Source of the DNA: a virus
Lineage: Duplodnaviria; Caudoviricetes
Virus record (IMG/VR): IMGVR_UViG_3300044852_000015
Location: 64,001-128,000 of that record
Direction: 5' to 3' (one strand)
DNA length: 64,000 bases
The notes beneath the pieces were generated by a model that had not been told where the DNA came from, searched no databases, and worked only from the letters and a program-made list of their open reading frames with translations. Positions 1 through 64,000 of this stretch are shown piece by piece. How positions within the stretch are numbered: position 1 is the stretch's first letter; every line of letters starts with the position of its first letter. The position numbers and the translations under genes were made by a program.

Positions 1-42
1 CAACCCATCACGACCCTTGTACGCCTTAATCTTAAAATCCAT
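1..42 (-). CDS. 5' part of a hypothetical protein running off the window (MDFKIKAYKGRDGL...)
   Basis: ATG at 42 with AAGAGG RBS upstream; open to the window edge. Confidence 0.5.
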   Translation of the reverse strand, partial: MDFKIKAYKGRDGL

Positions 43-61
43 CCTGCGTTACCTCTTATTG

Positions 62-601
62 TCAGCTTTCGCGTTTAGTCCCCCGCACAGCACGACCTTT
101 ACCCTTACGAGGAAACCGTTCGTTGAGTTCCTTAATGATGTCGGGGATCTGAAGCTTGACGATCCGTGCCGAACTGCTTCTGAGAGTTTGCTGTACTATC
201 GCTAGCGCAGCATCCAAGTTGTCGTCTGTCGCATCCAGAGCCGCAGTCCAGACCTCTTCCAGATCCATCGTGTTGCTGCGACAGTGCACGACTTCAGGAC
301 CCCATGGTAAGATACGGCGAATCATGCCGACCTGACCAGTTGGACGACTACTCCATTCTTCCAGCTCTCCTTCATGGGTGATAAGGTAGGCCTTGATAGT
401 ACCCTCAATCATCACCTCAAGATCACGATCGCCGTTCAGGTACGCCAGCACGTTCAGGCCGTTAAATTCCATCGGGATGATAAAACCCCAATCGGAATAG
501 TAGTAGCTCACCGGGACTTTAGCAATCAGCCCGTTGGGCTTGATCAGGTCTTGGAAGAACATGACTTCGTTACCGACTACAGCGGCGAAATTGTAAGCCA
601 T
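62..601 (-). CDS. hypothetical protein (possible divergent Ntn-fold paralogue of the neighbour)
   Basis: 179 aa ORF, TAATG-coupled to the upstream gene; similar FPR + basic C-terminal tail. Confidence 0.7.
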   Translation of the reverse strand: MAYNFAAVVGNEVMFFQDLIKPNGLIAKVPVSYYYSDWGFIIPMEFNGLNVLAYLNGDRDLEVMIEGTIKAYLITHEGELEEWSSRPTGQVGMIRRILPWGPEVVHCRSNTMDLEEVWTAALDATDDNLDAALAIVQQTLRSSSARIVKLQIPDIIKELNERFPRKGKGRAVRGTKRES

Positions 602-1209
602 TACTTAGCTCTCCTTGGAGCACGAGGTTTCTTGGGTTCTACTACAGGTTTGGCTTCACGAGGGAAGGTGTCCAGCGTAGACATGGACAGTGCTTGTACC
701 GGACCACCACAGGTGTTAGCCAATAGACTGATGCGGCGGATGATCTCCGGGGCGTCAAAACCAGCTTTGTAGAACACGTTGGCAAAGTTACCCTCAGAAC
801 CTTCCGTCCAGTACTGGGTTGGATCAATGGAACTGACTACAGCCCCCTCATCCACGTCTCGTTCGATTACCCACGCGTGTTCCTGAGTCACCAGAAACAT
901 CCGACGGATAACCTTTATGCCCTTAGCAGACATCCCACACAACAACCCACGTTCTTCCTCAGAGAACTCCAACGGATTCCCAGCGTCATACGACAAATAA
1001 AAAGCGGCCAGTCGAGGGACGATGAAACCCCAGACGAGGGCCATCTCCGTAGAGTTGAATTCGCCACCCACAATGCCAAGAGCAGCACGCTTGCAGGGAC
1101 TTACAAAAAGCTTCTGACCGAAAGCGATGTACTCATCGCGAGCATTGATGTTCATCAACATCTGGCTGTCAGTAGCCAGAATACCATTTAACAGAACTGC
1201 CTGTGACAT
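601..1209 (-). CDS. HslV/proteasome-beta-like (Ntn-hydrolase fold) protein
   Basis: N-terminal MSQAVLLNGILATDSQ...QKLF...GIVG and C-terminal GSEGNFA...AG....E......CGGPV match the phage HslV-like pattern. Confidence 0.55.
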   Translation of the reverse strand: MSQAVLLNGILATDSQMLMNINARDEYIAFGQKLFVSPCKRAALGIVGGEFNSTEMALVWGFIVPRLAAFYLSYDAGNPLEFSEEERGLLCGMSAKGIKVIRRMFLVTQEHAWVIERDVDEGAVVSSIDPTQYWTEGSEGNFANVFYKAGFDAPEIIRRISLLANTCGGPVQALSMSTLDTFPREAKPVVEPKKPRAPRRAK

Positions 1210-1232
1210 TTTACATGCTCCCTTGAGCTGAC

Positions 1233-1266
1233 GGCATAAAGAGTGTGGGGTTGGCCCTCCACACTC
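1233..1266 (-). terminator. intrinsic terminator, hairpin + TTTATGCC
   Basis: gagtgtgg/ccacactc stem next to ggcataaa. Confidence 0.75.
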
Positions 1267-1281
1267 CTTGTGTTTTACGGC

Positions 1282-1542
1282 TTAGCCTTGGACGCGAGCT
1301 TCCAGGCAGCCAGTGCGACCGGTCTTGGCCGCAGGTTTGAAGTTCGGGTGTTCCGAGCCAGTCAGTACGCCAGTGGCGTCGAAGGACAACTTGGAACCGA
1401 CGACGGTTTCTTTCGGCAGTTGGCCGTCAGCGATTTCCATAGTGACCAGTTCATTGGCCTCGTTCATCACGGTCAGCGAGCAACCAGCAACTTTCACGAA
1501 AGAAACGGTGGTAGCTTTTTCCAGAGCGGTAGACAATTTCAT
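1282..1542 (-). CDS. small early hypothetical protein (monocistronic)
   Basis: 86 aa ORF with AAGGA RBS, between an early promoter and a terminator. Confidence 0.8.
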   Translation of the reverse strand: MKLSTALEKATTVSFVKVAGCSLTVMNEANELVTMEIADGQLPKETVVGSKLSFDATGVLTGSEHPNFKPAAKTGRTGCLEARVQG

Positions 1543-1582
1543 GAACAGCTTTCCTTGTACAAGGTTGGTTTTGGTTTGGTTA

Positions 1583-1610
1583 TTACACTTAGGTAATATA
1601 TACCTGAGTT
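1583..1610 (-). promoter_or_regulatory. phiKZ-type early promoter
   Basis: minus strand CTCAGGTATATATTACCTAAGTGTAA; TATATTAC core shared with 5 other sites. Confidence 0.8.
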
Positions 1611-2454
1611 ATGTTTCAATCAAAGGTTGTGTTTCAGACACAGTGAAGGTCATGAGGGTGACGATGCCTTCAATGACGTTCCCCGGATACACCCGCATGG
1701 CTGACCGAGTTTCGTCGGTATACCCAAGGAAGATACAGTACCCGAAACCCGGAGACTCAATCATCTGTCCTTCTTCGAACGGAGTGCTAGCCATGTAGGC
1801 GTCGTACTCAGCACGCAGTCGGTCACGGTTCTTCTGGTCGTGGTCAACGAAGCGCGCGCTGGGTTCCCACTCACCGATGTCGATGGTTAGACCGTAGGTA
1901 CCGTAGCCTGCGTAGTACGAAAACGCTTCACAGTGTTCGCCACCACGATCCACACACAAAGCAGCCACTTCAAAGATCGCAACGTTACCCCACAGGTCGT
2001 GAGTCTCCGTCTTACCTACGTAAACGTGTAACCCACGCTCAATGTAGATCGGATCACCATTCCAATCGTAGCCCAGTCTAAGACGCTTCTGACCACGTTT
2101 GTACGGAGAGTCATTCCGGTAGACCCTCCAGATCAGAGCATTCAACTCTCGATTAGGCTTCAGGTCAAACTCTTGGACCGGGTCTACGGTGAGTTCGATG
2201 AAGTTGTTCCAACCAATCAGCATGTTGGCGTGGTCGTGTGGGCGGAAGTACGAGAGTCGCTTATCTGTCCGGTCAACCCCGGTTACGAAATAGACGTTCC
2301 CTTCAGGTCCTGAACCCGACGTCACCCCACGCATCTTGACATAGGGTCTGGTTTTGAGCATGTGTTCAACACGAAACAAAGTACCCATCAAGGTGGGAAC
2401 GTAGGGAGTCACCGTACACCACTTGTAGATGGCACGAGCTATACGCTTTAGCAT
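1609..2454 (-). CDS. hypothetical protein
   Basis: 281 aa ORF with AAGGA RBS. Confidence 0.8.
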   Translation of the reverse strand: MLKRIARAIYKWCTVTPYVPTLMGTLFRVEHMLKTRPYVKMRGVTSGSGPEGNVYFVTGVDRTDKRLSYFRPHDHANMLIGWNNFIELTVDPVQEFDLKPNRELNALIWRVYRNDSPYKRGQKRLRLGYDWNGDPIYIERGLHVYVGKTETHDLWGNVAIFEVAALCVDRGGEHCEAFSYYAGYGTYGLTIDIGEWEPSARFVDHDQKNRDRLRAEYDAYMASTPFEEGQMIESPGFGYCIFLGYTDETRSAMRVYPGNVIEGIVTLMTFTVSETQPLIET

Positions 2455-2468
2455 GGAGCATCCTTAAC

Positions 2469-2519
2469 AAAAAAAGAACCCCGGTGGCAAGGGGAGAGGA
2501 ATTGCTCCACCGGGGGTTT
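2469..2519 (-). terminator. intrinsic terminator
   Basis: ccccggtgg/ccaccgggg stem followed by a T7 tract on the minus strand. Confidence 0.65.
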
Positions 2520-2525
2520 CCGAAG

Positions 2526-3134
2526 TTAAAACAGGTTGCGCTGTAACCCTTTGAAGTTACAGTTGATCGCTTCCACGAGATCGTCGATCAATCTACGCGC
2601 CTTATGTAAAGCTTCCAGTTGGTCAGCCTTAATAGTAGCGGGAATGTAGGTCACTCGCAACTTGTCCTTATACAGGCCAGTCACGTAATGCTCACAGATC
2701 CACTTCGGCGCGTATTGTCGAGCTAAGTCCTCAACCCACATCTCCGCCCACCAATCCGTCTTCTTCAATCGCGTCAGGTCCGGTATAGGGATCACGACGT
2801 TAATCTTAGGGATCTTCGGGTCAGTTACCAGCTCTGCCCGAGTCACCCGTTCGACTGACAATAGGATTGGTACAACCTCATCACTACATTGGGCAGGTCT
2901 GTAGAAGTAAACACCTTGCCGGAATTGCCCGAAGCAACGCCCGTAAGGATTGTTGTCCGACCACAGACTTACCTCTTCGTCCTCTACAGCAAACTCAAAC
3001 TTGTAGATAGCGTAGTTGATGGGGGCTACGACTTCGTTGTGGTACTTATAGAGAGTGATTTGAGCGATCCGGTGAATCCATTCAGGATCAGTGAGATCCG
3101 TCATCATGTTCAGTGGTCCGAATAGCGTCAACAT
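2526..3134 (-). CDS. hypothetical protein, tandem paralogue A
   Basis: start moved to MLTLFG; C-half (IPKINVV...YAPKW...DKLRVTYIPAT) aligns with the neighbour. Confidence 0.75.
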   Translation of the reverse strand: MLTLFGPLNMMTDLTDPEWIHRIAQITLYKYHNEVVAPINYAIYKFEFAVEDEEVSLWSDNNPYGRCFGQFRQGVYFYRPAQCSDEVVPILLSVERVTRAELVTDPKIPKINVVIPIPDLTRLKKTDWWAEMWVEDLARQYAPKWICEHYVTGLYKDKLRVTYIPATIKADQLEALHKARRLIDDLVEAINCNFKGLQRNLF

Positions 3135-3144
3135 CGCACACCCC

Positions 3145-3756
3145 CTAGAGACCGTCGAGGAATTCCTGTTGGGAACCGTGGTCAGACACGCAGGTTGGTA
3201 ACTGCTCCATGATCGTCTCACCAAAGCCCATCAGGTTTGTGATCAGGGTAGCCACTGCGGTTGGGTTGACAGTCAGGGGAACGTAATCCAAACGGATCTT
3301 GTCATTCCCGATCTTACCGAACACGTAGCCCTTAGCACCCCACTTGGGTTTGTAACGTTCTATCACCGCCACAACATCGGGATGGTGATACCAGTGGGTG
3401 GAGTTCAGGCTGTCGCGGTCTACCACGGCTACGATGCTGACGCGAGGGATGTCCTCAACAATCGGCAAGCGTGCCTTCTTAACCACCTTGGTGTTGGTGA
3501 TCTTGATAGGATCGCCTTTGTACACCCAGTTCACCCCGTGGTCGTACAACCCAGGCGCCAGATCGACATCGGGCAAGGCGTACTTCTCTGGATTGATCAC
3601 GTCCTTCTCAGGAATGTCCAGAGTTAGTTCGATGACGTTCTGATCGAGATCCGGCGTCACCGATTTGGCATCACGCTTCAACCGCAGGGTGATTTCACTT
3701 TTAGTGAACAACTCCGGCAAAGGGTAGTGCATGTTAATTGCCATGTACAATTTCAT
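3145..3756 (-). CDS. hypothetical protein, tandem paralogue B
   Basis: start MKLYMA with GAGG RBS; IPRVSIV...YKPKW...DKIRLDYVPLT. Confidence 0.75.
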   Translation of the reverse strand: MKLYMAINMHYPLPELFTKSEITLRLKRDAKSVTPDLDQNVIELTLDIPEKDVINPEKYALPDVDLAPGLYDHGVNWVYKGDPIKITNTKVVKKARLPIVEDIPRVSIVAVVDRDSLNSTHWYHHPDVVAVIERYKPKWGAKGYVFGKIGNDKIRLDYVPLTVNPTAVATLITNLMGFGETIMEQLPTCVSDHGSQQEFLDGL

Positions 3757-3763
3757 GGTTGCC

Positions 3764-4294
3764 TCACTTACAGAACTTGTTGCTATCGACAACAGCACTG
3801 CGACCTTTCACGTAGAACGCGTAGGTCTGTGCTGGCTTGGTTTTCATTTTACCGTATTCACCTTCAGAGGTCTTCATCGACCACCAACCTTCAGAACCAC
3901 CAATACCGAACACCACCGCGTCATTACCTTTGTACTCGATGGTGGTGGACACTTCGATCTTGGCGGTATCAATGATACGGATGCCAAAGATGTCAAAGTA
4001 GTTGTACTGGTACTCACGAACGCCAGTAACCTTTTCCCCACCGACATCCACCGAACAAGGACGCATGTCTGTTACAACTTGAGTCACACGGTTTTTGTAG
4101 GCATCGTTTACAAAGTACCCCAGTACAGAAGCTGCGATGATTACCACCACAGCGATCTGTACTTTTGTCCAGAACCAGATACGGCGCGCTACGCTTTGTT
4201 TGGTCTGGAGTTTTTCACGGGCTACGGAACCAGCATCGACTTCAGGAGTTTCTACTGCTGCTGCGGATGCCATTGGGAGGGACATGTCGTTCAT
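3764..4294 (-). CDS. single-pass membrane protein
   Basis: hydrophobic VQIAVVVIIAASVLGYFV after basic residues; AAGGA RBS. Confidence 0.8.
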   Translation of the reverse strand: MNDMSLPMASAAAVETPEVDAGSVAREKLQTKQSVARRIWFWTKVQIAVVVIIAASVLGYFVNDAYKNRVTQVVTDMRPCSVDVGGEKVTGVREYQYNYFDIFGIRIIDTAKIEVSTTIEYKGNDAVVFGIGGSEGWWSMKTSEGEYGKMKTKPAQTYAFYVKGRSAVVDSNKFCK

Positions 4295-4328
4295 GAGTGT
4301 TTTCCTTACTTAAGGTTGGGAGTTACGA

Positions 4329-4871
4329 TTAGGTACGGCGTTTGAAGTGGTGGGTGGGTGGAACGTTTTCGGCAATGAGCTGATCCCATTTACCGTTGGC
4401 TGCACAGCGCAGCGGCCAGAATACGTCAGCACCGATGATAGCCGAATTGGACATCACAAAGGTGAACGCAGTCGGGAGTTGATGTTCGCGCAGGAACTTG
4501 TCGAACCATTCAATGCGAGCCATGTCAGTTTGGAACGCTTTACGGCGCTGGGTCAGACTAGGTACAGTTTTGGGTTTGGTCAGCTCGTGTTTCATAGTTG
4601 CCCAAGACTTTTCGTCCAACACCGTGTAGTACGTTGTTTGTTCGGTGTTGTTACGCGGCATCGTCATGACTTCTTCTTGACGTTGTGCGATCAAGCTGAG
4701 CATCCCACGGGTGGTGCGCTCCTCGTCGGTGAATGGTACCAACTTGTCAGTCAGGGGCACCAACTTACCGAGGTTGAAGATTTCAGTGTACGGTTCCAGA
4801 GAAGCCAAGTCGTCAATGAGAACCCAGTTGACGTCAGGGCGGCGATTGGTGTGGAGAGCTGGATCAAACAT
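4329..4871 (-). CDS. hypothetical protein
   Basis: 180 aa ORF overlapping the upstream stop. Confidence 0.75.
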   Translation of the reverse strand: MFDPALHTNRRPDVNWVLIDDLASLEPYTEIFNLGKLVPLTDKLVPFTDEERTTRGMLSLIAQRQEEVMTMPRNNTEQTTYYTVLDEKSWATMKHELTKPKTVPSLTQRRKAFQTDMARIEWFDKFLREHQLPTAFTFVMSNSAIIGADVFWPLRCAANGKWDQLIAENVPPTHHFKRRT

Positions 4872-5424
4872 TGGCCATTGTCTCCCGTGGGATCAGGATG
4901 GCTTTAGGGATCAACAACATAGCCCCATCGAACTCTTTGTCCATCTTGTAGCCGAGGTAGGTAATGTCTTTGAGGATCTTACCCAGCCGACCAGATTTGA
5001 TGGTGTACTGCTTCATTTCAACAGGACCATTGTCACCATACTCGATTGGGGCGTGCATGGTGCCGAAGAACTCAAAGCCATTGCGATGCAGTGCAAGCAT
5101 CAGCGTTGCGTTGATCTGGGGTCCGTAGTGTGCGAGAGTTTGGGGATTGTAGACACCCAGGCGATTCAACATTGAAGTGGCCGAAACCGGCATACCGAAA
5201 TAGTGATCGGTAACACCCATCTCTCTGAAGATTACGAACTCCGATTTCCCACCGTTCATGACAGAAGGCAACAGTTTTGGATCGAACGTGCGGAAGAACA
5301 CGTCACCAGACGCCCATTGAAGGAAGGCTGCATCAACGAGTTGACTAGGGGTTAGATCCGGGGTGGTACCCAACCATGCGTCGAGAGATTGACTGACGTT
5401 AGATTTCGGTTGTTGAAGGGCCAT
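4864..5424 (-). CDS. hypothetical protein
   Basis: 186 aa ORF, TAATG coupling. Confidence 0.75.
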   Translation of the reverse strand: MALQQPKSNVSQSLDAWLGTTPDLTPSQLVDAAFLQWASGDVFFRTFDPKLLPSVMNGGKSEFVIFREMGVTDHYFGMPVSATSMLNRLGVYNPQTLAHYGPQINATLMLALHRNGFEFFGTMHAPIEYGDNGPVEMKQYTIKSGRLGKILKDITYLGYKMDKEFDGAMLLIPKAILIPRETMANV

Positions 5425-5723
5425 TACTTTTGCTCCATAGCAGGATGGGGTTGTTGTAGCATGTATCGCTTGATACCGTCGATGATGTGTGCTGTGGTGT
5501 TACGGTCAACAGTGGATTCGCTCAAGGCGTTCTCCACTACGTCGAGTGTTTGGAAATCCCACCACTCGTTCTTACGGGCTTCATCAACAAAGCCTACCCA
5601 ATCAACCTTCATCGAGTGTTGGTTGAGTAGGATGTCCAAGGCGTTCTCTAGTGGCATCCCGTGGGTTGCTTTCAACTGGAACAATTTAGCCCCAGAATAA
5701 GGTGATTTGTTAGCCAACGACAT
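5424..5723 (-). CDS. small protein resembling a helical segment of alanyl-tRNA synthetase
   Basis: SGAKLFQLKATHGMPLENALDIL...MKVDWVGF vs the AlaRS pattern SGEDAFKLYDTYGFPLDLT.EIA...L.VD..GF; AAGGAG RBS. Confidence 0.6.
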   Translation of the reverse strand: MSLANKSPYSGAKLFQLKATHGMPLENALDILLNQHSMKVDWVGFVDEARKNEWWDFQTLDVVENALSESTVDRNTTAHIIDGIKRYMLQQPHPAMEQK

Positions 5724-5750
5724 AACTCCTTAGTTAAATCCGATTCGGTG

Positions 5751-5776
5751 TACGCTTAGGTAATATAGGTTTGAAA
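5751..5776 (-). promoter_or_regulatory. phiKZ-type early promoter
   Basis: TTTCAAACCTATATTACCTAAGCGTA on the minus strand. Confidence 0.8.
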
Positions 5777-5792
5777 CTATTTTCAAACGAAC

Positions 5793-5831
5793 AAAAAGAA
5801 AAGGGCGTGAACCCTTTTCTTTCTTTATGCC
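5793..5831. terminator. bidirectional-type terminator
   Basis: aagaaaaggg-cgtgaa-cccttttctt then tctttatgcc. Confidence 0.75.
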
Positions 5832-5832
5832 G

Positions 5833-6531
5833 TCAGCCCTTCAACCACTCCTTAGCAAACGCTGGGGAGATTGGTTTAACCCCGGTACATTGCATGGCCA
5901 GGCTCAGAGTAAATGCAGGGAAGCATTGAAGGCGGATGATCTTGCCGATCTCAGTATTCAGCTCAGCCTTACGAATGAACTCTTTGTAGCTTTCGGCAGC
6001 TTCTTCTTTGGTGATCTCTTTCTTCAACTGGATTTCCAGCTCAGCTTTGAGGTCACGCAACACGATGTGAGGATTACCCATTACCGTGGTGTACAACAGA
6101 TCAGCATCACGCAGGCACTTGGCTTCAAGAGTTTTAGCCTCGCCGACGTAAGGGTACTGAGTAACCCGAATGAACATCTCAACCAAACGAGGGTCCATGT
6201 ACTTAGGTTGGAGTTTCTCGTACGCTGTGTGCCAAGCTGCTACCGCACGGTCGATATTGACCGAGTCTGGCTCGTTGCCGCCACTGTGGTCGAAGTCGTG
6301 GAACAACGCAGCAACGATCATTGCCCGTTCGTTACAGGTGGACTGGGCTTCGCTGGAGTGAGCTTGGAAGAACTCGTCAGCCAACCACGCCATGTAGAGC
6401 ATGTGGCTGGTGTTGTGGTACGGAGCACCCTCAGAAGGATTGTTCTCCGACACGTAGAGCCACAGGTCGTAGAGATCCAGTTGTGTCAAGCGGTTCAGGA
6501 ACAGGACGATGTTAGTTCTTTCAAAGTTCAT
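5833..6531 (-). CDS. HD-domain metal-dependent phosphohydrolase (PDE-like)
   Basis: PYHNTSH, AALFHDFDHSG and LRDADL motifs. Confidence 0.8.
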   Translation of the reverse strand: MNFERTNIVLFLNRLTQLDLYDLWLYVSENNPSEGAPYHNTSHMLYMAWLADEFFQAHSSEAQSTCNERAMIVAALFHDFDHSGGNEPDSVNIDRAVAAWHTAYEKLQPKYMDPRLVEMFIRVTQYPYVGEAKTLEAKCLRDADLLYTTVMGNPHIVLRDLKAELEIQLKKEITKEEAAESYKEFIRKAELNTEIGKIIRLQCFPAFTLSLAMQCTGVKPISPAFAKEWLKG

Positions 6532-6561
6532 GGGAACTTCCCCGGTAGATTAAATAGAGTA

Positions 6562-7083
6562 TCAGCTACGAATCCACTTAAGGAATCGTGACCACAGGTT
6601 CATCTCAGGCATCGCCAGTGCAGCTTCAGGTGAGGTCACAGTTTCAACTCGCACCAAGTCTTCTAGCAACACGCCCCACGGGTTACCCTTGGAGTCAGAC
6701 TTCATCTGCACCGGCTTCCAGTACTTACACGCCAACTCAGGGATCTGGGAGAAGTTGGTGAACCCCAAGTAGATCACTGAGTCATCGAGTTCAGCGGAAC
6801 CATCACAGACCATCATGGTTCGCTCACCATTCTCCCCACACCAAGCCAAAGCTCGAGAGGGACCATCGTGATCACTGTGCCAGTTACCAGCAATCAACCC
6901 AGGCTTGTCACCGAACTCGTCGAGGAAGCTTTTGAACAACTCACGGAAACGACCTTTCGACAACCGGTACGTCACCACGTAATCGAAGCGGTTGGTCAGT
7001 TGTCGCAACGTGAGGGGGTGTTGGATCATGACCGCTTTACGCAGTTCTTCTCTCGGCAATACTTCAACTTCCATTACAGTCAT
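6562..7083 (-). CDS. hypothetical protein
   Basis: 173 aa ORF in operon context. Confidence 0.75.
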   Translation of the reverse strand: MTVMEVEVLPREELRKAVMIQHPLTLRQLTNRFDYVVTYRLSKGRFRELFKSFLDEFGDKPGLIAGNWHSDHDGPSRALAWCGENGERTMMVCDGSAELDDSVIYLGFTNFSQIPELACKYWKPVQMKSDSKGNPWGVLLEDLVRVETVTSPEAALAMPEMNLWSRFLKWIRS

Positions 7084-7088
7084 GGTTC

Positions 7089-7253
7089 TTAGTCCTTATC
7101 TTTACCGATCCCAGCCACGACTTCCTGATAGACAGCTTCCATCTCAGGAGAACGTGGGAGGTCATAGTCCGAGTACTTTACAAACGGTACAACTGGTGGG
7201 TTGGGATCTGATTCAGGAGGATGCTTGAGGATTTCTTCCAGTACCTTACTCAT
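7089..7253 (-). CDS. small hypothetical protein, 54 aa (MSKVLEEILKHPPESDPNPP...), not in the ORF track
   Basis: read by hand; fills the gap between genes and overlaps the upstream stop. Confidence 0.6.
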   Translation of the reverse strand: MSKVLEEILKHPPESDPNPPVVPFVKYSDYDLPRSPEMEAVYQEVVAGIGKDKD

Positions 7254-7677
7254 CACGTTGCCCCATTACAGCGACTCGTGGATAGACGATGCCCGACTTA
7301 CGCAGTTCGCCAGTCTTGATGCTACGGGCAAACACTAGGGTCGGAGTCGCTAGGTCTTCATGGTGGTGTATGAGTTGCAACCCCAGTTCTATTCTGGTGA
7401 AGACGCGGAAGTACGGATGGTTCTCGAGGAGGTGGTCCCACCCGTGGGTAAAGAGTTCTACTTTGATGTCCTGGGTACTAAGACCCTTCGGACCAACCAG
7501 CAACACTTCGTCGCCGGGATTGAGTTCCATGTAGCGGTAATCGAGATCGTCCTCGATCGCAATGTTGAGGGCGGCGTAGTAATGGAGCACGTTGGGTTTA
7601 AGCGCAAGCCACTTTGGTACACAGGGTAGGATGCGACCAGCTTTGAACTGCTTACGCAAAGGTCGAGGAAAAGACAT
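7246..7677 (-). CDS. hypothetical protein
   Basis: 143 aa ORF with GAAGGA RBS. Confidence 0.75.
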   Translation of the reverse strand: MSFPRPLRKQFKAGRILPCVPKWLALKPNVLHYYAALNIAIEDDLDYRYMELNPGDEVLLVGPKGLSTQDIKVELFTHGWDHLLENHPYFRVFTRIELGLQLIHHHEDLATPTLVFARSIKTGELRKSGIVYPRVAVMGQRDE

Positions 7678-7702
7678 AACCGGTTCCTTCTAAGGAGTGG
7701 GA

Positions 7703-7834
7703 TTAGTGAAACAGTTGGTACACCAGATTGGCCAAGCACGTAACAATAAACAGGCCGAGGTAAATGCGGTGTTTGACATTCTCGCAGTATTCCAGGCGAC
7801 GGGCTTGGGTTTGACGCAGTGGCCAGTTATCCAT
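7703..7834 (-). CDS. small membrane protein, 43 aa (MDNWPLRQTQARRLEY...IYLGLFIVTCLANLVYQLFH), not in the ORF track
   Basis: read by hand; overlaps the upstream stop; C-terminal hydrophobic helix. Confidence 0.55.
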   Translation of the reverse strand: MDNWPLRQTQARRLEYCENVKHRIYLGLFIVTCLANLVYQLFH

Positions 7835-8099
7835 TGTGTTTACCCCGAGGTTCCATGGGGATGTCTTTCTCGGCGCTACCTTTAGGGAAACAGATTACTT
7901 CACGACGAATACTTTTCCCTGCTACGACACCATTGGTGTACCAGACGCCTTGGTTCAACTCCGCGCCAGTACCCAAGATCAGGGTAGCAGTCCGTTCACA
8001 ACCTAGGTCATCGTAAGTTTCAAAGGACGTGGAGGTTGTTGCGATCGTACCACTGAAGGACATAGTGGTAGTTAGAATTACGTTCATTAATAGTGGCAT
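7827..8099 (-). CDS. hypothetical protein, possibly exported
   Basis: 90 aa with AAGGA RBS and hydrophobic N-terminus. Confidence 0.7.
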   Translation of the reverse strand: MPLLMNVILTTTMSFSGTIATTSTSFETYDDLGCERTATLILGTGAELNQGVWYTNGVVAGKSIRREVICFPKGSAEKDIPMEPRGKHNG

Positions 8100-8119
8100 T
8101 GTTTCTATCCTTACTTAAG

Positions 8120-8149
8120 GGCATAAAGGCCACCCCCGGAGGAGTGGCC
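8120..8149 (-). terminator. terminator + TTTATGCC
   Basis: ggccac/gtggcc stem next to ggcataaa, just after the thyA stop. Confidence 0.7.
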
Positions 8150-8156
8150 AGATTAC

Positions 8157-9770
8157 TTATACAGCAGCCTTGGGGAACTTGATCTTCGCGGTGTGTTTGT
8201 AACCCACAACCTCGATGTCTTCAACCTTGAAGTCAAAGATGTTCTTGACATTTGGGTTGAGACGAATGGTTGGGTGGGAGTCTGGATGGGCATCGTGCTC
8301 CAGCCATTCCAACACACCAGGCCATTGATCTTCGTAGATGTGACAGTCGCCACCCATGTAGGTGAAGGTGTCAGTTGCCATACCTACACACTGAGCGATC
8401 ATGTGAGTCAGCATCGAATACTGAACGATGTTGAAAGGATGACCCAGTGGGATGTCATTGCTGCGCATATAGAGCAGCGAAGACAACTTGCGGGTTGGTA
8501 CGTTCGCTTGCTCCAGCAACTCACGTAACACAGCGTCATTCTGGAATTGTGCTTCATGGCGGCGATCGTCATGTTGCATAGCCAGATTCAACATGTCTTG
8601 GGAGAGGTGCTCAAAGCCAGCAGGCTTGTACGTACCCAACCAAACCAGACGTTCTTTAACAGTCATCGGCTTGGAGAAGAACTGACACAGCGTGTGACAA
8701 GGACGCAGAGCCATTTCGTCCAGCTCAGCAACGTTCCAGGCAGACAGAATAATACCCCGGTCGTCTGGTTTGTCGCGCAGTTGGTCGATAACTTTTTGCA
8801 GTTGGTCGATCTTGCGATGTACCACCACCTTCGGACCCATGTTACCCAGCACTTCGAAACCACGCTCTTTGTAAGCATCGAGTTCTTGGTTATCTTCCAG
8901 TACGCGGGTGTCTTCCCAACCGCGCCACTGATGCTGGTAGATCCGTGGGAGTTCACCAGCAACCAATTCTTTGGGCTCTACACCCAACAGGTCGAGGTAA
9001 CACTGCTGAAGTCCGGCGAGGTCGTAGGTGAGGATCAGGCGCTGTTCTTTACCTTCGTCTAACCCGTATTCACCGATCTCGTAGATCTCGTTACGCAGCG
9101 GTTCACTAACCGTTTCTTCCGCAGTCACGGTTTCGAAGGAAACGTTGTAACCTACACCGAAGTGTGCTACGATCGCATCCTGTATTTCTTTCACGGTGAG
9201 GATGTGATATTCTTCAGTACCAGGCTTCACCCATGAATCCCAGATGTTAACCTTGCGGGCCTTGAGGAAGCGGATGTTGGTATCACCGGAGATCATCCAG
9301 ACCAGTTCGACTTTGACGCCGTAGATCCAGGTGTACTTCGATGACACCGCTGGGACTTGGCCCATGGAGATGTCGTAGGTGTGTTGTACGCCGTTCACAC
9401 CACGGGACTTGATACCAGTGCGAGTGGTATCGTTATCGCCTTCTTCCATGATGCGCAACAACAACTCACGAACGTTGTCATCAACGGTTGGTGGAGTCGG
9501 CTTGACCAAAGTCTTCAGGCAGAATTTCTTGTTACGAGCCAACTGCGCCGAAACCTCTGGGCGGAAGTTGAACGGGATGCGTTGGTTGTCCAATTCGCAC
9601 AACAGGTCACCCACTTGCATTGGGTCGTACTTGTTTGCCAGACCGGCCATGTAGTTACCTTTGAAGGAGAGCAGCTCTACACGTTGGTCGAAGGTGTAGA
9701 AGTTCGACTTGTCATGATCCGCAATCATTTTCTTTGCGGTTTCACGTTGTTGTTGATTTGGAAAGGTCAT
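8157..9770 (-). CDS. thyA: thymidylate synthase with N-terminal extension and large insertions
   Basis: DTTRTG, ELVWMISGDTN, NIWDSW, IILSAWNV, LRPCHTLCQF, YMRSNDIPLGHPFNIVQY, GDCHIY motifs. Confidence 0.95.
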   Translation of the reverse strand: MTFPNQQQRETAKKMIADHDKSNFYTFDQRVELLSFKGNYMAGLANKYDPMQVGDLLCELDNQRIPFNFRPEVSAQLARNKKFCLKTLVKPTPPTVDDNVRELLLRIMEEGDNDTTRTGIKSRGVNGVQHTYDISMGQVPAVSSKYTWIYGVKVELVWMISGDTNIRFLKARKVNIWDSWVKPGTEEYHILTVKEIQDAIVAHFGVGYNVSFETVTAEETVSEPLRNEIYEIGEYGLDEGKEQRLILTYDLAGLQQCYLDLLGVEPKELVAGELPRIYQHQWRGWEDTRVLEDNQELDAYKERGFEVLGNMGPKVVVHRKIDQLQKVIDQLRDKPDDRGIILSAWNVAELDEMALRPCHTLCQFFSKPMTVKERLVWLGTYKPAGFEHLSQDMLNLAMQHDDRRHEAQFQNDAVLRELLEQANVPTRKLSSLLYMRSNDIPLGHPFNIVQYSMLTHMIAQCVGMATDTFTYMGGDCHIYEDQWPGVLEWLEHDAHPDSHPTIRLNPNVKNIFDFKVEDIEVVGYKHTAKIKFPKAAV

Positions 9771-9797
9771 GTGTGTTCTCCTGGGTATCGTTACCCG

Positions 9798-10214
9798 TTA
9801 GATGCAGATGTAAGTGCCGCGATTGTTCATGATCTGGTTGAGTATCGACTGTTTCTGGAGAGCGATGTCTGACTCGTTCTCGTAGATGTAGCAATCTTGT
9901 AAGACATCGAGGAACTGCTCGATGCGACCCAGTTGTTCGGATGGGTGATTGAAGAAACTGATGTGTACCGCCGACTCATGGTCAGGTTCGATCACTGCTT
10001 CTTTCAGTTGAGGGGCGAACACGTTTGTTACGACCACCAGCGTCCCGGTGTTCTTAGCCCGACTAACCCAGCAGACCAGACGCTGAGGTTTCCCGGTTTC
10101 AGGATCAGCCAAACGTACGAACTCACCCAGTGGTGCAACTTGACGGAACCCTTCAACATTCGCCAGCAATTGACGAACGCGGTTTGGAATCAACGTAGCT
10201 TCAACTTTCAACAT
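9798..10214 (-). CDS. hypothetical early protein
   Basis: start moved to MLKVEA, downstream of the early promoter. Confidence 0.7.
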   Translation of the reverse strand: MLKVEATLIPNRVRQLLANVEGFRQVAPLGEFVRLADPETGKPQRLVCWVSRAKNTGTLVVVTNVFAPQLKEAVIEPDHESAVHISFFNHPSEQLGRIEQFLDVLQDCYIYENESDIALQKQSILNQIMNNRGTYICI

Positions 10215-10251
10215 TACATCGACCTTCTTAGGCAAGTTTTTAATGGCATTG

Positions 10252-10278
10252 TTGCAACTAGATGATATACGTTTGAAA
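10252..10278 (-). promoter_or_regulatory. early promoter, variant
   Basis: TTTCAAACGTATATCATCTAGTTGCAA, similar to the 5751 site. Confidence 0.6.
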
Positions 10279-10292
10279 TATCTTTCTATAAG

Positions 10293-10327
10293 GGCATAGA
10301 GCCGTGGGGCTTTCACCCACACGGCTC
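10293..10327 (-). terminator. terminator + CTATGCC
   Basis: gagccgtg/cacggctc stem. Confidence 0.7.
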
Positions 10328-10338
10328 GAACCTTTTAC

Positions 10339-12021
10339 TTACGAAGCCAGGTCGCTCAAACGCGTAGCTTCTTCTTCAGCAGTCGGTTGCACCGAGTCGC
10401 TGATGCGGGTCAGTTCGTCAACTGCAACTTTCATCTGGTCGTCAGTAGTACCGACTTCACGATGCAGTTCAGTCAACACCTTGGTTTCAGCCGAAGGGTC
10501 AATCGGGTTGCCAGTACCTTGCCAGACAGCAGGTTGTTCAATGAAACCCGGACCAGCATCCAGTTGACCGATGATAGCTTTGGCGAACTGATCAACTGGA
10601 GCTTCAGCAGTGTCGATACCGTGAACGCCAACCACGGACTCCTTGTAGGTGTCCGTCAGAAACTTGATGGTCTCCGATGGATTTGGATCTTCCGGGTGGA
10701 TGGTGAAGTACAGCCCACCGTCTTCCCCACGAAACATCCCTTCAACGTTCAGCGGGTCCATCCACTGTTCCAACAGGCCGGCTTTGACTTGTGCCAGTGT
10801 GGCGATTGGGTCTTTGTCGGACGGCAGGACGTGTGCGTGTAGTTCCTTTGGACCTTCCCATGGATGTTCGATGGTATCCTGAATGAACACCAACTCACCG
10901 CGAGCGAACAAGCTAGCGCCTTCCGGCAACACCAGGTCTTCCAGTGCTACACCTTCAGCGCGGTGACGAGAGCGATGTTCGTCAGTAATCTCGCCGATTT
11001 CTGGCAGGTCTTCAGGATCACACATGGCGATACCCGATTCTGCGATTTCGAGTTGATCTTGACGCCAGGTCTGATCGGCATCGGGCTCTTCACCCAAGTA
11101 CAGCTCTTCATCCAGATGTTGCACCGGAGCGGTCTGGCCGCGACCAATGTCGGCTTCCACAGTTTCAGCTTGACCGTTCTCTTCGAGGAACATGGCGTCA
11201 ACCTTCGCCGCCGCTTGTGCTGCTTCGATACGCTCAACGTTGGAACGGATGACCAGCTTCGACCAGTTTTCGAAATCGTACTGGGCGTTGACTTCTGGAA
11301 GTTCCAGATCAGCCGACAGTTCTTCCAGGGTACGGAAGCCGACAGTGATCAGTTCTTCTTCCTTACATTCAACTTCCACGCCAGCAGGCAGGCCGATGGT
11401 GTAGACGATACCGATGTGTTGCAGACCGACTTTGTCGCTGTCATCACGCAGGAAGCCTTCGTGACCGTAGGTGAACATGCCACCGGATTCGCTGTAGTCG
11501 CTGAAGGACATACCGTTAAAGGTTGCTTCTTCGTCCAACTCGGTCACCAGGCAGGCCATCAGGCTTTCAGTGGTGTTGAACGACCAGTCTTCGTGGAAAC
11601 GAATGGACGGCGCTTCTGGGTGGCCACCGAGGGCTACGGAGAACTTCTGACCGAGCAGGTCTTCACCGATCAGCTTGGTGCGCTGGTAAACGAAGAACTC
11701 GAGGCTACCGTCTTCACGCTGACGGAAGATAACGATGTACGGGATCGGGTGACGGAAGTACGGATCGCTTTCCAGACGAGCACGCTGGGCAACCAGAGTA
11801 CCTGGCTTCAGAGCTTCCAGACGCTCACGCAGAACGTCGACGGATGGGTCAGTCATGACCTCGAAGCCTTGGACTGGGAACACTGCTTCAGCGGCGTCAC
11901 GGAAGAAGCCGATGATGTTGGCCAGTTTCGCTTGTTCTTTCTTCGACAACACGGGACCAGCTTCTGCTACTGCTGTAGCCAAACCGACTTCGGATGGGTG
12001 TACGTTGTTTGCTTCGGACAT
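10339..12021 (-). CDS. Nudix-like phosphoesterase domain fused to a long acidic C-terminal region
   Basis: RLESDPYFRHPIPYIV, VYQRTK, SVALGGH, TELDEE, VGLQHIGIV pattern of the predicted NUDIX phosphoesterase family; C-half very Glu/Asp rich. Confidence 0.65.
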   Translation of the reverse strand: MSEANNVHPSEVGLATAVAEAGPVLSKKEQAKLANIIGFFRDAAEAVFPVQGFEVMTDPSVDVLRERLEALKPGTLVAQRARLESDPYFRHPIPYIVIFRQREDGSLEFFVYQRTKLIGEDLLGQKFSVALGGHPEAPSIRFHEDWSFNTTESLMACLVTELDEEATFNGMSFSDYSESGGMFTYGHEGFLRDDSDKVGLQHIGIVYTIGLPAGVEVECKEEELITVGFRTLEELSADLELPEVNAQYDFENWSKLVIRSNVERIEAAQAAAKVDAMFLEENGQAETVEADIGRGQTAPVQHLDEELYLGEEPDADQTWRQDQLEIAESGIAMCDPEDLPEIGEITDEHRSRHRAEGVALEDLVLPEGASLFARGELVFIQDTIEHPWEGPKELHAHVLPSDKDPIATLAQVKAGLLEQWMDPLNVEGMFRGEDGGLYFTIHPEDPNPSETIKFLTDTYKESVVGVHGIDTAEAPVDQFAKAIIGQLDAGPGFIEQPAVWQGTGNPIDPSAETKVLTELHREVGTTDDQMKVAVDELTRISDSVQPTAEEEATRLSDLAS

Positions 12022-12086
12022 TACGGTTCCTCGGGAACAGGGTTAATCACACAAGATCAGTCGATCGTGTCAATATTTACAGAGGG

Positions 12087-12584
12087 TTAGCGACGGTTCT
12101 TACGGGCGTCTGCAACCTTAGCAGCGATACCGTCAAAGAAGCTACTGACTTCGTCATCGGCGATTTCTGGCTGGTATCCGAGAGTCGATTTAGCGTAGTC
12201 GAACACTGTCTCGACGATCTCACGCATTGCTGCCTCAACGTCTTTAGGGAAGCCATCGCGCCATTCAGAAGGGGTGTCCAACGACCACTCCACCGGAAAG
12301 CCCAGTTCGTCGCGATCGTGAACAATGACACTCCAACGATATGGGTAGCCGTCGCCGACACGGAAGAAGAACGCAGTGTTAGTGCCGTCTTTGTCACCGT
12401 AGAAGTTGTACTGACACTCTTGGTCGAAATGCTTAGTGCCTTGGAACGTGATGACCTGTAGGTTCAACGTACCGCACGAGGTTGGTTTGGACCACATCAT
12501 CTCCCGAGGGATCGCACACTTGCGTAGGCGTTCGAGTTGAGTAGCATAGAAGTGCATCGTTGCGCTTGATTCTGAAAAAGCCAT
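12087..12584 (-). CDS. hypothetical protein
   Basis: 165 aa with GGGAG RBS. Confidence 0.75.
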   Translation of the reverse strand: MAFSESSATMHFYATQLERLRKCAIPREMMWSKPTSCGTLNLQVITFQGTKHFDQECQYNFYGDKDGTNTAFFFRVGDGYPYRWSVIVHDRDELGFPVEWSLDTPSEWRDGFPKDVEAAMREIVETVFDYAKSTLGYQPEIADDEVSSFFDGIAAKVADARKNRR

Positions 12585-12597
12585 TTGAATTCTCCCA

Positions 12598-12622
12598 ACA
12601 TAAAGGAGGGCCGAAGCCCTCC
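12598..12622 (-). terminator. terminator + TTTATG
   Basis: ggagggc-cgaa-gccctcc stem after the NAMPT stop. Confidence 0.75.
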
Positions 12623-12635
12623 AGTATGCCGTTAC

Positions 12636-14441
12636 TTAAGCAGCACGCAAACGCGCACGAATCGTTTCGAGGTCAACACGGTTGTGGAACTCACCGTTCT
12701 TGAAGACCGAACGCAGTTCACCAGAACCCAACTCGAGATCAGCGAAGGTCATCTCTTGCTCTTGTGCGAGGATGAAATCACCAGCCTCGTCTTTCACAAC
12801 ACGCAGGAAGCCCTTGGCCGACTTCTTGGCAGTTTCGCCTTCAGTCGCTGGTGCTTTGTACAGGTCGATCAATGTACCACCCACGTCCACAGCAGTAGCC
12901 TTGATGGCCATGCCGAAGGTATCGCGGGTGTTGTACTGGTAAGTGTAGCTACCAATGCCCAGTACCACGTTGCAGGAAGCGAAGTTCTTGCGAGCCAGAC
13001 GGCGCATGATTTCTTCGGTACGCTGAACAGTGATGCTGTCGCCGTAGATCAGACCGATGTGCTCGTCGAGTACACGGTAGTCGTTGTCGTTGACAGTGCC
13101 GCCGAAGATGTCCCACAGAACTTCGATAGCGCCCTTCTCTTCCGCCGACAGGACGTGCGGAGTGATCAGGTAACCAGCAACCCAGTGACCTTCTTCGATG
13201 CCTTCCAGAACACCTGGCTTGCGATCAGCAACCTTGTCAGTGGCCAGATAGAGTTCACCGCCGACAGCGCGGAAGTAAACCTTCTTCGGACGCTCGGTCA
13301 GAACACCTTCATGGTACACGGAGTTGGTCATCTTCACGATAGCTTCTGCTTCCGAGAAGATTTCCACACCACAGATGATCTCAACAGGATCACCCGAGTC
13401 AGGACGCACGACCACTTTGTTCAGGCCGGTGCTGTCTTTGGTACGCGCCATGATCTCTGGTTTCAGATCAGGCAGTACGTCAGTCAGGACACCCCAGAAG
13501 TTGAAGGAGTCACACACCAACGAGCAACCGCCGTCTGGGTAGACTTCGGTGATCAGTCGACGGATGAACTGCTTCTCGCCTTCCAAGCGGAGAGCTTTGA
13601 ACTCGGCTTCAGTCAGATCAGGCAACCCGTCAGCACGGCGCTGGTGAATCATGCGGTGCAGGTTCGACAGGATGTTCGCAGTTGCCACGGCGTGTTCGGT
13701 AGCCGGAATCGTGCAGGCCACGAATTCGGTTTCGACGTTGGCACCGTAGTAGTCTTCGACATAGTCGATCGCTGTGATGGTGTCAGTGCCGCAGAAACTG
13801 GTCAAGTGAGCCGAGTTCGAACGACAACCGTCTTCAGGACCACCCACGCCACGGTAGGCGAAGTCGTGACCTTGGACAGCCACGAAGTCAGCCGGCGAAC
13901 CAGTCAGCTTGGCCCAGTGTTCCAGGACGCGACGATACTCGTAAGCGATGGTGGCGTTCGTGACCATTTTCCAGATCAGGTTCGACATCGACGTTTCGAG
14001 GTAGTTCGTGAACCAGAAGAAATCCGGGTTGGTGTTGTAGATCACGTACAGCGGCACGTTCATGTTGACACGTGAACCTTCTGGTAGCGCCAGCACTTGG
14101 ATCGGCAGGTAGCCCAGGTCGTGGAGTGCTTCCATGCCGTCGGTAGGAACTTTACCAACACCCATGTAGTTGTCCATACGACGCTTGTAACGACGGATCA
14201 CCGCTTCTTTAGGCTGGGAGAAGAACGACTTGTCCCACAGCTCTTTCAGTTCTTGCAGGATACCTTGCAGACCGAACCAGGCCACCTTGTGGTCCCAGAA
14301 CTTGGACGCCGACACCGACTTCAGGAACAGACGGTCAGCACGAGCCGTCAGGTTGCCGTAGGTGAAGTGGGTGTTCAGAGGGAACATTGGACGGTGGCCA
14401 ATTTTGTAACCATCGGCAATGTGCGGTGCGAACAGGTTCAT
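12636..14441 (-). CDS. nadV: nicotinamide phosphoribosyltransferase family; probable Namat of the NARP1 NAD+ reconstitution pathway
   Basis: ADGYKIGH, HDFAYRG, GTDTI, IPATEH, SLVCDS, VVRPDSGDP, LIYGDSIT, GIGSYTYQ...RDTFG.A.KAT, KKSAKG motifs; ATGA-coupled to the prs-like gene. Confidence 0.92.
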   Translation of the reverse strand: MNLFAPHIADGYKIGHRPMFPLNTHFTYGNLTARADRLFLKSVSASKFWDHKVAWFGLQGILQELKELWDKSFFSQPKEAVIRRYKRRMDNYMGVGKVPTDGMEALHDLGYLPIQVLALPEGSRVNMNVPLYVIYNTNPDFFWFTNYLETSMSNLIWKMVTNATIAYEYRRVLEHWAKLTGSPADFVAVQGHDFAYRGVGGPEDGCRSNSAHLTSFCGTDTITAIDYVEDYYGANVETEFVACTIPATEHAVATANILSNLHRMIHQRRADGLPDLTEAEFKALRLEGEKQFIRRLITEVYPDGGCSLVCDSFNFWGVLTDVLPDLKPEIMARTKDSTGLNKVVVRPDSGDPVEIICGVEIFSEAEAIVKMTNSVYHEGVLTERPKKVYFRAVGGELYLATDKVADRKPGVLEGIEEGHWVAGYLITPHVLSAEEKGAIEVLWDIFGGTVNDNDYRVLDEHIGLIYGDSITVQRTEEIMRRLARKNFASCNVVLGIGSYTYQYNTRDTFGMAIKATAVDVGGTLIDLYKAPATEGETAKKSAKGFLRVVKDEAGDFILAQEQEMTFADLELGSGELRSVFKNGEFHNRVDLETIRARLRAA

Positions 14442-15367
14442 GCAAAAATTCCTTGTACGGAGTGCCAGTAGATTGCTTGATCAGTAACGCCATCTGGGCG
14501 CTGACTGTATTGCGCTTCAGGGTGCCACGAGTTGGTGGTCTCGATGCGGCTGTAGTATTGCTTCAGCTCAGCGTACCCTTTGGTGAACAGACCGTGAGTC
14601 ACCCACAGTTCCAGCTCGTAAGCCGGTTTAGCAGTTGGGAGATCACCTTCACCGAGAATTGGAGTCAGCTTCTCACGCAGAGCCTTCGCCAATTCTACAA
14701 AGGTGTAGCCGCCGTCACAGATGTCGTCGACGACCAACCAGTTCATACCGGGACGGACTTCGAAGTTGATGTCCACACGAGTACCGGTGATCTTGCCGGT
14801 CGCAGTGTCACGGTCTTTAAAGCCGCAGACCACGTGAGGGCAACCAACCATACGAGCCAGCTCGAGGGTCTTCTTCATAGCGCCAGCATCGGGAGCGATG
14901 AGGACGGTGTTGGTCCACGCACCAGTGTTGGCTTCGTTACGACGAGTCATGGCCTTGGCAACGACTTGCGGCAACGAGACGTGACGAACACGATCCAACA
15001 GAGCCAGACCGGTGTCACTGTGAACGTCCAGCACCGACACGGTAGCGTACTGCTGGGAGTTGATCAGGTCACAGAACGGCTTGATGGTCAGCGACTCACC
15101 AGGACGCGGTACACGGTCTTGACGAGCGTACGGTAAGTACGGCATCCACAAGTGAATCTGGATGGCTGGATTCAGGCGACGGATGGCATCAGTCACCATC
15201 AACAGGTCCATGATGTCCGTACCGTTCTTGAGGTGAGCGGTCAGGTTGACAGCCGACCATGTAGCAACGGCTGGGTCGACGTATGGGTGCACTTCACCAC
15301 CCGGCAACACTTTGGAATCAGCAGGAAACGATACAGACGTGTTCCCACGGTTGGTAATCAAAATCAT
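14438..15367 (-). CDS. prs: ribose-phosphate pyrophosphokinase family; probable Adps (ADPR-PP synthetase) of NARP1
   Basis: PGGE, MPYLPYARQDR, DVHS, APDAGA, VVDDICDGGYTF, VTHGLF motifs. Confidence 0.9.
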   Translation of the reverse strand: MILITNRGNTSVSFPADSKVLPGGEVHPYVDPAVATWSAVNLTAHLKNGTDIMDLLMVTDAIRRLNPAIQIHLWMPYLPYARQDRVPRPGESLTIKPFCDLINSQQYATVSVLDVHSDTGLALLDRVRHVSLPQVVAKAMTRRNEANTGAWTNTVLIAPDAGAMKKTLELARMVGCPHVVCGFKDRDTATGKITGTRVDINFEVRPGMNWLVVDDICDGGYTFVELAKALREKLTPILGEGDLPTAKPAYELELWVTHGLFTKGYAELKQYYSRIETTNSWHPEAQYSQRPDGVTDQAIYWHSVQGIFA

Positions 15368-15426
15368 TGTGGCTTCCTTTCTTTTTTACAAACGGGTTAC
15401 TCTCACATGATCTTGGCTGTATGTAG

Positions 15427-15452
15427 AAAAAAAAACAAGGGGCCGAAGCCCC
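15427..15452 (-). terminator. intrinsic terminator
   Basis: ggggc-cgaa-gcccc followed by a T9 tract. Confidence 0.7.
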
Positions 15453-15460
15453 GAGTTTAA

Positions 15461-15817
15461 TTAAGGATCTGGTGAACTACCCAGAGTCTGTTTCTCCCAG
15501 TTGATCATGGCAACATGTTCCCAGTTCTGCTCAGGAAAGAACTTGTCGCCTAACGACCCACATTGTGCGATACCCTCTACGGATAACGTCTCCCCACGGC
15601 CAGTTGCGTAGTCGATGCAATCCAACACCCACTGACGTCTGCGATCGTCATTCCGCAATTTCAGTTCGCTAGGTGAAGTGTCCTGAGCACGAGTCGCCTC
15701 TACTCGAGCCTCGTAAGCCGAACGTACGCCCACAATGCAAGCCACCACCAACACCATTAACATCAGCAACCCAAAGTGTTTACTGATGAAGTCACCGACT
15801 GCTCTTACTGGTCGCAT
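15461..15817 (-). CDS. membrane-anchored hypothetical protein
   Basis: FGLLMLMVLVVACIVGV transmembrane segment. Confidence 0.7.
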   Translation of the reverse strand: MRPVRAVGDFISKHFGLLMLMVLVVACIVGVRSAYEARVEATRAQDTSPSELKLRNDDRRRQWVLDCIDYATGRGETLSVEGIAQCGSLGDKFFPEQNWEHVAMINWEKQTLGSSPDP

Positions 15818-16851
15818 AGTTCTACATCCAACGAACGACGGTTAAGGATGGTGGTGATTGGAGTGTAGTCAGGATCGAAAGTTACTTCGACACTGATCGA
15901 CTCGTTCTCAACCAGCGGCACCTGTACCAACAACGCTTGGTAAACTTGTGGAACCTGATTCCACTCGAGGTCACCACTTGACACACCGAGTACGCACTGC
16001 ATCTCCCGAGAGAACGAAATGCAATAACCACATGGCTGCCATGCGATAGGCTTGAGGGTAATGACTCCGTCCACAAAGCGCACACCGTCTTCCTCTTGCA
16101 CCATGAGGAATTCGTGGAGACGCACTTCAATGTTTTCACGGTAGTCTTTGTCCGACAATTCCACACCACGGAACAGACCCGGTTTGTACTCACGGTCTTT
16201 CAAGTGAGTAGCGGTGGTGTAGTACTGATCCCAGAATGTCCCGTACTGGAAGTTCCAGTGTACCTGACAGTAGGGGGCGAGTTGTGCGTCTTGCTTCAAC
16301 ATCGGCAGTTGTTCCAGGGTGCTGCTGATAGCGAAGTTACGGAACAGCATGGACGGCACGCTGTACTCCAGACTCACGTTGCCGGTGTCGTTGGCTTGAC
16401 TGATGATCACTTGTCGCTTCAAGCACAGTAGTTTCAGATAACCACACGACACCGCGACCGTCGTGTACGGCATGTCGTGGTAGCCTTGGGAGTCATCACC
16501 AGCACGTCGTTTATTGACGTAGCGGACATACTCCGTGAACGCATGGTTCTGAACCCACAGGGGCTTCACGCAACTGTGGGAGATTGGTTCCACCTTCACC
16601 AAGTCCCAGTGATACGCAAGCCCAGCCCGTGGGTCGATTAGCCGTTTCATGCTAGCCACGGGACCACAGCCGATCAGCAAGGCTTCAAGGAAACGTCGGC
16701 GCTGGTCGGTGAAGAACATTCCAGCGTGAGTTCCGAGCATCCCCACCGACTGTGACACTTGAGGGACAGCCATGCACTGACTGGCCGACGCTTGGATACC
16801 AGAGAGCAGTTTGTTGACACTTTCTTCAAGAGCAGGATCGAACGGATTCAT
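15805..16851 (-). CDS. hypothetical protein
   Basis: 348 aa ORF in operon. Confidence 0.75.
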   Translation of the reverse strand: MNPFDPALEESVNKLLSGIQASASQCMAVPQVSQSVGMLGTHAGMFFTDQRRRFLEALLIGCGPVASMKRLIDPRAGLAYHWDLVKVEPISHSCVKPLWVQNHAFTEYVRYVNKRRAGDDSQGYHDMPYTTVAVSCGYLKLLCLKRQVIISQANDTGNVSLEYSVPSMLFRNFAISSTLEQLPMLKQDAQLAPYCQVHWNFQYGTFWDQYYTTATHLKDREYKPGLFRGVELSDKDYRENIEVRLHEFLMVQEEDGVRFVDGVITLKPIAWQPCGYCISFSREMQCVLGVSSGDLEWNQVPQVYQALLVQVPLVENESISVEVTFDPDYTPITTILNRRSLDVELCDQ

Positions 16852-17017
16852 GTACGAACATCCAGTAGTTGCCAGTGATTGTGATTAGGATCAAACACGG
16901 AATGCAGAACCAACCCCACTTAGGGTTAGCCCAGGTGTCAATAGACTTGAGCACACAGACGGCTAACCCGAGACAGCAGATGATGAACAGGGTCGCTGCT
17001 ATACGCTCCTCTAGCAT
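16826..17017 (-). CDS. small two-TM membrane protein
   Basis: two hydrophobic stretches in 63 aa. Confidence 0.6.
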   Translation of the reverse strand: MLEERIAATLFIICCLGLAVCVLKSIDTWANPKWGWFCIPCLILITITGNYWMFVHESVRSCS

Positions 17018-17691
17018 TCGACCACCGGCGAGTCACAGGTGTAGCAGTGTTCGCCGAGGTTCACGTTACCTTTGAGGTCACCCGCCACACAGGAAGGTTC
17101 AGGACGTGGTTCACCACCGAGGCAGTCAGACATGAACTGAGTTGCCTCAGCTATAGTAGACGTACCGCGAGGACCGATGTCAGACATAGCGTCTCGTTGT
17201 GGGGACTGAACCACGGTGATCAAGTCTTGACGATAACGCGTGTCGTAGTCAGCCTCACCCGGTAGCACGTTCGCCATGTCTGGGTAGCAGACCTGAGCAA
17301 CTTGTAGTCCCTTGCCAGCGCGTTGCTTCAGTTCCACGCAGTACTTGGTGACCGCTTCTTCACCGTGAAGCAAACGAACCAGAGAGCGCATCTCCTTACC
17401 GGGTTCAGTCGACTTCACGATGTCAGTACGCACTTCGTAAGAGGCTACCTTTTCACGCAGCCAAGCATTGGCCTGGTTCTTGAGGATCGCACCCATGACG
17501 CTGTTGGGGATTGGTCCGCAGATAAACAACTCTGGGAGTCCCTTGTGCGACAGACCGACGGTGTACGAGTAGTTCACCGGGTTAGCACCAAACACCGGTG
17601 GCGGGTTGACCGACAGGATGGCGAAACCATTATTGGCGATCGAACGCTTGATGTGACGTTTGAGTTGTTTGCGGTTGTCAGCAGTTTTCAT
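17011..17691 (-). CDS. DUF4262-family protein
   Basis: I..NGFAILSV...YSYTVGL...GLPEL...QV.YPD....LPGE..YD pattern. Confidence 0.7.
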   Translation of the reverse strand: MKTADNRKQLKRHIKRSIANNGFAILSVNPPPVFGANPVNYSYTVGLSHKGLPELFICGPIPNSVMGAILKNQANAWLREKVASYEVRTDIVKSTEPGKEMRSLVRLLHGEEAVTKYCVELKQRAGKGLQVAQVCYPDMANVLPGEADYDTRYRQDLITVVQSPQRDAMSDIGPRGTSTIAEATQFMSDCLGGEPRPEPSCVAGDLKGNVNLGEHCYTCDSPVVEC

Positions 17692-17719
17692 TTTAAGCTC
17701 CTCAGCTTACTCAGATTGT

Positions 17720-18199
17720 TTACAATCTGTATTCAATTGGACCAGTGCCTTTTGGCAGCGGCTTCATGCGAGTGCGACGACGCGGCTTCTTCACGGCCTC
17801 GGGGACGTACTTGAACAGCGCGGGTGCAGTGAAGTCAGGTTGTCCGTGACGCACTTGTACCAGTATCGCCAACATCGGGACTTGTGGTGGGTTAGACCAG
17901 TCCATCTCGATGGTGTTCCAGTCGCTCCAACGGATACAGGACATCAGTCGACCTTGCGCCCACTTTTCGATACCTTGGGACTTGATCGACCGTTTGATCG
18001 AGGCCGCAGTACTGTGGAGCGGACCGTCTTCGTTGTGTGTGCCGTAGAAGTAGTAGTTGTCCAGATCCGTACCCACAGCAATCTCGTAGTAGGTCAGGTT
18101 GGAGGCGATGGGTTTGGTTACGAGGAAACAACGAGTACCCGCAAAAGCCGCAGAACGGTTAGTGGAGTACTCTTTCAGTTGCCGAACAATCAAACTCAT
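17720..18199 (-). CDS. hypothetical protein
   Basis: start moved to MSLIVRQ (ATGA overlap). Confidence 0.7.
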   Translation of the reverse strand: MSLIVRQLKEYSTNRSAAFAGTRCFLVTKPIASNLTYYEIAVGTDLDNYYFYGTHNEDGPLHSTAASIKRSIKSQGIEKWAQGRLMSCIRWSDWNTIEMDWSNPPQVPMLAILVQVRHGQPDFTAPALFKYVPEAVKKPRRRTRMKPLPKGTGPIEYRL

Positions 18200-18606
18200 A
18201 CCGCACCTTCCTTCTTCGTGTAGTGGTTGAGGATCACACGGCACTCGCCTTCGGTTGGTGGGCGTGGTGGAGTAGTCTCGAACATCAACCACATGGCCTC
18301 CGTCCGTCCACGAGACTTATACCAACCCACCCACAGACAGACAGGTTGTGAATTCATGCGACCTTTCTCGTCTTCACGTGGCAGCACGTCCATGTCGAGA
18401 AGGCTCACGGTCGCGAAGTGCTGGTTCTCTTCGCACTGATGGTTGATGCGGGAGTTGTCCTGCGTCTCAGCCAGATCCCGGATCTCGTTGCAGGTAGCAC
18501 AGTTCCAGTTCTCGCCGTTGAAAGGTCCTTTCAAGAATCCACACGTAGGGTCTTGACCTTGCCAAGTTTTACCACGGGCTTTACAGGCTTCACATTCAGT
18601 AGTCAT
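18196..18606 (-). CDS. Cys-rich, probably Zn-binding, phage protein
   Basis: CEAC...C...NWNCATC and WYKSRGRTE. Confidence 0.7.
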   Translation of the reverse strand: MTTECEACKARGKTWQGQDPTCGFLKGPFNGENWNCATCNEIRDLAETQDNSRINHQCEENQHFATVSLLDMDVLPREDEKGRMNSQPVCLWVGWYKSRGRTEAMWLMFETTPPRPPTEGECRVILNHYTKKEGAV

Positions 18607-19205
18607 TACGCAGCTCTCTTGAGTTCGTTCCCATACTGGTCGAGGAATTTAGTGGCACGTGCCATTCCTTCGTCCGTGTAGAGATTAATCCGATTCTTAA
18701 TGCCGAACTTAATCGACGTTTGTAGGGCTTGGTTAGTACCACCACTGACCTTCTCATCTTTACCCACCGGACGAGCCCAATACAACAACGAGCTAATCGG
18801 ATCGGTGAGACAGTGGCCCATCACTTGGTAGATGTTGCGGGAATGCATTGCCCGAGCACCACGCTTACAGTGGTCCCAAGCTGGGTGGATCTCTGATGCT
18901 AAGGAGTTAGCCGTTTCCCACGTCGGGAACTTACTGGCGTCGTAGAAGTAGTTCTTCGGATCATGATGACGACCACGGACGCCATCCCAAGCCAAATAAA
19001 TACGGGCTCCCAAGACGTGATAATGAGGAGACACTATCGCCCCCTCATAGAACGCTGTGTCAGCCCCCTCAGCGTCGCCTGAGGACAACGCGTAACCTTG
19101 GGCATACAAAGCCACGCTAATACGCCGCATAAGCGCCAAGATCTCCTCAGGCGTTTCTCGACTACCTACCCCAGCGAACCAACCTTTGAATGGAATCGGT
19201 AACAT
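18606..19205 (-). CDS. SLOG-superfamily (DprA/Smf/YspA-like) nucleotide-binding protein
   Basis: FAGVGSRETP, LSSGDAEGADTAF, HSRNIYQVMG, SGGT motifs. Confidence 0.8.
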   Translation of the reverse strand: MLPIPFKGWFAGVGSRETPEEILALMRRISVALYAQGYALSSGDAEGADTAFYEGAIVSPHYHVLGARIYLAWDGVRGRHHDPKNYFYDASKFPTWETANSLASEIHPAWDHCKRGARAMHSRNIYQVMGHCLTDPISSLLYWARPVGKDEKVSGGTNQALQTSIKFGIKNRINLYTDEGMARATKFLDQYGNELKRAA

Positions 19206-19217
19206 GGGTCAGGTACC

Positions 19218-19550
19218 TCATCCGTTAAAAGACAGGTACCACTCATCCGCAGACAGATCCGGCAAAGGACCTCGCACCTTAAAGGAAGTGACCTTCATTT
19301 GGTCGCCGTTCAAGTCGCGGGTGTAAACCATATGGCCAACCAGTTCAGTGGCACTACGTTCCACACGACCAAAACCCACACCCACCCGAGTGTGTTCAGC
19401 CAAGTTGAAGTCCGGGTGGGTCTGGAGGTGGTTGACCAGTAACGCGAAGGTGTCAAAACCAACACGTTCTACGTTACTGACTACTGGGACCTCTACCCCT
19501 TGCTGGTCTAGATAGACGAGTTCAAAGGGGGCAAGTTGGCTAGGGAGCAT
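19218..19550 (-). CDS. hypothetical protein
   Basis: 110 aa ORF with GAGG RBS. Confidence 0.65.
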   Translation of the reverse strand: MLPSQLAPFELVYLDQQGVEVPVVSNVERVGFDTFALLVNHLQTHPDFNLAEHTRVGVGFGRVERSATELVGHMVYTRDLNGDQMKVTSFKVRGPLPDLSADEWYLSFNG

Positions 19551-19942
19551 ATCGGTTCCTCATCCCCGTCCAAGTCAAGTTGAACGAAGAGGTTGTTGTT
19601 GATGATTTGGAAGTGGTTCATCGTGTAGACATACCACTCTGCCTTCTTGAGAATTGGCGCTAGGTACGGGTACATAGCGTTATAGAGTAGCCAGATAAAT
19701 TCGTAGAACTCCGGAGACTTCAAGTCTTCGAGGTAATTACAATCTTCTTCCTCATCTTCATTCTCGATCAACATATCCAAATACATGTGGAACAGGTGCC
19801 CAACAACATCTCGCTCTTTGTAATCCTTGTCCTGTAACATGAAAGTGGCGACAAAGTCTACGCAGTAGTACATGTGTTTCTCGACCCGCCCAGACGCATT
19901 GCGATAAATGTGCCCGAGCGGTATCAACAGTTTCTGTTCCAC
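19508..19942 (-). CDS. acidic hypothetical protein
   Basis: 144 aa, GTG start with GGAGG RBS. Confidence 0.7.
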   Translation of the reverse strand: MEQKLLIPLGHIYRNASGRVEKHMYYCVDFVATFMLQDKDYKERDVVGHLFHMYLDMLIENEDEEEDCNYLEDLKSPEFYEFIWLLYNAMYPYLAPILKKAEWYVYTMNHFQIINNNLFVQLDLDGDEEPICSLANLPPLNSSI

Positions 19943-19950
19943 GAGACCTC

Positions 19951-20181
19951 CTAGTACGGGTAGACTTTAAGGGTCCACAGTAGGATGGACAACATCTGTC
20001 CGAGGAAAAGAAAACACAGGCCTTGGTAGATCATCCATTCCTCGACACGACCTTCCCACGAGATCCGCAGGGCATGAATCCAATCTTTAGGGTGGAGCCC
20101 TAACCAGCGGACACAGATATACAGCAGACCTAGCAACCAGCAAAGTACGCCCAATACCAGACCAACTACAAATACGTTCAT
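19951..20181 (-). CDS. small membrane protein
   Basis: two hydrophobic helices; AAGGA RBS. Confidence 0.7.
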   Translation of the reverse strand: MNVFVVGLVLGVLCWLLGLLYICVRWLGLHPKDWIHALRISWEGRVEEWMIYQGLCFLFLGQMLSILLWTLKVYPY

Positions 20182-20203
20182 TATCTTGCTTCCTTAAGCC
20201 AGA

Positions 20204-20234
20204 GGGTATAAAAGGCTCTCCCGAAGGAGAGCCT
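20204..20234 (-). terminator. terminator + TTTTATAC
   Basis: aggctctcc-cgaa-ggagagcct. Confidence 0.75.
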
Positions 20235-20239
20235 CAGTT

Positions 20240-20704
20240 TCAACCGTACACGCCTTGCACAGCCATCCACGTCGTAAGCAGTACACTCATCACCAAGATG
20301 ATGAAAGAGATCTTTTGATCGGCCTTGCGGTGTACGTTACCTTTCGTCTTGGTGAGTTTCCAGACGTCGTCCCACTTACTGACATTCATACCAGCTACAC
20401 TGATCGCCCATAGACCACGGTAGAGCACAAACGTGCCGAAGTACATCACCACACCCCACGCCACAGCGAGCTTGGTAACCCCATTGTGACCGAAGCCCCA
20501 GTTAGCCAGACTAGCCACCACACAGAGAGTGGTGACGGCACCGACCATGTACCAGAAAGGAGTTTCTTTGGCCACCATAGTGAAGACCAACGTGGGGACA
20601 TAATCCTTGAAGCGGAGTCCACACACTTTGATGATCACGATCAGTGCGAGTACCAGTGAGATACCGATCCCGGCCACCAAGCCGTTTAAGATTGCTTCAG
20701 ACAT
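20240..20704 (-). CDS. multi-pass membrane protein
   Basis: about 4 hydrophobic helices. Confidence 0.75.
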   Translation of the reverse strand: MSEAILNGLVAGIGISLVLALIVIIKVCGLRFKDYVPTLVFTMVAKETPFWYMVGAVTTLCVVASLANWGFGHNGVTKLAVAWGVVMYFGTFVLYRGLWAISVAGMNVSKWDDVWKLTKTKGNVHRKADQKISFIILVMSVLLTTWMAVQGVYG

Positions 20705-20939
20705 GGTTTCTTCCCAGAACGTAAAAGATCATTGCGATAAATGCTGCAATCAAAGCTGCGTTAACCACCATGTGCCAGAAATCATTCCGGGTCTTGGGGT
20801 CAAGGATGGCTACATGGTACGTAGCCTCAGGCCACTGCCAGAGTTTCCACCGACAGTTGATCCACCCGATGTGGATAAACAACAGGGCCAACAAAATTGA
20901 CCATGCTGAGAAAAACGGTTTCAACAATTCCCAATGCAT
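20697..20939 (-). CDS. small membrane protein
   Basis: start moved to MHWELL (GGGAG RBS); two TM segments. Confidence 0.65.
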   Translation of the reverse strand: MHWELLKPFFSAWSILLALLFIHIGWINCRWKLWQWPEATYHVAILDPKTRNDFWHMVVNAALIAAFIAMIFYVLGRNHV

Positions 20940-20955
20940 CACACTACTCCCACAA

Positions 20956-21837
20956 TTAACGGTTACCAATATTGTCGCCGGGTTCTTCGTGTTCGTCTTC
21001 GAACGCTACTTCGTCGTACTCTAAGTCGACTTCTTGTGTGGTATTACGGTCCAGCATTGCTGCGATGTGTAAGTGACGGTACAGTCGTGGTAAGAATCGC
21101 GCATGACGGTAGATGATCTGTCCATCAATGTAGCGACGGAAGTTCCACGTAAACAGATAAAGCGCTAACCGCCGTACCGACTTGAGTCCTGGTTCAGAGA
21201 AGTCAAACTCGTCCATTAGCCTCATGCGATTAATCTTACGCCAGAACTCTTCAAAGCTGTAGTGGAATTGAATCCACTCCATCTTACCCTGAGGATAGGC
21301 GTCCACAGAGATCTGGAGATACTCGTCGGTGTGTACCTTGAGTAGGTCTTCGATGAGGTGTAGGTACTGGGTCTTCTGTTCAAAGAAATACAGCATCCCA
21401 AACTGAGCACCCATCAAACCGTAGTTACCTTGGCCAGTTCCGGCTAACGGATTGTTCTTCAGGCGTTCCTTCTCCCACGCTTGGTCTTCCATCAGCTTTT
21501 GATGTATACGCTGCTGCTGAGCTTTCGTCTTAAAGTACGTCTCATCTTTAAGCGACTTAAGGAACCCATTGTAGGTAGGGTGTTCCATACGCAGAGCCAC
21601 TAGGATTTCTGCAATGTTGCGAGGTACCTTCAGATCGTAGACCAGATGACCGATTACCCGTTGAGTGAACGTGATGGAGACATAAGGCTTGTCGTCCAAC
21701 TGCTCCAGACCCAACTCCACTGCGATGAAGTCCACCTCGTCAGGCAACGCTGGGGTTAGCTTAGCTCGTTGTTCCGGCGTCAACGCTACCCCACGGCGAC
21801 CGTAGCAGTAGATTCTTTTTGGCTTCTTCTCTGTCAT
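20956..21837 (-). CDS. hypothetical protein
   Basis: 293 aa with GAGG RBS. Confidence 0.8.
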   Translation of the reverse strand: MTEKKPKRIYCYGRRGVALTPEQRAKLTPALPDEVDFIAVELGLEQLDDKPYVSITFTQRVIGHLVYDLKVPRNIAEILVALRMEHPTYNGFLKSLKDETYFKTKAQQQRIHQKLMEDQAWEKERLKNNPLAGTGQGNYGLMGAQFGMLYFFEQKTQYLHLIEDLLKVHTDEYLQISVDAYPQGKMEWIQFHYSFEEFWRKINRMRLMDEFDFSEPGLKSVRRLALYLFTWNFRRYIDGQIIYRHARFLPRLYRHLHIAAMLDRNTTQEVDLEYDEVAFEDEHEEPGDNIGNR

Positions 21838-21898
21838 CAGAGCACCTCTTGTTTAGTAATGAGCGATGTAGGACGGGACTCCGAGGAGTCCCTATGTA

Positions 21899-22147
21899 TC
21901 AGAAGCCACGATATGGTCGGGCTACTTCGTGTTGCGTTGGTTCTGGACCCCAGTCTTCACGAGGACGGTCTGGGATACCCATTCGGATACGATGGTTACG
22001 TTGCCGATCCATCACACCGATCTGGTGTCCTTCTTTGTACGACTTCTTGAGTGTCCGATCACCCGACCACTTAGAAGGTTTGCTAGCTCGAGCGTCAGAG
22101 TACCCTTTCGAGAACGCAGCAGCTCGACGTTGTGTCGTCTTTGACAT
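21899..22147 (-). CDS. small basic protein, weakly RMF-like
   Basis: AFSKGYSDARASK...SYKEGH pattern loosely resembles ribosome modulation factor. Confidence 0.55.
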   Translation of the reverse strand: MSKTTQRRAAAFSKGYSDARASKPSKWSGDRTLKKSYKEGHQIGVMDRQRNHRIRMGIPDRPREDWGPEPTQHEVARPYRGF

Positions 22148-22149
22148 TA

Positions 22150-22866
22150 TTACATCCTTGGAATTACGACCCCGACTTGGGATTGGTATTTACCGCCACG
22201 GTCTTTGTAAGAGGTTTCACACTCTTCGTCAGACTCAAGGAACAACATCTGCGCTACGCCTTCGTTCGCGTAGATCTTCGCAGGTAGGTTCGTGGTGTTC
22301 GAGAACTCCAGTGTGACGTGTCCTTCCCACTCAGGTTCCAGCGGGGTTACGTTCACGATGATGCCACAACGGGCGTACGTGGACTTACCCAGACAGATGG
22401 TCAACACGTTGCGTGGGATACGGAAGTACTCCACGGTACGAGCCAACACAAACGAGTTAGGCGGAATGATGCACACGTCGCCTTCGAAGTCAACGAAACA
22501 GTCTGGATCGAAGTCCTTGGGGTCAATCTGGGACGAGTTGATGTTGGTGAAGATCTTGAACTCGTTCGCGCAACGCACGTCGTAACCGTACGAGGACGTA
22601 CCGTAGGAGATGATCTTCTGACCGTCACGTTCCCGCACTTGACCGGGTTCAAACGGTTCGATCATCGGTTTGAAACCTTTCACCAGAGGGTGATAAGGTT
22701 TCAGTTTACCCGCCCAGAAACGGTTCTCCAGATCCTGGAGTTGATCAGCCGTGTGGGTGTTACCTTCCCACGCCAGACTGGCGATGTCGCTGCTACCAGA
22801 ACGGGCAGCGATGGAATGGGTTGGAGGCATGGATTTACGGCGAATCCACTTGTCTGGCTTGATCAT
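22150..22866 (-). CDS. dcd: dCTP deaminase with an about 50 aa N-terminal insertion
   Basis: [60 protein letters not shown]. Confidence 0.97.
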
Positions 22867-23291
22867 TGTTGATCCTTGCTAACGGTTGGCACAGGAGGCA
22901 CTTCGCCCCACAGTTGAGTTGTCCACTTCTCATTCTCGGTAACGACAATGTAGGTCAGTGGAAGGAAACGTTTGGCGTCGTAGTTCAGCGTACCACCCAA
23001 GAAGGTCAGGGAGACCTCGGGGTGGTAGTAAGCAAAGCCCAGATTGAAAGAATCGGGACGCAGGCCCAGTCGAGCATGGATCTCCTCCGCACGGGCTTCC
23101 ATCTGGAAGGACGATTCGCTATCCGACAGGAACTTACCCCGGCACTTGGGATGTGCATCGAGATAGACCAGCAGGTCTTCCAGCGTTCCTTTATACAGCG
23201 ACAGCGTCTTGGCCTTCTCAGGCATTGGTTGGTTTTGATCGAATAGCATTACTCTGCCCTCAGAGATACAGATTGCGGTACGTGGTGTCAT
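22863..23291 (-). CDS. hypothetical protein
   Basis: 142 aa ORF; start uncertain. Confidence 0.65.
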
Positions 23292-23550
23292 CCAGTACCA
23301 AGAAATGTTCAGGTGTTACTTCCACCACCCAGTCACCGGGATTCACCAACAACTTACCTTGGCGAGTGGTGATCACACCCATGACCGACCACTGGTACAT
23401 GCGTTCGTCACGAGAGCAACCAGAAGTACCAATCAGCTTATGGACTTCCATGTAGCTGGTGCCGGTGACTTTAGGGTGATCTAGGCACTCGTAGCCATTA
23501 ATAGCTTCGGTGTTCCAACGGGTAGCTTTTTGTATCGCCAACAGAGCCAT
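23260..23550 (-). CDS. small protein with a PGDW (PGDYG-like) motif
   Basis: GVITTRQGKLLVNPGDWVV...F...Y pattern seen in a widespread small phage family. Confidence 0.6.
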   Translation of the reverse strand: MALLAIQKATRWNTEAINGYECLDHPKVTGTSYMEVHKLIGTSGCSRDERMYQWSVMGVITTRQGKLLVNPGDWVVEVTPEHFLVLDDTTYRNLYL

Positions 23551-23554
23551 TACT

Positions 23555-23932
23555 TCACCTTCTTAGGTAGGACGACGGGATTGCTTCAGCTTCGAACAGA
23601 TTAGCGATAGCGAGGGTATCAGAGAACACGACTACCCGCTTGTGGTTACACGAACGGATATATGTATTGACTTCTGCCAACACTTTAGACAACTCCAGAC
23701 CTCGCATCAGTTGTATTGTGGACACACTAACAAGGTGTGCGTTGATTACAGCCTGAAACGATTCAACGTTGTGATCAAGGTTGTACAGTGCAGCAAAGGT
23801 AGTCTCAGGGAAATCGTCATGACGGTGGTGTTGGGTCACAAACAGTACGTTACAGTCGTACTGCTTTAAGGCATAGCCAAATGCCTCAGTTAAAGTACCT
23901 TTGTACATCTTGGTGCCGTCTGCCAACTTCAT
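23555..23932 (-). CDS. hypothetical protein
   Basis: start moved to MKLADG, downstream of the terminator. Confidence 0.7.
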   Translation of the reverse strand: MKLADGTKMYKGTLTEAFGYALKQYDCNVLFVTQHHRHDDFPETTFAALYNLDHNVESFQAVINAHLVSVSTIQLMRGLELSKVLAEVNTYIRSCNHKRVVVFSDTLAIANLFEAEAIPSSYLRR

Positions 23933-23961
23933 AAATGGGTCACCTAGATAAAATAAAATGG

Positions 23962-23991
23962 GGGCATAAAAGCAGGGGACCAAAGTCCCCC
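23962..23991 (-). terminator. terminator + TTTTATGCC
   Basis: ggggac/gtcccc stem. Confidence 0.6.
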
Positions 23992-23996
23992 ACTAT

Positions 23997-24257
23997 TTAT
24001 ACGTCGTGATACTCGGGGCGTAAGGCCACCCAAGCACCATTACTCCGTGCACAGTGCAACTGTTGCTGAACCACTAGACACTGGTAGTGAGTGCCAGCGA
24101 ACAGTACACCAGTCGCAGTGTGTGGACGGACCTGCCAACGCTTCCAGAACCAGCGGCCCGTACGTTCAACCACGTACTGGATGTGGTGCTGAGCCGCGAG
24201 GTACCCAGGACTTTCCAGCACTGTTGGGTGATCAGTCGCATCCGGAGGTTTCATCAA
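23997..24257 (-). CDS. hypothetical protein
   Basis: 86 aa ORF overlapping the upstream stop. Confidence 0.6.
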   Translation of the reverse strand: MMKPPDATDHPTVLESPGYLAAQHHIQYVVERTGRWFWKRWQVRPHTATGVLFAGTHYQCLVVQQQLHCARSNGAWVALRPEYHDV

Positions 24258-24517
24258 TAAGCCGCCATGGTTGAGTGAGAGGTATCGCAGATGGTGACCT
24301 TGACGTGCTTCTGACTGATCAACTGGTAGACTTTACAGTCACCAATGGTCGCAATCAGTTCGTGGTTGGTTGTCAGCGCTTGAGGGTTCGCCAAGTTGGC
24401 CGCACGGATCTCGTCACGCTCAGCCCTAGCCAACATCGCCAGACTGACAACCACCATTCCAACCATCAAGGCGTACAGTCCCCACCATGTACGGAAGTGC
24501 TTCTGCACCCAATTCAC
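24254..24517 (-). CDS. membrane-anchored small protein
   Basis: WWGLYALMVGMVVVSLAML TM segment; GTGA coupling. Confidence 0.7.
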   Translation of the reverse strand: MNWVQKHFRTWWGLYALMVGMVVVSLAMLARAERDEIRAANLANPQALTTNHELIATIGDCKVYQLISQKHVKVTICDTSHSTMAAY

Positions 24518-25398
24518 TGACGCACAGCCTTGACATTGGCCGTGATAGCCTTGGTGATAGCGCGCTTGACGTCACGAGCTTCCTTGGGGTCCATGTTGGC
24601 GTGGTAGGCGTTGTTGTACACCACTTGGGCCGCCATGGCGTAGGTGTCGATCGAGAACATTTTGTTGTCGGTAGGGATGCCCGAGTCACCTTTGCTGGTC
24701 AGAGCGAACGGAGTGTAAAGAGGGTTCTCGTTACGATCCTTGGCTTTAGCGAAAGAGGACTCACCGATCTCACCGATCCACAGGCTGTCTTTGTAGTCGT
24801 CAGTGATGTCGCTGCTGATCAGACCCGAACGACCCACGTACAGAATGCCGCCAACTTCCACACGCACGCCGGACTTCATAGTGAAGCCCTGCGATGCCGC
24901 TTCTGCCGCTTCCAGCCAGCTATCGAATTCGACAGTTTTGATGTTGGCGTAATCCGGGTCAACCGCTGCAAAGTTCTTGACGGTCACTTCGGCACCAGAA
25001 CCAGAAACATAACCCACAGCGCGGGTCAGGTTTTCTGCATCGACCATACTGGAGAACTTCTTCACGCCAGTCTTACCGTGAAGCCAGAAGATGACCTCGG
25101 TGTGAGCGTTGGTCACAGTGATGTCGCGAGGCAGACCGAGGCTGGACACAGCATCAGCTTGCATGATCGCCATGACACAATCGCCTTCTTTGAGCAGGTG
25201 TGCGTTTTCCACCGAACCGCCGGTGTTCAAGACTTCAAGCTTGGCGCCAATCTTCTTGGCAATGTCCTTACCGATACCGGTACCCAACGACTCGTAGGCG
25301 CCAGTAGGACCACCAGTACAGAAGGTCAGGTCAGCAGGGGCGGCCAGTGCAACAGTGGATGCCAAAGCGAGGGCCAGGCCAATGAACAACTTTTTCAT
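24514..25398 (-). CDS. TAXI-family TRAP solute-binding protein with signal peptide
   Basis: MKKLFIGLALALASTVALA signal; FCTGGPTGAYESLG, TGGSVENAHLL, MAIMQADA, GSGAEVT motifs. Confidence 0.8.
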   Translation of the reverse strand: MKKLFIGLALALASTVALAAPADLTFCTGGPTGAYESLGTGIGKDIAKKIGAKLEVLNTGGSVENAHLLKEGDCVMAIMQADAVSSLGLPRDITVTNAHTEVIFWLHGKTGVKKFSSMVDAENLTRAVGYVSGSGAEVTVKNFAAVDPDYANIKTVEFDSWLEAAEAASQGFTMKSGVRVEVGGILYVGRSGLISSDITDDYKDSLWIGEIGESSFAKAKDRNENPLYTPFALTSKGDSGIPTDNKMFSIDTYAMAAQVVYNNAYHANMDPKEARDVKRAITKAITANVKAVRQ

Positions 25399-26165
25399 GC
25401 TTTTACTCCAACGGGTTTTTGGTTTGTGTTATTAGAGGATGTTACTTTCAACTCAGCTTTCCACTGTCCGTTCTCGACCCAGAGTAAGATGAGCATCATG
25501 CTGTTGCGGATCAGGGTTGGTGTGTGACCCGTGTTCCAAGAGATACCCTCAAAGAACGTCAGGGTGAAGTTTCCATCGTAGACACGCACCAACAGCGAGT
25601 TGATCCTATCGCGATCAAAGTCACCCTCTTCCAGCTTCAAGTGGAAGTCATCACGAAGCGTTACATCCACAGCGTGATGGGTGTGATCCACCGAAATGAC
25701 TTTGTAGGGTTCCGACACGACATCGAAAGTTACCAAGGTCTGGATGGTAAAGTGTGGCTCTTCACGAGTCCCACTGAAACCAACACTGCGGATACCGAAG
25801 CTCAGATCACTCTCGGGTTCCTTCAGGAGCTGGCGAACGCGATCAGCCATCGGTCCCGTGGGTTTGAAACGACCAGTGAGTCTGTTCTCAGACACACCAC
25901 CCGCCACGATCATACCGCAGACCCGATCCTCGTACACAGCCGCTGCACGGTGGACTACGTCGCTGTACCCTAGATTATCGACGTTGGGTGTACCGAACTC
26001 CACGTAGATCGGAGTACGCTTGAGCAGTTCCTGGAACTTACCCTCAACCTGTTTAGGATCGTAGACCCGCCCGCTGGGGGCTGGTTTACCGAGGGTTGCC
26101 AAAGTGACGTAGTAATAACCGTCAGCATCAGGCGTGAGGTCTTTCACTGGATTATGTCCAATCAT
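25395..26165 (-). CDS. prohead-protease-like (T4 gp21/phiKZ gp175 fold) protein, catalytic residues lost, C-terminal extension
   Basis: start MIGHNP; DGYYYVTL, SGRVY, VEFGTP (cf. GE.GHP), SFGIRS (cf. FSIRS), VTFDVVSEP. Confidence 0.7.
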   Translation of the reverse strand: MIGHNPVKDLTPDADGYYYVTLATLGKPAPSGRVYDPKQVEGKFQELLKRTPIYVEFGTPNVDNLGYSDVVHRAAAVYEDRVCGMIVAGGVSENRLTGRFKPTGPMADRVRQLLKEPESDLSFGIRSVGFSGTREEPHFTIQTLVTFDVVSEPYKVISVDHTHHAVDVTLRDDFHLKLEEGDFDRDRINSLLVRVYDGNFTLTFFEGISWNTGHTPTLIRNSMMLILLWVENGQWKAELKVTSSNNTNQKPVGVKA

Positions 26166-26656
26166 ACTGGAACTCTTGGTGAAATGTCTGAAAGGTCTGA
26201 TAGCACCAAGTCCCACGTTACAATGGCCTTGAGATCAGTACGGTCAGCCGGGTTGGCAAACCCTCGCATCCTGAAAGACAGGGTATCGTCTTCAGTGGCT
26301 AAAATGTCTTGCACTAACGAGGCCATAGGACCCAGCGGTTTGAAGTGGGCGATCAGATGTTCGTCTCTACCACGTATGTCGGCACCCCCACGGATCAGTA
26401 CACCACACACCCGCCGTTCGTCAACAATAGTGCGGCGACTATGCGCTTCCAGTTGAGTCAGCATAGCGACTCGCGGCTGCCCGTATTCAACGTACATCGG
26501 AGCACCACGGTTCAAGCGATCAATGAACGCTTTGCGCACCGTGTCCGGCTGATACGTGAAACCGCCACGCTCGGGTGTTCCTAATTGACCGAGGACTACA
26601 CGGTAGTAACCGTCTTCGTCTACCTTCAGATGATTGACTTTGTTGTCACCAATCAT
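26162..26656 (-). CDS. second prohead-protease-like paralogue, catalytic residues lost
   Basis: start MIGDNK; DGYYRVVL, VEYGQP, SFRMRG, VTWDLV. Confidence 0.7.
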   Translation of the reverse strand: MIGDNKVNHLKVDEDGYYRVVLGQLGTPERGGFTYQPDTVRKAFIDRLNRGAPMYVEYGQPRVAMLTQLEAHSRRTIVDERRVCGVLIRGGADIRGRDEHLIAHFKPLGPMASLVQDILATEDDTLSFRMRGFANPADRTDLKAIVTWDLVLSDLSDISPRVPV

Positions 26657-26820
26657 ACTGGAACTCCTCGCTCGCGACAGGCTTGCTTGTATTCTTCGAT
26701 CATCGTGAAGAGGTTGTTCTTGTGGCGGATGTTCAGGCGGCGACAACGCTTGACCTTGGCCTCCTCTTTCTTAATGGCCGCTTGCATCTTTGCAAGTACT
26801 TCTTCTTGATCGTCTGGCAC
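26653..26820 (-). CDS. small helical early protein, 55 aa (MPDDQEEVLAKMQAAIKKEE...RGVPV), not in the ORF track
   Basis: GTG start with AAGGA RBS, first gene after the early promoter, ATGA-coupled to the next gene. Confidence 0.65.
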   Translation of the reverse strand: MPDDQEEVLAKMQAAIKKEEAKVKRCRRLNIRHKNNLFTMIEEYKQACRERGVPV

Positions 26821-26851
26821 GGTGAAATCCTTATTAAGATCAACTACGTGA

Positions 26852-26878
26852 TACCCTTACATAATTTGTACTTGAGAT
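26852..26878 (-). promoter_or_regulatory. early promoter, variant
   Basis: TCTCAAGTACAAATTATGTAAGGGTA, with A-rich upstream like the other sites. Confidence 0.6.
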
Positions 26879-26897
26879 ATTTTTGAATACAGATCGC

Positions 26898-26927
26898 GGC
26901 ATAAAGCCTAGGACTCACGCCCTAGGC
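26898..26927 (-). terminator. terminator + TTTATGCC ending the tail-fibre operon
   Basis: gcctagg/cctaggc stem. Confidence 0.75.
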
Positions 26928-26937
26928 GATACACGGG

Positions 26938-27597
26938 TTACTCTGGAAGTGTGAACAGTGTGTTAGCATCCGGAATAGTTGGCAGCTCAGCCAGAGTGGT
27001 GGCCGCAGTCACTCCGTCTTTAAAGCCCCAGATCTTCTGGTAGCCGATCGTGACCGCGCGGAAGGCAGCATCGGCCATCGCGACCAGTTCTTCAGCCGAC
27101 AACACCACACCGACGTTCTCGTACACGCGGAAGGGGAAGTTCATTGTTCCACCAGCAGCCACAACTTCCTTAGCGATAATGCGCAGGGAGGTGAGGTTAG
27201 ACCGATCGTCGTTACGGATCTGGACGTGGTACGTGCCCTCATTGAAGTCATAGGCGAAACCCCGTTCGAATTGACTGATGCGTAAGTCTTCAGCCGCACG
27301 TTGTAGTTCAGCTTTGCGGGTGGTCAACTGATCAGTAAGTTCTGATTGGGTGTAAGTCCGTTCGATCCAGCTTTGATGCCACTTACCCCCGATCAATTGT
27401 GGTGGACCGGCAACGACAACGTCATTCACTGGAATCGGTGTATCGTAAACGGGTTGGTACCCGAGTGCGACCATTTCCTCTACTTGAGGTTCTGTTGTGA
27501 AGCTGACCGTAGCTTTGAGTCGGTTACGGATCTGGTCCAATGTGATTGGATAGTCGCCAGTAGCAACCTCGATAAAACGAGTGTATTGAATTGACAT
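26938..27597 (-). CDS. tail fibre assembly/chaperone protein (DUF4376-like C-terminus)
   Basis: position after the fibre genes; HVQIRNDDRSNL...ENV...LSAEEL.AM...K..V..ATTLAEL pattern. Confidence 0.65.
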   Translation of the reverse strand: MSIQYTRFIEVATGDYPITLDQIRNRLKATVSFTTEPQVEEMVALGYQPVYDTPIPVNDVVVAGPPQLIGGKWHQSWIERTYTQSELTDQLTTRKAELQRAAEDLRISQFERGFAYDFNEGTYHVQIRNDDRSNLTSLRIIAKEVVAAGGTMNFPFRVYENVGVVLSAEELVAMADAAFRAVTIGYQKIWGFKDGVTAATTLAELPTIPDANTLFTLPE

Positions 27598-27609
27598 GAT
27601 TTGTGTTCC

Positions 27610-28533
27610 TTAAAAGACGAGTTCCAGAATTGGACGCCATGCGGTATAGATGTACGAGTAGGCCAAGGCTGCCGTCAGAACAGGGTCGGGGTTGACTGAG
27701 CCGTCCGGTCGGAAGATTATGGTATCTCCAGCCGTGGTAGTGACGTCTTTAGTGTACGCTTGACAGTTGGCCACCCACGTAAGGTCATCTAGTTGGATGG
27801 GGTTCACCTGACTGGTGCGCGTGAGGTACAGTGGTGAGATAATCTGATCGTATTCACCACCCACTTGGTTAGCCGGCACAGAACTGGCCGTCAAAGACCC
27901 TACACGGGTACCTGGGAGTCGAACCAAGAAGGTGTCTGCATTCTTCTGAACCGTGACGCCTTGTTGGATCGTTCCGTACGTAGATTTAGCTGCTGCTGAC
28001 CACGTACTCGGGTCATCCTTACCGTACACCAGACCCAATTGATACAGTGTCGCCCACGAAAGGGCGGTAGAGCCGTTCGCAATAGCCCGATCGGGAATGA
28101 ACAGGATCTTCCCGTTGTACACGATTTTAATCCACCAACTGGCAGCGTAGCCACCAGCAGCAGCGTACTGTGCCCCCAGTCCCACGATCTGACACAACTC
28201 GGCTGGACCGAACAAGTCCTCCACGGCTATACGACCAAATGTACCGTAGCTCCAGTCGCCTCGTAGGAGCTTCTGTGGACCCGGACCGGTATACGGCATG
28301 TACGCCAACGCCATATCAGCAGAGAGTGTTTCTTCACCGTTAGCGACCACACCGATGCGGTAGTGGTACGTTTGGTTACGAACGGCTGTGGCGTCTAGGT
28401 AGCTAAAAGTACCAGCAGCCACCTCAGCCAACGGAGTCGGTAAGGCGGTATCGAGAATCACGGTATCGGATCGGTAAACCCGAAACTTATCCACCGTGAT
28501 ATTTCGATCAACCCAATTAATGACGAGTGCCAT
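27610..28533 (-). CDS. virion protein, phiKZ gp131-like family, N-terminal Fn3-like domain
   Basis: GPGPQKLLRGDW..G.FG, W.KIVYNGKILFIP, SW..LY..G.VYG, WRPILEL. Confidence 0.75.
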   Translation of the reverse strand: MALVINWVDRNITVDKFRVYRSDTVILDTALPTPLAEVAAGTFSYLDATAVRNQTYHYRIGVVANGEETLSADMALAYMPYTGPGPQKLLRGDWSYGTFGRIAVEDLFGPAELCQIVGLGAQYAAAGGYAASWWIKIVYNGKILFIPDRAIANGSTALSWATLYQLGLVYGKDDPSTWSAAAKSTYGTIQQGVTVQKNADTFLVRLPGTRVGSLTASSVPANQVGGEYDQIISPLYLTRTSQVNPIQLDDLTWVANCQAYTKDVTTTAGDTIIFRPDGSVNPDPVLTAALAYSYIYTAWRPILELVF

Positions 28534-28542
28534 GATAACTCC

Positions 28543-29469
28543 TTAGGTCAGGATGAGTTCGAATACTGGGAGCCAACCAGGGGCCGGGTTGTAGCCCTGT
28601 TGGACGTTAGTGGCGACCATGGCGTCCATGTATGAGCCGTGACCGTTGGTGATGTTGTAGCCAGATGAGCTGAAGTGCTGCGTGAACGTGGAGTTCATCC
28701 ACGTACCTGGTGCTAGGTCGTTCCACTTGTCTTGTGGTGCCCAAGTATTTAGGGTATTACCCAAACGACCCAGCAGGTCTTCTATTTCGCTCGACTGTTG
28801 ATCGGCCTGACCGAGGGTCACGTAGGAGGACGTGGGTTTGTCACTGGCTTTGAATGACCGAACGATGAATTGGTACGCGCCAATCGAGAAGACTTTGTAC
28901 TGGTTGGCGGGTGCTGTGTAACCGGCAATAAGAACGCCGCTAGGAGCGAACGGGAACGCACCGTTGTCGTTGGTCCCGAAGACAAACCCAGCGTTGTAAA
29001 GTTGGCTAAAGGTGGGGCTTCCGAAGCTGTAGTTCGGGACGTAAAGGATCTTCCCTTTACGGACAAACTTGTGCCACAAGGTGACGTTACCATCGGAACC
29101 GGGACTTGAGTAGGGGTACACGGCGTTCAACAATGACGGTAAGGTCATTTGGACGGCGGGTACGGTCCCGAAGTAACCCAAGTTCCAATCACCACGTAAC
29201 AAGGTTTGTGAACCAGGTCCCGAATCAGGGAAATGTCCCTGAATCAATTGTTGACTCAACAGTTCCTGACCTGAGCGAACGTGACCCACGATGTAGTAGT
29301 AGACCGTGTTACGCACCGCCGCGGTATCGGCGTACGACGTAGCAGAACCTGCAATCGTTGCCAACGGGGTGGGGAGTGCGTTAGGGTCAATCGGGTTCGC
29401 AGAACGGTAAACGTTGATGCTCTCTGCGAGGGCCGCGTTAGCTGACCCCCAAGTGAGTGTAACTGACAT
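28543..29469 (-). CDS. virion protein, gp131-like paralogue
   Basis: same motifs (GPGSQTLLRGDW, WHKFVRKGKILYVP, WLPVFEL). Confidence 0.75.
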   Translation of the reverse strand: MSVTLTWGSANAALAESINVYRSANPIDPNALPTPLATIAGSATSYADTAAVRNTVYYYIVGHVRSGQELLSQQLIQGHFPDSGPGSQTLLRGDWNLGYFGTVPAVQMTLPSLLNAVYPYSSPGSDGNVTLWHKFVRKGKILYVPNYSFGSPTFSQLYNAGFVFGTNDNGAFPFAPSGVLIAGYTAPANQYKVFSIGAYQFIVRSFKASDKPTSSYVTLGQADQQSSEIEDLLGRLGNTLNTWAPQDKWNDLAPGTWMNSTFTQHFSSSGYNITNGHGSYMDAMVATNVQQGYNPAPGWLPVFELILT

Positions 29470-29479
29470 AACCTACTCC

Positions 29480-30415
29480 TTACACCGCAGCCGGTTCAAT
29501 GAGTTCCAACACAGGCCACCATGCAACAGTACCAGTGTAAGCCAAGTAGTTTCGTTGGGCGAGGCTGGCTCGAGTGGCCCCGGCTGACCCTCGCAACAAG
29601 ATGTTTCCACTGGCGGCGTTAGTGACTTTTTCCTGCACTGCCGAATAGGTACCGCCGGTCAGTGTCGCCACTGCAATGTTCGCCCGGTTAGCCATACGCT
29701 GCACAGCAGGCACTAGGTTACAAAGAGGGTAAACCAAATCGTCCCATTCACAAGTGAATGTTTCTGTCGGTTCGGGGACCGTCGCGGCGGCTGGAAATAC
29801 GTTGTAGTCGTCATTGTAACCACGCATCAAACGCACGCGGTATTGGTCAGGTCCGATGGTAACTTTAGCCCCTTGGTTAACGTTAGCACCAGCGTTGTAC
29901 GGTCCGTTATCGTCCGAACCGAACACGATCCCGGCGTTGTACATTTGTTGCCAGGTAAGGCTGCCGGCGACCGCACCTTCTGGGATGAACAACACCTTCC
30001 CGTTACGGGCATACTTATGCCACTTTGGACTAACCGTGGAGACTGTACCTGACGCGAAGTTCACCGCTGTACGCAGGGCGTTGATGTTGATGAACGAGGC
30101 CGATGGAATAGTGCCAAAGTAACCATAGTTGTAGTCACCCACTTGCAGTGCGTTGGGTCCCGCGCCACGACGAGGCACTACGGTGATCGGGTAGTTCGGA
30201 GACACCGTACGGTCTGTTGCCGAGATCGTTTCAAACACGTAGTAGTACGTGGTGCCACGGGTCACGTTGGTATCATTGTAAGTGGTTTCACCGGCTGTCA
30301 AAGAAACAATCGGTGAGGACAGTGCAGCGCGATCCAGTGGAGCCAAGCCACGGTAGATGTTCACCGTAATGGCAGTGGCACCGTTGGGGTTGGTCCATGA
30401 CAATTTATTGTACAT
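29480..30415 (-). CDS. virion protein, gp131-like paralogue
   Basis: GAGPNALQVGDYNYGYFG, WHKYARNGKVLFIP, WWPVLEL. Confidence 0.75.
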   Translation of the reverse strand: MYNKLSWTNPNGATAITVNIYRGLAPLDRAALSSPIVSLTAGETTYNDTNVTRGTTYYYVFETISATDRTVSPNYPITVVPRRGAGPNALQVGDYNYGYFGTIPSASFININALRTAVNFASGTVSTVSPKWHKYARNGKVLFIPEGAVAGSLTWQQMYNAGIVFGSDDNGPYNAGANVNQGAKVTIGPDQYRVRLMRGYNDDYNVFPAAATVPEPTETFTCEWDDLVYPLCNLVPAVQRMANRANIAVATLTGGTYSAVQEKVTNAASGNILLRGSAGATRASLAQRNYLAYTGTVAWWPVLELIEPAAV

Positions 30416-30425
30416 TTAAAGCTCC

Positions 30426-31604
30426 TTACGGGTTATTAGTACCGCTAATACTGAAAGCGTTCAAGGCTGCGAGGCTGTATACAACATTCACAGGGTCAGC
30501 GACCAAGTCAGTCGGTGTCGCGGAGATACTAAAGGCGTTCAACCGTGCAATTTCATAAACCACATTCGCTGGGTCGGAGACTAGGTCAGACGGTGCTGCC
30601 GTGATATTGAACGGGTTCAGTCTCACGTTGGCACTGCCAACCACGTTGACTGGGTTCAACACTCCACCCGGATAGGTGGGGTCGATTATCACAGGTTGCT
30701 TCGTATTAACCGAAGACGTACCAATCAAGTTCACTGGGTTTAGCAGAGGGGGCGGGGTGCCATCAGGGGCTTGTGCCTGCTGTTGGAAAAGAATCGACGG
30801 AGGTTGTGGGGTGGCGGAGATACCCACGGTAACGCCCTGAGGATTCAACAGTGCATCCATCGGCAACAGTTCCAATATGGGTCGCCAAGCAGCATCCGTG
30901 TTGCCCGCATAGGTCTTCACGTTACTCGCACTACCGATGACCGCATAGACCGTGTATGTGGCACCTCGACTGTTAGCCTTGTTAACGTCCGTGGCTTGAG
31001 TCTCTTGGGTCCACGAAGCCATCGTACCACCCACACTGAGTGCACTAGCAGCTTGAGCATCCCACTTATCGGCGATGTTACCGTTACCCGACGTACAGAC
31101 TCGACCCAACAGTTGTTGCCATTCGCTGTTCGACGATTGTGGGTAAGCATCCAGTCCGGCACCCGGATAGGTGGGGTCTGGCCAACCCGTCATCAATCGG
31201 GGAATGAAGCCCCACGTAATCGGACCCTCCACCTTCGTGATCACGTTGTGTTGCCACGCTGCTGGCGTCGCCGGGTAAGCACCGTTCGACTTGGTCCCGT
31301 AAACGAGACCTGCCCCGTAGATGTCGTTCCAACTGATGAAGTTCTTAAGCTGCTGGTTCGGGACGTAAAGGATCTTCCCGTTGTAAGCAAACTTAAACCA
31401 GTACAGCCCTGCGGTGAAGCAGTCAACACCGAAGTTAGTGAAGTTCAACAACCGACCCAGTTCCAACGCACCAAACAATTCAGTGGTTGTTGTGGTTCCG
31501 AAGTACCCTAAAGTAAGGGTGCCGTATTTCAAAGTTTTGGGGCCAGGGCCAGAGGAGCCGTAATAGCTCCCTACTGGGGCTTTCCCAAGCATCATTTCTA
31601 ACAT
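30426..31604 (-). CDS. virion protein, gp131-like paralogue with C-terminal repeats
   Basis: GPGPKTLKYG..GYFG, WFKFAYNGKILYVP, WRPILEL, then five L/V-N/D-P-x-N-V repeats. Confidence 0.75.
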   Translation of the reverse strand: MLEMMLGKAPVGSYYGSSGPGPKTLKYGTLTLGYFGTTTTTELFGALELGRLLNFTNFGVDCFTAGLYWFKFAYNGKILYVPNQQLKNFISWNDIYGAGLVYGTKSNGAYPATPAAWQHNVITKVEGPITWGFIPRLMTGWPDPTYPGAGLDAYPQSSNSEWQQLLGRVCTSGNGNIADKWDAQAASALSVGGTMASWTQETQATDVNKANSRGATYTVYAVIGSASNVKTYAGNTDAAWRPILELLPMDALLNPQGVTVGISATPQPPSILFQQQAQAPDGTPPPLLNPVNLIGTSSVNTKQPVIIDPTYPGGVLNPVNVVGSANVRLNPFNITAAPSDLVSDPANVVYEIARLNAFSISATPTDLVADPVNVVYSLAALNAFSISGTNNP

Positions 31605-31662
31605 AATTCTTCACCCTTGTTAACTATAGCACACCCCACGGTGTGCTATGTATGTCGTTAAT

Positions 31663-32919
31663 TTAGGGGACCAACTCCAGAACTGGCCTCCATCCGTAAC
31701 CTGGATAGGCAGTGTCATCTGGTTCGTACCAAATGCCTGCAAAGCCTGGATAACCACGCAACAGGTGACCACCAGAAGTACTGGCCTCTTTACAGATCTG
31801 CAATTCCCCGTTGGAAGTACCGCCGGTCCAACCCATGTCGGATGGTGTGTTCGTACCCCAAGCGCCATCACTACCTGGGTAGCTAGTAGTCACGCGCAGG
31901 AAGTAGTTGTTGTACTCACCACCGGCAACGCCGGATGGGTCGCTTCCATCACCACCAGTCATGGCCCGAACTTTGTACGTCAGTCCGCCGATCACCACTG
32001 TTTTCGTACCGGTAATCAAACCGAGGACATTAAGCTGGGTCCACGACAATGCTTGACGGATAACCTTCTTCGGCATGTAGAACGTTTTACCGGCGTCTAC
32101 GAACTTCAACCATGGGGTCGTATCGTTAACGAGCGTCCCGGTAGTGAAGCCCACCGCAGCGGCCAAAGCAGAACCACTAATGAAGTCGGCTGCCTGTACC
32201 TCACCTTTAAATGGTGTGGCTGGTATGGTAGATTTCTTGATCAACATTGGCCGCCAACCGTACCAGTTTTGTGGCGTGTTAGCATCAATGTACCAGATGC
32301 CTTTAATTTGGGCACCAGACTCTTGAGAAGCCGAGTCACTACCCCGTGTGAAGTGTGAGGCGGCACTGCCATCGGCACAGATGGTACCTACACCTAGTTC
32401 ATTCGAGCCATCGACAGTTGCAACCCCCAACATTGGTCCTGTGTAGTCGGCCCAATGGAGAGCGTCTACTGGGAAACCAGCTCGGTCAGCCATGGTGTAA
32501 ATGTTGTACATGTAACGGTTCCAGTCGCCGCCGGCGTTAGAAGGACCCACACCACCACTGGTAGCGTTCAATGCACCCGTCATCAACCGGATCACATAGA
32601 CCACGCCACCAATGGTGATTTCTGCTGACCCAGTCAAACCGCGTGCGTTGAGCTGTTCCCAACTCACGTTGTAACGGATGGGTTTCTTGGCGATGTATAA
32701 CTCCAACCCGTTGTCTTCGATGTAGTGCAACCAACCACAATCCCTGTTCATCAGAGTGCCCGCAGTTAGACCCACTGCTGTCGCTAGGGAATCTCCGTAA
32801 ATGAAGTTCACAGAAGGAACCACACCTTTATAGGGAGTCCCAGTAGGAAAGGTTAGCCCTGAGTCATCTGCTGCTGCTGCGGTTTGTTGCAATCTCCCGC
32901 CGTTTAAGATCTCTAACAT
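31663..32919 (-). CDS. virion protein with two tandem gp131-like domains
   Basis: start moved to MLEILNG (GAGGAG RBS); internal duplication TPYKGVV...GWRPML / TPFKGEV...GWRPVLEL. Confidence 0.75.
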   Translation of the reverse strand: MLEILNGGRLQQTAAAADDSGLTFPTGTPYKGVVPSVNFIYGDSLATAVGLTAGTLMNRDCGWLHYIEDNGLELYIAKKPIRYNVSWEQLNARGLTGSAEITIGGVVYVIRLMTGALNATSGGVGPSNAGGDWNRYMYNIYTMADRAGFPVDALHWADYTGPMLGVATVDGSNELGVGTICADGSAASHFTRGSDSASQESGAQIKGIWYIDANTPQNWYGWRPMLIKKSTIPATPFKGEVQAADFISGSALAAAVGFTTGTLVNDTTPWLKFVDAGKTFYMPKKVIRQALSWTQLNVLGLITGTKTVVIGGLTYKVRAMTGGDGSDPSGVAGGEYNNYFLRVTTSYPGSDGAWGTNTPSDMGWTGGTSNGELQICKEASTSGGHLLRGYPGFAGIWYEPDDTAYPGYGWRPVLELVP

Positions 32920-33017
32920 TTTGTCTCCTCCAATTGGGGGACCCCTACTGCAAAAAAAGAGAGCTGGAACACCACCACACAAGAGGGTAGTGACTCCCCT
33001 TGTGTGGTGGTTATTCA

Positions 33018-36000
33018 TCAGACAGAGGCACCAACAGTACCGATCCACTTTGTACCGTCCCACAACAGGGTAACGATGGTAGTAGACGCACCCAATGTAG
33101 GGGTAGCACCACCGCTCCACGTAATGGTTGGCCAAGTGATTGTTGCAGCCCCTTGGATGACCAGAACCACAGTCATGGTCCGTGTTGCACCCGGCACCGT
33201 ACCCGCTTTGAACGAGATCGTGGTAGCCGTGGAGTTAGCCACAGACCACACGTTACCGATAGCCAGGTCGAGGACACCAGCCGCAGCAGCGTTCATCTTC
33301 AGGTCGTAGACGTCCAAGGACACCCAAGCACCGTTCTTACGCAGGTACTGTTTACCGTCTGACGCAGCATCTGCAAACCCAGGGACGATCGTAGCCCAAG
33401 CTGCACCCTTACGAGCGTAGTAGTTGGTATCGTTTGGGGCATCGGCCAGCGAAGCTGGGATGATAGCCCACGCCAAACCTTTACGACCGTAGGTGTTAGC
33501 GTCGTTAGGTGCGTCAGTCAGGTAAGCTGGTGCCGCAGTCCACGCACCGTTACGGCGAGTGTAGTACGTGCCGTCAGATGGAGCATCAGCTAGGCGGGTG
33601 TCGATGATCCAAGCATTACCCTTACGGACATACTGGTTAGCATCGTTAGGAGCTTCAGCGATACCTGCTGGTACAATAGCCCAAGCGCCACCTTTACGCA
33701 TGTAGCCGTTGGCGTCGTTTGGAGCATCTTGTAGAACAGCTACCCACGCCAAACCTTTACGACCGTACGCCGTAGTATCGTTCGGGGCATCTGCAAGTCC
33801 GGCTGGGATTACAACTTCCACCCAAGCCCCGTTCTTACGAATGTATTGCTTGCCATCACTTGGTGCTTCAGCCACAGGGACTGCTACCCAAGCGCCGTTC
33901 TTACGAGTGTAGAAGCCACCGTCAGATGGAGCGTCAGTCAGACCTGCACCAGGGATCACTACTTCCAGCCACGCACCGTTCTTACGGATATATTGCTTAC
34001 CGTCGAGGGGTGCTTCAATGACCGGAAGTTCGAACCAGGTACCGTTTTCACGACCGTACAACTTACTGTCTTTCGGAGCTTCCAGTACGTCGACTTTAAC
34101 CCACGCACCGTCTTTACGAGCGTAGTAGTTACCGTCAACCAGCGCTTCCAGTACAGTGATCTCTACCCACTGATCGTATTCACGGGCGTACAGTTTACCA
34201 TCGTTAGACGGACTGTAAACGTTACCACCGCCCATGTGACCGAGCGATACCCACAGAACGTCAGTAGACTTTCTGAAGTACTCCATGGAGGCAGTGTTCA
34301 GATAGTAGTCGCCACGACGACCATCAATCGGTCCCGGATCACGAGCCAGCGAGACCCACGCAGTACCCACGTCACCTTTGTCACCGGTGAAACCTCGAAG
34401 ACCCTGAATACCTTGGATGCCTTGATCACCTTTGTCACCCTTGTCGCCTTTGATAGGCCCCAAGTTCTCGTAGGCGGCACCCGTCCAGCCCCAGAAGTTC
34501 TGTCCGATCAGGTAACCTTGACCGAGAGTACCACTGCCGGGTAGATCAGCAGAACTAACGAGTTTCCCGACGATCGTGATACCAGGACCCATCGGACCGT
34601 CGTTACCCTGAGGACCGACGATGTTACCGAGGAATACCCAAGCAGTACCGTCGTAGGAGTAGACATCACCAGCACCCACGATGTAACCGTCGCCTTGAAC
34701 CATTCCAGTGACGGCGTTCAAGTCAGCGATCAGAGCGAGATGACCTTTAGGCTTGAAGTTCTGACCGGCAGGGCCCTGAGGACCAATGTCACCGATCAAG
34801 CTTTCCAAGAAGTCATTGATGGTGAGGATGGAAGGGTTAACAAACTGAGCCAGCTCCAGAGCCGACGCACCAGCAGGACCCGTCAGGTCACCGAGGTTAA
34901 TCCAACCCGTACCGTTGTACGACCACAGGTGACCTCTGACCATATAGGTCCAGCCGATTTGTGGGTTAACAACCGCATTCAACAACCCTGGATCAGTCAT
35001 GATACCTTTGGCGATCATGGCATTACCAGTGTCGCCTTTAGGACCACGAGGACCCTCTGGACCTGGAGGACCTTGAACTACCCCGAGGTCAATCCACTCA
35101 GCGCCATCCCAACCCCAGAAGTGACCAGCAATCAAATAACCGTCACCCAAGTTACCCAGTGCTGGTAGCTCACCAACCGTATCGAACTTACCTTTCAGGG
35201 ACAGACCGGCACCGAGGTCACCTTTAGGACCGATCGGACCTTCGTCGCCTTGATCCCCTTTCGGACCCACGTAAGTACCACAGTCAACCCACGCACCGCT
35301 AATCACAACGTAGAGGTTCTGACCAGCGATCCACGCGGAGAAGGCAGGTACAGTAGTCGCATCGGGAAGGTTTCCAACGGCAGCCACCTTACCAGCAATG
35401 ATCAGGCTTTGTCCTGGATCACCCTTAGGACCAACAACTGTATCCCCTTTGTCACCCTTAGGGCCAGCAATAGACAGCAACCACTGCTCGAGTGTTCCGA
35501 GGTATCCAGCCTGCAAAGCCAAGTCATAGTTCGACTTACCTTTGATACTGTCCAACCATTGGGCCAAGGTACCTACGAAGCCTTCTTCTTCAACCGCCAA
35601 CTGGTAGGCAGAGAGACCTTGAACAACACCGAGGTCTTCCCAGTCTACGCCGTTCCACAACCACAAGTGGCCTTGGATGTAGTAGCCGTCGCCACCAGCG
35701 TTACCGTCGGGTGGTAGTTCCGATGGATTTTCGAACTTACCCAGGACAGAGATTGCGTTAGCTGGAAGACCTTTAGGGCCGATCGGACCATCGTCACCTT
35801 TGTCGCCTTTAGGACCAACCAAGCTTGCGAGGTATTGATCCAAAGTACCAGAGAAGCCTGTGGTAATCGCCAGTTGGTAGTTGTTCAAACCCACCAGTGA
35901 GTTCAGCCACTGACCCAAGGTACCTTGGTAGCCACGGGAAACCGCTAGCTCGTAAGCAGACTTACCGCTAGGGCCCACTTGACCAACCTTGGCCCAACCC

Positions 36001-36482
36001 ACGGTATCCCACACGTACATCGCTTCGGCAATGATCCAGCAATCGCCAGAGAGGTTATCCCCGTTAGGCAACTCAGAGATGTCCGCCAGAGAACCCATGA
36101 TCCGCAGGCCGATCCCGTCGTGACCTTTCAGGGACTCAATCCACTCTTCGAACGTGCCGGGGAACCCACCTTGGATTACCGCAACGTCGTACGCTGAGTA
36201 ACCCTGGATACCACGGATCACACCAACGTTACGCCACTCGTCTTCCACCAAGGTGTGAAGGTCAGCCCCGATGATCCAAGAATCACCCGGCTTGGAGTCA
36301 CCAATGTTCGGTAGGTTGTCCGTGCTCTGCAAGGTACCCAAGATGCGAATCGAGGTGCCATCCTTACCCGAGGTGATGACATCAGACAGAAGAGCTTTCT
36401 TACTACCCCCGTCTTGAACAACTTCGATTAACTCAGCACCCGTCAACGGGCCTGCTGGGTCCATATTTGAAATTTTACCCAT
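33018..36482 (-). CDS. long tail/collar fibre protein with collagen-like segments and a foldon-like repeat array
   Basis: GPKGDKGD-type Gly-X-Y runs, SAY.LA...G..GTL..WL.SL.G repeats, 13 (E/D)AP.DG..Y.RK.GAW repeats. Confidence 0.85.
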   Translation of the reverse strand: MGKISNMDPAGPLTGAELIEVVQDGGSKKALLSDVITSGKDGTSIRILGTLQSTDNLPNIGDSKPGDSWIIGADLHTLVEDEWRNVGVIRGIQGYSAYDVAVIQGGFPGTFEEWIESLKGHDGIGLRIMGSLADISELPNGDNLSGDCWIIAEAMYVWDTVGWAKVGQVGPSGKSAYELAVSRGYQGTLGQWLNSLVGLNNYQLAITTGFSGTLDQYLASLVGPKGDKGDDGPIGPKGLPANAISVLGKFENPSELPPDGNAGGDGYYIQGHLWLWNGVDWEDLGVVQGLSAYQLAVEEEGFVGTLAQWLDSIKGKSNYDLALQAGYLGTLEQWLLSIAGPKGDKGDTVVGPKGDPGQSLIIAGKVAAVGNLPDATTVPAFSAWIAGQNLYVVISGAWVDCGTYVGPKGDQGDEGPIGPKGDLGAGLSLKGKFDTVGELPALGNLGDGYLIAGHFWGWDGAEWIDLGVVQGPPGPEGPRGPKGDTGNAMIAKGIMTDPGLLNAVVNPQIGWTYMVRGHLWSYNGTGWINLGDLTGPAGASALELAQFVNPSILTINDFLESLIGDIGPQGPAGQNFKPKGHLALIADLNAVTGMVQGDGYIVGAGDVYSYDGTAWVFLGNIVGPQGNDGPMGPGITIVGKLVSSADLPGSGTLGQGYLIGQNFWGWTGAAYENLGPIKGDKGDKGDQGIQGIQGLRGFTGDKGDVGTAWVSLARDPGPIDGRRGDYYLNTASMEYFRKSTDVLWVSLGHMGGGNVYSPSNDGKLYAREYDQWVEITVLEALVDGNYYARKDGAWVKVDVLEAPKDSKLYGRENGTWFELPVIEAPLDGKQYIRKNGAWLEVVIPGAGLTDAPSDGGFYTRKNGAWVAVPVAEAPSDGKQYIRKNGAWVEVVIPAGLADAPNDTTAYGRKGLAWVAVLQDAPNDANGYMRKGGAWAIVPAGIAEAPNDANQYVRKGNAWIIDTRLADAPSDGTYYTRRNGAWTAAPAYLTDAPNDANTYGRKGLAWAIIPASLADAPNDTNYYARKGAAWATIVPGFADAASDGKQYLRKNGAWVSLDVYDLKMNAAAAGVLDLAIGNVWSVANSTATTISFKAGTVPGATRTMTVVLVIQGAATITWPTITWSGGATPTLGASTTIVTLLWDGTKWIGTVGASV
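33311..34222 (-). repeat. 13 tandem fibritin-foldon-like units (about 21-26 aa each) within the fibre gene
   Basis: e.g. AEAPSDGKQYIRKNGAWVEV vs T4 foldon [21 protein letters not shown]. Confidence 0.85.
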
Positions 36483-36514
36483 TGCAAAATACCTTTGTGA
36501 AATTGGGTTCCTGT

Positions 36515-37072
36515 TTAAGCCGCGTCCTCAAGACGAATCGTACCGTCCTCCTGCAACCTGACGCTACCGTCTTCTTCCAGCCGCTGATTCGACGCTATAA
36601 TGACAAGCGTGATCGGTAAAGAACCGGTATAAAGCAACGAGCTAGCTTTAGCCCTAAGCTGAATAGTTACTTCCGTAGTGTCCGGTGCTGGTGCTGGTAA
36701 TTCGGTGACATCGAACTCAACGTCACTGGCTACCAGATTTAACTGCTGAGCTACGTAGCTCAATGTTTGAGCCAAATCACCTGCTGACGGATAGGAGAAT
36801 CCTGTTCCCAATACGAGTAACGTATCACGGTGATAATGGACTTCGACTGACCCGGTAAGTTTCTGACCACCTTTGGCAGTTAATACCACCTTGGTGTTGA
36901 ACCACGGATCAGTGGGTGATACCGACACGACTGGTGCCGTGTAAGTCACCTGAGAAGCTAGGAGGGTTTTGTTAGGACTGGTTCCATTGATAGCCGCGAA
37001 AAAGTTCTCTTCGGCGGTTTTCACCGGATCAATCTGTAATCGGTTAGTCACTACGCCTGACATGACAATCAT
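36515..37072 (-). CDS. virion/fibre-associated domain protein, paralogue 1
   Basis: NTKVVLTA....GSVEVHYHR..L ... LRAKASSLLYTG; C-terminal RLEEDG/RLQEDG repeats. Confidence 0.7.
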   Translation of the reverse strand: MIVMSGVVTNRLQIDPVKTAEENFFAAINGTSPNKTLLASQVTYTAPVVSVSPTDPWFNTKVVLTAKGGQKLTGSVEVHYHRDTLLVLGTGFSYPSAGDLAQTLSYVAQQLNLVASDVEFDVTELPAPAPDTTEVTIQLRAKASSLLYTGSLPITLVIIASNQRLEEDGSVRLQEDGTIRLEDAA

Positions 37073-37124
37073 CCTCTAGATAGAGTACGGTCTCTGGATT
37101 AACGACCTCTTGGTCGGGGACACT

Positions 37125-37274
37125 CGACATAAAGTCCGGGTCGCCCCGGACTCCCCACAGGCGGCACCTAAATTAATTAGGCTACCTTAAATGGGAGCCA
37201 TGTAAATCCATTCACAAGGGGCCATCGAACTGACAGCCGTAATCCGTGTATAAAGCCACGACATTCGTCGGTTC
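37125..37274 (-). ncRNA. candidate structured small RNA (unassigned)
   Basis: TATG late-promoter-like motif at 37274-37277, several hairpins, own terminator at 37125-37151; only an RBS-less 29-codon ORF. Confidence 0.3.
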
Positions 37275-37311
37275 ATACTAATACCGGATAAAAAAATACG
37301 TAGGCTACTAG

Positions 37312-37334
37312 GGCATAGAGGACCGAAGTCCCCC
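37312..37334 (-). terminator. terminator + CTATGCC
   Basis: ggac-cgaa-gtcc stem. Confidence 0.55.
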
Positions 37335-37347
37335 ATTCACAGAGTGC

Positions 37348-37872
37348 TTATGGGTTGATAGTCAGGCCGACCAGTTCTGGGTTTACAACGAGCTGGCTGA
37401 GCTGAACCGAACTAGGTTCGATAATGATCGTCAGACTACCCCGATACGCCAAAGAGTTGGGTGAAGCTTTCAACTCTATCACTTCGTCATCCACAAAATC
37501 GGTGGGTAGCGGAACGGACAGATCAATGTCTACTAGCTCCAAAGCTGACTTGTAGTGCGCATTGAATCCAGCCAGTAAAGTCGCATGGGTAGGTGGGACT
37601 CCAACCACGATTCCTTGTGGATCAGCTAACGTTTCAAACTCCGTCAAATCAATACGGTCGTAGCTAATTTCGACTTCACCGATGAGTTGACTGTTGGGTT
37701 TGGGTGAAATGACGACTCTGGTATTTGCGGGGTGTTCTACTCCCGGTTGTTCTTCTGGTGTGAGAGCTGACGGCACGCTAAATTGGACGTCGTCAAGCGT
37801 CAAGTTCAACAAGTCTGTCTCGTTGATCAGAGCCAGAACCTGCTCTGCGGATTTCATTCCAATGTGATACAT
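37348..37872 (-). CDS. virion/fibre-associated domain protein, paralogue 2
   Basis: LALINE..., NTRVVISP....GEVEISYDRIDL, LKASPNSLAYRG. Confidence 0.75.
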   Translation of the reverse strand: MYHIGMKSAEQVLALINETDLLNLTLDDVQFSVPSALTPEEQPGVEHPANTRVVISPKPNSQLIGEVEISYDRIDLTEFETLADPQGIVVGVPPTHATLLAGFNAHYKSALELVDIDLSVPLPTDFVDDEVIELKASPNSLAYRGSLTIIIEPSSVQLSQLVVNPELVGLTINP

Positions 37873-38034
37873 GACGTGTACGCCTACATGGATTGATTAA
37901 TGTTCGCCGAATTGTTCGACCCCCGTCAAAGCATAAGTCTTTTTGTACAGACAAACGTTATAGCGGAGCACTTATCCTTATAGACACCCCACACCTACGG
38001 GGTCCTAACTCTAGCCGTTTATAGGAGCCTCAAC

Positions 38035-38481
38035 GTGATTGTTGATCATACCTTAACCCCGCTACAAAACATCATCAACCTGATCAACGAAACCAACAGT
38101 ACGGCCTTCACTGCCGACGATTTCGTTCTTTCGGACCTGACGCAAACCGACCTTACCGGCGACATCACGGTAAAGAACTCCACCCTCGTTGTGACCTGTA
38201 CTCTGAACAACGAGTTCTACGGCAACCAGACTTTGACTTACCGTCGTCTCTATGTTCAAGAGATCGTCAAGTCGACTGACTACGTGTTGCAAACCGGCGA
38301 CACCTTGGACTCGATCCGTCTGATGATTGCCGATCGTTACAAGATGATCGCTGGTGAATTGGAGTGGGACAAACCAGAACTGGACGTTCCAGTTGACACA
38401 ACCTCTCCGTACACCCTGCGTGCCAAAGACGGCAGCATGTGCTACGTGGGTGAGCTGGTAATTACGTTCATCCAGAACTAA
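38035..38481 (+). CDS. virion/fibre-associated domain protein, paralogue 3 (inverted)
   Basis: INLINETN, NSTLVVT....GNQTLTYRRL, LRAKDGSMCYVG; GTG start with AGGAG RBS. Confidence 0.75.
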   Translation: MIVDHTLTPLQNIINLINETNSTAFTADDFVLSDLTQTDLTGDITVKNSTLVVTCTLNNEFYGNQTLTYRRLYVQEIVKSTDYVLQTGDTLDSIRLMIADRYKMIAGELEWDKPELDVPVDTTSPYTLRAKDGSMCYVGELVITFIQN

Positions 38482-38483
38482 GC

Positions 38484-38521
38484 GCATAAAGAGGCCAGCC
38501 TTTTGGGCTGGCCTCTATGCC
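38484..38521. terminator. bidirectional terminator with TATGC on both sides
   Basis: gcataaa-gaggccagcc-tttt-g-ggctggcctc-tatgcc between convergent genes. Confidence 0.85.
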
Positions 38522-38526
38522 GTCTG

Positions 38527-39165
38527 TTACATGAAACGTTCTTCCAACTCCTTGGCGATGGTCACCAAGTTATCGAACATCGGCAACGTACCATCCAGAA
38601 TCAGTGAGGTTTCTGGCATCGACTGGAACCGCTTCAGGAAGCCCTCACGGACGTCGTGATGGTAGTCAATACCTTTCTCCTCAATACGATCCTTACGGCG
38701 TTCCTCGTCGGTCTGACGCTTGAACGATTCGGTAGGACAGATGTCGAGGTAGATCACCAAGTCAGGACGGAACCCTTTCAAGGTCATCTCTTCCACAGCC
38801 AAGTAGTCTGCTTCAGAAACGTCCCCAGCGTAGTACTGCATTGCGTAAGACGAATCGACGAAACGATCCATCAGCACAATGTTACCCAGTTCCAGATTGG
38901 GGATGATAAAGTTGTGCACGTTCTGATGACGCAACGCCATGAAGGTAAACAACTCAGACAACGGGTGGTAGATCTCGTCTCGCTTCTTGAGCAACACTTG
39001 TCGCAGCTCAACACCGATTTCTGTACCGCCGGGTTCGTTCGAGTTAACAACCCCGTTGGATACGTTTTCTTCAAGCCAGCTTTTAACAGCACGCAACATC
39101 GACGACTTACCACTGAAGTCGATGCCTTCGAAGGCAATGAAGAACGGCTTAACTTTCGTCGTCAT
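38527..39165 (-). CDS. tmk: thymidylate kinase
   Basis: FIAFEGIDFSGKSS P-loop, NEPGGT, VLMDRFVDSSYAMQ, RPDLVIYLD. Confidence 0.93.
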   Translation of the reverse strand: MTTKVKPFFIAFEGIDFSGKSSMLRAVKSWLEENVSNGVVNSNEPGGTEIGVELRQVLLKKRDEIYHPLSELFTFMALRHQNVHNFIIPNLELGNIVLMDRFVDSSYAMQYYAGDVSEADYLAVEEMTLKGFRPDLVIYLDICPTESFKRQTDEERRKDRIEEKGIDYHHDVREGFLKRFQSMPETSLILDGTLPMFDNLVTIAKELEERFM

Positions 39166-40507
39166 GGTCGGTTTCCAGGAACATAGTGATGGATGAGTTG
39201 GAGATATACCTCCTCGCAGACATCCCTTCACCTTTTAAATGGATAAAGTCTTGCACTTGGGTAACAACACCAAACCGAATCTTCGTGGTGTTATCGTTTT
39301 CGTATAGGTACTGAACCGGCATCCCCGGATAGATCAGAGAACCTTTGGAATGTTCCCACACCGCTTGCACGACCTGTCCCTTACGAGACGAGATCTTCGA
39401 CAGCGCCGACATCAGGTTTCCAGAGACCCCTTGGGCGGCTTGGACTACATGGTTCAGTCCGTTCCCAGCAGCTTCAAACAACACTTCCGTAGTGTTCTTA
39501 CCGCGAGACAAAGTCGTGACGTTGTCTTTGGTTGAACCAAAGCTTTCGAAGATACTCTTAGCATCCGTAAACCGAATGCCGTTACCTTCGTCCACTTGAC
39601 GCGTCGCAGACGTATCAATCGACCGAGTACCACCTGTGGTGATAATGATCAACTGATTAGCTGTTTCACGGTAAGTCCGTTCGATACCCGGCATCCGGTT
39701 CTCAGGGATGTTGATCACCGTCAAACCTTTAGGCGAGTCCTCAAAACGTTGTGTGTTAAAGAGGGGCCATACATACCAAGAGCCTTGGTGTAGATAAAAA
39801 CCGATCTCACTGTTGTAGATGCCACCACACTTGTCTTGCAAGTAGTTGGGGAGCGCCATCAGTGGCGTGCCGTGAGGCACAACGATGTGAGCACGCCGTT
39901 CTGTGTTGTCAGCAGGGACGCAATCAATTACGTTAATTGCAACCCCACGTTCAGTCGGCATCTCTTTGGCTTCTTTGGTCAGGATCGTTCGCAACACGTC
40001 CATTGGGGTACAACCTTTAAACACCCCACCGGTGGCCACGGAGCGTAACCATTCTGAAGCAGCATCCACCAATTGGAACTGAATCTTAGCCACGCCACCC
40101 AAGTCGCCCAGCTCTACGGTATCGAGCAAAGGAGAACTGGATTCCTTGGCGTGACCACGAGGGTCCATCAGCACCGCTGTGTAGGTCATCGTTTCGACCG
40201 CACCGTCAGGGTTGACAGCGTCTTCCACTTCACCAATGAACTGGCGTTGGATGATGGCTTGGATTTTGGTTTTCCACGGGTAGACTTTCTTGGTCAACGT
40301 ACCCATACCGAAGACCACTTCCATGACCACCACGTCTGACACGTTAACCCCGAAGTCACGCACGATGTCAATCGAGAGCAACTTCAAAGGATCAACCTCA
40401 GAACCATCGGGCATCCTGAGTTTCACGCTGTAGTCATAATGAACGAGGTTCGCACCGCTCTGGGTGATCTTTGTCACCTCGTTCATTATAGTACTGGTTT
40501 CTAACAT
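39149..40507 (-). CDS. virion structural protein, probable baseplate hub (phiKZ gp101-like)
   Basis: 452 aa; synteny and size within the conserved phiKZ-like structural block. Confidence 0.55.
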   Translation of the reverse strand: MLETSTIMNEVTKITQSGANLVHYDYSVKLRMPDGSEVDPLKLLSIDIVRDFGVNVSDVVVMEVVFGMGTLTKKVYPWKTKIQAIIQRQFIGEVEDAVNPDGAVETMTYTAVLMDPRGHAKESSSPLLDTVELGDLGGVAKIQFQLVDAASEWLRSVATGGVFKGCTPMDVLRTILTKEAKEMPTERGVAINVIDCVPADNTERRAHIVVPHGTPLMALPNYLQDKCGGIYNSEIGFYLHQGSWYVWPLFNTQRFEDSPKGLTVINIPENRMPGIERTYRETANQLIIITTGGTRSIDTSATRQVDEGNGIRFTDAKSIFESFGSTKDNVTTLSRGKNTTEVLFEAAGNGLNHVVQAAQGVSGNLMSALSKISSRKGQVVQAVWEHSKGSLIYPGMPVQYLYENDNTTKIRFGVVTQVQDFIHLKGEGMSARRYISNSSITMFLETDHDDES

Positions 40508-41082
40508 TAGACAGTCCCTCCACGGCGGCTTACTTCACGAGCAATGACCTGAGCCATTGGACTGTGTTCTGTTGGGACTTCACTCGCAACTTGTTCGGGG
40601 GTGGTCAGATCGCGCTTAACCGTAGCCCGGCGACTGATACGATCCAGACTACGGAACAGACGAGAGCCACTGACCTGAGTCGTCATGTGTTGGCGTGCCA
40701 TTGGGTAGATCTCTTTGGCAAACTGATCCAGCAGCCTCAAGTCTTCCACTGGAACGTCGTCACGACGGTTAGGGTCTTTGGCCACCTCGTCGGTCCAGTC
40801 GTTGATGTGCTCCACAACCCACTGGTAAATCTGCTTCGACTCTTCAGGGTGTAACAGAGACAACGCAGCCCCGTCAGCCATGTGTTGAGCCATCTGAGCA
40901 ACTGTCAGGTTGGCTTTCACGGTGTTCTGAAAGGTCTGGGCATCAATGTCCGCATCACCCGAGGTGTACAGCCCAAACTTTTGAACGTACTCTTGGGAGT
41001 ACAGGTACATCGCAGGAATCATGCACTCCACATAGTAGTTAAAGATTTTGTAGGCGGCTGTGTGATGCGGCTGTTCCATCAT
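40507..41082 (-). CDS. conserved phiKZ-like protein (gp100-like)
   Basis: 191 aa; synteny. Confidence 0.55.
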   Translation of the reverse strand: MMEQPHHTAAYKIFNYYVECMIPAMYLYSQEYVQKFGLYTSGDADIDAQTFQNTVKANLTVAQMAQHMADGAALSLLHPEESKQIYQWVVEHINDWTDEVAKDPNRRDDVPVEDLRLLDQFAKEIYPMARQHMTTQVSGSRLFRSLDRISRRATVKRDLTTPEQVASEVPTEHSPMAQVIAREVSRRGGTV

Positions 41083-41084
41083 GA

Positions 41085-42476
41085 TTAGTAATCTCGTAAG
41101 GCAGTTTTGATGAGGATGAACAGGATTGGAATGTAGTAGAACCGTTCCAAGTTGTTCCAGCGTTTAGCAGTCTGGACCAAGTTCAACAACGTAGGCTTGT
41201 GCATCGACTGACCCGTTAACGCACACAGAACCAAGTGTTCCAACTTGGACTGTTCCAATGGCAGGTTGTCGTAAAACGCCTGTGACAGCACGTAGAAGTC
41301 ACCTTTGTTCACCGGATGGATGTCTGGCAGGGCCTCAAGGCCCACAGGAGCCTCTGGAGGCGCGTAGTGGAAGCCGTTCAGCTCTTTGCTGACCAACACA
41401 CGGCGTAGCTCTCTATTACGCGCTATGCCCGGCAGGAGGCGTCCTGGGACCAGTGGGTCTTGAACCGAGTACTGGGTGTCTACGACGGTGAGGGTAGAAT
41501 TGTCGAGTGGGTACACGACGTCCTGCACACCGCTGTAATAGATGCCGTCAAACATCGCGGCTTCTGTAAACAAAGACGACGGTGACAAGCCAGCTTTCTG
41601 GAAGCACAGCTCACGCACGTCGTTGTTCAAGTTAACCAGACACGTCCACAGGTTGTGTTCCCGGTACCGCACGTTACCATCAACGTTCAGAGCCCGGATA
41701 CGCATGATGATGTTGCTGTCACGGTTATCCAGAATCGACAGCAAACCAATTACCATAAAGGGATCGTACGTCACGTTCACTTGGTTCGGAACGCACAGTG
41801 TCTGGTATTCGACGTTGAAGAAGTCGGCGAGGTACTGGAACAGCAAGTTGGAGTAACCGGCGTTCAGTTGCGAGATCTGATCGAAGTCACTCGACGCCAT
41901 GACCGGGTTCTGACCGTGGTGAATAAAGTCGCGTACAAAGACGGACTCCTTCACTACTTTCTTAGCCAAGTCATTCTTGTACTCAGACGTCAGGTAGTCA
42001 CGCAGGGTGTAGTCGATTTGGTAGCAGGTGTCTTTGAAGATCGCTTTCTTTTCAGTCCGCGTAATCGTAAACACACCCACTCGACCGTCACCAATGTCAG
42101 CAAGGAACACGTCCCCGTTGTTTGGCTTGACTCCTGGGTACAACGTCGCCGAACCGGTCACAATAGCGTTACGGTTGTTGTCGTCTTGTTGATAACCCAG
42201 TTCAGTCTGTACCTTCAGCTCCAAGTGTCGAATGAGGCGGTACTGTTGGTAGACTGCTTGTTGGTTCAGTTGTAGGTCAGAGGTTTCGTCGTCCGTGTCG
42301 AGGACCTGTTGGTAGTAGTCAACGGTCCAACTGGAACCCTCAATGTGAGTCAACAAACTCGACATCGGAATGTAACGGCTGTCCACTACAGCATTGCGAA
42401 CCTCAGCCGCAATGGCTAAGGGTTCGACAGGTACTGCCTTAGGTGGGACAGTAGGTTTGGAATCCAAGATAGGCAT
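41085..42476 (-). CDS. virion structural protein (gp99-like)
   Basis: 463 aa; EGS.W.VDYYQQ, PNNGDVFLADIGDGR; synteny. Confidence 0.6.
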   Translation of the reverse strand: MPILDSKPTVPPKAVPVEPLAIAAEVRNAVVDSRYIPMSSLLTHIEGSSWTVDYYQQVLDTDDETSDLQLNQQAVYQQYRLIRHLELKVQTELGYQQDDNNRNAIVTGSATLYPGVKPNNGDVFLADIGDGRVGVFTITRTEKKAIFKDTCYQIDYTLRDYLTSEYKNDLAKKVVKESVFVRDFIHHGQNPVMASSDFDQISQLNAGYSNLLFQYLADFFNVEYQTLCVPNQVNVTYDPFMVIGLLSILDNRDSNIIMRIRALNVDGNVRYREHNLWTCLVNLNNDVRELCFQKAGLSPSSLFTEAAMFDGIYYSGVQDVVYPLDNSTLTVVDTQYSVQDPLVPGRLLPGIARNRELRRVLVSKELNGFHYAPPEAPVGLEALPDIHPVNKGDFYVLSQAFYDNLPLEQSKLEHLVLCALTGQSMHKPTLLNLVQTAKRWNNLERFYYIPILFILIKTALRDY

Positions 42477-43985
42477 TTACTTGTCCCTTCTGGCAATGAT
42501 GCCGGTGGCACCAACGGTGAACATACGACGTGACTGGTCACGCTTCCCTTTGTTAATCAGATCCCACAACCAATCCTTCGGAATCAACTTCCCACCAATG
42601 ATTGGAATCTTGCTGGTGTCCACCCGAGGGTAGAGGGTCTTGATCAACTCAATGGCGAAGATGGGGTTCGTGCGAATGCGGTCAATGGCTTCTCGAGTCA
42701 GGATACTCAAGTCTGTCACCAAGCACAGACGCAAGTGCTGTACGTCACGCAAGGTCAGGTCATATGAACTGCGGACATTCAAGTCCACGTCCATCAACAC
42801 CGAACCGTCTGGCATCGGTTTATCCCAACGGTACAGTTGGAAGTTAAACACCGACTGCGTGTACTTGCTGATGAACGGTACTTCACCCTTGAGGAACTCC
42901 AGCGCTGCTGCGGAGAACTCAAAGTCACCGAGGTTGTGCAGACTGACCATGTCACGAGGATCGTTTTCATCCACCCCCAGTAACAGCTCCAAGACAGGAC
43001 TGGTGCGAGGTACAACCCAGTTCGCCATCCAATCGTCAAACGCTGGAATACGATTACGAGCGAGTGGCTGTAGCCGCTCTTTATACAGCCTCGTGTAGTA
43101 GTCCATCAGGAAGCGTTCATTAGACGGACGCCGGGCACGATTAGCCAACTCGTAGACTGGGACGTTAGGTCGGAAACGTTCGTCCACCATCTGGTTGTGA
43201 ATGACCACTGGGTAGTGAGCCATCACAGCAACCACCTTGTCGTACATAAAGGTGTAATCGAAACCACACTCCCATGGAGCCCCTTCGCCAGCCTTAGCAC
43301 CCTTGTCAGGTTGTGCTACGAAGTTAAAGCCCCCTACGATGCTTGCCTGACGTTCTGCGATCGCCAACAGGGGTTGGGTTCCCGCTTGTGTCCGAAGCGT
43401 TGTAGCGCGTCCTGAGATGTGTTCCTGCACCCATTGCTCCAGCGGCTCATCGTAACCTGCGACTGCTTCACGCATTTCGTGGATTTGGTAGAGGATCAGA
43501 GCAATGGAGTCAGGGATTGGGTAGTGGTAGTCAATCTCATGGAGCAGTTCTGCACGCCCTTGTGAGGAACGTACCCGGAACTCGTCTCGCCACTTCTCAG
43601 CTTGAGTACTGTCCTGAGCACGGTAACGGAACGAGATAGTTACTTCACAAGAAACGTAGACAGGCTTAACGAACACATCGAGACGTTGATCGTAGAAGAC
43701 GAACTGGACGTTGTCTTTCTTTACCGCTGAGGTCAGCGTACGGTCTTCGATGTATTGTTCGTCAGCTTCGATGTTGACACGACCATTGAACGGGAACTTG
43801 TTCTGGATGCCGGTATCAGTGAGAGTGGTTTGAGGTTGGAACTGAGACTCCGCTTTACCGAAGAACTCAAAGCCAGTATCAGGCGGCAAGCGCATGATCT
43901 CAATCAACTGTTTCGCTACCTGAGTAATGGCGGGGCGTGTAATCGAGGTATACGTTTCTGGAAGTTCAACAACGATGTTAGGCAT
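42477..43985 (-). CDS. virion structural protein (gp98-like)
   Basis: start moved to MPNIVVE (GGAG RBS, downstream of the terminator); synteny. Confidence 0.6.
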   Translation of the reverse strand: MPNIVVELPETYTSITRPAITQVAKQLIEIMRLPPDTGFEFFGKAESQFQPQTTLTDTGIQNKFPFNGRVNIEADEQYIEDRTLTSAVKKDNVQFVFYDQRLDVFVKPVYVSCEVTISFRYRAQDSTQAEKWRDEFRVRSSQGRAELLHEIDYHYPIPDSIALILYQIHEMREAVAGYDEPLEQWVQEHISGRATTLRTQAGTQPLLAIAERQASIVGGFNFVAQPDKGAKAGEGAPWECGFDYTFMYDKVVAVMAHYPVVIHNQMVDERFRPNVPVYELANRARRPSNERFLMDYYTRLYKERLQPLARNRIPAFDDWMANWVVPRTSPVLELLLGVDENDPRDMVSLHNLGDFEFSAAALEFLKGEVPFISKYTQSVFNFQLYRWDKPMPDGSVLMDVDLNVRSSYDLTLRDVQHLRLCLVTDLSILTREAIDRIRTNPIFAIELIKTLYPRVDTSKIPIIGGKLIPKDWLWDLINKGKRDQSRRMFTVGATGIIARRDK

Positions 43986-44018
43986 GTCAAAGCTCCAGTA
44001 AATGATCATAAGATAAAC

Positions 44019-44050
44019 GGCATAAAGCCCTGAGGCGTTAACCTCAGGGC
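44019..44050 (-). terminator. terminator + TTTATGCC
   Basis: gccctgagg/cctcagggc stem. Confidence 0.8.
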
Positions 44051-44056
44051 GATTGC

Positions 44057-44500
44057 TTAACTTAGACTGATCCGTCCAGCTTCCAAGTCTACCAATGCTT
44101 GCTTTACCGCTTGAGCTGTCTTGAGGCGATTGGTACGTTGGTGTAGGGAGTGCAGTGCATGAGACACGCCCAACAGTGCTTGTTGGTTCTCCTCGCTCTT
44201 GTACGGGCCTTCTTGACAACCCAACAAACGGTGTTCGCAGATTGCCAACAGGGCTTCGAGGGTGATTCCGTTGAACCCTTCTGCTGGATTCCCTGATTGA
44301 AACAGAATGTCTAATTGTCGGGTTGGTGGGAGGTGTTCGTAACCCGGTGTTGGTTGACGGTTGTAGTTATCCATCGTGTTAAAGTTACTGATGCAATACC
44401 GATGGTTATCACCACCGGGTCCCTTTTGATCACTGTGGGTGATGGTAAGAGCCTTAGGATCAAGATCAGAGGAGGACACTACGTGTCTGCTAATTTGCAT
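44057..44500 (-). CDS. tad1: Tad1-like anti-Thoeris/anti-CBASS cyclic-nucleotide sponge
   Basis: start moved to MQISRH; KGPGGDNHRY, ILFQSG, NGITLEALLAICEHRL..CQEGPYKSEEN..AL..V..AL..L..R mirrors Tad1 GPGGAYHEY, IKFQKG, HGV...DLL.IV.DRL..FQAGPF.SREN..AL..VEEAL. Confidence 0.8.
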   Translation of the reverse strand: MQISRHVVSSSDLDPKALTITHSDQKGPGGDNHRYCISNFNTMDNYNRQPTPGYEHLPPTRQLDILFQSGNPAEGFNGITLEALLAICEHRLLGCQEGPYKSEENQQALLGVSHALHSLHQRTNRLKTAQAVKQALVDLEAGRISLS

Positions 44501-44571
44501 ATAAAAACCCTTAGACGGAATGACAGAGCATTTTAAAGACATTAGATACAACGAAGCAGTAAGAAAAAACC

Positions 44572-44604
44572 AAAAAAAAAACACTGCTAGACAAGCCAGT
44601 GTTT
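44572..44604 (-). terminator. intrinsic terminator after thg1
   Basis: aaaacactg/cagtgtttt stem with a long T tract on the minus strand. Confidence 0.7.
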
Positions 44605-44610
44605 TCATAC

Positions 44611-45417
44611 TTAGCCCAGTAGCGGCACTGCGCCGTCAAACACGACAGCTTCACGGTTAGCCACTTTAGCGAAAGGGGCCATATCGAGGAGGAGGATCTC
44701 GGTACGTTCAATCACTAGGTCGGGTTCACTGTGAGCTTTGTGCTTCGGTGGAAGCTTGGCCAAGTCTTCTGCGGTGAAGGGTGCACTGGTCTTGCGCCGT
44801 TGGATAAACTGACCACGACGGAAGGAGGCTGGGTAGTCAGCGAAGCGTACGCCTTTCTGGTACAGCAGCTCGATGCGTTCTTTACCAGTCTTACCGTGGA
44901 GGGCGGTGTGACTGTAGTGTTCACTGGCCGCCATGGTGATAGCGTTCTTGGTAGCGTCCCACTCGCGCCACAGCAACACGTTAGCCGCTTCAGTCTGGTT
45001 AGGGACTTGCCACACACGGGAGTCAAAGGTTGGGAGACGTTCTGCGTACTTCGCTGGCAACCGTTCTACGATCTCACGGTAGAAGAACAGAGTCGCTTGG
45101 GCTGCGAGGTGACAGTTCATCTTGGAGATGCGTCCGTTGAACCACAGTTGTTTCTTCAGGCTGTCGCTGAACCACACCAGACTGATCTCGTCAGACTGAG
45201 TGTAACCCATAGAAGCTCCTGTGTGCTCCACCAAGTGGCGACAGGTAGCAATCATGGCCGCTTGCATGTCTACGTCGTAAGGACGCTTCAAACCGCGTGT
45301 AAAGCGAGAGAAGCCACGACCGTCAATCCGTGCAACGATTGGGATCAACGGCATGAACATCCGACCAGCTTCAGCCGCTTCATACATCTTCATCCGATCG
45401 CCAAGTTCGTCTTTCAT
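44611..45417 (-). CDS. thg1: tRNA(His) guanylyltransferase Thg1-like protein (3'-5' polymerase)
   Basis: LGDRMKMYE, ARIDGRGFSRFT, YTQSDEISL, FNGR..KM, FDSR, WREWDATKNAI motifs. Confidence 0.92.
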   Translation of the reverse strand: MKDELGDRMKMYEAAEAGRMFMPLIPIVARIDGRGFSRFTRGLKRPYDVDMQAAMIATCRHLVEHTGASMGYTQSDEISLVWFSDSLKKQLWFNGRISKMNCHLAAQATLFFYREIVERLPAKYAERLPTFDSRVWQVPNQTEAANVLLWREWDATKNAITMAASEHYSHTALHGKTGKERIELLYQKGVRFADYPASFRRGQFIQRRKTSAPFTAEDLAKLPPKHKAHSEPDLVIERTEILLLDMAPFAKVANREAVVFDGAVPLLG

Positions 45418-45442
45418 CTTCTTTTCCTTAAAAGGTCTGATT

Positions 45443-45479
45443 AGGTATAAAAAAGAAAAGCCCGGTTAGGGGCTTTTCT
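45443..45479 (-). terminator. terminator + TTTTTATAC
   Basis: agaaaagccc/gggcttttct stem. Confidence 0.65.
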
Positions 45480-45489
45480 CTGGTGTTAC

Positions 45490-46005
45490 TTACTCAGCAA
45501 CAAAACCGCGTTCAACCGTGGCTACGTCACCGAGGACACGTCCGATCATTTGATCGAACTGAATCGCGATCATCTGACCCGGAGTAATGGGTTGACCCCA
45601 GTTACTCACGTCGAAGTTCGGAGCCATGTCAGGACGCAGACCGATCACGATCGCACGGTCTTGACCGTTTGGAATGATAGCGAAGCCCGAAGCGCAACCG
45701 TACGGGTGAGCGCCGTAGCCACCCAACAGCGTGTGTGGCTGGCGCTGGTACTGCGGTTGAGCCGGTGGTTGGTTGTATTGCTCTTCACGCTCACGCACCA
45801 TTTGCAGGGTGATTGGGTCAACGATCAGAGTGTAACCTTTACCGCCCTCCAGCAGAGCGCCGAACTCAGGGTCGACTTTCGTGACAGCCGCTACTACCCG
45901 AGAGAACGGGGTTTGCAGATTGCGTTTGTCGAAGATCGCACCATGGACCAGGTTGGCCATAGGGACCGACAGGAATTTCTTTTCTTCAGTTGCGGTGGTA
46001 GTCAT
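45490..46005 (-). CDS. hypothetical protein
   Basis: 171 aa, codon usage typical of strongly expressed genes. Confidence 0.75.
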   Translation of the reverse strand: MTTTATEEKKFLSVPMANLVHGAIFDKRNLQTPFSRVVAAVTKVDPEFGALLEGGKGYTLIVDPITLQMVREREEQYNQPPAQPQYQRQPHTLLGGYGAHPYGCASGFAIIPNGQDRAIVIGLRPDMAPNFDVSNWGQPITPGQMIAIQFDQMIGRVLGDVATVERGFVAE

Positions 46006-46059
46006 TGCATACTCTCTTTCTTAAGGGACGGGGCTCCACGATGAGCCCCTAGGGGGATT

Positions 46060-46368
46060 TCAGTTACGGTAGCCAGGTGGCACACCGAGACGGTTCATAC
46101 GAATCCAGCGGTTGATGAAAGCCCGCTGTATCCAACCACACGCATAGTTCACCACCAACACTGGGATCAGCGCCATAGCACCGAAGTAACCAGCGAGGAA
46201 GATGAACAGTGCAGTACCGAGGGTGAACTTAACGCGATGAGGACAAGTCTTTAACAAGAATGTCGCACTGCGCTCATCGTTCTTACGCTCGAAGCGATAG
46301 ATGCCGCGAGTAACGCTCAGGAAGCCAATGCCAAACCACAGGTAGACAATTACGATAAAGGCGGTCAT
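46060..46368 (-). CDS. membrane protein
   Basis: start moved to MTAFIVI; 2-3 TM segments. Confidence 0.7.
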   Translation of the reverse strand: MTAFIVIVYLWFGIGFLSVTRGIYRFERKNDERSATFLLKTCPHRVKFTLGTALFIFLAGYFGAMALIPVLVVNYACGWIQRAFINRWIRMNRLGVPPGYRN

Positions 46369-46369
46369 A

Positions 46370-46636
46370 TCACAGAGCCCCTTTGTAGATAGCGTCCAGT
46401 ACAGGCCACAGGTTCTGGTCAACCTTGAACTCAACGGCTTGAGCTACCGTAGGGCGCATCTTCTTCAGAGCGGTAGTCAGACCACCCAGACCGCGCAGCA
46501 GTTCAGCAGTCAACTCGCGAGTAGCGAAGTACTCATTGAATGGAATGCCTTCGATGTGGATAACATCGTTGACGATGGTGTGGTTTACAGTAACGGTGTT
46601 CAGGGATTCGGTGTGGATCGAGGTATTGAAGTTCAT
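46370..46636 (-). CDS. hypothetical early protein
   Basis: 88 aa with GAAGGA RBS. Confidence 0.75.
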   Translation of the reverse strand: MNFNTSIHTESLNTVTVNHTIVNDVIHIEGIPFNEYFATRELTAELLRGLGGLTTALKKMRPTVAQAVEFKVDQNLWPVLDAIYKGAL

Positions 46637-46679
46637 GGTGTAATTCCTTCTAAGGATTTAGGATTAGGGTACAGCGGTC

Positions 46680-46841
46680 TTACTTCAACAGCGCCATTGC
46701 GTCAGCCAGTTTCTGGTCAGCGCTACGGTTGTCTTTCTCCTGAGCCTTTAACTGCTCTTCGGATTGCTTCAGGGCTTCACGACCTTTTGCCAAGTGTTGA
46801 GCGAGGTTAGGGTTGTGGACGCCATATTGAACATTGTTCAT
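46680..46841 (-). CDS. small helical early protein, 53 aa (MNNVQYGVHNPNLAQHLAKGREALKQSEEQLKAQEKDNRSADQKLADAMALLK), not in the ORF track
   Basis: GGAG RBS, first ORF after the early promoter. Confidence 0.7.
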   Translation of the reverse strand: MNNVQYGVHNPNLAQHLAKGREALKQSEEQLKAQEKDNRSADQKLADAMALLK

Positions 46842-46871
46842 TGTGAGTACTCCAGAGTTAATTCTAGTTTA

Positions 46872-46898
46872 TTCACTTAAGTAATATATACTTGAGAT
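46872..46898 (-). promoter_or_regulatory. phiKZ-type early promoter
   Basis: AAAAAAATCTCAAGTATATATTACTTAAGTGAA. Confidence 0.85.
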
Positions 46899-46919
46899 TT
46901 TTTTAATTCAGATTACACG

Positions 46920-46954
46920 GGGCATAAAAGCCCACCCCGAAGAGTGGGCTTTTA
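46920..46954 (-). terminator. terminator + TTTTATGCC
   Basis: aaaagcccac/gtgggctttt stem. Confidence 0.8.
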
Positions 46955-46984
46955 TTAGATTGACTTAAAGTCAGTCGTCAAGAA

Positions 46985-48292
46985 TTACTTCTTGGCGTCT
47001 TTCTTGTCGTCTTTCTTTTTGTCGTCGGTACCTTTGCTCGACAGTGCGCGCTCGACCAGGGTCAGGGCAGCACGGACGGCGCTGAAACCAGCGTTGTTCA
47101 CTTGCAGGAGCGGACGGGTCAGGTCTTTGGTAGCTTTACGCATACCGCTGTTGACCTTGGCCTGGCTCCAGGCTTTACCCAGCTTGCCAGTTTCGGCAGC
47201 TTTCACGAAGGTCTCGGTTTGAGCCAGAGCCTTGTCGCGAGCGCTTTCCAGTTTGGTCAGGTACTGACCTTTGGCGATCAGGGTAGCGACGATGCGGTCG
47301 CAGTAGTCCAGCATCTCTTTCAGAGGTACGGAACCACCAACGTCGGCTTCAACGCCTTCGTTGACGCTGTGCTTCTTGCGACCCAGGGTCACGGTGCGGT
47401 TGGTTTTGTCTTCGCCGGCAGGACCTTGTTCCTGAGAACCGGTGAAGTAGTAACCGCCCAGGGCTTCCTTGGTGCGTGCAGTCAGCTTGGCCGCAACAAC
47501 AGCGAACTCGCCGTCAGCTTTCTCGATCTCGGCGTTGATGGCCGATTCTTCCAGAGCGTTCTGGGTTTTCGGGTCGGTCAGGAGAGCGCCCCAGTGCTGG
47601 TAGTACTTCTCAGCACCGTTGACCATTTCGCTCCAGGAGTCTTCGATCATCGGCAGCAGCAGGCTGAAGCCTTTGTTGATCGAAGCCAGGTCGGACTTGC
47701 CCTGATAGTTCAGGATGTCCGGCGAAGGAACTTTGACCTTGCCGCCTTTGATGTCGTGACCTTCCGACTTCAGCTTGGACTGAAGAGCGTCAACGCGCGA
47801 CTTCAGTTTCTTGGCGCCGCCGATCAGCTTGGCGAAGAAGTTCTTGACCGCAGCGATGGCTTTCATCACGGCGTTCTTGATGGCCTGCCAGATTTTCTTG
47901 ACGGTTTCCTTGATGCCTTCCATCGAGATGGTGGTGGCAGCAGCTTGACCGCTCGCGCCGCCGAAGGATTCGAGCGAAGGAGTGATCGAGGAAACAGACA
48001 GACCCAGGCGACGGGTGTAGCCGTTCACGGCGTGTTGCATGAACAGAGCTGCCTGAGGGTTCAGACCGCCGTCTTCCATGCACGCTTCCATCGAGGCGCA
48101 GATGCTTTCCAGGCCTTCGGAAATGTCGCCCAGTTCGGCAACGTCGTCGGAACCTTGTTCGGCTTCGGCGTAGGATTCGGCGGTTTCAGCGATTTCCTGC
48201 TCAACGGTGTCGTCTGGGGAAACAACCAGCTCGGTGTCAAACAGAGCGTCGTCTTCCATTGAGACGAACAGGGCTTTCAAAGAAGTAGACAT
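46985..48292 (-). CDS. internal head (inner body/ejection) protein, phiKZ gp93-like paralogue family
   Basis: start moved to MSTSLK; acidic propeptide with VSME, ASME, PSLE, ISME cleavage motifs followed by the GIKETVKKIWQAIK amphipathic helix. Confidence 0.75.
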   Translation of the reverse strand: MSTSLKALFVSMEDDALFDTELVVSPDDTVEQEIAETAESYAEAEQGSDDVAELGDISEGLESICASMEACMEDGGLNPQAALFMQHAVNGYTRRLGLSVSSITPSLESFGGASGQAAATTISMEGIKETVKKIWQAIKNAVMKAIAAVKNFFAKLIGGAKKLKSRVDALQSKLKSEGHDIKGGKVKVPSPDILNYQGKSDLASINKGFSLLLPMIEDSWSEMVNGAEKYYQHWGALLTDPKTQNALEESAINAEIEKADGEFAVVAAKLTARTKEALGGYYFTGSQEQGPAGEDKTNRTVTLGRKKHSVNEGVEADVGGSVPLKEMLDYCDRIVATLIAKGQYLTKLESARDKALAQTETFVKAAETGKLGKAWSQAKVNSGMRKATKDLTRPLLQVNNAGFSAVRAALTLVERALSSKGTDDKKKDDKKDAKK

Positions 48293-48368
48293 CAGGAGAA
48301 CTCCATAAACAATTGTTTGATGCAATGATTGCACATGTGCATAACATACACACAGTCAGGGGTAAAGC

Positions 48369-48938
48369 TTACACGAACTTACCGGCGAGCGCTCTGACGT
48401 CAATGGTGGCGTCAGCTTTGGACCGTTTATCGCGCACTTCACCAAACATAATGTAAAGCGAAACTACGAGATCATTCAGCCCACCAGGACGGGAAACCCA
48501 AGTCGACACCACGGAACTGTCGGACGAGCCAACCGCTTGCAGGAAGTCTTGGATGTCTTTGCTCGAGCCGCGATCACGATAATCGTTGTTCGGAGAGTGG
48601 TTCTCCAGAAGCAGCGCTAACCAGTTCTGGACAGATACCCGGCGCCGACCCGTTTGGATAAAGCGCAGTGTGTCGATCAGAAACTCATAGTTATATCCGT
48701 ACAAAAACGGATTGTTCTTTTGAGTGTTGATAAACAACGGGAAATTGTTGAAGCAGTTCATTGCCACCATGAGCACACGCTTCTGGTAAGCCCAACCGTT
48801 GTGGTTGACCTGACGCTGCATCATCTGGTCGTAGAGAGCGGTGATGTCACCGCTACCCGTTACACGAATGATGTCGCTGCGCGCTGAAGGAGCAATGAAT
48901 CCACGGGGATACAGATCACCGAAGACTCGATTAATCAT
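48369..48938 (-). CDS. conserved phiKZ-like protein (gp91-like)
   Basis: 189 aa; synteny. Confidence 0.55.
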   Translation of the reverse strand: MINRVFGDLYPRGFIAPSARSDIIRVTGSGDITALYDQMMQRQVNHNGWAYQKRVLMVAMNCFNNFPLFINTQKNNPFLYGYNYEFLIDTLRFIQTGRRRVSVQNWLALLLENHSPNNDYRDRGSSKDIQDFLQAVGSSDSSVVSTWVSRPGGLNDLVVSLYIMFGEVRDKRSKADATIDVRALAGKFV

Positions 48939-49827
48939 TGTAACCCTCCTCCATCTCCGCGATACGCTTGTTCAGCTTCTGCACTCGACCCTCGGTGTAA
49001 GCGATCTCCTGCTCCAGCTTAGCGTCAGGCTCGCCACCGTCCTTCAAAGCCAACAGACGGTATTCCAGAGCCCGCTTCTCTTCGATAGCGGCCTTGTAGC
49101 GGTTTACCTGCCATTCAGCGATCGACATACGGATGTAGTAGATCGGGTTCAGGCGCACCGGGATGATGCCGAAGTGGAACGGGTCGGTCTTGGTAGCCCC
49201 AACAGTCGCTTCCACCGCAGGGATGTCGTCAGGAGCCACTACCATGTCTGGTACAGCGCTGAACGAGCTTTGCATCTTCTGCGTGTTGATCGACAGGATA
49301 GCCAGGCACTTGGCGTAGTTATCACGGTTGTCCCAGATCCAACGCTCTTCAGCTTTGGACATCGCTTTCGGCAGACGGAACGGCGAGTTGTCGCTGTCCT
49401 GTTCTTCACTGAGGCTCCACAGCAACAGACGACGAGCGTAGCGGCTAGAGAAGCTAGCTACTTCGAGGTACTGGAGAATGTTGGCACGCAGGAAACTGAT
49501 CGAAGACGAACCGACGTCTTTAGCGAAAGCACGGTCAATCATCTTGCCCAGGACTTCGAGTTTCTCTTCCATGGTGTTCAGCACTTGCCAACTTACAGTC
49601 AGGTAGTTGCCGGACGCCTTCTCGATCGTAGCGATCTTCAGGAAGTTCTTATCGTAGTTCAGGGCCTGTTTGCTTTTCAGCTTACCGACACGGTAGAACT
49701 CCGACGCTTCACGCAGTGGTGGCAGCGTGATCTCTTTGATCTCGTTACGCACAACACCGAGTTCCTCAGTCAAACGACCTTTCTCGAAAGTCGGCAACAT
49801 GAGGGAGATGAATTTTTGCAACTTCAT
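48931..49827 (-). CDS. virion head protein (gp90-like)
   Basis: 298 aa; NPIYYIRM.IAEWQV.RY then coiled-coil end; synteny. Confidence 0.6.
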   Translation of the reverse strand: MKLQKFISLMLPTFEKGRLTEELGVVRNEIKEITLPPLREASEFYRVGKLKSKQALNYDKNFLKIATIEKASGNYLTVSWQVLNTMEEKLEVLGKMIDRAFAKDVGSSSISFLRANILQYLEVASFSSRYARRLLLWSLSEEQDSDNSPFRLPKAMSKAEERWIWDNRDNYAKCLAILSINTQKMQSSFSAVPDMVVAPDDIPAVEATVGATKTDPFHFGIIPVRLNPIYYIRMSIAEWQVNRYKAAIEEKRALEYRLLALKDGGEPDAKLEQEIAYTEGRVQKLNKRIAEMEEGYND

Positions 49828-49842
49828 AGCGCACCCCTGGGG

Positions 49843-51021
49843 TTAGATAGACGGGCTGTTGCCCAGTTGGTAGGCCTTGAGGATCTCGGCGACGTCTGGA
49901 CCTTTGCCTTTGTTAGACACGGCCAGTTCTTTCACGCTGAGTTCGGTAGGGATGGCCAGACTGCGGTGATAGAACGTGACGACTTCCCAATCTGGGTCGA
50001 CCACGGCCAGGATCATGCAGTAGGTTTCTTTGAAGATCTTCTCGCGGGTGCGGAAGTCCTTCAAACGCCCACCAACGGTGCGTTCCAGTTCTTTGGCGCT
50101 GGAGGCCGACATCACGATCAGGTTCGACGCGGTGGCTACAGAAGGCTGACCCGAGAAGATGGCAGAGACGCTGTTGCCTGAACGGCGCTTACGGATTTCT
50201 TCGTACAGACCGGTTGGGTCTTTGGCCAGGGTCTTCTTGTGGGAGTCGATCAGATCTTGACACAGCAACAGGTCACGAACGAATTCGAGCTGACCAGCAC
50301 GCCATGCGTGGAAGCGTTCTTTGACAGAGATGTTCTTGCTGCCAACGCTTAAGATATGAACCAGCTCCTTAGAGCCAATGCCGCTACAGATGAGGCGGAC
50401 GTTGATTGGGAAGGTTGCACGGCTGCCCTCGGACTCGATTTGAACCTCGAGCATTTTACCGACGGAGAGGTTAGTCAACTCACCCAACATCTTGACGGTA
50501 TCACGACCCGGTGACATGCCAATGCCTGCACCGAATGGGGCTTCCTTGTTCTCGTCATCGACGCCATTTGCAGCGCGGACATAATCGAGGGCGCTAGCAC
50601 TTTCTAGGCTAGCGTTAAGGGAACCGAGTCCATCTGGACGACCAGGTACTGGCAGACGGAAACGATAGGCTTCTACCGACTCCATGCTTACAACTGTGGC
50701 CACGCCGTTGCTGACGCCGTTCACAACGTTATCAGCAACGTTGCGTTTAGGGTTGAGCTTGTCCAACAGCTTAACCACGTCCACACGACCAACGTTCACC
50801 GACAGGGCGACCGCTTGCAGGTAGTAACCACTGAACAGCGAAGTCAGAGATTGCATCAGGTCACCGGCATACGGCAGACTGGTACATTTCTCGTCCATCA
50901 GAACAATGGGTTCGACACGAGTCGGTTGGGTGTACTCGATCAACGAGCCGGACTTAGCAGCCCGAATCGTATCCGTCAGTTTGCTGGCCATATTAAGGCC
51001 AGTCACAATGTCATTCATCAT
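49843..51021 (-). CDS. major inner-body-type head protein (gp89-like)
   Basis: 392 aa; SLIEYT..TRVEP, NLSVGKML.V, VSME/ASLE cleavage motifs; synteny. Confidence 0.65.
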   Translation of the reverse strand: MMNDIVTGLNMASKLTDTIRAAKSGSLIEYTQPTRVEPIVLMDEKCTSLPYAGDLMQSLTSLFSGYYLQAVALSVNVGRVDVVKLLDKLNPKRNVADNVVNGVSNGVATVVSMESVEAYRFRLPVPGRPDGLGSLNASLESASALDYVRAANGVDDENKEAPFGAGIGMSPGRDTVKMLGELTNLSVGKMLEVQIESEGSRATFPINVRLICSGIGSKELVHILSVGSKNISVKERFHAWRAGQLEFVRDLLLCQDLIDSHKKTLAKDPTGLYEEIRKRRSGNSVSAIFSGQPSVATASNLIVMSASSAKELERTVGGRLKDFRTREKIFKETYCMILAVVDPDWEVVTFYHRSLAIPTELSVKELAVSNKGKGPDVAEILKAYQLGNSPSI

Positions 51022-51047
51022 TTCTGATAATCCCTCGAAGGTGACTT

Positions 51048-52169
51048 ATGGCTAAAACTATCAAAGACGTGTTAAGCGTCATTCAAAAATCAGGTGGGTT
51101 CGGCGCACTGGACCAAGCTGCAATCAACAACATGAAGGGCATCAACCACCGAGGTTACGGAAGTCCGTTACCGGGCAACAAAGATAACTACGGCCTGACG
51201 TTCTTTACACGCCCTAACCTGAACTTGTCATACGATAATATCGCAAGCCGCCGTATTCTCACGCCGTTGCTCGACGGTGATGGCTTAGCCTCCAACACTT
51301 ATCAGCGAGCAATTCGCATGACACTTGATCCGTATCTCGGAGACCCGGCGATGTACAAAACCGGCGACCCCAATCGGGCACTCAAGATGTTGACGACTGA
51401 CCTGATTGATCAGAAGAATGCGTTCATCCCACTGTTGACGAACAACCTACTTTCGATCAGTGGTTGGCCAGACTTGCAGGTTGAAACATTCACCTCCACT
51501 CCGGGCAACTACCAAGAGTCATGGAGCATGGTTGACAGTGCTTCACGCTTCTTCGAGACGTATGAACTTCAAGCCAACTTCAGAAACATTGAAGGTGACC
51601 CGATCTCTGCGATGTTCTCTACTTGGTTACACTATATGTCAGGGGTTTACGAGGGATCTATGGTTCCTTACCCAAACAATCTGGCTGAGCGTCGCATTGA
51701 TTACCAGACCCGGATCTACCGGCTCGTACTCGATCCATCCCGACGTTACGTTCAAAAGATTGCGGCGTGTGGTGCAGCCTTCCCCGTGAACTCACCGTTG
51801 GGTAACTCGTTCAACTATTCGATGGAAGGACTCCCGTACAACGGCGACAATGATCAGATCTCGATTCGCTTTAAAGCGATGGGTGCCGACTACTTGGACC
51901 CGATCACCATTCAAGAGTTCAATGCTGTGGTTCAGATCTTCAACCCCCAGATGAAAGGGGATGACTCTGACCGTCGTCGTTCGTATCGCAAGGCCGAGTA
52001 TGAAGAACTCAAAGCCTACAACTATCAAGGCTACCCACGCATCGACCCTGAGTCACACGAACTCGAGTGGTGGATTGATAAAGGCCAAAGCGATAAGACG
52101 GCTGCCGGAGTGAAGAGCGCTATCTCGGGCATCGACTATTCACAAATGACCAATTTACTGAAAGGTTAA
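51048..52169 (+). CDS. virion structural protein (gp88-like; possibly baseplate/tube initiator)
   Basis: 373 aa; GLTFFTRP.LNL, IDYQTRIYRLVLD; divergent from the gp89-like gene. Confidence 0.6.
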   Translation: MAKTIKDVLSVIQKSGGFGALDQAAINNMKGINHRGYGSPLPGNKDNYGLTFFTRPNLNLSYDNIASRRILTPLLDGDGLASNTYQRAIRMTLDPYLGDPAMYKTGDPNRALKMLTTDLIDQKNAFIPLLTNNLLSISGWPDLQVETFTSTPGNYQESWSMVDSASRFFETYELQANFRNIEGDPISAMFSTWLHYMSGVYEGSMVPYPNNLAERRIDYQTRIYRLVLDPSRRYVQKIAACGAAFPVNSPLGNSFNYSMEGLPYNGDNDQISIRFKAMGADYLDPITIQEFNAVVQIFNPQMKGDDSDRRRSYRKAEYEELKAYNYQGYPRIDPESHELEWWIDKGQSDKTAAGVKSAISGIDYSQMTNLLKG

Positions 52170-52172
52170 CCA

Positions 52173-55088
52173 ATGGCCACCTCAGTTTCAGACTTGATGG
52201 CGCAGATTGACGCCGTCCGCTTCAACCCTTCGGCTATTCATCAGCTCTCGCTGAAGTTGCTGGAGGAAGTCCGTAATGGAGAACGTGTGGTTGTTGACCC
52301 GACTAACCCGTTCATGTTCCTACTCGAAACCAGTGCTGTGAACGTGGCGGCTGCGATGGCTGCTAACGAAGCCAACACCCGGAAACAATACGGTGTGATG
52401 GCGCTGACTGAAGACGAGATCTATCACCACATGTCCGATAAGGACTACCTCGATCGGTTTGCTAAACCGTCTCGTACCACTATTACGATTCTGGTGAGTC
52501 GTGAAGAGATTATGGCCCGTGCTGTAGCGACTGGTCAGGGTGGGATGCGTAAGCTGGTGATCCCTCGACACAGTGAGTTTACTGTAGCGGGTTATCAGTT
52601 CACGATGCAGTACCCGATTGAAATGCGGGTGATGGCCAACGGTGGCTTGCAGATCATCCATGACGTCTCGCGTCAGTCTCCTTTAATGAGCCTGTCGTCT
52701 AACGTGGTGGATTACTCGTTGGCGAACATCGACGGTGTGATCTACCTGATGATTAAGGCTCCGGTCTTGCAGATGAAGATCGACGTCAAGTACCCGAAGA
52801 TGACTTCGGCTGCGGTGTTCGACACTCGATACGACTTCAACAACAAGTATCACTTTGCACGGGTTTACCAAGCGAGTGCTACCGGTGAATGGGTGGAGAT
52901 GCGTACCACTCACTCGGACCAAGTCTTCGACCCTCTCACACCCACTGCGGTGCTGCGTGTGTACGATGGCAAGCTACGGGTGAGCATTCCGCTGATCTAC
53001 CAGTCAGCAGGCTTGGTGGACTCTGAGCTGCGTGTGGAGATCTATTCCACCGTGGGACCACTGAACCTGATCCTGAACAACTACGAACCCGGTGCGTATA
53101 CCGCCCGTTGGGTGGACTACGATGCTGACGATGCAGGTATCTATTCGTCTCCTCTGGCGCAGTTGAATGCGATCTCTGTGTTCTCTGACTCCGTCGTAGC
53201 CGGTGGTGAAGACGCTCTGTCCTTTGACGCTCTGCGGGAACGAGTCCTGATGAACAGCTTGGGGGCTCAACAGCTTCCAATCACCAATGCTCAAGCGACG
53301 TCGAAGTTGGCGAACTTGGGTTACAACCTGACTGTCAACTTGGACACCGTGACTAACCGTCAGTTCTTGGCGACACGCATCCTCCCACCGCCGACTGACA
53401 AGTCTGTGATCTCGGGTGTGGCCTCAACGGTTGCTACTTATCAGGCCTCGTTTGACAGCCTCAAGCAGCACCCTGACATCCGCGACAACGGACAGCGCCT
53501 GACGATCACCCCTAAGGTACTCTTCGAGGGTAACAACGGCTTATACAGCGTCGTACCGAAGCCTACGGTCGATTCGTTGCTAGCGCTGCGTGGTAGTGAT
53601 GCATTTATCTCCACGGTTGAAGAATCGAAGTATCTGGCGTCGCCGTTCTACTACGTGTGGGACATCTCGGACGACTTGTTCGATTGTCGGATGTATCACC
53701 TCGACTCTCCAGAGATCGACTCCAAAGTGTTTGTTCAAGAGAACGACACGACGGGTTTGGTGGTAGCAACGGCGATGCAGGGGTTGGAGAAAACTGATGC
53801 CGGCTACCGTCTGGTGATCAAGACCAAGTCCAGCGTCGAATGGAAAGCTCTGCGGGATGATCAAGTCTTCGTACAGTTGGCCTTCCAAGCACACGGTGAG
53901 AGCACTCGAGCGTATCTGAACGGTACGTTGATCGGTCGTGACGTAGACACTCAGGAACGGATCTATGAGTTCTTGATCCACACCAACTACGACGTTAGCT
54001 CGACTGACGGTCTGACCATCACCAACTTCAACATCTTCGGTATCGACCAGAACTGTCCGATTGATCTGGGGGCTACCTTCGATTTGATCTACTGCGTGAC
54101 GGACTACTACTACTTGGACATGAAGAGTTCGGACATCGACAACATTGCAGGTTCTGCGCTGTTGCCCGATGGTTACGTGGGCCTGATTCATGAGCAGTTG
54201 AACATTCATTTGGGACACACACTGTCGACCTTCTGGATGAACAACCGTTCCGTAGTGGGGACTGCCGACTATCTGGTTCACCCGGTGGACGTTTACGCTA
54301 CCTACGAACAGAACGTCTACGAACGCGATCCAATCACCAACACCATTAAGGTGACGATGGTTGATGGCGCTGCGGTCTTCAACATCCTACATAACGCCGG
54401 GGACTTCATTCTGGACGTGAATGGGGAGAAGACCTACAAGCACCGCAGTGGTGAAGTTGTGTTGGATAACAACGGCAAACCTGTGATTGCAAACCCTCGT
54501 GGGATGCTGCGGCAAACTGATCTGTTCTTGATGGACGGGCTGTACTACTTTGCTACTGATCCAACGGCGAAGGCTTACGCGGCTTCGGTACCGAACACGA
54601 TCGTGGATTGGATGGAGAAAGACATTACTCCGATCGCTGAAGGTCTGCTCGAACAGTCTGAGTTGTTCTTCCACCCACAGATCACTTCCGGTAACACGGA
54701 TGCCTTGGTGTTGGAAGGGTTCGAGATCGAGATTGAAACTGAACAAGCCCTGACTGTGAAGTACTACATGACGGATGCTGGTTACAAGAACGCTGAACTG
54801 CGCACCAGCCTGACTAAGACTGCTATCGAAGTGATCAACAATTCCTTCGGGTCCAGTTCGGTCGTGGTTAAAGACATGGCGAGTAAGATCCAGTCTGCGG
54901 CTGGTGATGATGTTATCACCGTGGCGGTACAGGGTCTGGGTGGTGGTGTTCCGGGTTACGACATTGTTACCCTCACGAATCAATCTGCTCGACTGGGTAT
55001 CAAGAAGAAACTCTTGAATCTGGCGGACGGATCGTACACTGTGGTGGATGACGTTGAAGTACTGTTCCTGAAGCACCGCGAAAGCTGA
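52173..55088 (+). CDS. baseplate wedge protein (gp87-like; T4 gp6/baseplate-J-like)
   Basis: 971 aa; DPTNPFMFLLE at the N-terminus and GGEDALSFDALRERV...PIT resembling the baseplate-J GG.D.ES...R motif. Confidence 0.65.
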   Translation: MATSVSDLMAQIDAVRFNPSAIHQLSLKLLEEVRNGERVVVDPTNPFMFLLETSAVNVAAAMAANEANTRKQYGVMALTEDEIYHHMSDKDYLDRFAKPSRTTITILVSREEIMARAVATGQGGMRKLVIPRHSEFTVAGYQFTMQYPIEMRVMANGGLQIIHDVSRQSPLMSLSSNVVDYSLANIDGVIYLMIKAPVLQMKIDVKYPKMTSAAVFDTRYDFNNKYHFARVYQASATGEWVEMRTTHSDQVFDPLTPTAVLRVYDGKLRVSIPLIYQSAGLVDSELRVEIYSTVGPLNLILNNYEPGAYTARWVDYDADDAGIYSSPLAQLNAISVFSDSVVAGGEDALSFDALRERVLMNSLGAQQLPITNAQATSKLANLGYNLTVNLDTVTNRQFLATRILPPPTDKSVISGVASTVATYQASFDSLKQHPDIRDNGQRLTITPKVLFEGNNGLYSVVPKPTVDSLLALRGSDAFISTVEESKYLASPFYYVWDISDDLFDCRMYHLDSPEIDSKVFVQENDTTGLVVATAMQGLEKTDAGYRLVIKTKSSVEWKALRDDQVFVQLAFQAHGESTRAYLNGTLIGRDVDTQERIYEFLIHTNYDVSSTDGLTITNFNIFGIDQNCPIDLGATFDLIYCVTDYYYLDMKSSDIDNIAGSALLPDGYVGLIHEQLNIHLGHTLSTFWMNNRSVVGTADYLVHPVDVYATYEQNVYERDPITNTIKVTMVDGAAVFNILHNAGDFILDVNGEKTYKHRSGEVVLDNNGKPVIANPRGMLRQTDLFLMDGLYYFATDPTAKAYAASVPNTIVDWMEKDITPIAEGLLEQSELFFHPQITSGNTDALVLEGFEIEIETEQALTVKYYMTDAGYKNAELRTSLTKTAIEVINNSFGSSSVVVKDMASKIQSAAGDDVITVAVQGLGGGVPGYDIVTLTNQSARLGIKKKLLNLADGSYTVVDDVEVLFLKHRES

Positions 55089-55089
55089 C

Positions 55090-55129
55090 GGCATAGAGAG
55101 GCTCCCGCAAAGGAGCCTCTCTTTATGCC
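55090..55129. terminator. bidirectional terminator with TATGCC on both sides
   Basis: ggcata-gagaggctcc-cgcaaa-ggagcctctc-tttatgcc between convergent genes. Confidence 0.85.
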
Positions 55130-55130
55130 C

Positions 55131-56363
55131 TTACTTCTTGTTCAGCTCACGCAGTTTGTTCTTGGCGTCAGAGTCGCTAGAACTTACAATCGTTGCAACC
55201 ATCGCCGAATTGGTAGTGCCTGCTGCACGGTTAGCCATTTCAACGATCTTGTTACGCTGAGCAATGATGCGACCAGTCAGACCGTAGAACATCCGCACGA
55301 CGTCCATCATTCGACGCATGGAAGTGATGCACTGGCGCAGAGCGCGGTCTACATCCACACCCACGTTCTTGTTGAAGGTCATCCCGTCCAGACGCTTGAT
55401 TTCCTTTTCCAGCGAAGTCAGACTCGACTCTGGTTTAAGCTTGCCCAGCGGACAGGATTCAACCTTGAAGGCTGCGATGTCTTTAACGGTTTTATCCCCG
55501 TTGAAGCCCGCGTGTGCCGCCTGACCCAACTGACTGGTGATGTGATCGTTGATCTCACGCATGTCGGCTTGGTAGTTCACTGGCGACGAAGTCACCCGAA
55601 GGATCGGAATGAACAGACTACGGATCGCAGGATCGTCATCATGGATTTCGATACTGTTGAGGGTCGTCATGACGCGAGCAGCAGCCATGTGGTCGCCACT
55701 GTTGTCCTTACGACCTTCTTTCTCGATCAGGCCAGCCATCAAGTGCATCTTTTTGATGATGTCCGCGAAGGTCTTTTCTGCACCACCGAGGGTACGAGTG
55801 ATCGCACCGCCAGACATGACGTCACGCAGAATTGGATTCCACATGCCAGCCATTTCAGTGTAGATCGGTTCAACGCGCTCAGACTTACGGTGAGCGAAGT
55901 CTGATTTCATTTCTGAAGTCATCAGGCGCTCGATCTGTTCGTTCTTGCGAACCGTCTCTGACAGAGTAGCACCAGCCTTGATAGCCGAGTCAGTTGCTTT
56001 GTCCCCACCTTTAAAGAGGGAGATCAGCCAAGCGATGATCTTGGCGAACAGTGCCGATGCAGCCAACACCGCAGCACCAATCAGAGCGATAGCGCCAACC
56101 TTCAGCGACTCCATAGCGATCTGGTAATTGGTGTGCGTTGGGTTCTTGGTGAACGAGTTGAACTTCACGTCAGTCGGCAGCAAGTGCATGGCTGGGCGAA
56201 TCATCTTCTGCGAAACACCTTGAGCTGTCTGCATGTCGTTGATAACCATCTCGATGTCGAGAGCTACCGACTCCAACGAGGCAAGCTGCTCTTCTTCATC
56301 AAGCGTGTCTGGGGCCTCGGGGAAGCCCTTAGAAGTATCTCCGAATGTCATGGCGAACTCCAT
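55131..56363 (-). CDS. virion head protein with propeptide and hydrophobic helix (gp86-like)
   Basis: ASLE and IAME sites, followed by VGAIALIGAAVLAASALFAKIIAWLISLF. Confidence 0.6.
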   Translation of the reverse strand: MEFAMTFGDTSKGFPEAPDTLDEEEQLASLESVALDIEMVINDMQTAQGVSQKMIRPAMHLLPTDVKFNSFTKNPTHTNYQIAMESLKVGAIALIGAAVLAASALFAKIIAWLISLFKGGDKATDSAIKAGATLSETVRKNEQIERLMTSEMKSDFAHRKSERVEPIYTEMAGMWNPILRDVMSGGAITRTLGGAEKTFADIIKKMHLMAGLIEKEGRKDNSGDHMAAARVMTTLNSIEIHDDDPAIRSLFIPILRVTSSPVNYQADMREINDHITSQLGQAAHAGFNGDKTVKDIAAFKVESCPLGKLKPESSLTSLEKEIKRLDGMTFNKNVGVDVDRALRQCITSMRRMMDVVRMFYGLTGRIIAQRNKIVEMANRAAGTTNSAMVATIVSSSDSDAKNKLRELNKK

Positions 56364-56809
56364 TAGAACACGCTGTTGGCTTTAAAAGCATCCACCAGGT
56401 CTTGGTTTTCGTACACGATCCGGTACTGCTGACCGAGTTGGCAGGAAACTGGGTCAGTGATCTCGCCACACAGGACGAGGTTCTTCAGCAGACTGGAGAC
56501 CGCTGGATGAGTCGGTTCGTGTACCAGACGGTAACGAGCGATCCACAGTTTGAAGACCAACTCTTCGACCACGTCCATTTCGATAACGTGTTCTTCGTTG
56601 ATGGTGTTCAGTGCAGTACCGATGTTGGCACGCAGGGTGTTACGGTACCAGCCCTCTGGGGAGTCCAGGCGGCTAGTAGGCAACGGCAACTGAGTAGCCA
56701 GAGCGTCAGCTACCATCAGGCTGGTAACTTTGCTACGGTCAGCAAACTGCACCTTACCCCAGTCCAGTTGTTGCTGGATGACGGTAGCGATGGGTTTAAT
56801 GTCAAGCAT
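56363..56809 (-). CDS. virion protein (gp85-like)
   Basis: 148 aa; synteny. Confidence 0.55.
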   Translation of the reverse strand: MLDIKPIATVIQQQLDWGKVQFADRSKVTSLMVADALATQLPLPTSRLDSPEGWYRNTLRANIGTALNTINEEHVIEMDVVEELVFKLWIARYRLVHEPTHPAVSSLLKNLVLCGEITDPVSCQLGQQYRIVYENQDLVDAFKANSVF

Positions 56810-56821
56810 GGGTGGCCCCTA

Positions 56822-58087
56822 TTAAAATTTGAGGTTGGTGAGTTTTTCAGCGGTCACGAACAGTTGGTTGTTCACCATCTTCTCGAGTTCGACTTGGAAC
56901 TGAAGTTGTTGGTACTGACGACGACCACCAGGCAGGACGGAAGTGTAGAACATTTCCATCAGAGTCCGCTTGTCGTCAATGTTCTTGAGCAGCGCGTCGA
57001 TCGCTTCGATGTCGTCGATCCAGGCCTTACGTTGCTGGGCCGGCACAGACTGATCTTTGAGACCCGCTACCAGCTCACGCTTCATACGAGCCAAACGAGC
57101 ACCCGGTTCATCGTAGAGCTTCATGGCAGGGTTGATCAGCAACACGAGGAAGATCAACCCGAAGGTTGGCAGGATCAGTGCGAAGAACAACAGGACACGA
57201 ATCAGCGTTGCGAACAGGTGAACCGCTGTCGATTGATACGAAGGACCACCACCATAGTGGCGATGGATGCGATCCAGACCCGTGGCGAGGTGACGACCAG
57301 CGCCTTGACGGATGGCGTATTGATCCGCCAGCGCTTCAGTAGCCGTGATGTCGTACACAGCCGAACCCGTCGCGGACTTGGCGTTCAGGATAGCCTTACG
57401 CAACACCACAGTTTGGAATACTTCCTTACTGGTGCAACGAACCAGGGCCTCTGGGTCTTCGAGGTCGATCTCCAACGCCTTACACGTTTCATCCACGATC
57501 TGTGTACGTTTGATCAGGTCGTCAGACTTGAAGAACGCTTGAGTGGCTGCGTGCAAAATTACGTTCGTCGTTAAGGTATGACCGAGGAACTCGTAGTACG
57601 TGAACAAGTGACCGATCTCGTGGAGCATGATCGCAGCACGTTCTTCGTCAGACATCAGCTTGGTATCAACCAGCCCTCTGTGGACGAATACTTGGTGTTC
57701 GATCTCCGAGAACACGCCGCCGACTTTACCGTGTTGGAGATCAACCCAACCCTTAATAATGTCGCTACGTTTGGCCTTGATGAATTTCTTCACATCGGTG
57801 TTGTCGATGTGGGGTTTCCACCAGTCGTAGATCAACGGGTTGTTCTTATCCACCATCGGCGGAATAACGTACGCGTTGATGTCGTTGGACTTGTCGAGGT
57901 TGAACTTGATCTTCAAACCAGTGTGCTGTTTGACGATTGCTTCAAACCCAACCCCGGCGACGGCCTTCGGATCGTTGGTGGTCAGGCCTCGCAAACGCGC
58001 GAAGGCAAGTACCAGATCCTTGAAGAACATCTCGTTTTGTACTTGAATGGCCTCTAGGCCAATGGATAGTCGTTTACTGGATAACAT
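56822..58087 (-). CDS. virion protein with a zinc-metalloprotease HEXXH motif (gp84-like)
   Basis: INAY, AAIMLHEIGH, EALADQYA.RQG.G..LA.GL (M48-like); C-terminal TM segment; IGLE site. Confidence 0.7.
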   Translation of the reverse strand: MLSSKRLSIGLEAIQVQNEMFFKDLVLAFARLRGLTTNDPKAVAGVGFEAIVKQHTGLKIKFNLDKSNDINAYVIPPMVDKNNPLIYDWWKPHIDNTDVKKFIKAKRSDIIKGWVDLQHGKVGGVFSEIEHQVFVHRGLVDTKLMSDEERAAIMLHEIGHLFTYYEFLGHTLTTNVILHAATQAFFKSDDLIKRTQIVDETCKALEIDLEDPEALVRCTSKEVFQTVVLRKAILNAKSATGSAVYDITATEALADQYAIRQGAGRHLATGLDRIHRHYGGGPSYQSTAVHLFATLIRVLLFFALILPTFGLIFLVLLINPAMKLYDEPGARLARMKRELVAGLKDQSVPAQQRKAWIDDIEAIDALLKNIDDKRTLMEMFYTSVLPGGRRQYQQLQFQVELEKMVNNQLFVTAEKLTNLKF

Positions 58088-58172
58088 GTCAGCTCCATGG
58101 GCGGCGGTTGGGCTGTTAAAAAAGATGACTCATAATGATAGTATGGGCTAAACCGGACTAAAGGAAATCACG

Positions 58173-59864
58173 GTGACAGAGCAGAATTACAGCGAAGAAG
58201 ACATTGTTGGCGTTGAGTGCAAACATGCGGTGTATTGCGTCCCTCGAGACCGTGATGACCGTGACGATGCGATCTTCGTTAAAGAGGTTGTACACCTCAA
58301 AGACGGGCGTCAAATCCCACGCACCAAACTCGAGGAGAACTACAAACGTACGTTCTACCTAGAGCGTAACCAGAACTACAGCGAGAAGAAGACTCAGCAG
58401 AAACTCAGTCGTCTGCAACAGTTCTCGTGTACCCAACGTAACCTGATGCCGTCTATCGGTCGTGCATTAGGTCGGGGTAAGATCAACGGTGGTTTACGGA
58501 CAGTTGCTCGTAACCCGTACCTGTACGGTGCGGACATCACGACACCGACTCTACTCAAGCAAGAGTATCGTGACCGGGCGCCGAACTGCATCAGTCCCAA
58601 CAAGGTAGCGGTGTTCGACATCGAGACCGACGTTGTGAACGGTACGGGTGACACACCAATCTGCATGGCGTTGACGTTTAAGGATCGGGTATTCCTCGCG
58701 GCTAGTAAAGAGTGGGTGGGTTCCAATCCGAACTACGTTGAGCAAGTACAGAAGGCGGCTCAGAAGTACATCGGCGACCACATCGAGAAGCGCAACATCA
58801 CGCTCGAGGTTCAGGTCTGTGATACTCCGGGCCAGATGATCGTTGAGACCTTCAAGCGCGCTCACCTGTGGCAACCAGACTTCGTTACCGTCTGGAACAT
58901 CGACTTCGATATTCCAAAGTGTCTGCGTGTGCTGGAGAAAGAAGGTATTGATCCGGCTCAGGTGTTCTCTGATCCCTCCGTACCTGAGAAGTACAAGTTC
59001 TTCAAGTACAAGCAAGGTAACGCTACCAAGACTACCGCAACTGGTCGTGTGGATTCCATTCACCCAGCGGAACGGTGGCACACTGCGGAATGCCCTGCGA
59101 GCTTCTTCCTGATCGACTCCATGTGCGTCTACAAGCGCATTCGGATGGCGAAACAGAACGAGTCCTCGTACAGCCTCGATGCGGTCATGAAGAAGAACCT
59201 GAAGGACTTGGGGAAACTCAAGTTCGCTGAGGCAGATGCTTACACTGGTTTGCAATGGCACATCTTCATGCAAGACAACTACAAGATCGAGTACTCGGTC
59301 TACTGTATCTTTGACTGTGTGGGCGTTGAGCTGTTGGATGAGAAGATCAAAGACTTGCAGTTGGTTATCACCACGCAGTCCAAGGCTTCTGAGTACACCA
59401 TCTACAACTCTCAGCCTCGCCGTCTGGTAGACGACTACTATTTCTTCTGTCGTGACCGTGGCTTCATTGTCGCGTCGTGTTCAGATGAAATGGTACACGA
59501 GTTGGATCAGTACGTCACTGACATGAAAGGTTGGATCGTTACCCTACCTTCTCACCAGTGTGTGGATAACGGGCTGGACATCATTGAAGAGATGCCTAAC
59601 GTGCGGACGTACATTCGTTCTCACGTAGCCGACTTGGACATCGTGTCAACGTATCCCAACGTACAAGTGATCCTGAACATCTCGCGTGAGACCACTCGCC
59701 GTGAGCTGTACAAGATTGCGGGTTGTCCTGAGCGGGTACAACGGATGGCCGGTATCAACATGACTGGCGGACACGTGAACGCTGTGGAAGTGGTGTGCAG
59801 TGTGATGAAGGCTCCGAACTTCGACATGCTGTTGGAAGACTTCATGGCCGAACAAGCGGCATAA
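58173..59864 (+). CDS. split family-B DNA polymerase, exonuclease/motif-A subunit (phiKZ gp82-like)
   Basis: ExoI VFDIETD, ExoII WNIDFD, ExoIII YCIFD, motif A DLDIVSTYPN; no KxxxN or YGDTDS. Confidence 0.85.
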   Translation: MTEQNYSEEDIVGVECKHAVYCVPRDRDDRDDAIFVKEVVHLKDGRQIPRTKLEENYKRTFYLERNQNYSEKKTQQKLSRLQQFSCTQRNLMPSIGRALGRGKINGGLRTVARNPYLYGADITTPTLLKQEYRDRAPNCISPNKVAVFDIETDVVNGTGDTPICMALTFKDRVFLAASKEWVGSNPNYVEQVQKAAQKYIGDHIEKRNITLEVQVCDTPGQMIVETFKRAHLWQPDFVTVWNIDFDIPKCLRVLEKEGIDPAQVFSDPSVPEKYKFFKYKQGNATKTTATGRVDSIHPAERWHTAECPASFFLIDSMCVYKRIRMAKQNESSYSLDAVMKKNLKDLGKLKFAEADAYTGLQWHIFMQDNYKIEYSVYCIFDCVGVELLDEKIKDLQLVITTQSKASEYTIYNSQPRRLVDDYYFFCRDRGFIVASCSDEMVHELDQYVTDMKGWIVTLPSHQCVDNGLDIIEEMPNVRTYIRSHVADLDIVSTYPNVQVILNISRETTRRELYKIAGCPERVQRMAGINMTGGHVNAVEVVCSVMKAPNFDMLLEDFMAEQAA

Positions 59865-59895
59865 AAGGCAGGGGTGCAAACCCCTGCTGTATGCT
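59858..59895. terminator. bidirectional terminator
   Basis: ggcataaaa-g-gcagggg-tgcaaa-cccctgc-tgtatgc. Confidence 0.75.
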
Positions 59896-59896
59896 G

Positions 59897-60346
59897 TCAT
59901 CTAGGTGCACGCCACACACCCAACTTCTGCTTACGGATTACTTCTTCTAGACCACGGATGTCATCTTGGTCTTTAGGACGATTCAAGGAACGCTTGAACT
60001 TAAGGATTTCCTCAGGTGACCACATCCCTACGCCGTCGATCACCACCACCGCAATGTTGGGATTACCTCGATTGACATCCACCAATGGGGACATCTCAAT
60101 CATCTCCATGTCTGGATTGTAGTACTGCTTGACCTTGAACTGCTTGGACTTCTTCCACTTGTCGTAAACCTCGGGAGGAACATCCATATCAATGTCAGAG
60201 GTGTGCTTGCGGATACCCAACAGTAGGCACCCGCCCCCGGCCAACACTGGTGCTTCTTCTGGCTTGAGTTTGTACTTGTGGATGAACTTCAGGTACTCCC
60301 AAATAAACTCATCCCTCGATAATACCTTTACCCCATCAACCACCAT
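59897..60346 (-). CDS. minimal Pol-beta-type nucleotidyltransferase
   Basis: VLAGGGCLLLGIRKHTSDIDMD (GG + DxD), and KFKRSLNRPKDQDDI. Confidence 0.7.
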   Translation of the reverse strand: MVVDGVKVLSRDEFIWEYLKFIHKYKLKPEEAPVLAGGGCLLLGIRKHTSDIDMDVPPEVYDKWKKSKQFKVKQYYNPDMEMIEMSPLVDVNRGNPNIAVVVIDGVGMWSPEEILKFKRSLNRPKDQDDIRGLEEVIRKQKLGVWRAPR

Positions 60347-60386
60347 GACCTAACTCCCACAGAGAATCAATCTACGTAGGATATGC

Positions 60387-60424
60387 AAAAAAAAAAGAAG
60401 GGGTGCGAGCCCCTTCTTTATGCT
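60387..60424. terminator. terminator
   Basis: A10-gaagggg-tgcgag-ccccttc-tttatgc. Confidence 0.75.
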
Positions 60425-60427
60425 GTC

Positions 60428-61018
60428 TTACAACTTATCTACCAACTCACGCTGAAGAGCTAACTCGTAGTCGAAAGCTTGTTGATACATTTCAGGGTAA
60501 CGAGCGTAACCATCAGTACCAAACTTCTCCTTCACATGTTCAATGGCACCCTGACGAGCATCCTTCTCACCGTAACCTAGGGCTAGGCGATACTGAATAG
60601 CGCGCTGTAAGATTGTCTCTACATCGGTGGTAGGGAAACCTCGATCGGCAGAACACATCAGTTCAGCAAAGTCACAGCTAAACGGTTCAGTTCCAGAAGC
60701 ACGATGTTCACGGCAACCAGCAGCAACCAGCTCACGCTCACCAGGCTTCAACACACAGATCATCGGTAGATCCGTAGTGAGTATCCATTCAGCAGACATC
60801 TGATGATGATTGTGACGAGACCATGCAAACATGTCGTGGAAGAACGCTACCATCAAAATCAACTTGGGTGAAAACTTCAACCCCAACTTCTTATTGATGT
60901 GGTTAGCACACTTCTCCACTTCCAAGAAATGTTCAATCCGATGGGCAGCATCATTCAGTTCCCAGACTTTGCTGAATTCATAGATGATTTGTTCACGGTA
61001 CGAGTCGACACGATTCAT
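60428..61018 (-). CDS. HD-domain phosphohydrolase (early, monocistronic)
   Basis: AAHRIEH, AFFHDMF, HHQMSA, CREHRAS, CSADR. Confidence 0.8.
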   Translation of the reverse strand: MNRVDSYREQIIYEFSKVWELNDAAHRIEHFLEVEKCANHINKKLGLKFSPKLILMVAFFHDMFAWSRHNHHQMSAEWILTTDLPMICVLKPGERELVAAGCREHRASGTEPFSCDFAELMCSADRGFPTTDVETILQRAIQYRLALGYGEKDARQGAIEHVKEKFGTDGYARYPEMYQQAFDYELALQRELVDKL

Positions 61019-61041
61019 AAAGACCTTCTTAGGTTAGTTGA

Positions 61042-61068
61042 TTCACTCGAGTAATATGTACTTGAGTT
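61042..61068 (-). promoter_or_regulatory. phiKZ-type early promoter
   Basis: ACTCAAGTACATATTACTCGAGTGAA. Confidence 0.8.
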
Positions 61069-61080
61069 TGGTTTAAATGT

Positions 61081-61120
61081 GGCATAAAAAAGAAGGGGCG
61101 TGAACCCCTTCTCTATGTCG
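61081..61120. terminator. terminator with TATG on both sides
   Basis: ggcataaaaaa-gaagggg-cgtgaa-ccccttc-tctatgtcg; nearly identical to the 5793 hairpin. Confidence 0.8.
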
Positions 61121-61122
61121 TG

Positions 61123-62064
61123 TTACAGTGAAACACCGGTACCTGGTGGCTGGATGTCTTTCAGTTGCATCAGTACGGGTTGCTCAACGCTCTCCGAATC
61201 GTAGCCTTCTTCTGTCGGGAGGATATTGAACTGATCAGCAATCAACACTTGGAGCACACGGCTAACACGACCACGGGTGTTAGTAATCAACTCCATGGTT
61301 TTACCCACCACCACGTCAGTGACTTGGAAGCGTACAGGCTGTCCCGCTTTGTTAGTCATCCAACCCTCGTAGATTCCAGGCTCGATGCGTGGGAACTCAC
61401 TGATGTAACTGTCAGCCACCTTGGCCACCACCCCTGACAACACGTCAAGACTGAGAGCCGCAATGGCGATGACTTCCAACCCAGCCTGAGCAGTCAGCCC
61501 CACTGTGTATACGAAGTTGACCCCTGACTCGTTATCGAAGACTTGCTGGAGCGTGTAGCCGTGCTCAGCAATCAGGTCGTCTTCTTTAGCGTGGAGGTGG
61601 GCTCGTACCACAGTCATCTGGAGCTGACCGATGGCCATTAAGGAAATACACTTTTCACGCATGAAGCGGAAGTAGTCGTCACGACTGAATCGAGCCACTT
61701 TGAAAGGGGAGGTTTGCCAGCCGCTAGCCAGTTGTTCCAACAAATGCTGAGTGAGGATAGTCGGGTGCCGCCGGAGGATGTCGAGTGTGGCGACGACGTC
61801 CTTAGCAGTAGGGATCAAGTCCCATGTCAGGAAGCGGGTGGAATTCTCGGGAATCAGTTCTGGCTCTAGGTAATCCCCCAGACCTTTGGAGATCAACCAC
61901 GTACAGAAGTTTTCAGGAGTGTGCTGGACTTCAGCAACCTCCTTTGTAAACTCCTCGTACTCCTCGTAAGGGCTGAAGGCGCGGGTGGGCATAAAGCCAA
62001 CATTCCAGATCGTCACCGGACGACCCTCAATGGTTTTGACCAACACGTGTGCTTTCGACATCAT
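61123..62064 (-). CDS. two-domain protein with a C-terminal DUF4262-like domain
   Basis: IAEHGY...VF.....FVYTVGL...LE...QVLIAD....LPTEEGYD. Confidence 0.65.
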   Translation of the reverse strand: MMSKAHVLVKTIEGRPVTIWNVGFMPTRAFSPYEEYEEFTKEVAEVQHTPENFCTWLISKGLGDYLEPELIPENSTRFLTWDLIPTAKDVVATLDILRRHPTILTQHLLEQLASGWQTSPFKVARFSRDDYFRFMREKCISLMAIGQLQMTVVRAHLHAKEDDLIAEHGYTLQQVFDNESGVNFVYTVGLTAQAGLEVIAIAALSLDVLSGVVAKVADSYISEFPRIEPGIYEGWMTNKAGQPVRFQVTDVVVGKTMELITNTRGRVSRVLQVLIADQFNILPTEEGYDSESVEQPVLMQLKDIQPPGTGVSL

Positions 62065-62822
62065 TTGTCCTCCATAGGACTGTCATCAAATTCGATGTTT
62101 ACATGTTGTAGCATACGACAGATGTCTTGAAGCGTGTCTAGCAAAGGTGCTCTGACGTACTGAAGCTCTGGGTAGAACTTAGCAGTCGTACCACCAGGGC
62201 GTAGCGAACCTACGCACTTGATCGCTTCCCACGTAGCCACAGGGCGGTTGCCGTGCATGTACGTGGCAATCCCACGACCAAACCACATCGACAGACCTTG
62301 GTAGGTTGGGGACACTTCCTTTAGTTCGTGCATCCACACCCGGATACAACCATCTGCATCAACGTTCGGTGGACGCATATCCCACTCGATAGCGGCAACG
62401 TTCAACTCAATGTAGAACAAACCATTGAGCTTACGTTCATGCAACCAGAACTTCTTGTAACGCTCACGCATCTCTACGCCAGCCCAACGCTGTAGCTTAC
62501 AGATTGAAGCGAGGTCTTTACAGAGGCCGCGATCGCGGTCTACCTCTGCTTCAGTTGGGTTCGGTACAGCAGGTACGTAAAGACGCCAGCCTTCTTCAGC
62601 CAGTTCGCCCAAGCGCCGCATTCCAGCATCCAGTGTTTTAGGCAACGAGGCTTGGAACAACTCACGACCGTTGAACCACACCACACACGGATAGCTGCGA
62701 GGAGTTTCTTTTGGTGGGAGGGTAGTGTAGAAGTGTTCGTTGATAACACGTTTCCACACATGACTGTTGCGAACTACGTAACCACCCCACGGGAGTTTCT
62801 GGTACTTCAGATGCTTGCTCAT
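62061..62822 (-). CDS. hypothetical protein
   Basis: 253 aa with GAGGAG RBS. Confidence 0.75.
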   Translation of the reverse strand: MSKHLKYQKLPWGGYVVRNSHVWKRVINEHFYTTLPPKETPRSYPCVVWFNGRELFQASLPKTLDAGMRRLGELAEEGWRLYVPAVPNPTEAEVDRDRGLCKDLASICKLQRWAGVEMRERYKKFWLHERKLNGLFYIELNVAAIEWDMRPPNVDADGCIRVWMHELKEVSPTYQGLSMWFGRGIATYMHGNRPVATWEAIKCVGSLRPGGTTAKFYPELQYVRAPLLDTLQDICRMLQHVNIEFDDSPMEDK

Positions 62823-62850
62823 CTCTGTTCTCCTCAGAACACTTACTTAA

Positions 62851-63177
62851 TTAGTGACTGACCCAGATGTCACAGTTATGTTTAGCCGTATCGGCGATGA
62901 ATGTGCGGGCGGTTAGGAAGTCTTCTTCCGTAAACATCCCATGGCGATCCACCCACGGACCCAAGCCTTTCTCACAACGGTAGACGAGGTACTCTTTGTA
63001 AGTACGCGGAGTCTCGTCATTCGCTGCGTGGACGCTGGTGCTGTCAATCCTGACCTGATGGCGCTCTCCATCTGAATCTCGTTGCTCGTCATACCACAAC
63101 GAACACATCTCGACCACTAACCACGATCCGGTGGAATACCCAATCGCATCGTGCTTCGTATCAACTTGACAGCCCAT
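62851..63177 (-). CDS. hypothetical protein
   Basis: 108 aa ORF in operon. Confidence 0.65.
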   Translation of the reverse strand: MGCQVDTKHDAIGYSTGSWLVVEMCSLWYDEQRDSDGERHQVRIDSTSVHAANDETPRTYKEYLVYRCEKGLGPWVDRHGMFTEEDFLTARTFIADTAKHNCDIWVSH

Positions 63178-63180
63178 TTT

Positions 63181-63468
63181 CTAGTCCCCTTGAACTTCTT
63201 TATATTGAGCCAGTAGTTTTTCTTTGTAGTCATCCAAAGACAACCACGAACAACTTACACCAGCACCCCAGCTACGACTGAACAAGTACACCACACTCGG
63301 GTACTCCTTCGGGTAGTTGGTAGGGTACTCCAGGTTCTCGTCTTCCGATGCACAGAAACGTTTGACTGCATCGCGGTACGCGGCTTGAGTGCGACAGAGA
63401 TGTCCACCGTCACTCAGGCGTTTGTAATTCGGTCGTTCCGTAAACTTATTCAATTGTACTAATTTCAT
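63181..63468 (-). CDS. hypothetical protein
   Basis: 95 aa; YPKEYPSVV shares a P..YP.VV motif with 62061..62822 (TPRSYPCVV). Confidence 0.7.
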   Translation of the reverse strand: MKLVQLNKFTERPNYKRLSDGGHLCRTQAAYRDAVKRFCASEDENLEYPTNYPKEYPSVVYLFSRSWGAGVSCSWLSLDDYKEKLLAQYKEVQGD

Positions 63469-63478
63469 GACAACCCCT

Positions 63479-63507
63479 TAAAAAAAGAAAGGGACCCGAA
63501 GGCCCCT
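63479..63507 (-). terminator. intrinsic terminator
   Basis: agggacc-cgaa-ggcccct followed by a T tract. Confidence 0.6.
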
Positions 63508-63516
63508 CACTTACTA

Positions 63517-63918
63517 TTAGCTAGGAAACTGTAACAGGTACTCAGCCATCTTCTTGCGCGTGCGGCGAATCCACCGGGCGCAAGGGACCTGAGTGCAACT
63601 ACGCTTCCCTTGTCTGACACGTTCTTCCAGCGTACTGAACACCAACGGCAAGGGGTAATAAACCCACTGGTCTTCAATGGTGCGGCGAACTAACGTAAAC
63701 TGAAACTCTCGAGACGTCTCCTTGTGGTGAACGCCTCGGTATGCTGCCACCAACTCATGATCACGCAGGCGGTCGTAGATGATGACGTTCGTTCCAGTCT
63801 TCTCGTCTTCACGAGTTTTCTTCCGGAACAAAGTGCCTTCAATTACGTGTTCGTATTTCTGCCCGCGAACCTCCACACAGATGCGTGGGGTTTGGATGTG
63901 TGTGTTGATGGCATTCAT
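63517..63918 (-). CDS. hypothetical protein
   Basis: 133 aa, TAATG-coupled. Confidence 0.7.
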   Translation of the reverse strand: MNAINTHIQTPRICVEVRGQKYEHVIEGTLFRKKTREDEKTGTNVIIYDRLRDHELVAAYRGVHHKETSREFQFTLVRRTIEDQWVYYPLPLVFSTLEERVRQGKRSCTQVPCARWIRRTRKKMAEYLLQFPS

Positions 63919-64000
63919 TATTGCTGTGCCCGTGCTGGCAGTCTATCCCAAGGATGGGGCATTCCATTAACTTTGATCCACTCTACAACCTCAGGGTGAA
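63918..64000 (-). CDS. 3' end of a gene entering from the window edge
   Basis: open frame ...HPEVVEWIKVNGMPHPWDRLPARAQQ* whose TAA overlaps the next ATG. Confidence 0.5.
   Translation of the reverse strand, partial: HPEVVEWIKVNGMPHPWDRLPARAQQ

Follow-up and report, generated by a model that had tools for sequence, protein, structure and literature searches.

This study concerns a window of 64,000 nucleotides from the genome of a giant, nucleus-forming phage (IMG/VR record IMGVR_UViG_3300044852_000015, positions 64,001 to 128,000). The genome encodes homologues of chimallin and of nvRNAP beta', by which the phage is recognised as phiKZ-like, with polymerases of its own for transcription. On the minus strand of the window lie two adjacent, translationally coupled genes for pseudo-proteases of the S80 family, PP2 and PP1. 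They are part of a six-gene, translationally coupled accessory operon that has its own terminator-insulated early-type promoter. From upstream to downstream, the features are:

26906-26927, minus strand: hairpin terminator with a 7-bp stem, GCCTAGG/CCTAGGC, followed by TTTATGCCG (26897-26905); it ends the upstream tail-fibre/virion-protein block
26847-26894, minus strand: early-type promoter-like site, a conserved variant, with the core CAAATTAT at 26861-26868 instead of TATATTAC
26653-26820, minus strand: 55-aa ORF, basic, probably helical, GTG start; first gene of the operon, its stop overlapping the PP2 start (ATGA)
26162-26656, minus strand: PP2, pseudo-protease of 164 aa, S80 domain alone; His to Gln, Ser to Arg, Asp retained
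25395-26165, minus strand: PP1, pseudo-protease of 256 aa; His to Thr, Ser to Gly, Asp retained
24514-25398, minus strand: 294-aa TAXI-like protein, a periplasmic solute-binding protein that has a signal peptide; start overlapping the stop of PP1
24254-24517, minus strand: ORF of 87 aa, membrane anchor at the N-terminus; overlaps the TAXI stop by 4 nt
23997-24257, minus strand: 86-aa ORF; 4-nt overlap; last gene of the six-gene unit
23975-23991, minus strand: terminator-like hairpin GGGGGAC...GTCCCC, then TGCTTTTATG; it closes the six-gene unit

The operon and its promoter

Overlapping starts and stops bear out the operon that the first-pass annotation had drawn around the two genes, the 55-aa ORF and the TAXI protein. 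The protein lengths given there, 194 and 273 aa, had to be corrected to 164 (PP2) and 256 (PP1), because the true starts are the ATG codons at 26656 and 26165, each of which overlaps the preceding stop (ATGA). The same annotation placed the genes outside the morphogenesis block. Transcriptionally this is right, as the hairpin terminator separates them from it, but the operon directly adjoins the block of tail-fibre and virion-protein genes at 27610-36482.

The combination of a hairpin with TTTATGCCG recurs across the genome, where the motif is found 22 times against 1.8 expected and nearly always right after a G+C-rich hairpin. In the phage L004 the stem of this terminator is altered yet still pairs (GCCTGGGAG/CTCCCAGGC). 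Scored with a matrix built from the 16 exact TATATTA[CT] sites of the genome, the promoter-like site reaches 30.8 bits and ranks 21st among the 23 sites of at least 28 bits, every one of them on the minus strand; no other site in the genome scores above 8.6. A stretch of about 60 nt at the site is unchanged in L004, and L009 too retains the variant core. The variant promoter-like site proposed earlier from the letters is real. Its core departs from the consensus and includes TATG, which is the core of phiKZ late promoters. In all RNAP-encoding jumbo phages profiled so far, the early promoters, those of the virion RNA polymerase, are conserved AT-rich motifs of this type (PMC7598289), and from the motif we infer that the PP1/PP2 operon is expressed early.

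The order of 55-aa ORF, pseudo-protease and TAXI gene is kept in three phages, with a single pseudo-protease copy in L004 and in L009. The 55-aa ORF always lies directly 5' of the pseudo-protease; it is 82% identical at the amino acid level in L004 (dN/dS 0.16) and is 54 aa long in L009. It has no significant match in Pfam or PHROG and no similarity to the small ORF upstream of the gp117-like gene of SPAsTU. The TAXI protein matches Pfam NMT1_3 (33 bits, cut-off 27) and phrog_6856 (E 1e-40), is 95% identical in L004 and has homologues in 298 phage records, mainly of Vibrio phages but also of the Pseudomonas phages Noxifer and Lana; no relative turned up when bacterial genomes were searched. 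That TAXI and pseudo-protease genes generally go together was considered and rejected, since no S80-like frame lies within 4 kb of the TAXI homologue of Noxifer. Of the two small downstream ORFs, that of 86 aa has an 87% identical orthologue in L004; that of 87 aa has neither an L004 orthologue nor a PHROG match. PP1 itself is 69% identical to its L004 orthologue and is under purifying selection, with a dN/dS of about 0.2 (0.20) for the pair. The genes beside other members of the pseudo-protease clade vary between the phages that carry them, and the genomic context thus gives no consistent hint of function.

Fold and catalytic positions

Both proteins match Pfam PF20034 (Peptidase_S80) well above its gathering cut-off of 23.4 bits, PP1 with 50.2 bits (E 2.5e-13) and PP2 with 47.0 bits (E 2.3e-12). 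PP1 consists of an S80 domain (residues 1-155) and a C-terminal module of about 100 aa, here called CA. An AlphaFold2 model of PP1 has pLDDT > 90 over residues 1-155, and its top Foldseek match is T4 gp21 (5JBL; probability 1.0, E 1e-5, TM 0.61-0.65 on the target), followed in the ranking by herpesvirus proteases. As modelled, PP1 has the gp21/herpesvirus-protease fold, and the S80/gp21 fold claimed from the letters alone has thus held up against Foldseek for PP1 and against Pfam for both proteins. The fold model was made for PP1, to which PP2 is 37% identical. A search of PDB sequences with the family profile gave no gp21 match; the link to gp21 is therefore purely structural. Identity to T4 gp21 and herpesvirus assemblin is 12-14%, and while the modelled fold is the same as theirs, equivalents of gp21 H85 and S140 are absent from PP1 and PP2.

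There are three S80-like frames in the genome, two dead and one active. The active protease, P0003, lies at 200,894-201,655 of the genome (200.9-201.7 kb), about 110 kb from PP1 and PP2; it scores 255.6 bits to S80 and carries the motifs GEYGHPK, CFSVRS and VTWDY. It is the active paralogue that had been predicted to exist elsewhere in the genome, with a complete H/S/D triad, and its H75, S152 and D177 correspond to the published triad of SPN3US gp245, H77/S153/D178 (PMC5694885). We read the catalytic positions of PP1 and PP2 from an alignment with this protein. At the position of His75, PP1 has Thr (EFGTPN) and PP2 has Gln (EYGQPR); at that of Ser152, PP1 has Gly (SFGIRS) and PP2 has Arg (SFRMRG); Asp177 is retained in both. 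The loss of the catalytic His and Ser is thereby confirmed, and the clade to which PP1 and PP2 belong shows no substitute Ser, His or Cys that is conserved within it.

PP1 and PP2 share with the active S80 enzymes (phiKZ gp175 / SPN3US gp245; MEROPS family S80, PF20034) the fold, the Pfam match, the Asp and most of the active-site flanks. The flanks mostly retained in their clade are E-x-G-x-P, R73, P-x-G-P, F-x-x-R and T-x-D. Unlike those enzymes, the two proteins lack the catalytic His and Ser, as well as H102 and N148, which are conserved there. They have also lost a beta-hairpin insertion of about 15 residues and the conserved C-terminal region, and their genes belong to another transcription unit. 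Both proteins also match phrog_7478, their best PHROG match, and phrog_3014, which are labelled 'head maturation protease'. For genes of the PP1/PP2 type this label is wrong.

An old clade of dead S80 paralogues

Among the best 150 of 577 relatives, the triad is intact in 106 sequences and incomplete in 44. The active set is defined by H, S and D at the three positions, so that the invariance of the triad within it is by definition. A single tree branch (SH-aLRT 96) separates the 44 dead from the 106 active sequences. Residues at the His position vary freely among the dead sequences, the commonest reaching only 16%, and the Ser position holds Gly in 77% and the Asp position Asp in 95% of the 44. 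At least 10 positions are retained in at least 90% of the members of the dead clade, among them E56, G58, P60, R73, G104, F123 and R126, and the clade lacks H102, N148 and the C-terminal G183...E196...W254 motif of the active clade. Most of its members are domain-only proteins of about 150 aa. The replacement of Ser by Gly is the hallmark of the clade; Arg at the nucleophile position, as in PP2, occurs in 2 of the 44. The first-pass annotation remarked that each catalytic residue was replaced by a different one. This is true of PP1 against PP2, but the independent decay that it might imply is not borne out: 77% of the clade have Gly in place of the Ser, and free variation is confined to the His position.

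Profiles built for the two clades without the proteins of the window give PP1 143.6 bits for the dead clade against 77.2 for the active one, and PP2 140.5 against 75.2. The same profiles assign the SPAsTU gp117-like protein, Stratton gp135 and gp136, and PhiPA3 gp143 to the dead clade. Tree and profiles together place PP1 and PP2 within an old pseudo-protease clade, monophyletic on the tree and the same as that of the SPN3US 'cryptic protease' gp117. Its origin is the S80 enzyme with which giant phages mature their heads (phiKZ gp175 / SPN3US gp245). They are thus not new as a kind. Ali et al. in 2017 described diverged, presumably inactive S80 paralogues in SPN3US (gp117), in Erwinia phages (some with two copies), in PhiPA3 and in 201phi2-1, naming Stratton gp135/gp136, Kwan gp144, PhiPA3 gp143 and 201phi2-1 gp206 as homologues of gp117, which they presented as a truncated, presumably inactive remnant (PMC5694885).

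Like PP1 and PP2, gp117 and its homologues are paralogues of the S80 prohead protease that lie away from the real protease, with an incomplete catalytic set and the C-terminal region of the protease missing. Some of the phages have two copies, in tandem in Stratton as here, and clade profile scores and phrog_7478 group these proteins with PP1 and PP2. The published HHpred alignment of gp117 keeps Ser and Asp and lacks only His (PMC5694885); in the gp117-like protein of SPAsTU, aligned here, the motif reads FAIRG, with Ala at the Ser position. Two features set our locus apart from these proteins. PP1 has an extra C-terminal module of about 100 aa, in place of which relatives of PP1 carry a different one, and the operon includes the conserved 55-aa ORF and the TAXI-like protein. 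A megablast search with the locus against 50,697 GenBank phage records found no close relative. Three further candidates for dead paralogues (L005, L010 and L011) proved to be canonical active proteases.

The tree rules out a recent duplication of the active protease within this genome as the source of PP1 and PP2, and with it the idea that they are independently decayed duplicates of the phage's own enzyme; the lineage is old and monophyletic. A recent tandem duplication giving rise to the pair is also rejected, because the two belong to different sub-clades; they are 37% identical and have only an 18-nt junction in common. The nearest relatives of PP2 (the Logan proteins P0004 and P0005; 60-64% identity, 250-254 aa) carry a C-terminal module, CB, that is absent from PP2. 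PP2 is a truncated, domain-only copy from a different sub-lineage, probably recombined in at the 18-nt junction repeat. CA and CB are found attached to the S80 domain, linked with each other in its absence (P0009) or by themselves (P0024). Ali et al. inferred that the C-terminal region of the active enzyme targets it into the prohead (PMC5694885). A faint BLAST likeness had raised the possibility that the CA module of PP1 is a diverged form of such a tail; profiles of CA and CB aligned by hhalign to 105 canonical tails gave a probability < 1%, and we rejected this reading. A search of the ESM Atlas with PP1 residues 157-256 gave only noise-level matches, at 0.80.

What dead proteases may do

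We consider it most likely, with a probability of roughly 35-40%, that PP1 and PP2 are non-catalytic binders of the S80 protease or of its cleavage sites. Unable to cleave, they would act as binding proteins in the cytoplasm, outside proheads. Their target would be the active protease itself, or peptides with the S80 recognition motif, and the effect would be to buffer the activity of the protease both ahead of head assembly and outside it. PP2 may pair up with PP1, or the two may be partly redundant. Catalytically dead protease paralogues regulate active relatives elsewhere, as c-FLIP does caspase-8 and as iRhoms do, and there too a dead paralogue is under selection beside an active enzyme; these proteins have no homology to PP1 and PP2, and the likeness is one of analogy alone. 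The SPN3US virion mass-spectrometry tables consulted have no row for gp117. Counted against the binder role are two features of the proteins: the conserved residues that flank the cleft may be purely structural, and the Arg at the nucleophile position of PP2 could occlude the cleft. Three features of the loci were put on the same side, namely the single copies of L004 and L009, the inconsistent neighbours and the off-consensus promoter core with its TATG.

Alternatively, the protease fold could have become a scaffold for a new function unrelated to proteolysis, exercised with the 55-aa protein or the CA/CB modules on a target other than the head protease. The strict link to the 55-aa ORF in three phages, the free combination of the modules with and without the domain, and the great age and divergence of the clade all speak for this possibility, but we think it unlikely. 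The best-kept residues across the clade flank the former active site, for which a retained cleft is the easier explanation, and most members consist of the domain alone.

The first-pass annotation proposed an immune decoy or, failing that, a tempering of the phage's own protease. In the decoy scenario, pseudo-proteases made early would sit on the activation loops of host CD-NTases (CBASS), which are sensitive to proteases, or on similar protease-sensing guards, so that the real protease could not later cleave them and start abortive infection. Its literature premise is sound. CBASS CD-NTases are activated when the prohead protease cleaves a surface loop; the active site of T4 gp21 is required, and gp21 with H85A/S140A is inactive as a trigger (PMC12991175). 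The accessory region that holds the genes is variable and they follow an early-type promoter, the clade is patchy among giant phages with variable copy number, and the C-terminal modules are shuffled between relatives, the last two being common traits of counter-defence genes. However, the divergence of PP1 from its L004 orthologue is typical of neighbouring genes and its dN/dS is 0.2, and so there is no visible sign of an arms race. Shielding host proteins stoichiometrically would be costly, the trigger was demonstrated with T4 gp21 while the kin of PP1 and PP2 are S80 enzymes, and the TAXI protein led to no bacterial relative. We regard the decoy as a long shot. More broadly, pseudo-proteases of the gp117 clade are candidates for a widespread countermeasure of giant phages to protease-sensing immunity. 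Their action would precede synthesis of the real protease and would consist either in capping the bait loops of the host or in keeping S80 protease in the cytoplasm inactive until it has entered proheads; in this wider form, too, the idea is improbable.

PP1 and PP2 could also be non-catalytic components of the prohead core or scaffold, packaged with the active protease. Homology to a prohead-core enzyme suggests it, as do the adjoining tail-fibre block and the database label 'virion structural protein' given to some relatives, which was probably transferred from the protease. Against this stand the missing C-terminal region of the active enzymes, the hhalign probability < 1% between that region and the PP1 module, the terminator-insulated early-type promoter of the unit, the lack of a gp117 row in the SPN3US virion tables consulted and the variable presence of the gene among related phages, and we find such a role hard to credit. 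Nor do we expect PP1 and PP2 to be evolutionary relics, 'cryptic proteases' with no present function: the published view of gp117 as a truncated remnant (PMC5694885) and the truncation and unusual Arg of PP2 would fit, but PP1 has a dN/dS of 0.2, the reading frames are intact and translationally coupled, and the clade is deep and widespread with its many conserved positions.

Dead paralogues of an essential virion enzyme, first noted in 2017, have been kept by selection across many giant phages. What is new here is that the dead copies form one old clade, marked by the Ser-to-Gly replacement and by loss of the C-terminal region of the active enzyme, that their C-terminal modules are shuffled, and that in this lineage they belong to a conserved operon that follows an early-type promoter. 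With the 2026 report that cleavage by a prohead protease triggers CBASS, there is a first concrete, cheap route to testing a function for them. An anti-CBASS effect, if true, would be a new class of counter-defence; otherwise, regulation of the phage's own protease stays the default hypothesis.

S80 homologues without catalytic His and Ser

PP1 and PP2 are a tandem pair of pseudo-proteases that match Pfam Peptidase_S80 above its cut-off, as well as two 'head maturation protease' PHROGs. The first-pass annotation had placed them in an operon with a 55-aa ORF and a TAXI protein, and this arrangement is seen as six minus-strand genes with consecutive 4-nt overlaps.

26653-26820, minus strand: small ORF, 55 aa
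26162-26656, minus strand: PP2, 164 aa
25395-26165, minus strand: PP1, 256 aa
24514-25398, minus strand: TAXI-like periplasmic solute-binding protein with signal peptide, 294 aa
24254-24517, minus strand: membrane-anchored ORF, 87 aa
23997-24257, minus strand: last ORF of the unit, 86 aa
23975-23991: terminator-like hairpin closing the six-gene unit

The structure predicted for PP1 is confident for residues 1-155. Its top structural match is T4 gp21 (5JBL, probability 1.0), followed by herpesvirus proteases, in agreement with the gp21-like fold first proposed, and every scaffold motif named at that stage is present. The genome contains exactly three S80-like frames: PP1, PP2 and P0003. The last (254 aa, 255.6 bits) is the active paralogue that had been sought elsewhere in the genome; it retains GEYGHPK, CFSVRS and VTWDY, and its H75, S152 and D177 are the counterparts of the triad H77/S153/D178 in SPN3US gp245 (Ali et al. 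2017, PMC5694885). Pairwise and multiple alignments uphold the replacement of both catalytic residues: the His position is Thr in PP1 and Gln in PP2, the Ser position is Gly in PP1 and Arg in PP2, and Asp is retained in both. Judged from sequence, neither protein can use a Ser/His mechanism. The original observation stands overall, with minor corrections such as the gene starts. The mechanically listed ORFs of 273 and 194 aa begin 5' of the true ATGs, which give 256 and 164 aa; orthologues in L004 and L009, loci of relative phages that keep the gene order 55-aa ORF, pseudo-protease, TAXI, start MIG... right behind the small-ORF stop.

The source record, a 238-kb IMG/VR virus from which bases 64,001-128,000 were taken, encodes nuclear-shell and non-virion RNA polymerase (nvRNAP) beta' homologues in the order found in Pseudomonas phage Noxifer, features that mark it by homology as a phiKZ-like, nucleus-forming giant phage.

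G000:C1:155712-158455 (whole genome, outside the window): chimallin-like nuclear-shell gene, then nvRNAP beta' gene; 31% and 35% identity to Noxifer

No close relative of the locus was found in the GenBank phage collection, and the canonical protease shares no more than 49% identity with its known counterparts (best, those of Xanthomonas phages RTH11 and Xoo-sp14).

The inactive clade and the origin of the pair

PP1, PP2 and two of their close relatives were combined into a profile; searched against 1.84 billion cluster representatives, it recovered 577 proteins at E <= 1e-3, and our clade figures rest on the best 150 of them. H/S/D is carried by 106 of the 150 and not by the other 44, and one branch of a maximum-likelihood tree of the domain splits the two sets (SH-aLRT 96). 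The tree is unrooted; assuming a root among active enzymes, the dead clade would be monophyletic. Its Ser column is 77% Gly, with Ala most of the remainder, its His column is close to random (16% for the most frequent residue, with His remaining in a few members), and Asp is kept in 95%. E56, G58, P60, R73, G104, F123 and R126 are each kept in at least 90% of the dead set, which has lost two further residues of the active clade, H102 and N148, together with that clade's entire conserved C-terminal region (G183, A187, K189, E196, E222 and the terminal W). Column conservation across these dead members revealed no alternative conserved nucleophile. Given the tree split, the Gly-dominated Ser column and the near-random His column, the simplest history is one old Ser-to-Gly inactivation, after which the His position drifted freely. 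The Gly frequency and the single separating branch argue against independent decay within this phage. Clade-specific HMMs, built with the window's own proteins left out, favour the dead model over the active one by ~65 bits for both PP1 and PP2, and also place published gp117-type proteins in the dead clade.

Proteins of this kind are already known. Ali et al. (2017, PMC5694885) named SPN3US gp117, Stratton gp135, Kwan gp144, 201phi2-1 gp206 and PhiPA3 gp143, reported two homologues each in Machina, Caitlin and ChrisDB, and noted that gp117 and gp118 fused would match gp245 in length. We find that gp135 and gp136 of Stratton lie in tandem, that PhiPA3 gp142 is a faint additional copy beside gp143, and that Salmonella phage SPAsTU carries a second dead S80 paralogue 2 kb upstream of its gp117 homologue, past an HslU-domain gene (L006 1522-2007, 4445-4777). 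The SPAsTU gp118 homologue has a typical signal peptide and matches neither S80 profile. PP1 and PP2 add new members to this group and show some new anatomy.

L004 and L009 each have one pseudo-protease at the position of the pair. PP1 and PP2 are 37% identical. In the tree, PP1 clusters with P0008 and with its L004 orthologue, P0006, and PP2 clusters with P0004 and P0005; what the two genes share is limited to an 18-nt junction (GAGTTCCAGTATGATTGG) at the start of each. PP2 thus has the appearance of a domain-only fragment from another sub-lineage, recombined in at this junction. C-terminal module CA follows the domain in PP1 and P0006, and module CB follows it in P0004, P0005, P0007 and L009 (L009:1030-1776). 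CB alone constitutes P0024, P0009 is CA plus CB with the protease-like domain cleanly deleted, and the last 12 residues of PP1 are left over from the CB terminus. These mutually unrelated modules are shuffled among pseudo-proteases, and resemble neither the C-terminus of the canonical protease nor any other protein found in our searches.

Transcription signals and neighbouring genes

The genome contains 16 exact TATATTA[CT] sites, all on the minus strand in a common ~40-nt context. Scanned with a matrix derived from these 16, the genome yields 23 sites of at least 28 bits, again all minus strand, and all else scores at most 8.6. Copies of this promoter-like motif (~40 nt, ATTnAAA..aTtTCAaatcTATATTACctAaGTGaA) lie at window positions 1626, 5793, 10295, 26894, 46914 and 61084 (minus strand); the 23 presumably form the virion-RNAP early promoter set. 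The early-type variant site reported upstream of the operon is clear of background at 30.8 bits, ranking 21 of 23. Its upstream element (ATCTCAAGTA) is consensus and its core is CAAATTAT in place of TATATTAC. The variant is not decay: a stretch of ~60 nt is unchanged in L004, and the same core recurs in L009, a more distant relative. A conserved AT-rich motif of this type marks early virion-RNAP promoters in every profiled RNAP-encoding jumbo phage (review, PMC7598289), and early expression of the operon may thus reasonably be inferred. A different timing class may apply, since TATG, which forms the core of phiKZ late promoters, occurs within the variant core.

Directly upstream of this site, a hairpin is followed by TTTATGCCG (26897-26927), a pattern observed 22 times genome-wide versus 1.8 expected; the stem co-varies in L004. 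The hairpin insulates the operon from the tail-fibre and virion-protein genes at 27610-36482. After intrinsic-terminator hairpins comes the fixed word TTTATGCC(G/…) (window examples 26897-26927, 1240, 5824, 44026 and 59865); these terminators are often bidirectional, with an A-run on the opposite side. TTTATGCC is an unusually sequence-specific terminator tail.

Four tandem paralogues at 27610-31604 (minus strand; 307-392 aa; phrog_1062 / phrog_3589 virion structural protein) are the fastest-evolving genes of the neighbourhood, 42-68% identical to their L004 orthologues. A kelch-repeat tail-fibre-like gene (31663-33135, minus strand; 75% identical to L004:5584-7716) differs in position, lying directly upstream of the 55-aa ORF in L004 and beyond the fibre paralogue family in the window. 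The TAXI-like protein is 95% identical in L004, where its neighbours are 42-88%, and has homologues in 298 phage records, the majority from Vibrio phages, with Pseudomonas phages Noxifer and Lana also represented. As the gene is common in phages, and no pseudo-protease accompanies it in Noxifer, it is probably an accessory gene in its own right on a shared transcript.

Possible functions

Ali et al. (2017, PMC5694885) infer that the C-terminal region targets the active protease into proheads. Since PP1 and PP2 are without this region, and the SPN3US virion tables consulted have no gp117 row, a cytoplasmic, non-virion role is likely. The positions best conserved in the dead clade surround what was the active site, and a small residue is strongly preferred in place of the Ser, as expected for a retained peptide-binding cleft. 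Together, the likely cytoplasmic role and the cleft-flanking conservation lead us to prefer a non-catalytic protein that binds the S80 protease or S80 recognition sites, a reading to which we assign a probability of about 35-40%. The first-pass proposal that early-made dead proteases act as anti-CBASS decoys is one version of this binder model. CD-NTase activation by gp21 cleavage does need the gp21 active site (PMC12991175), but no result of our analysis connects PP1 or PP2 to CBASS, and we consider the decoy improbable.

Rivals to the binder are a new function unrelated to proteolysis, exerted together with the 55-aa partner, and a role as a prohead component. A further rival is that the pair is a relic. 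Against its L004 orthologue, PP1 has a dN/dS of 0.20 (N-domain 0.19, C-part 0.17; dS near saturation), beside 0.16 for the 55-aa ORF and 0.08 for the TAXI-like gene. PP1's 69% identity is ordinary for this phage pair (neighbouring genes, 42-96%), and the comparison gives no signal of unusually fast evolution. By these measures, selection is maintaining the PP1 gene. The gene family is widespread and unexplained, and a testable hypothesis for it is now at hand.
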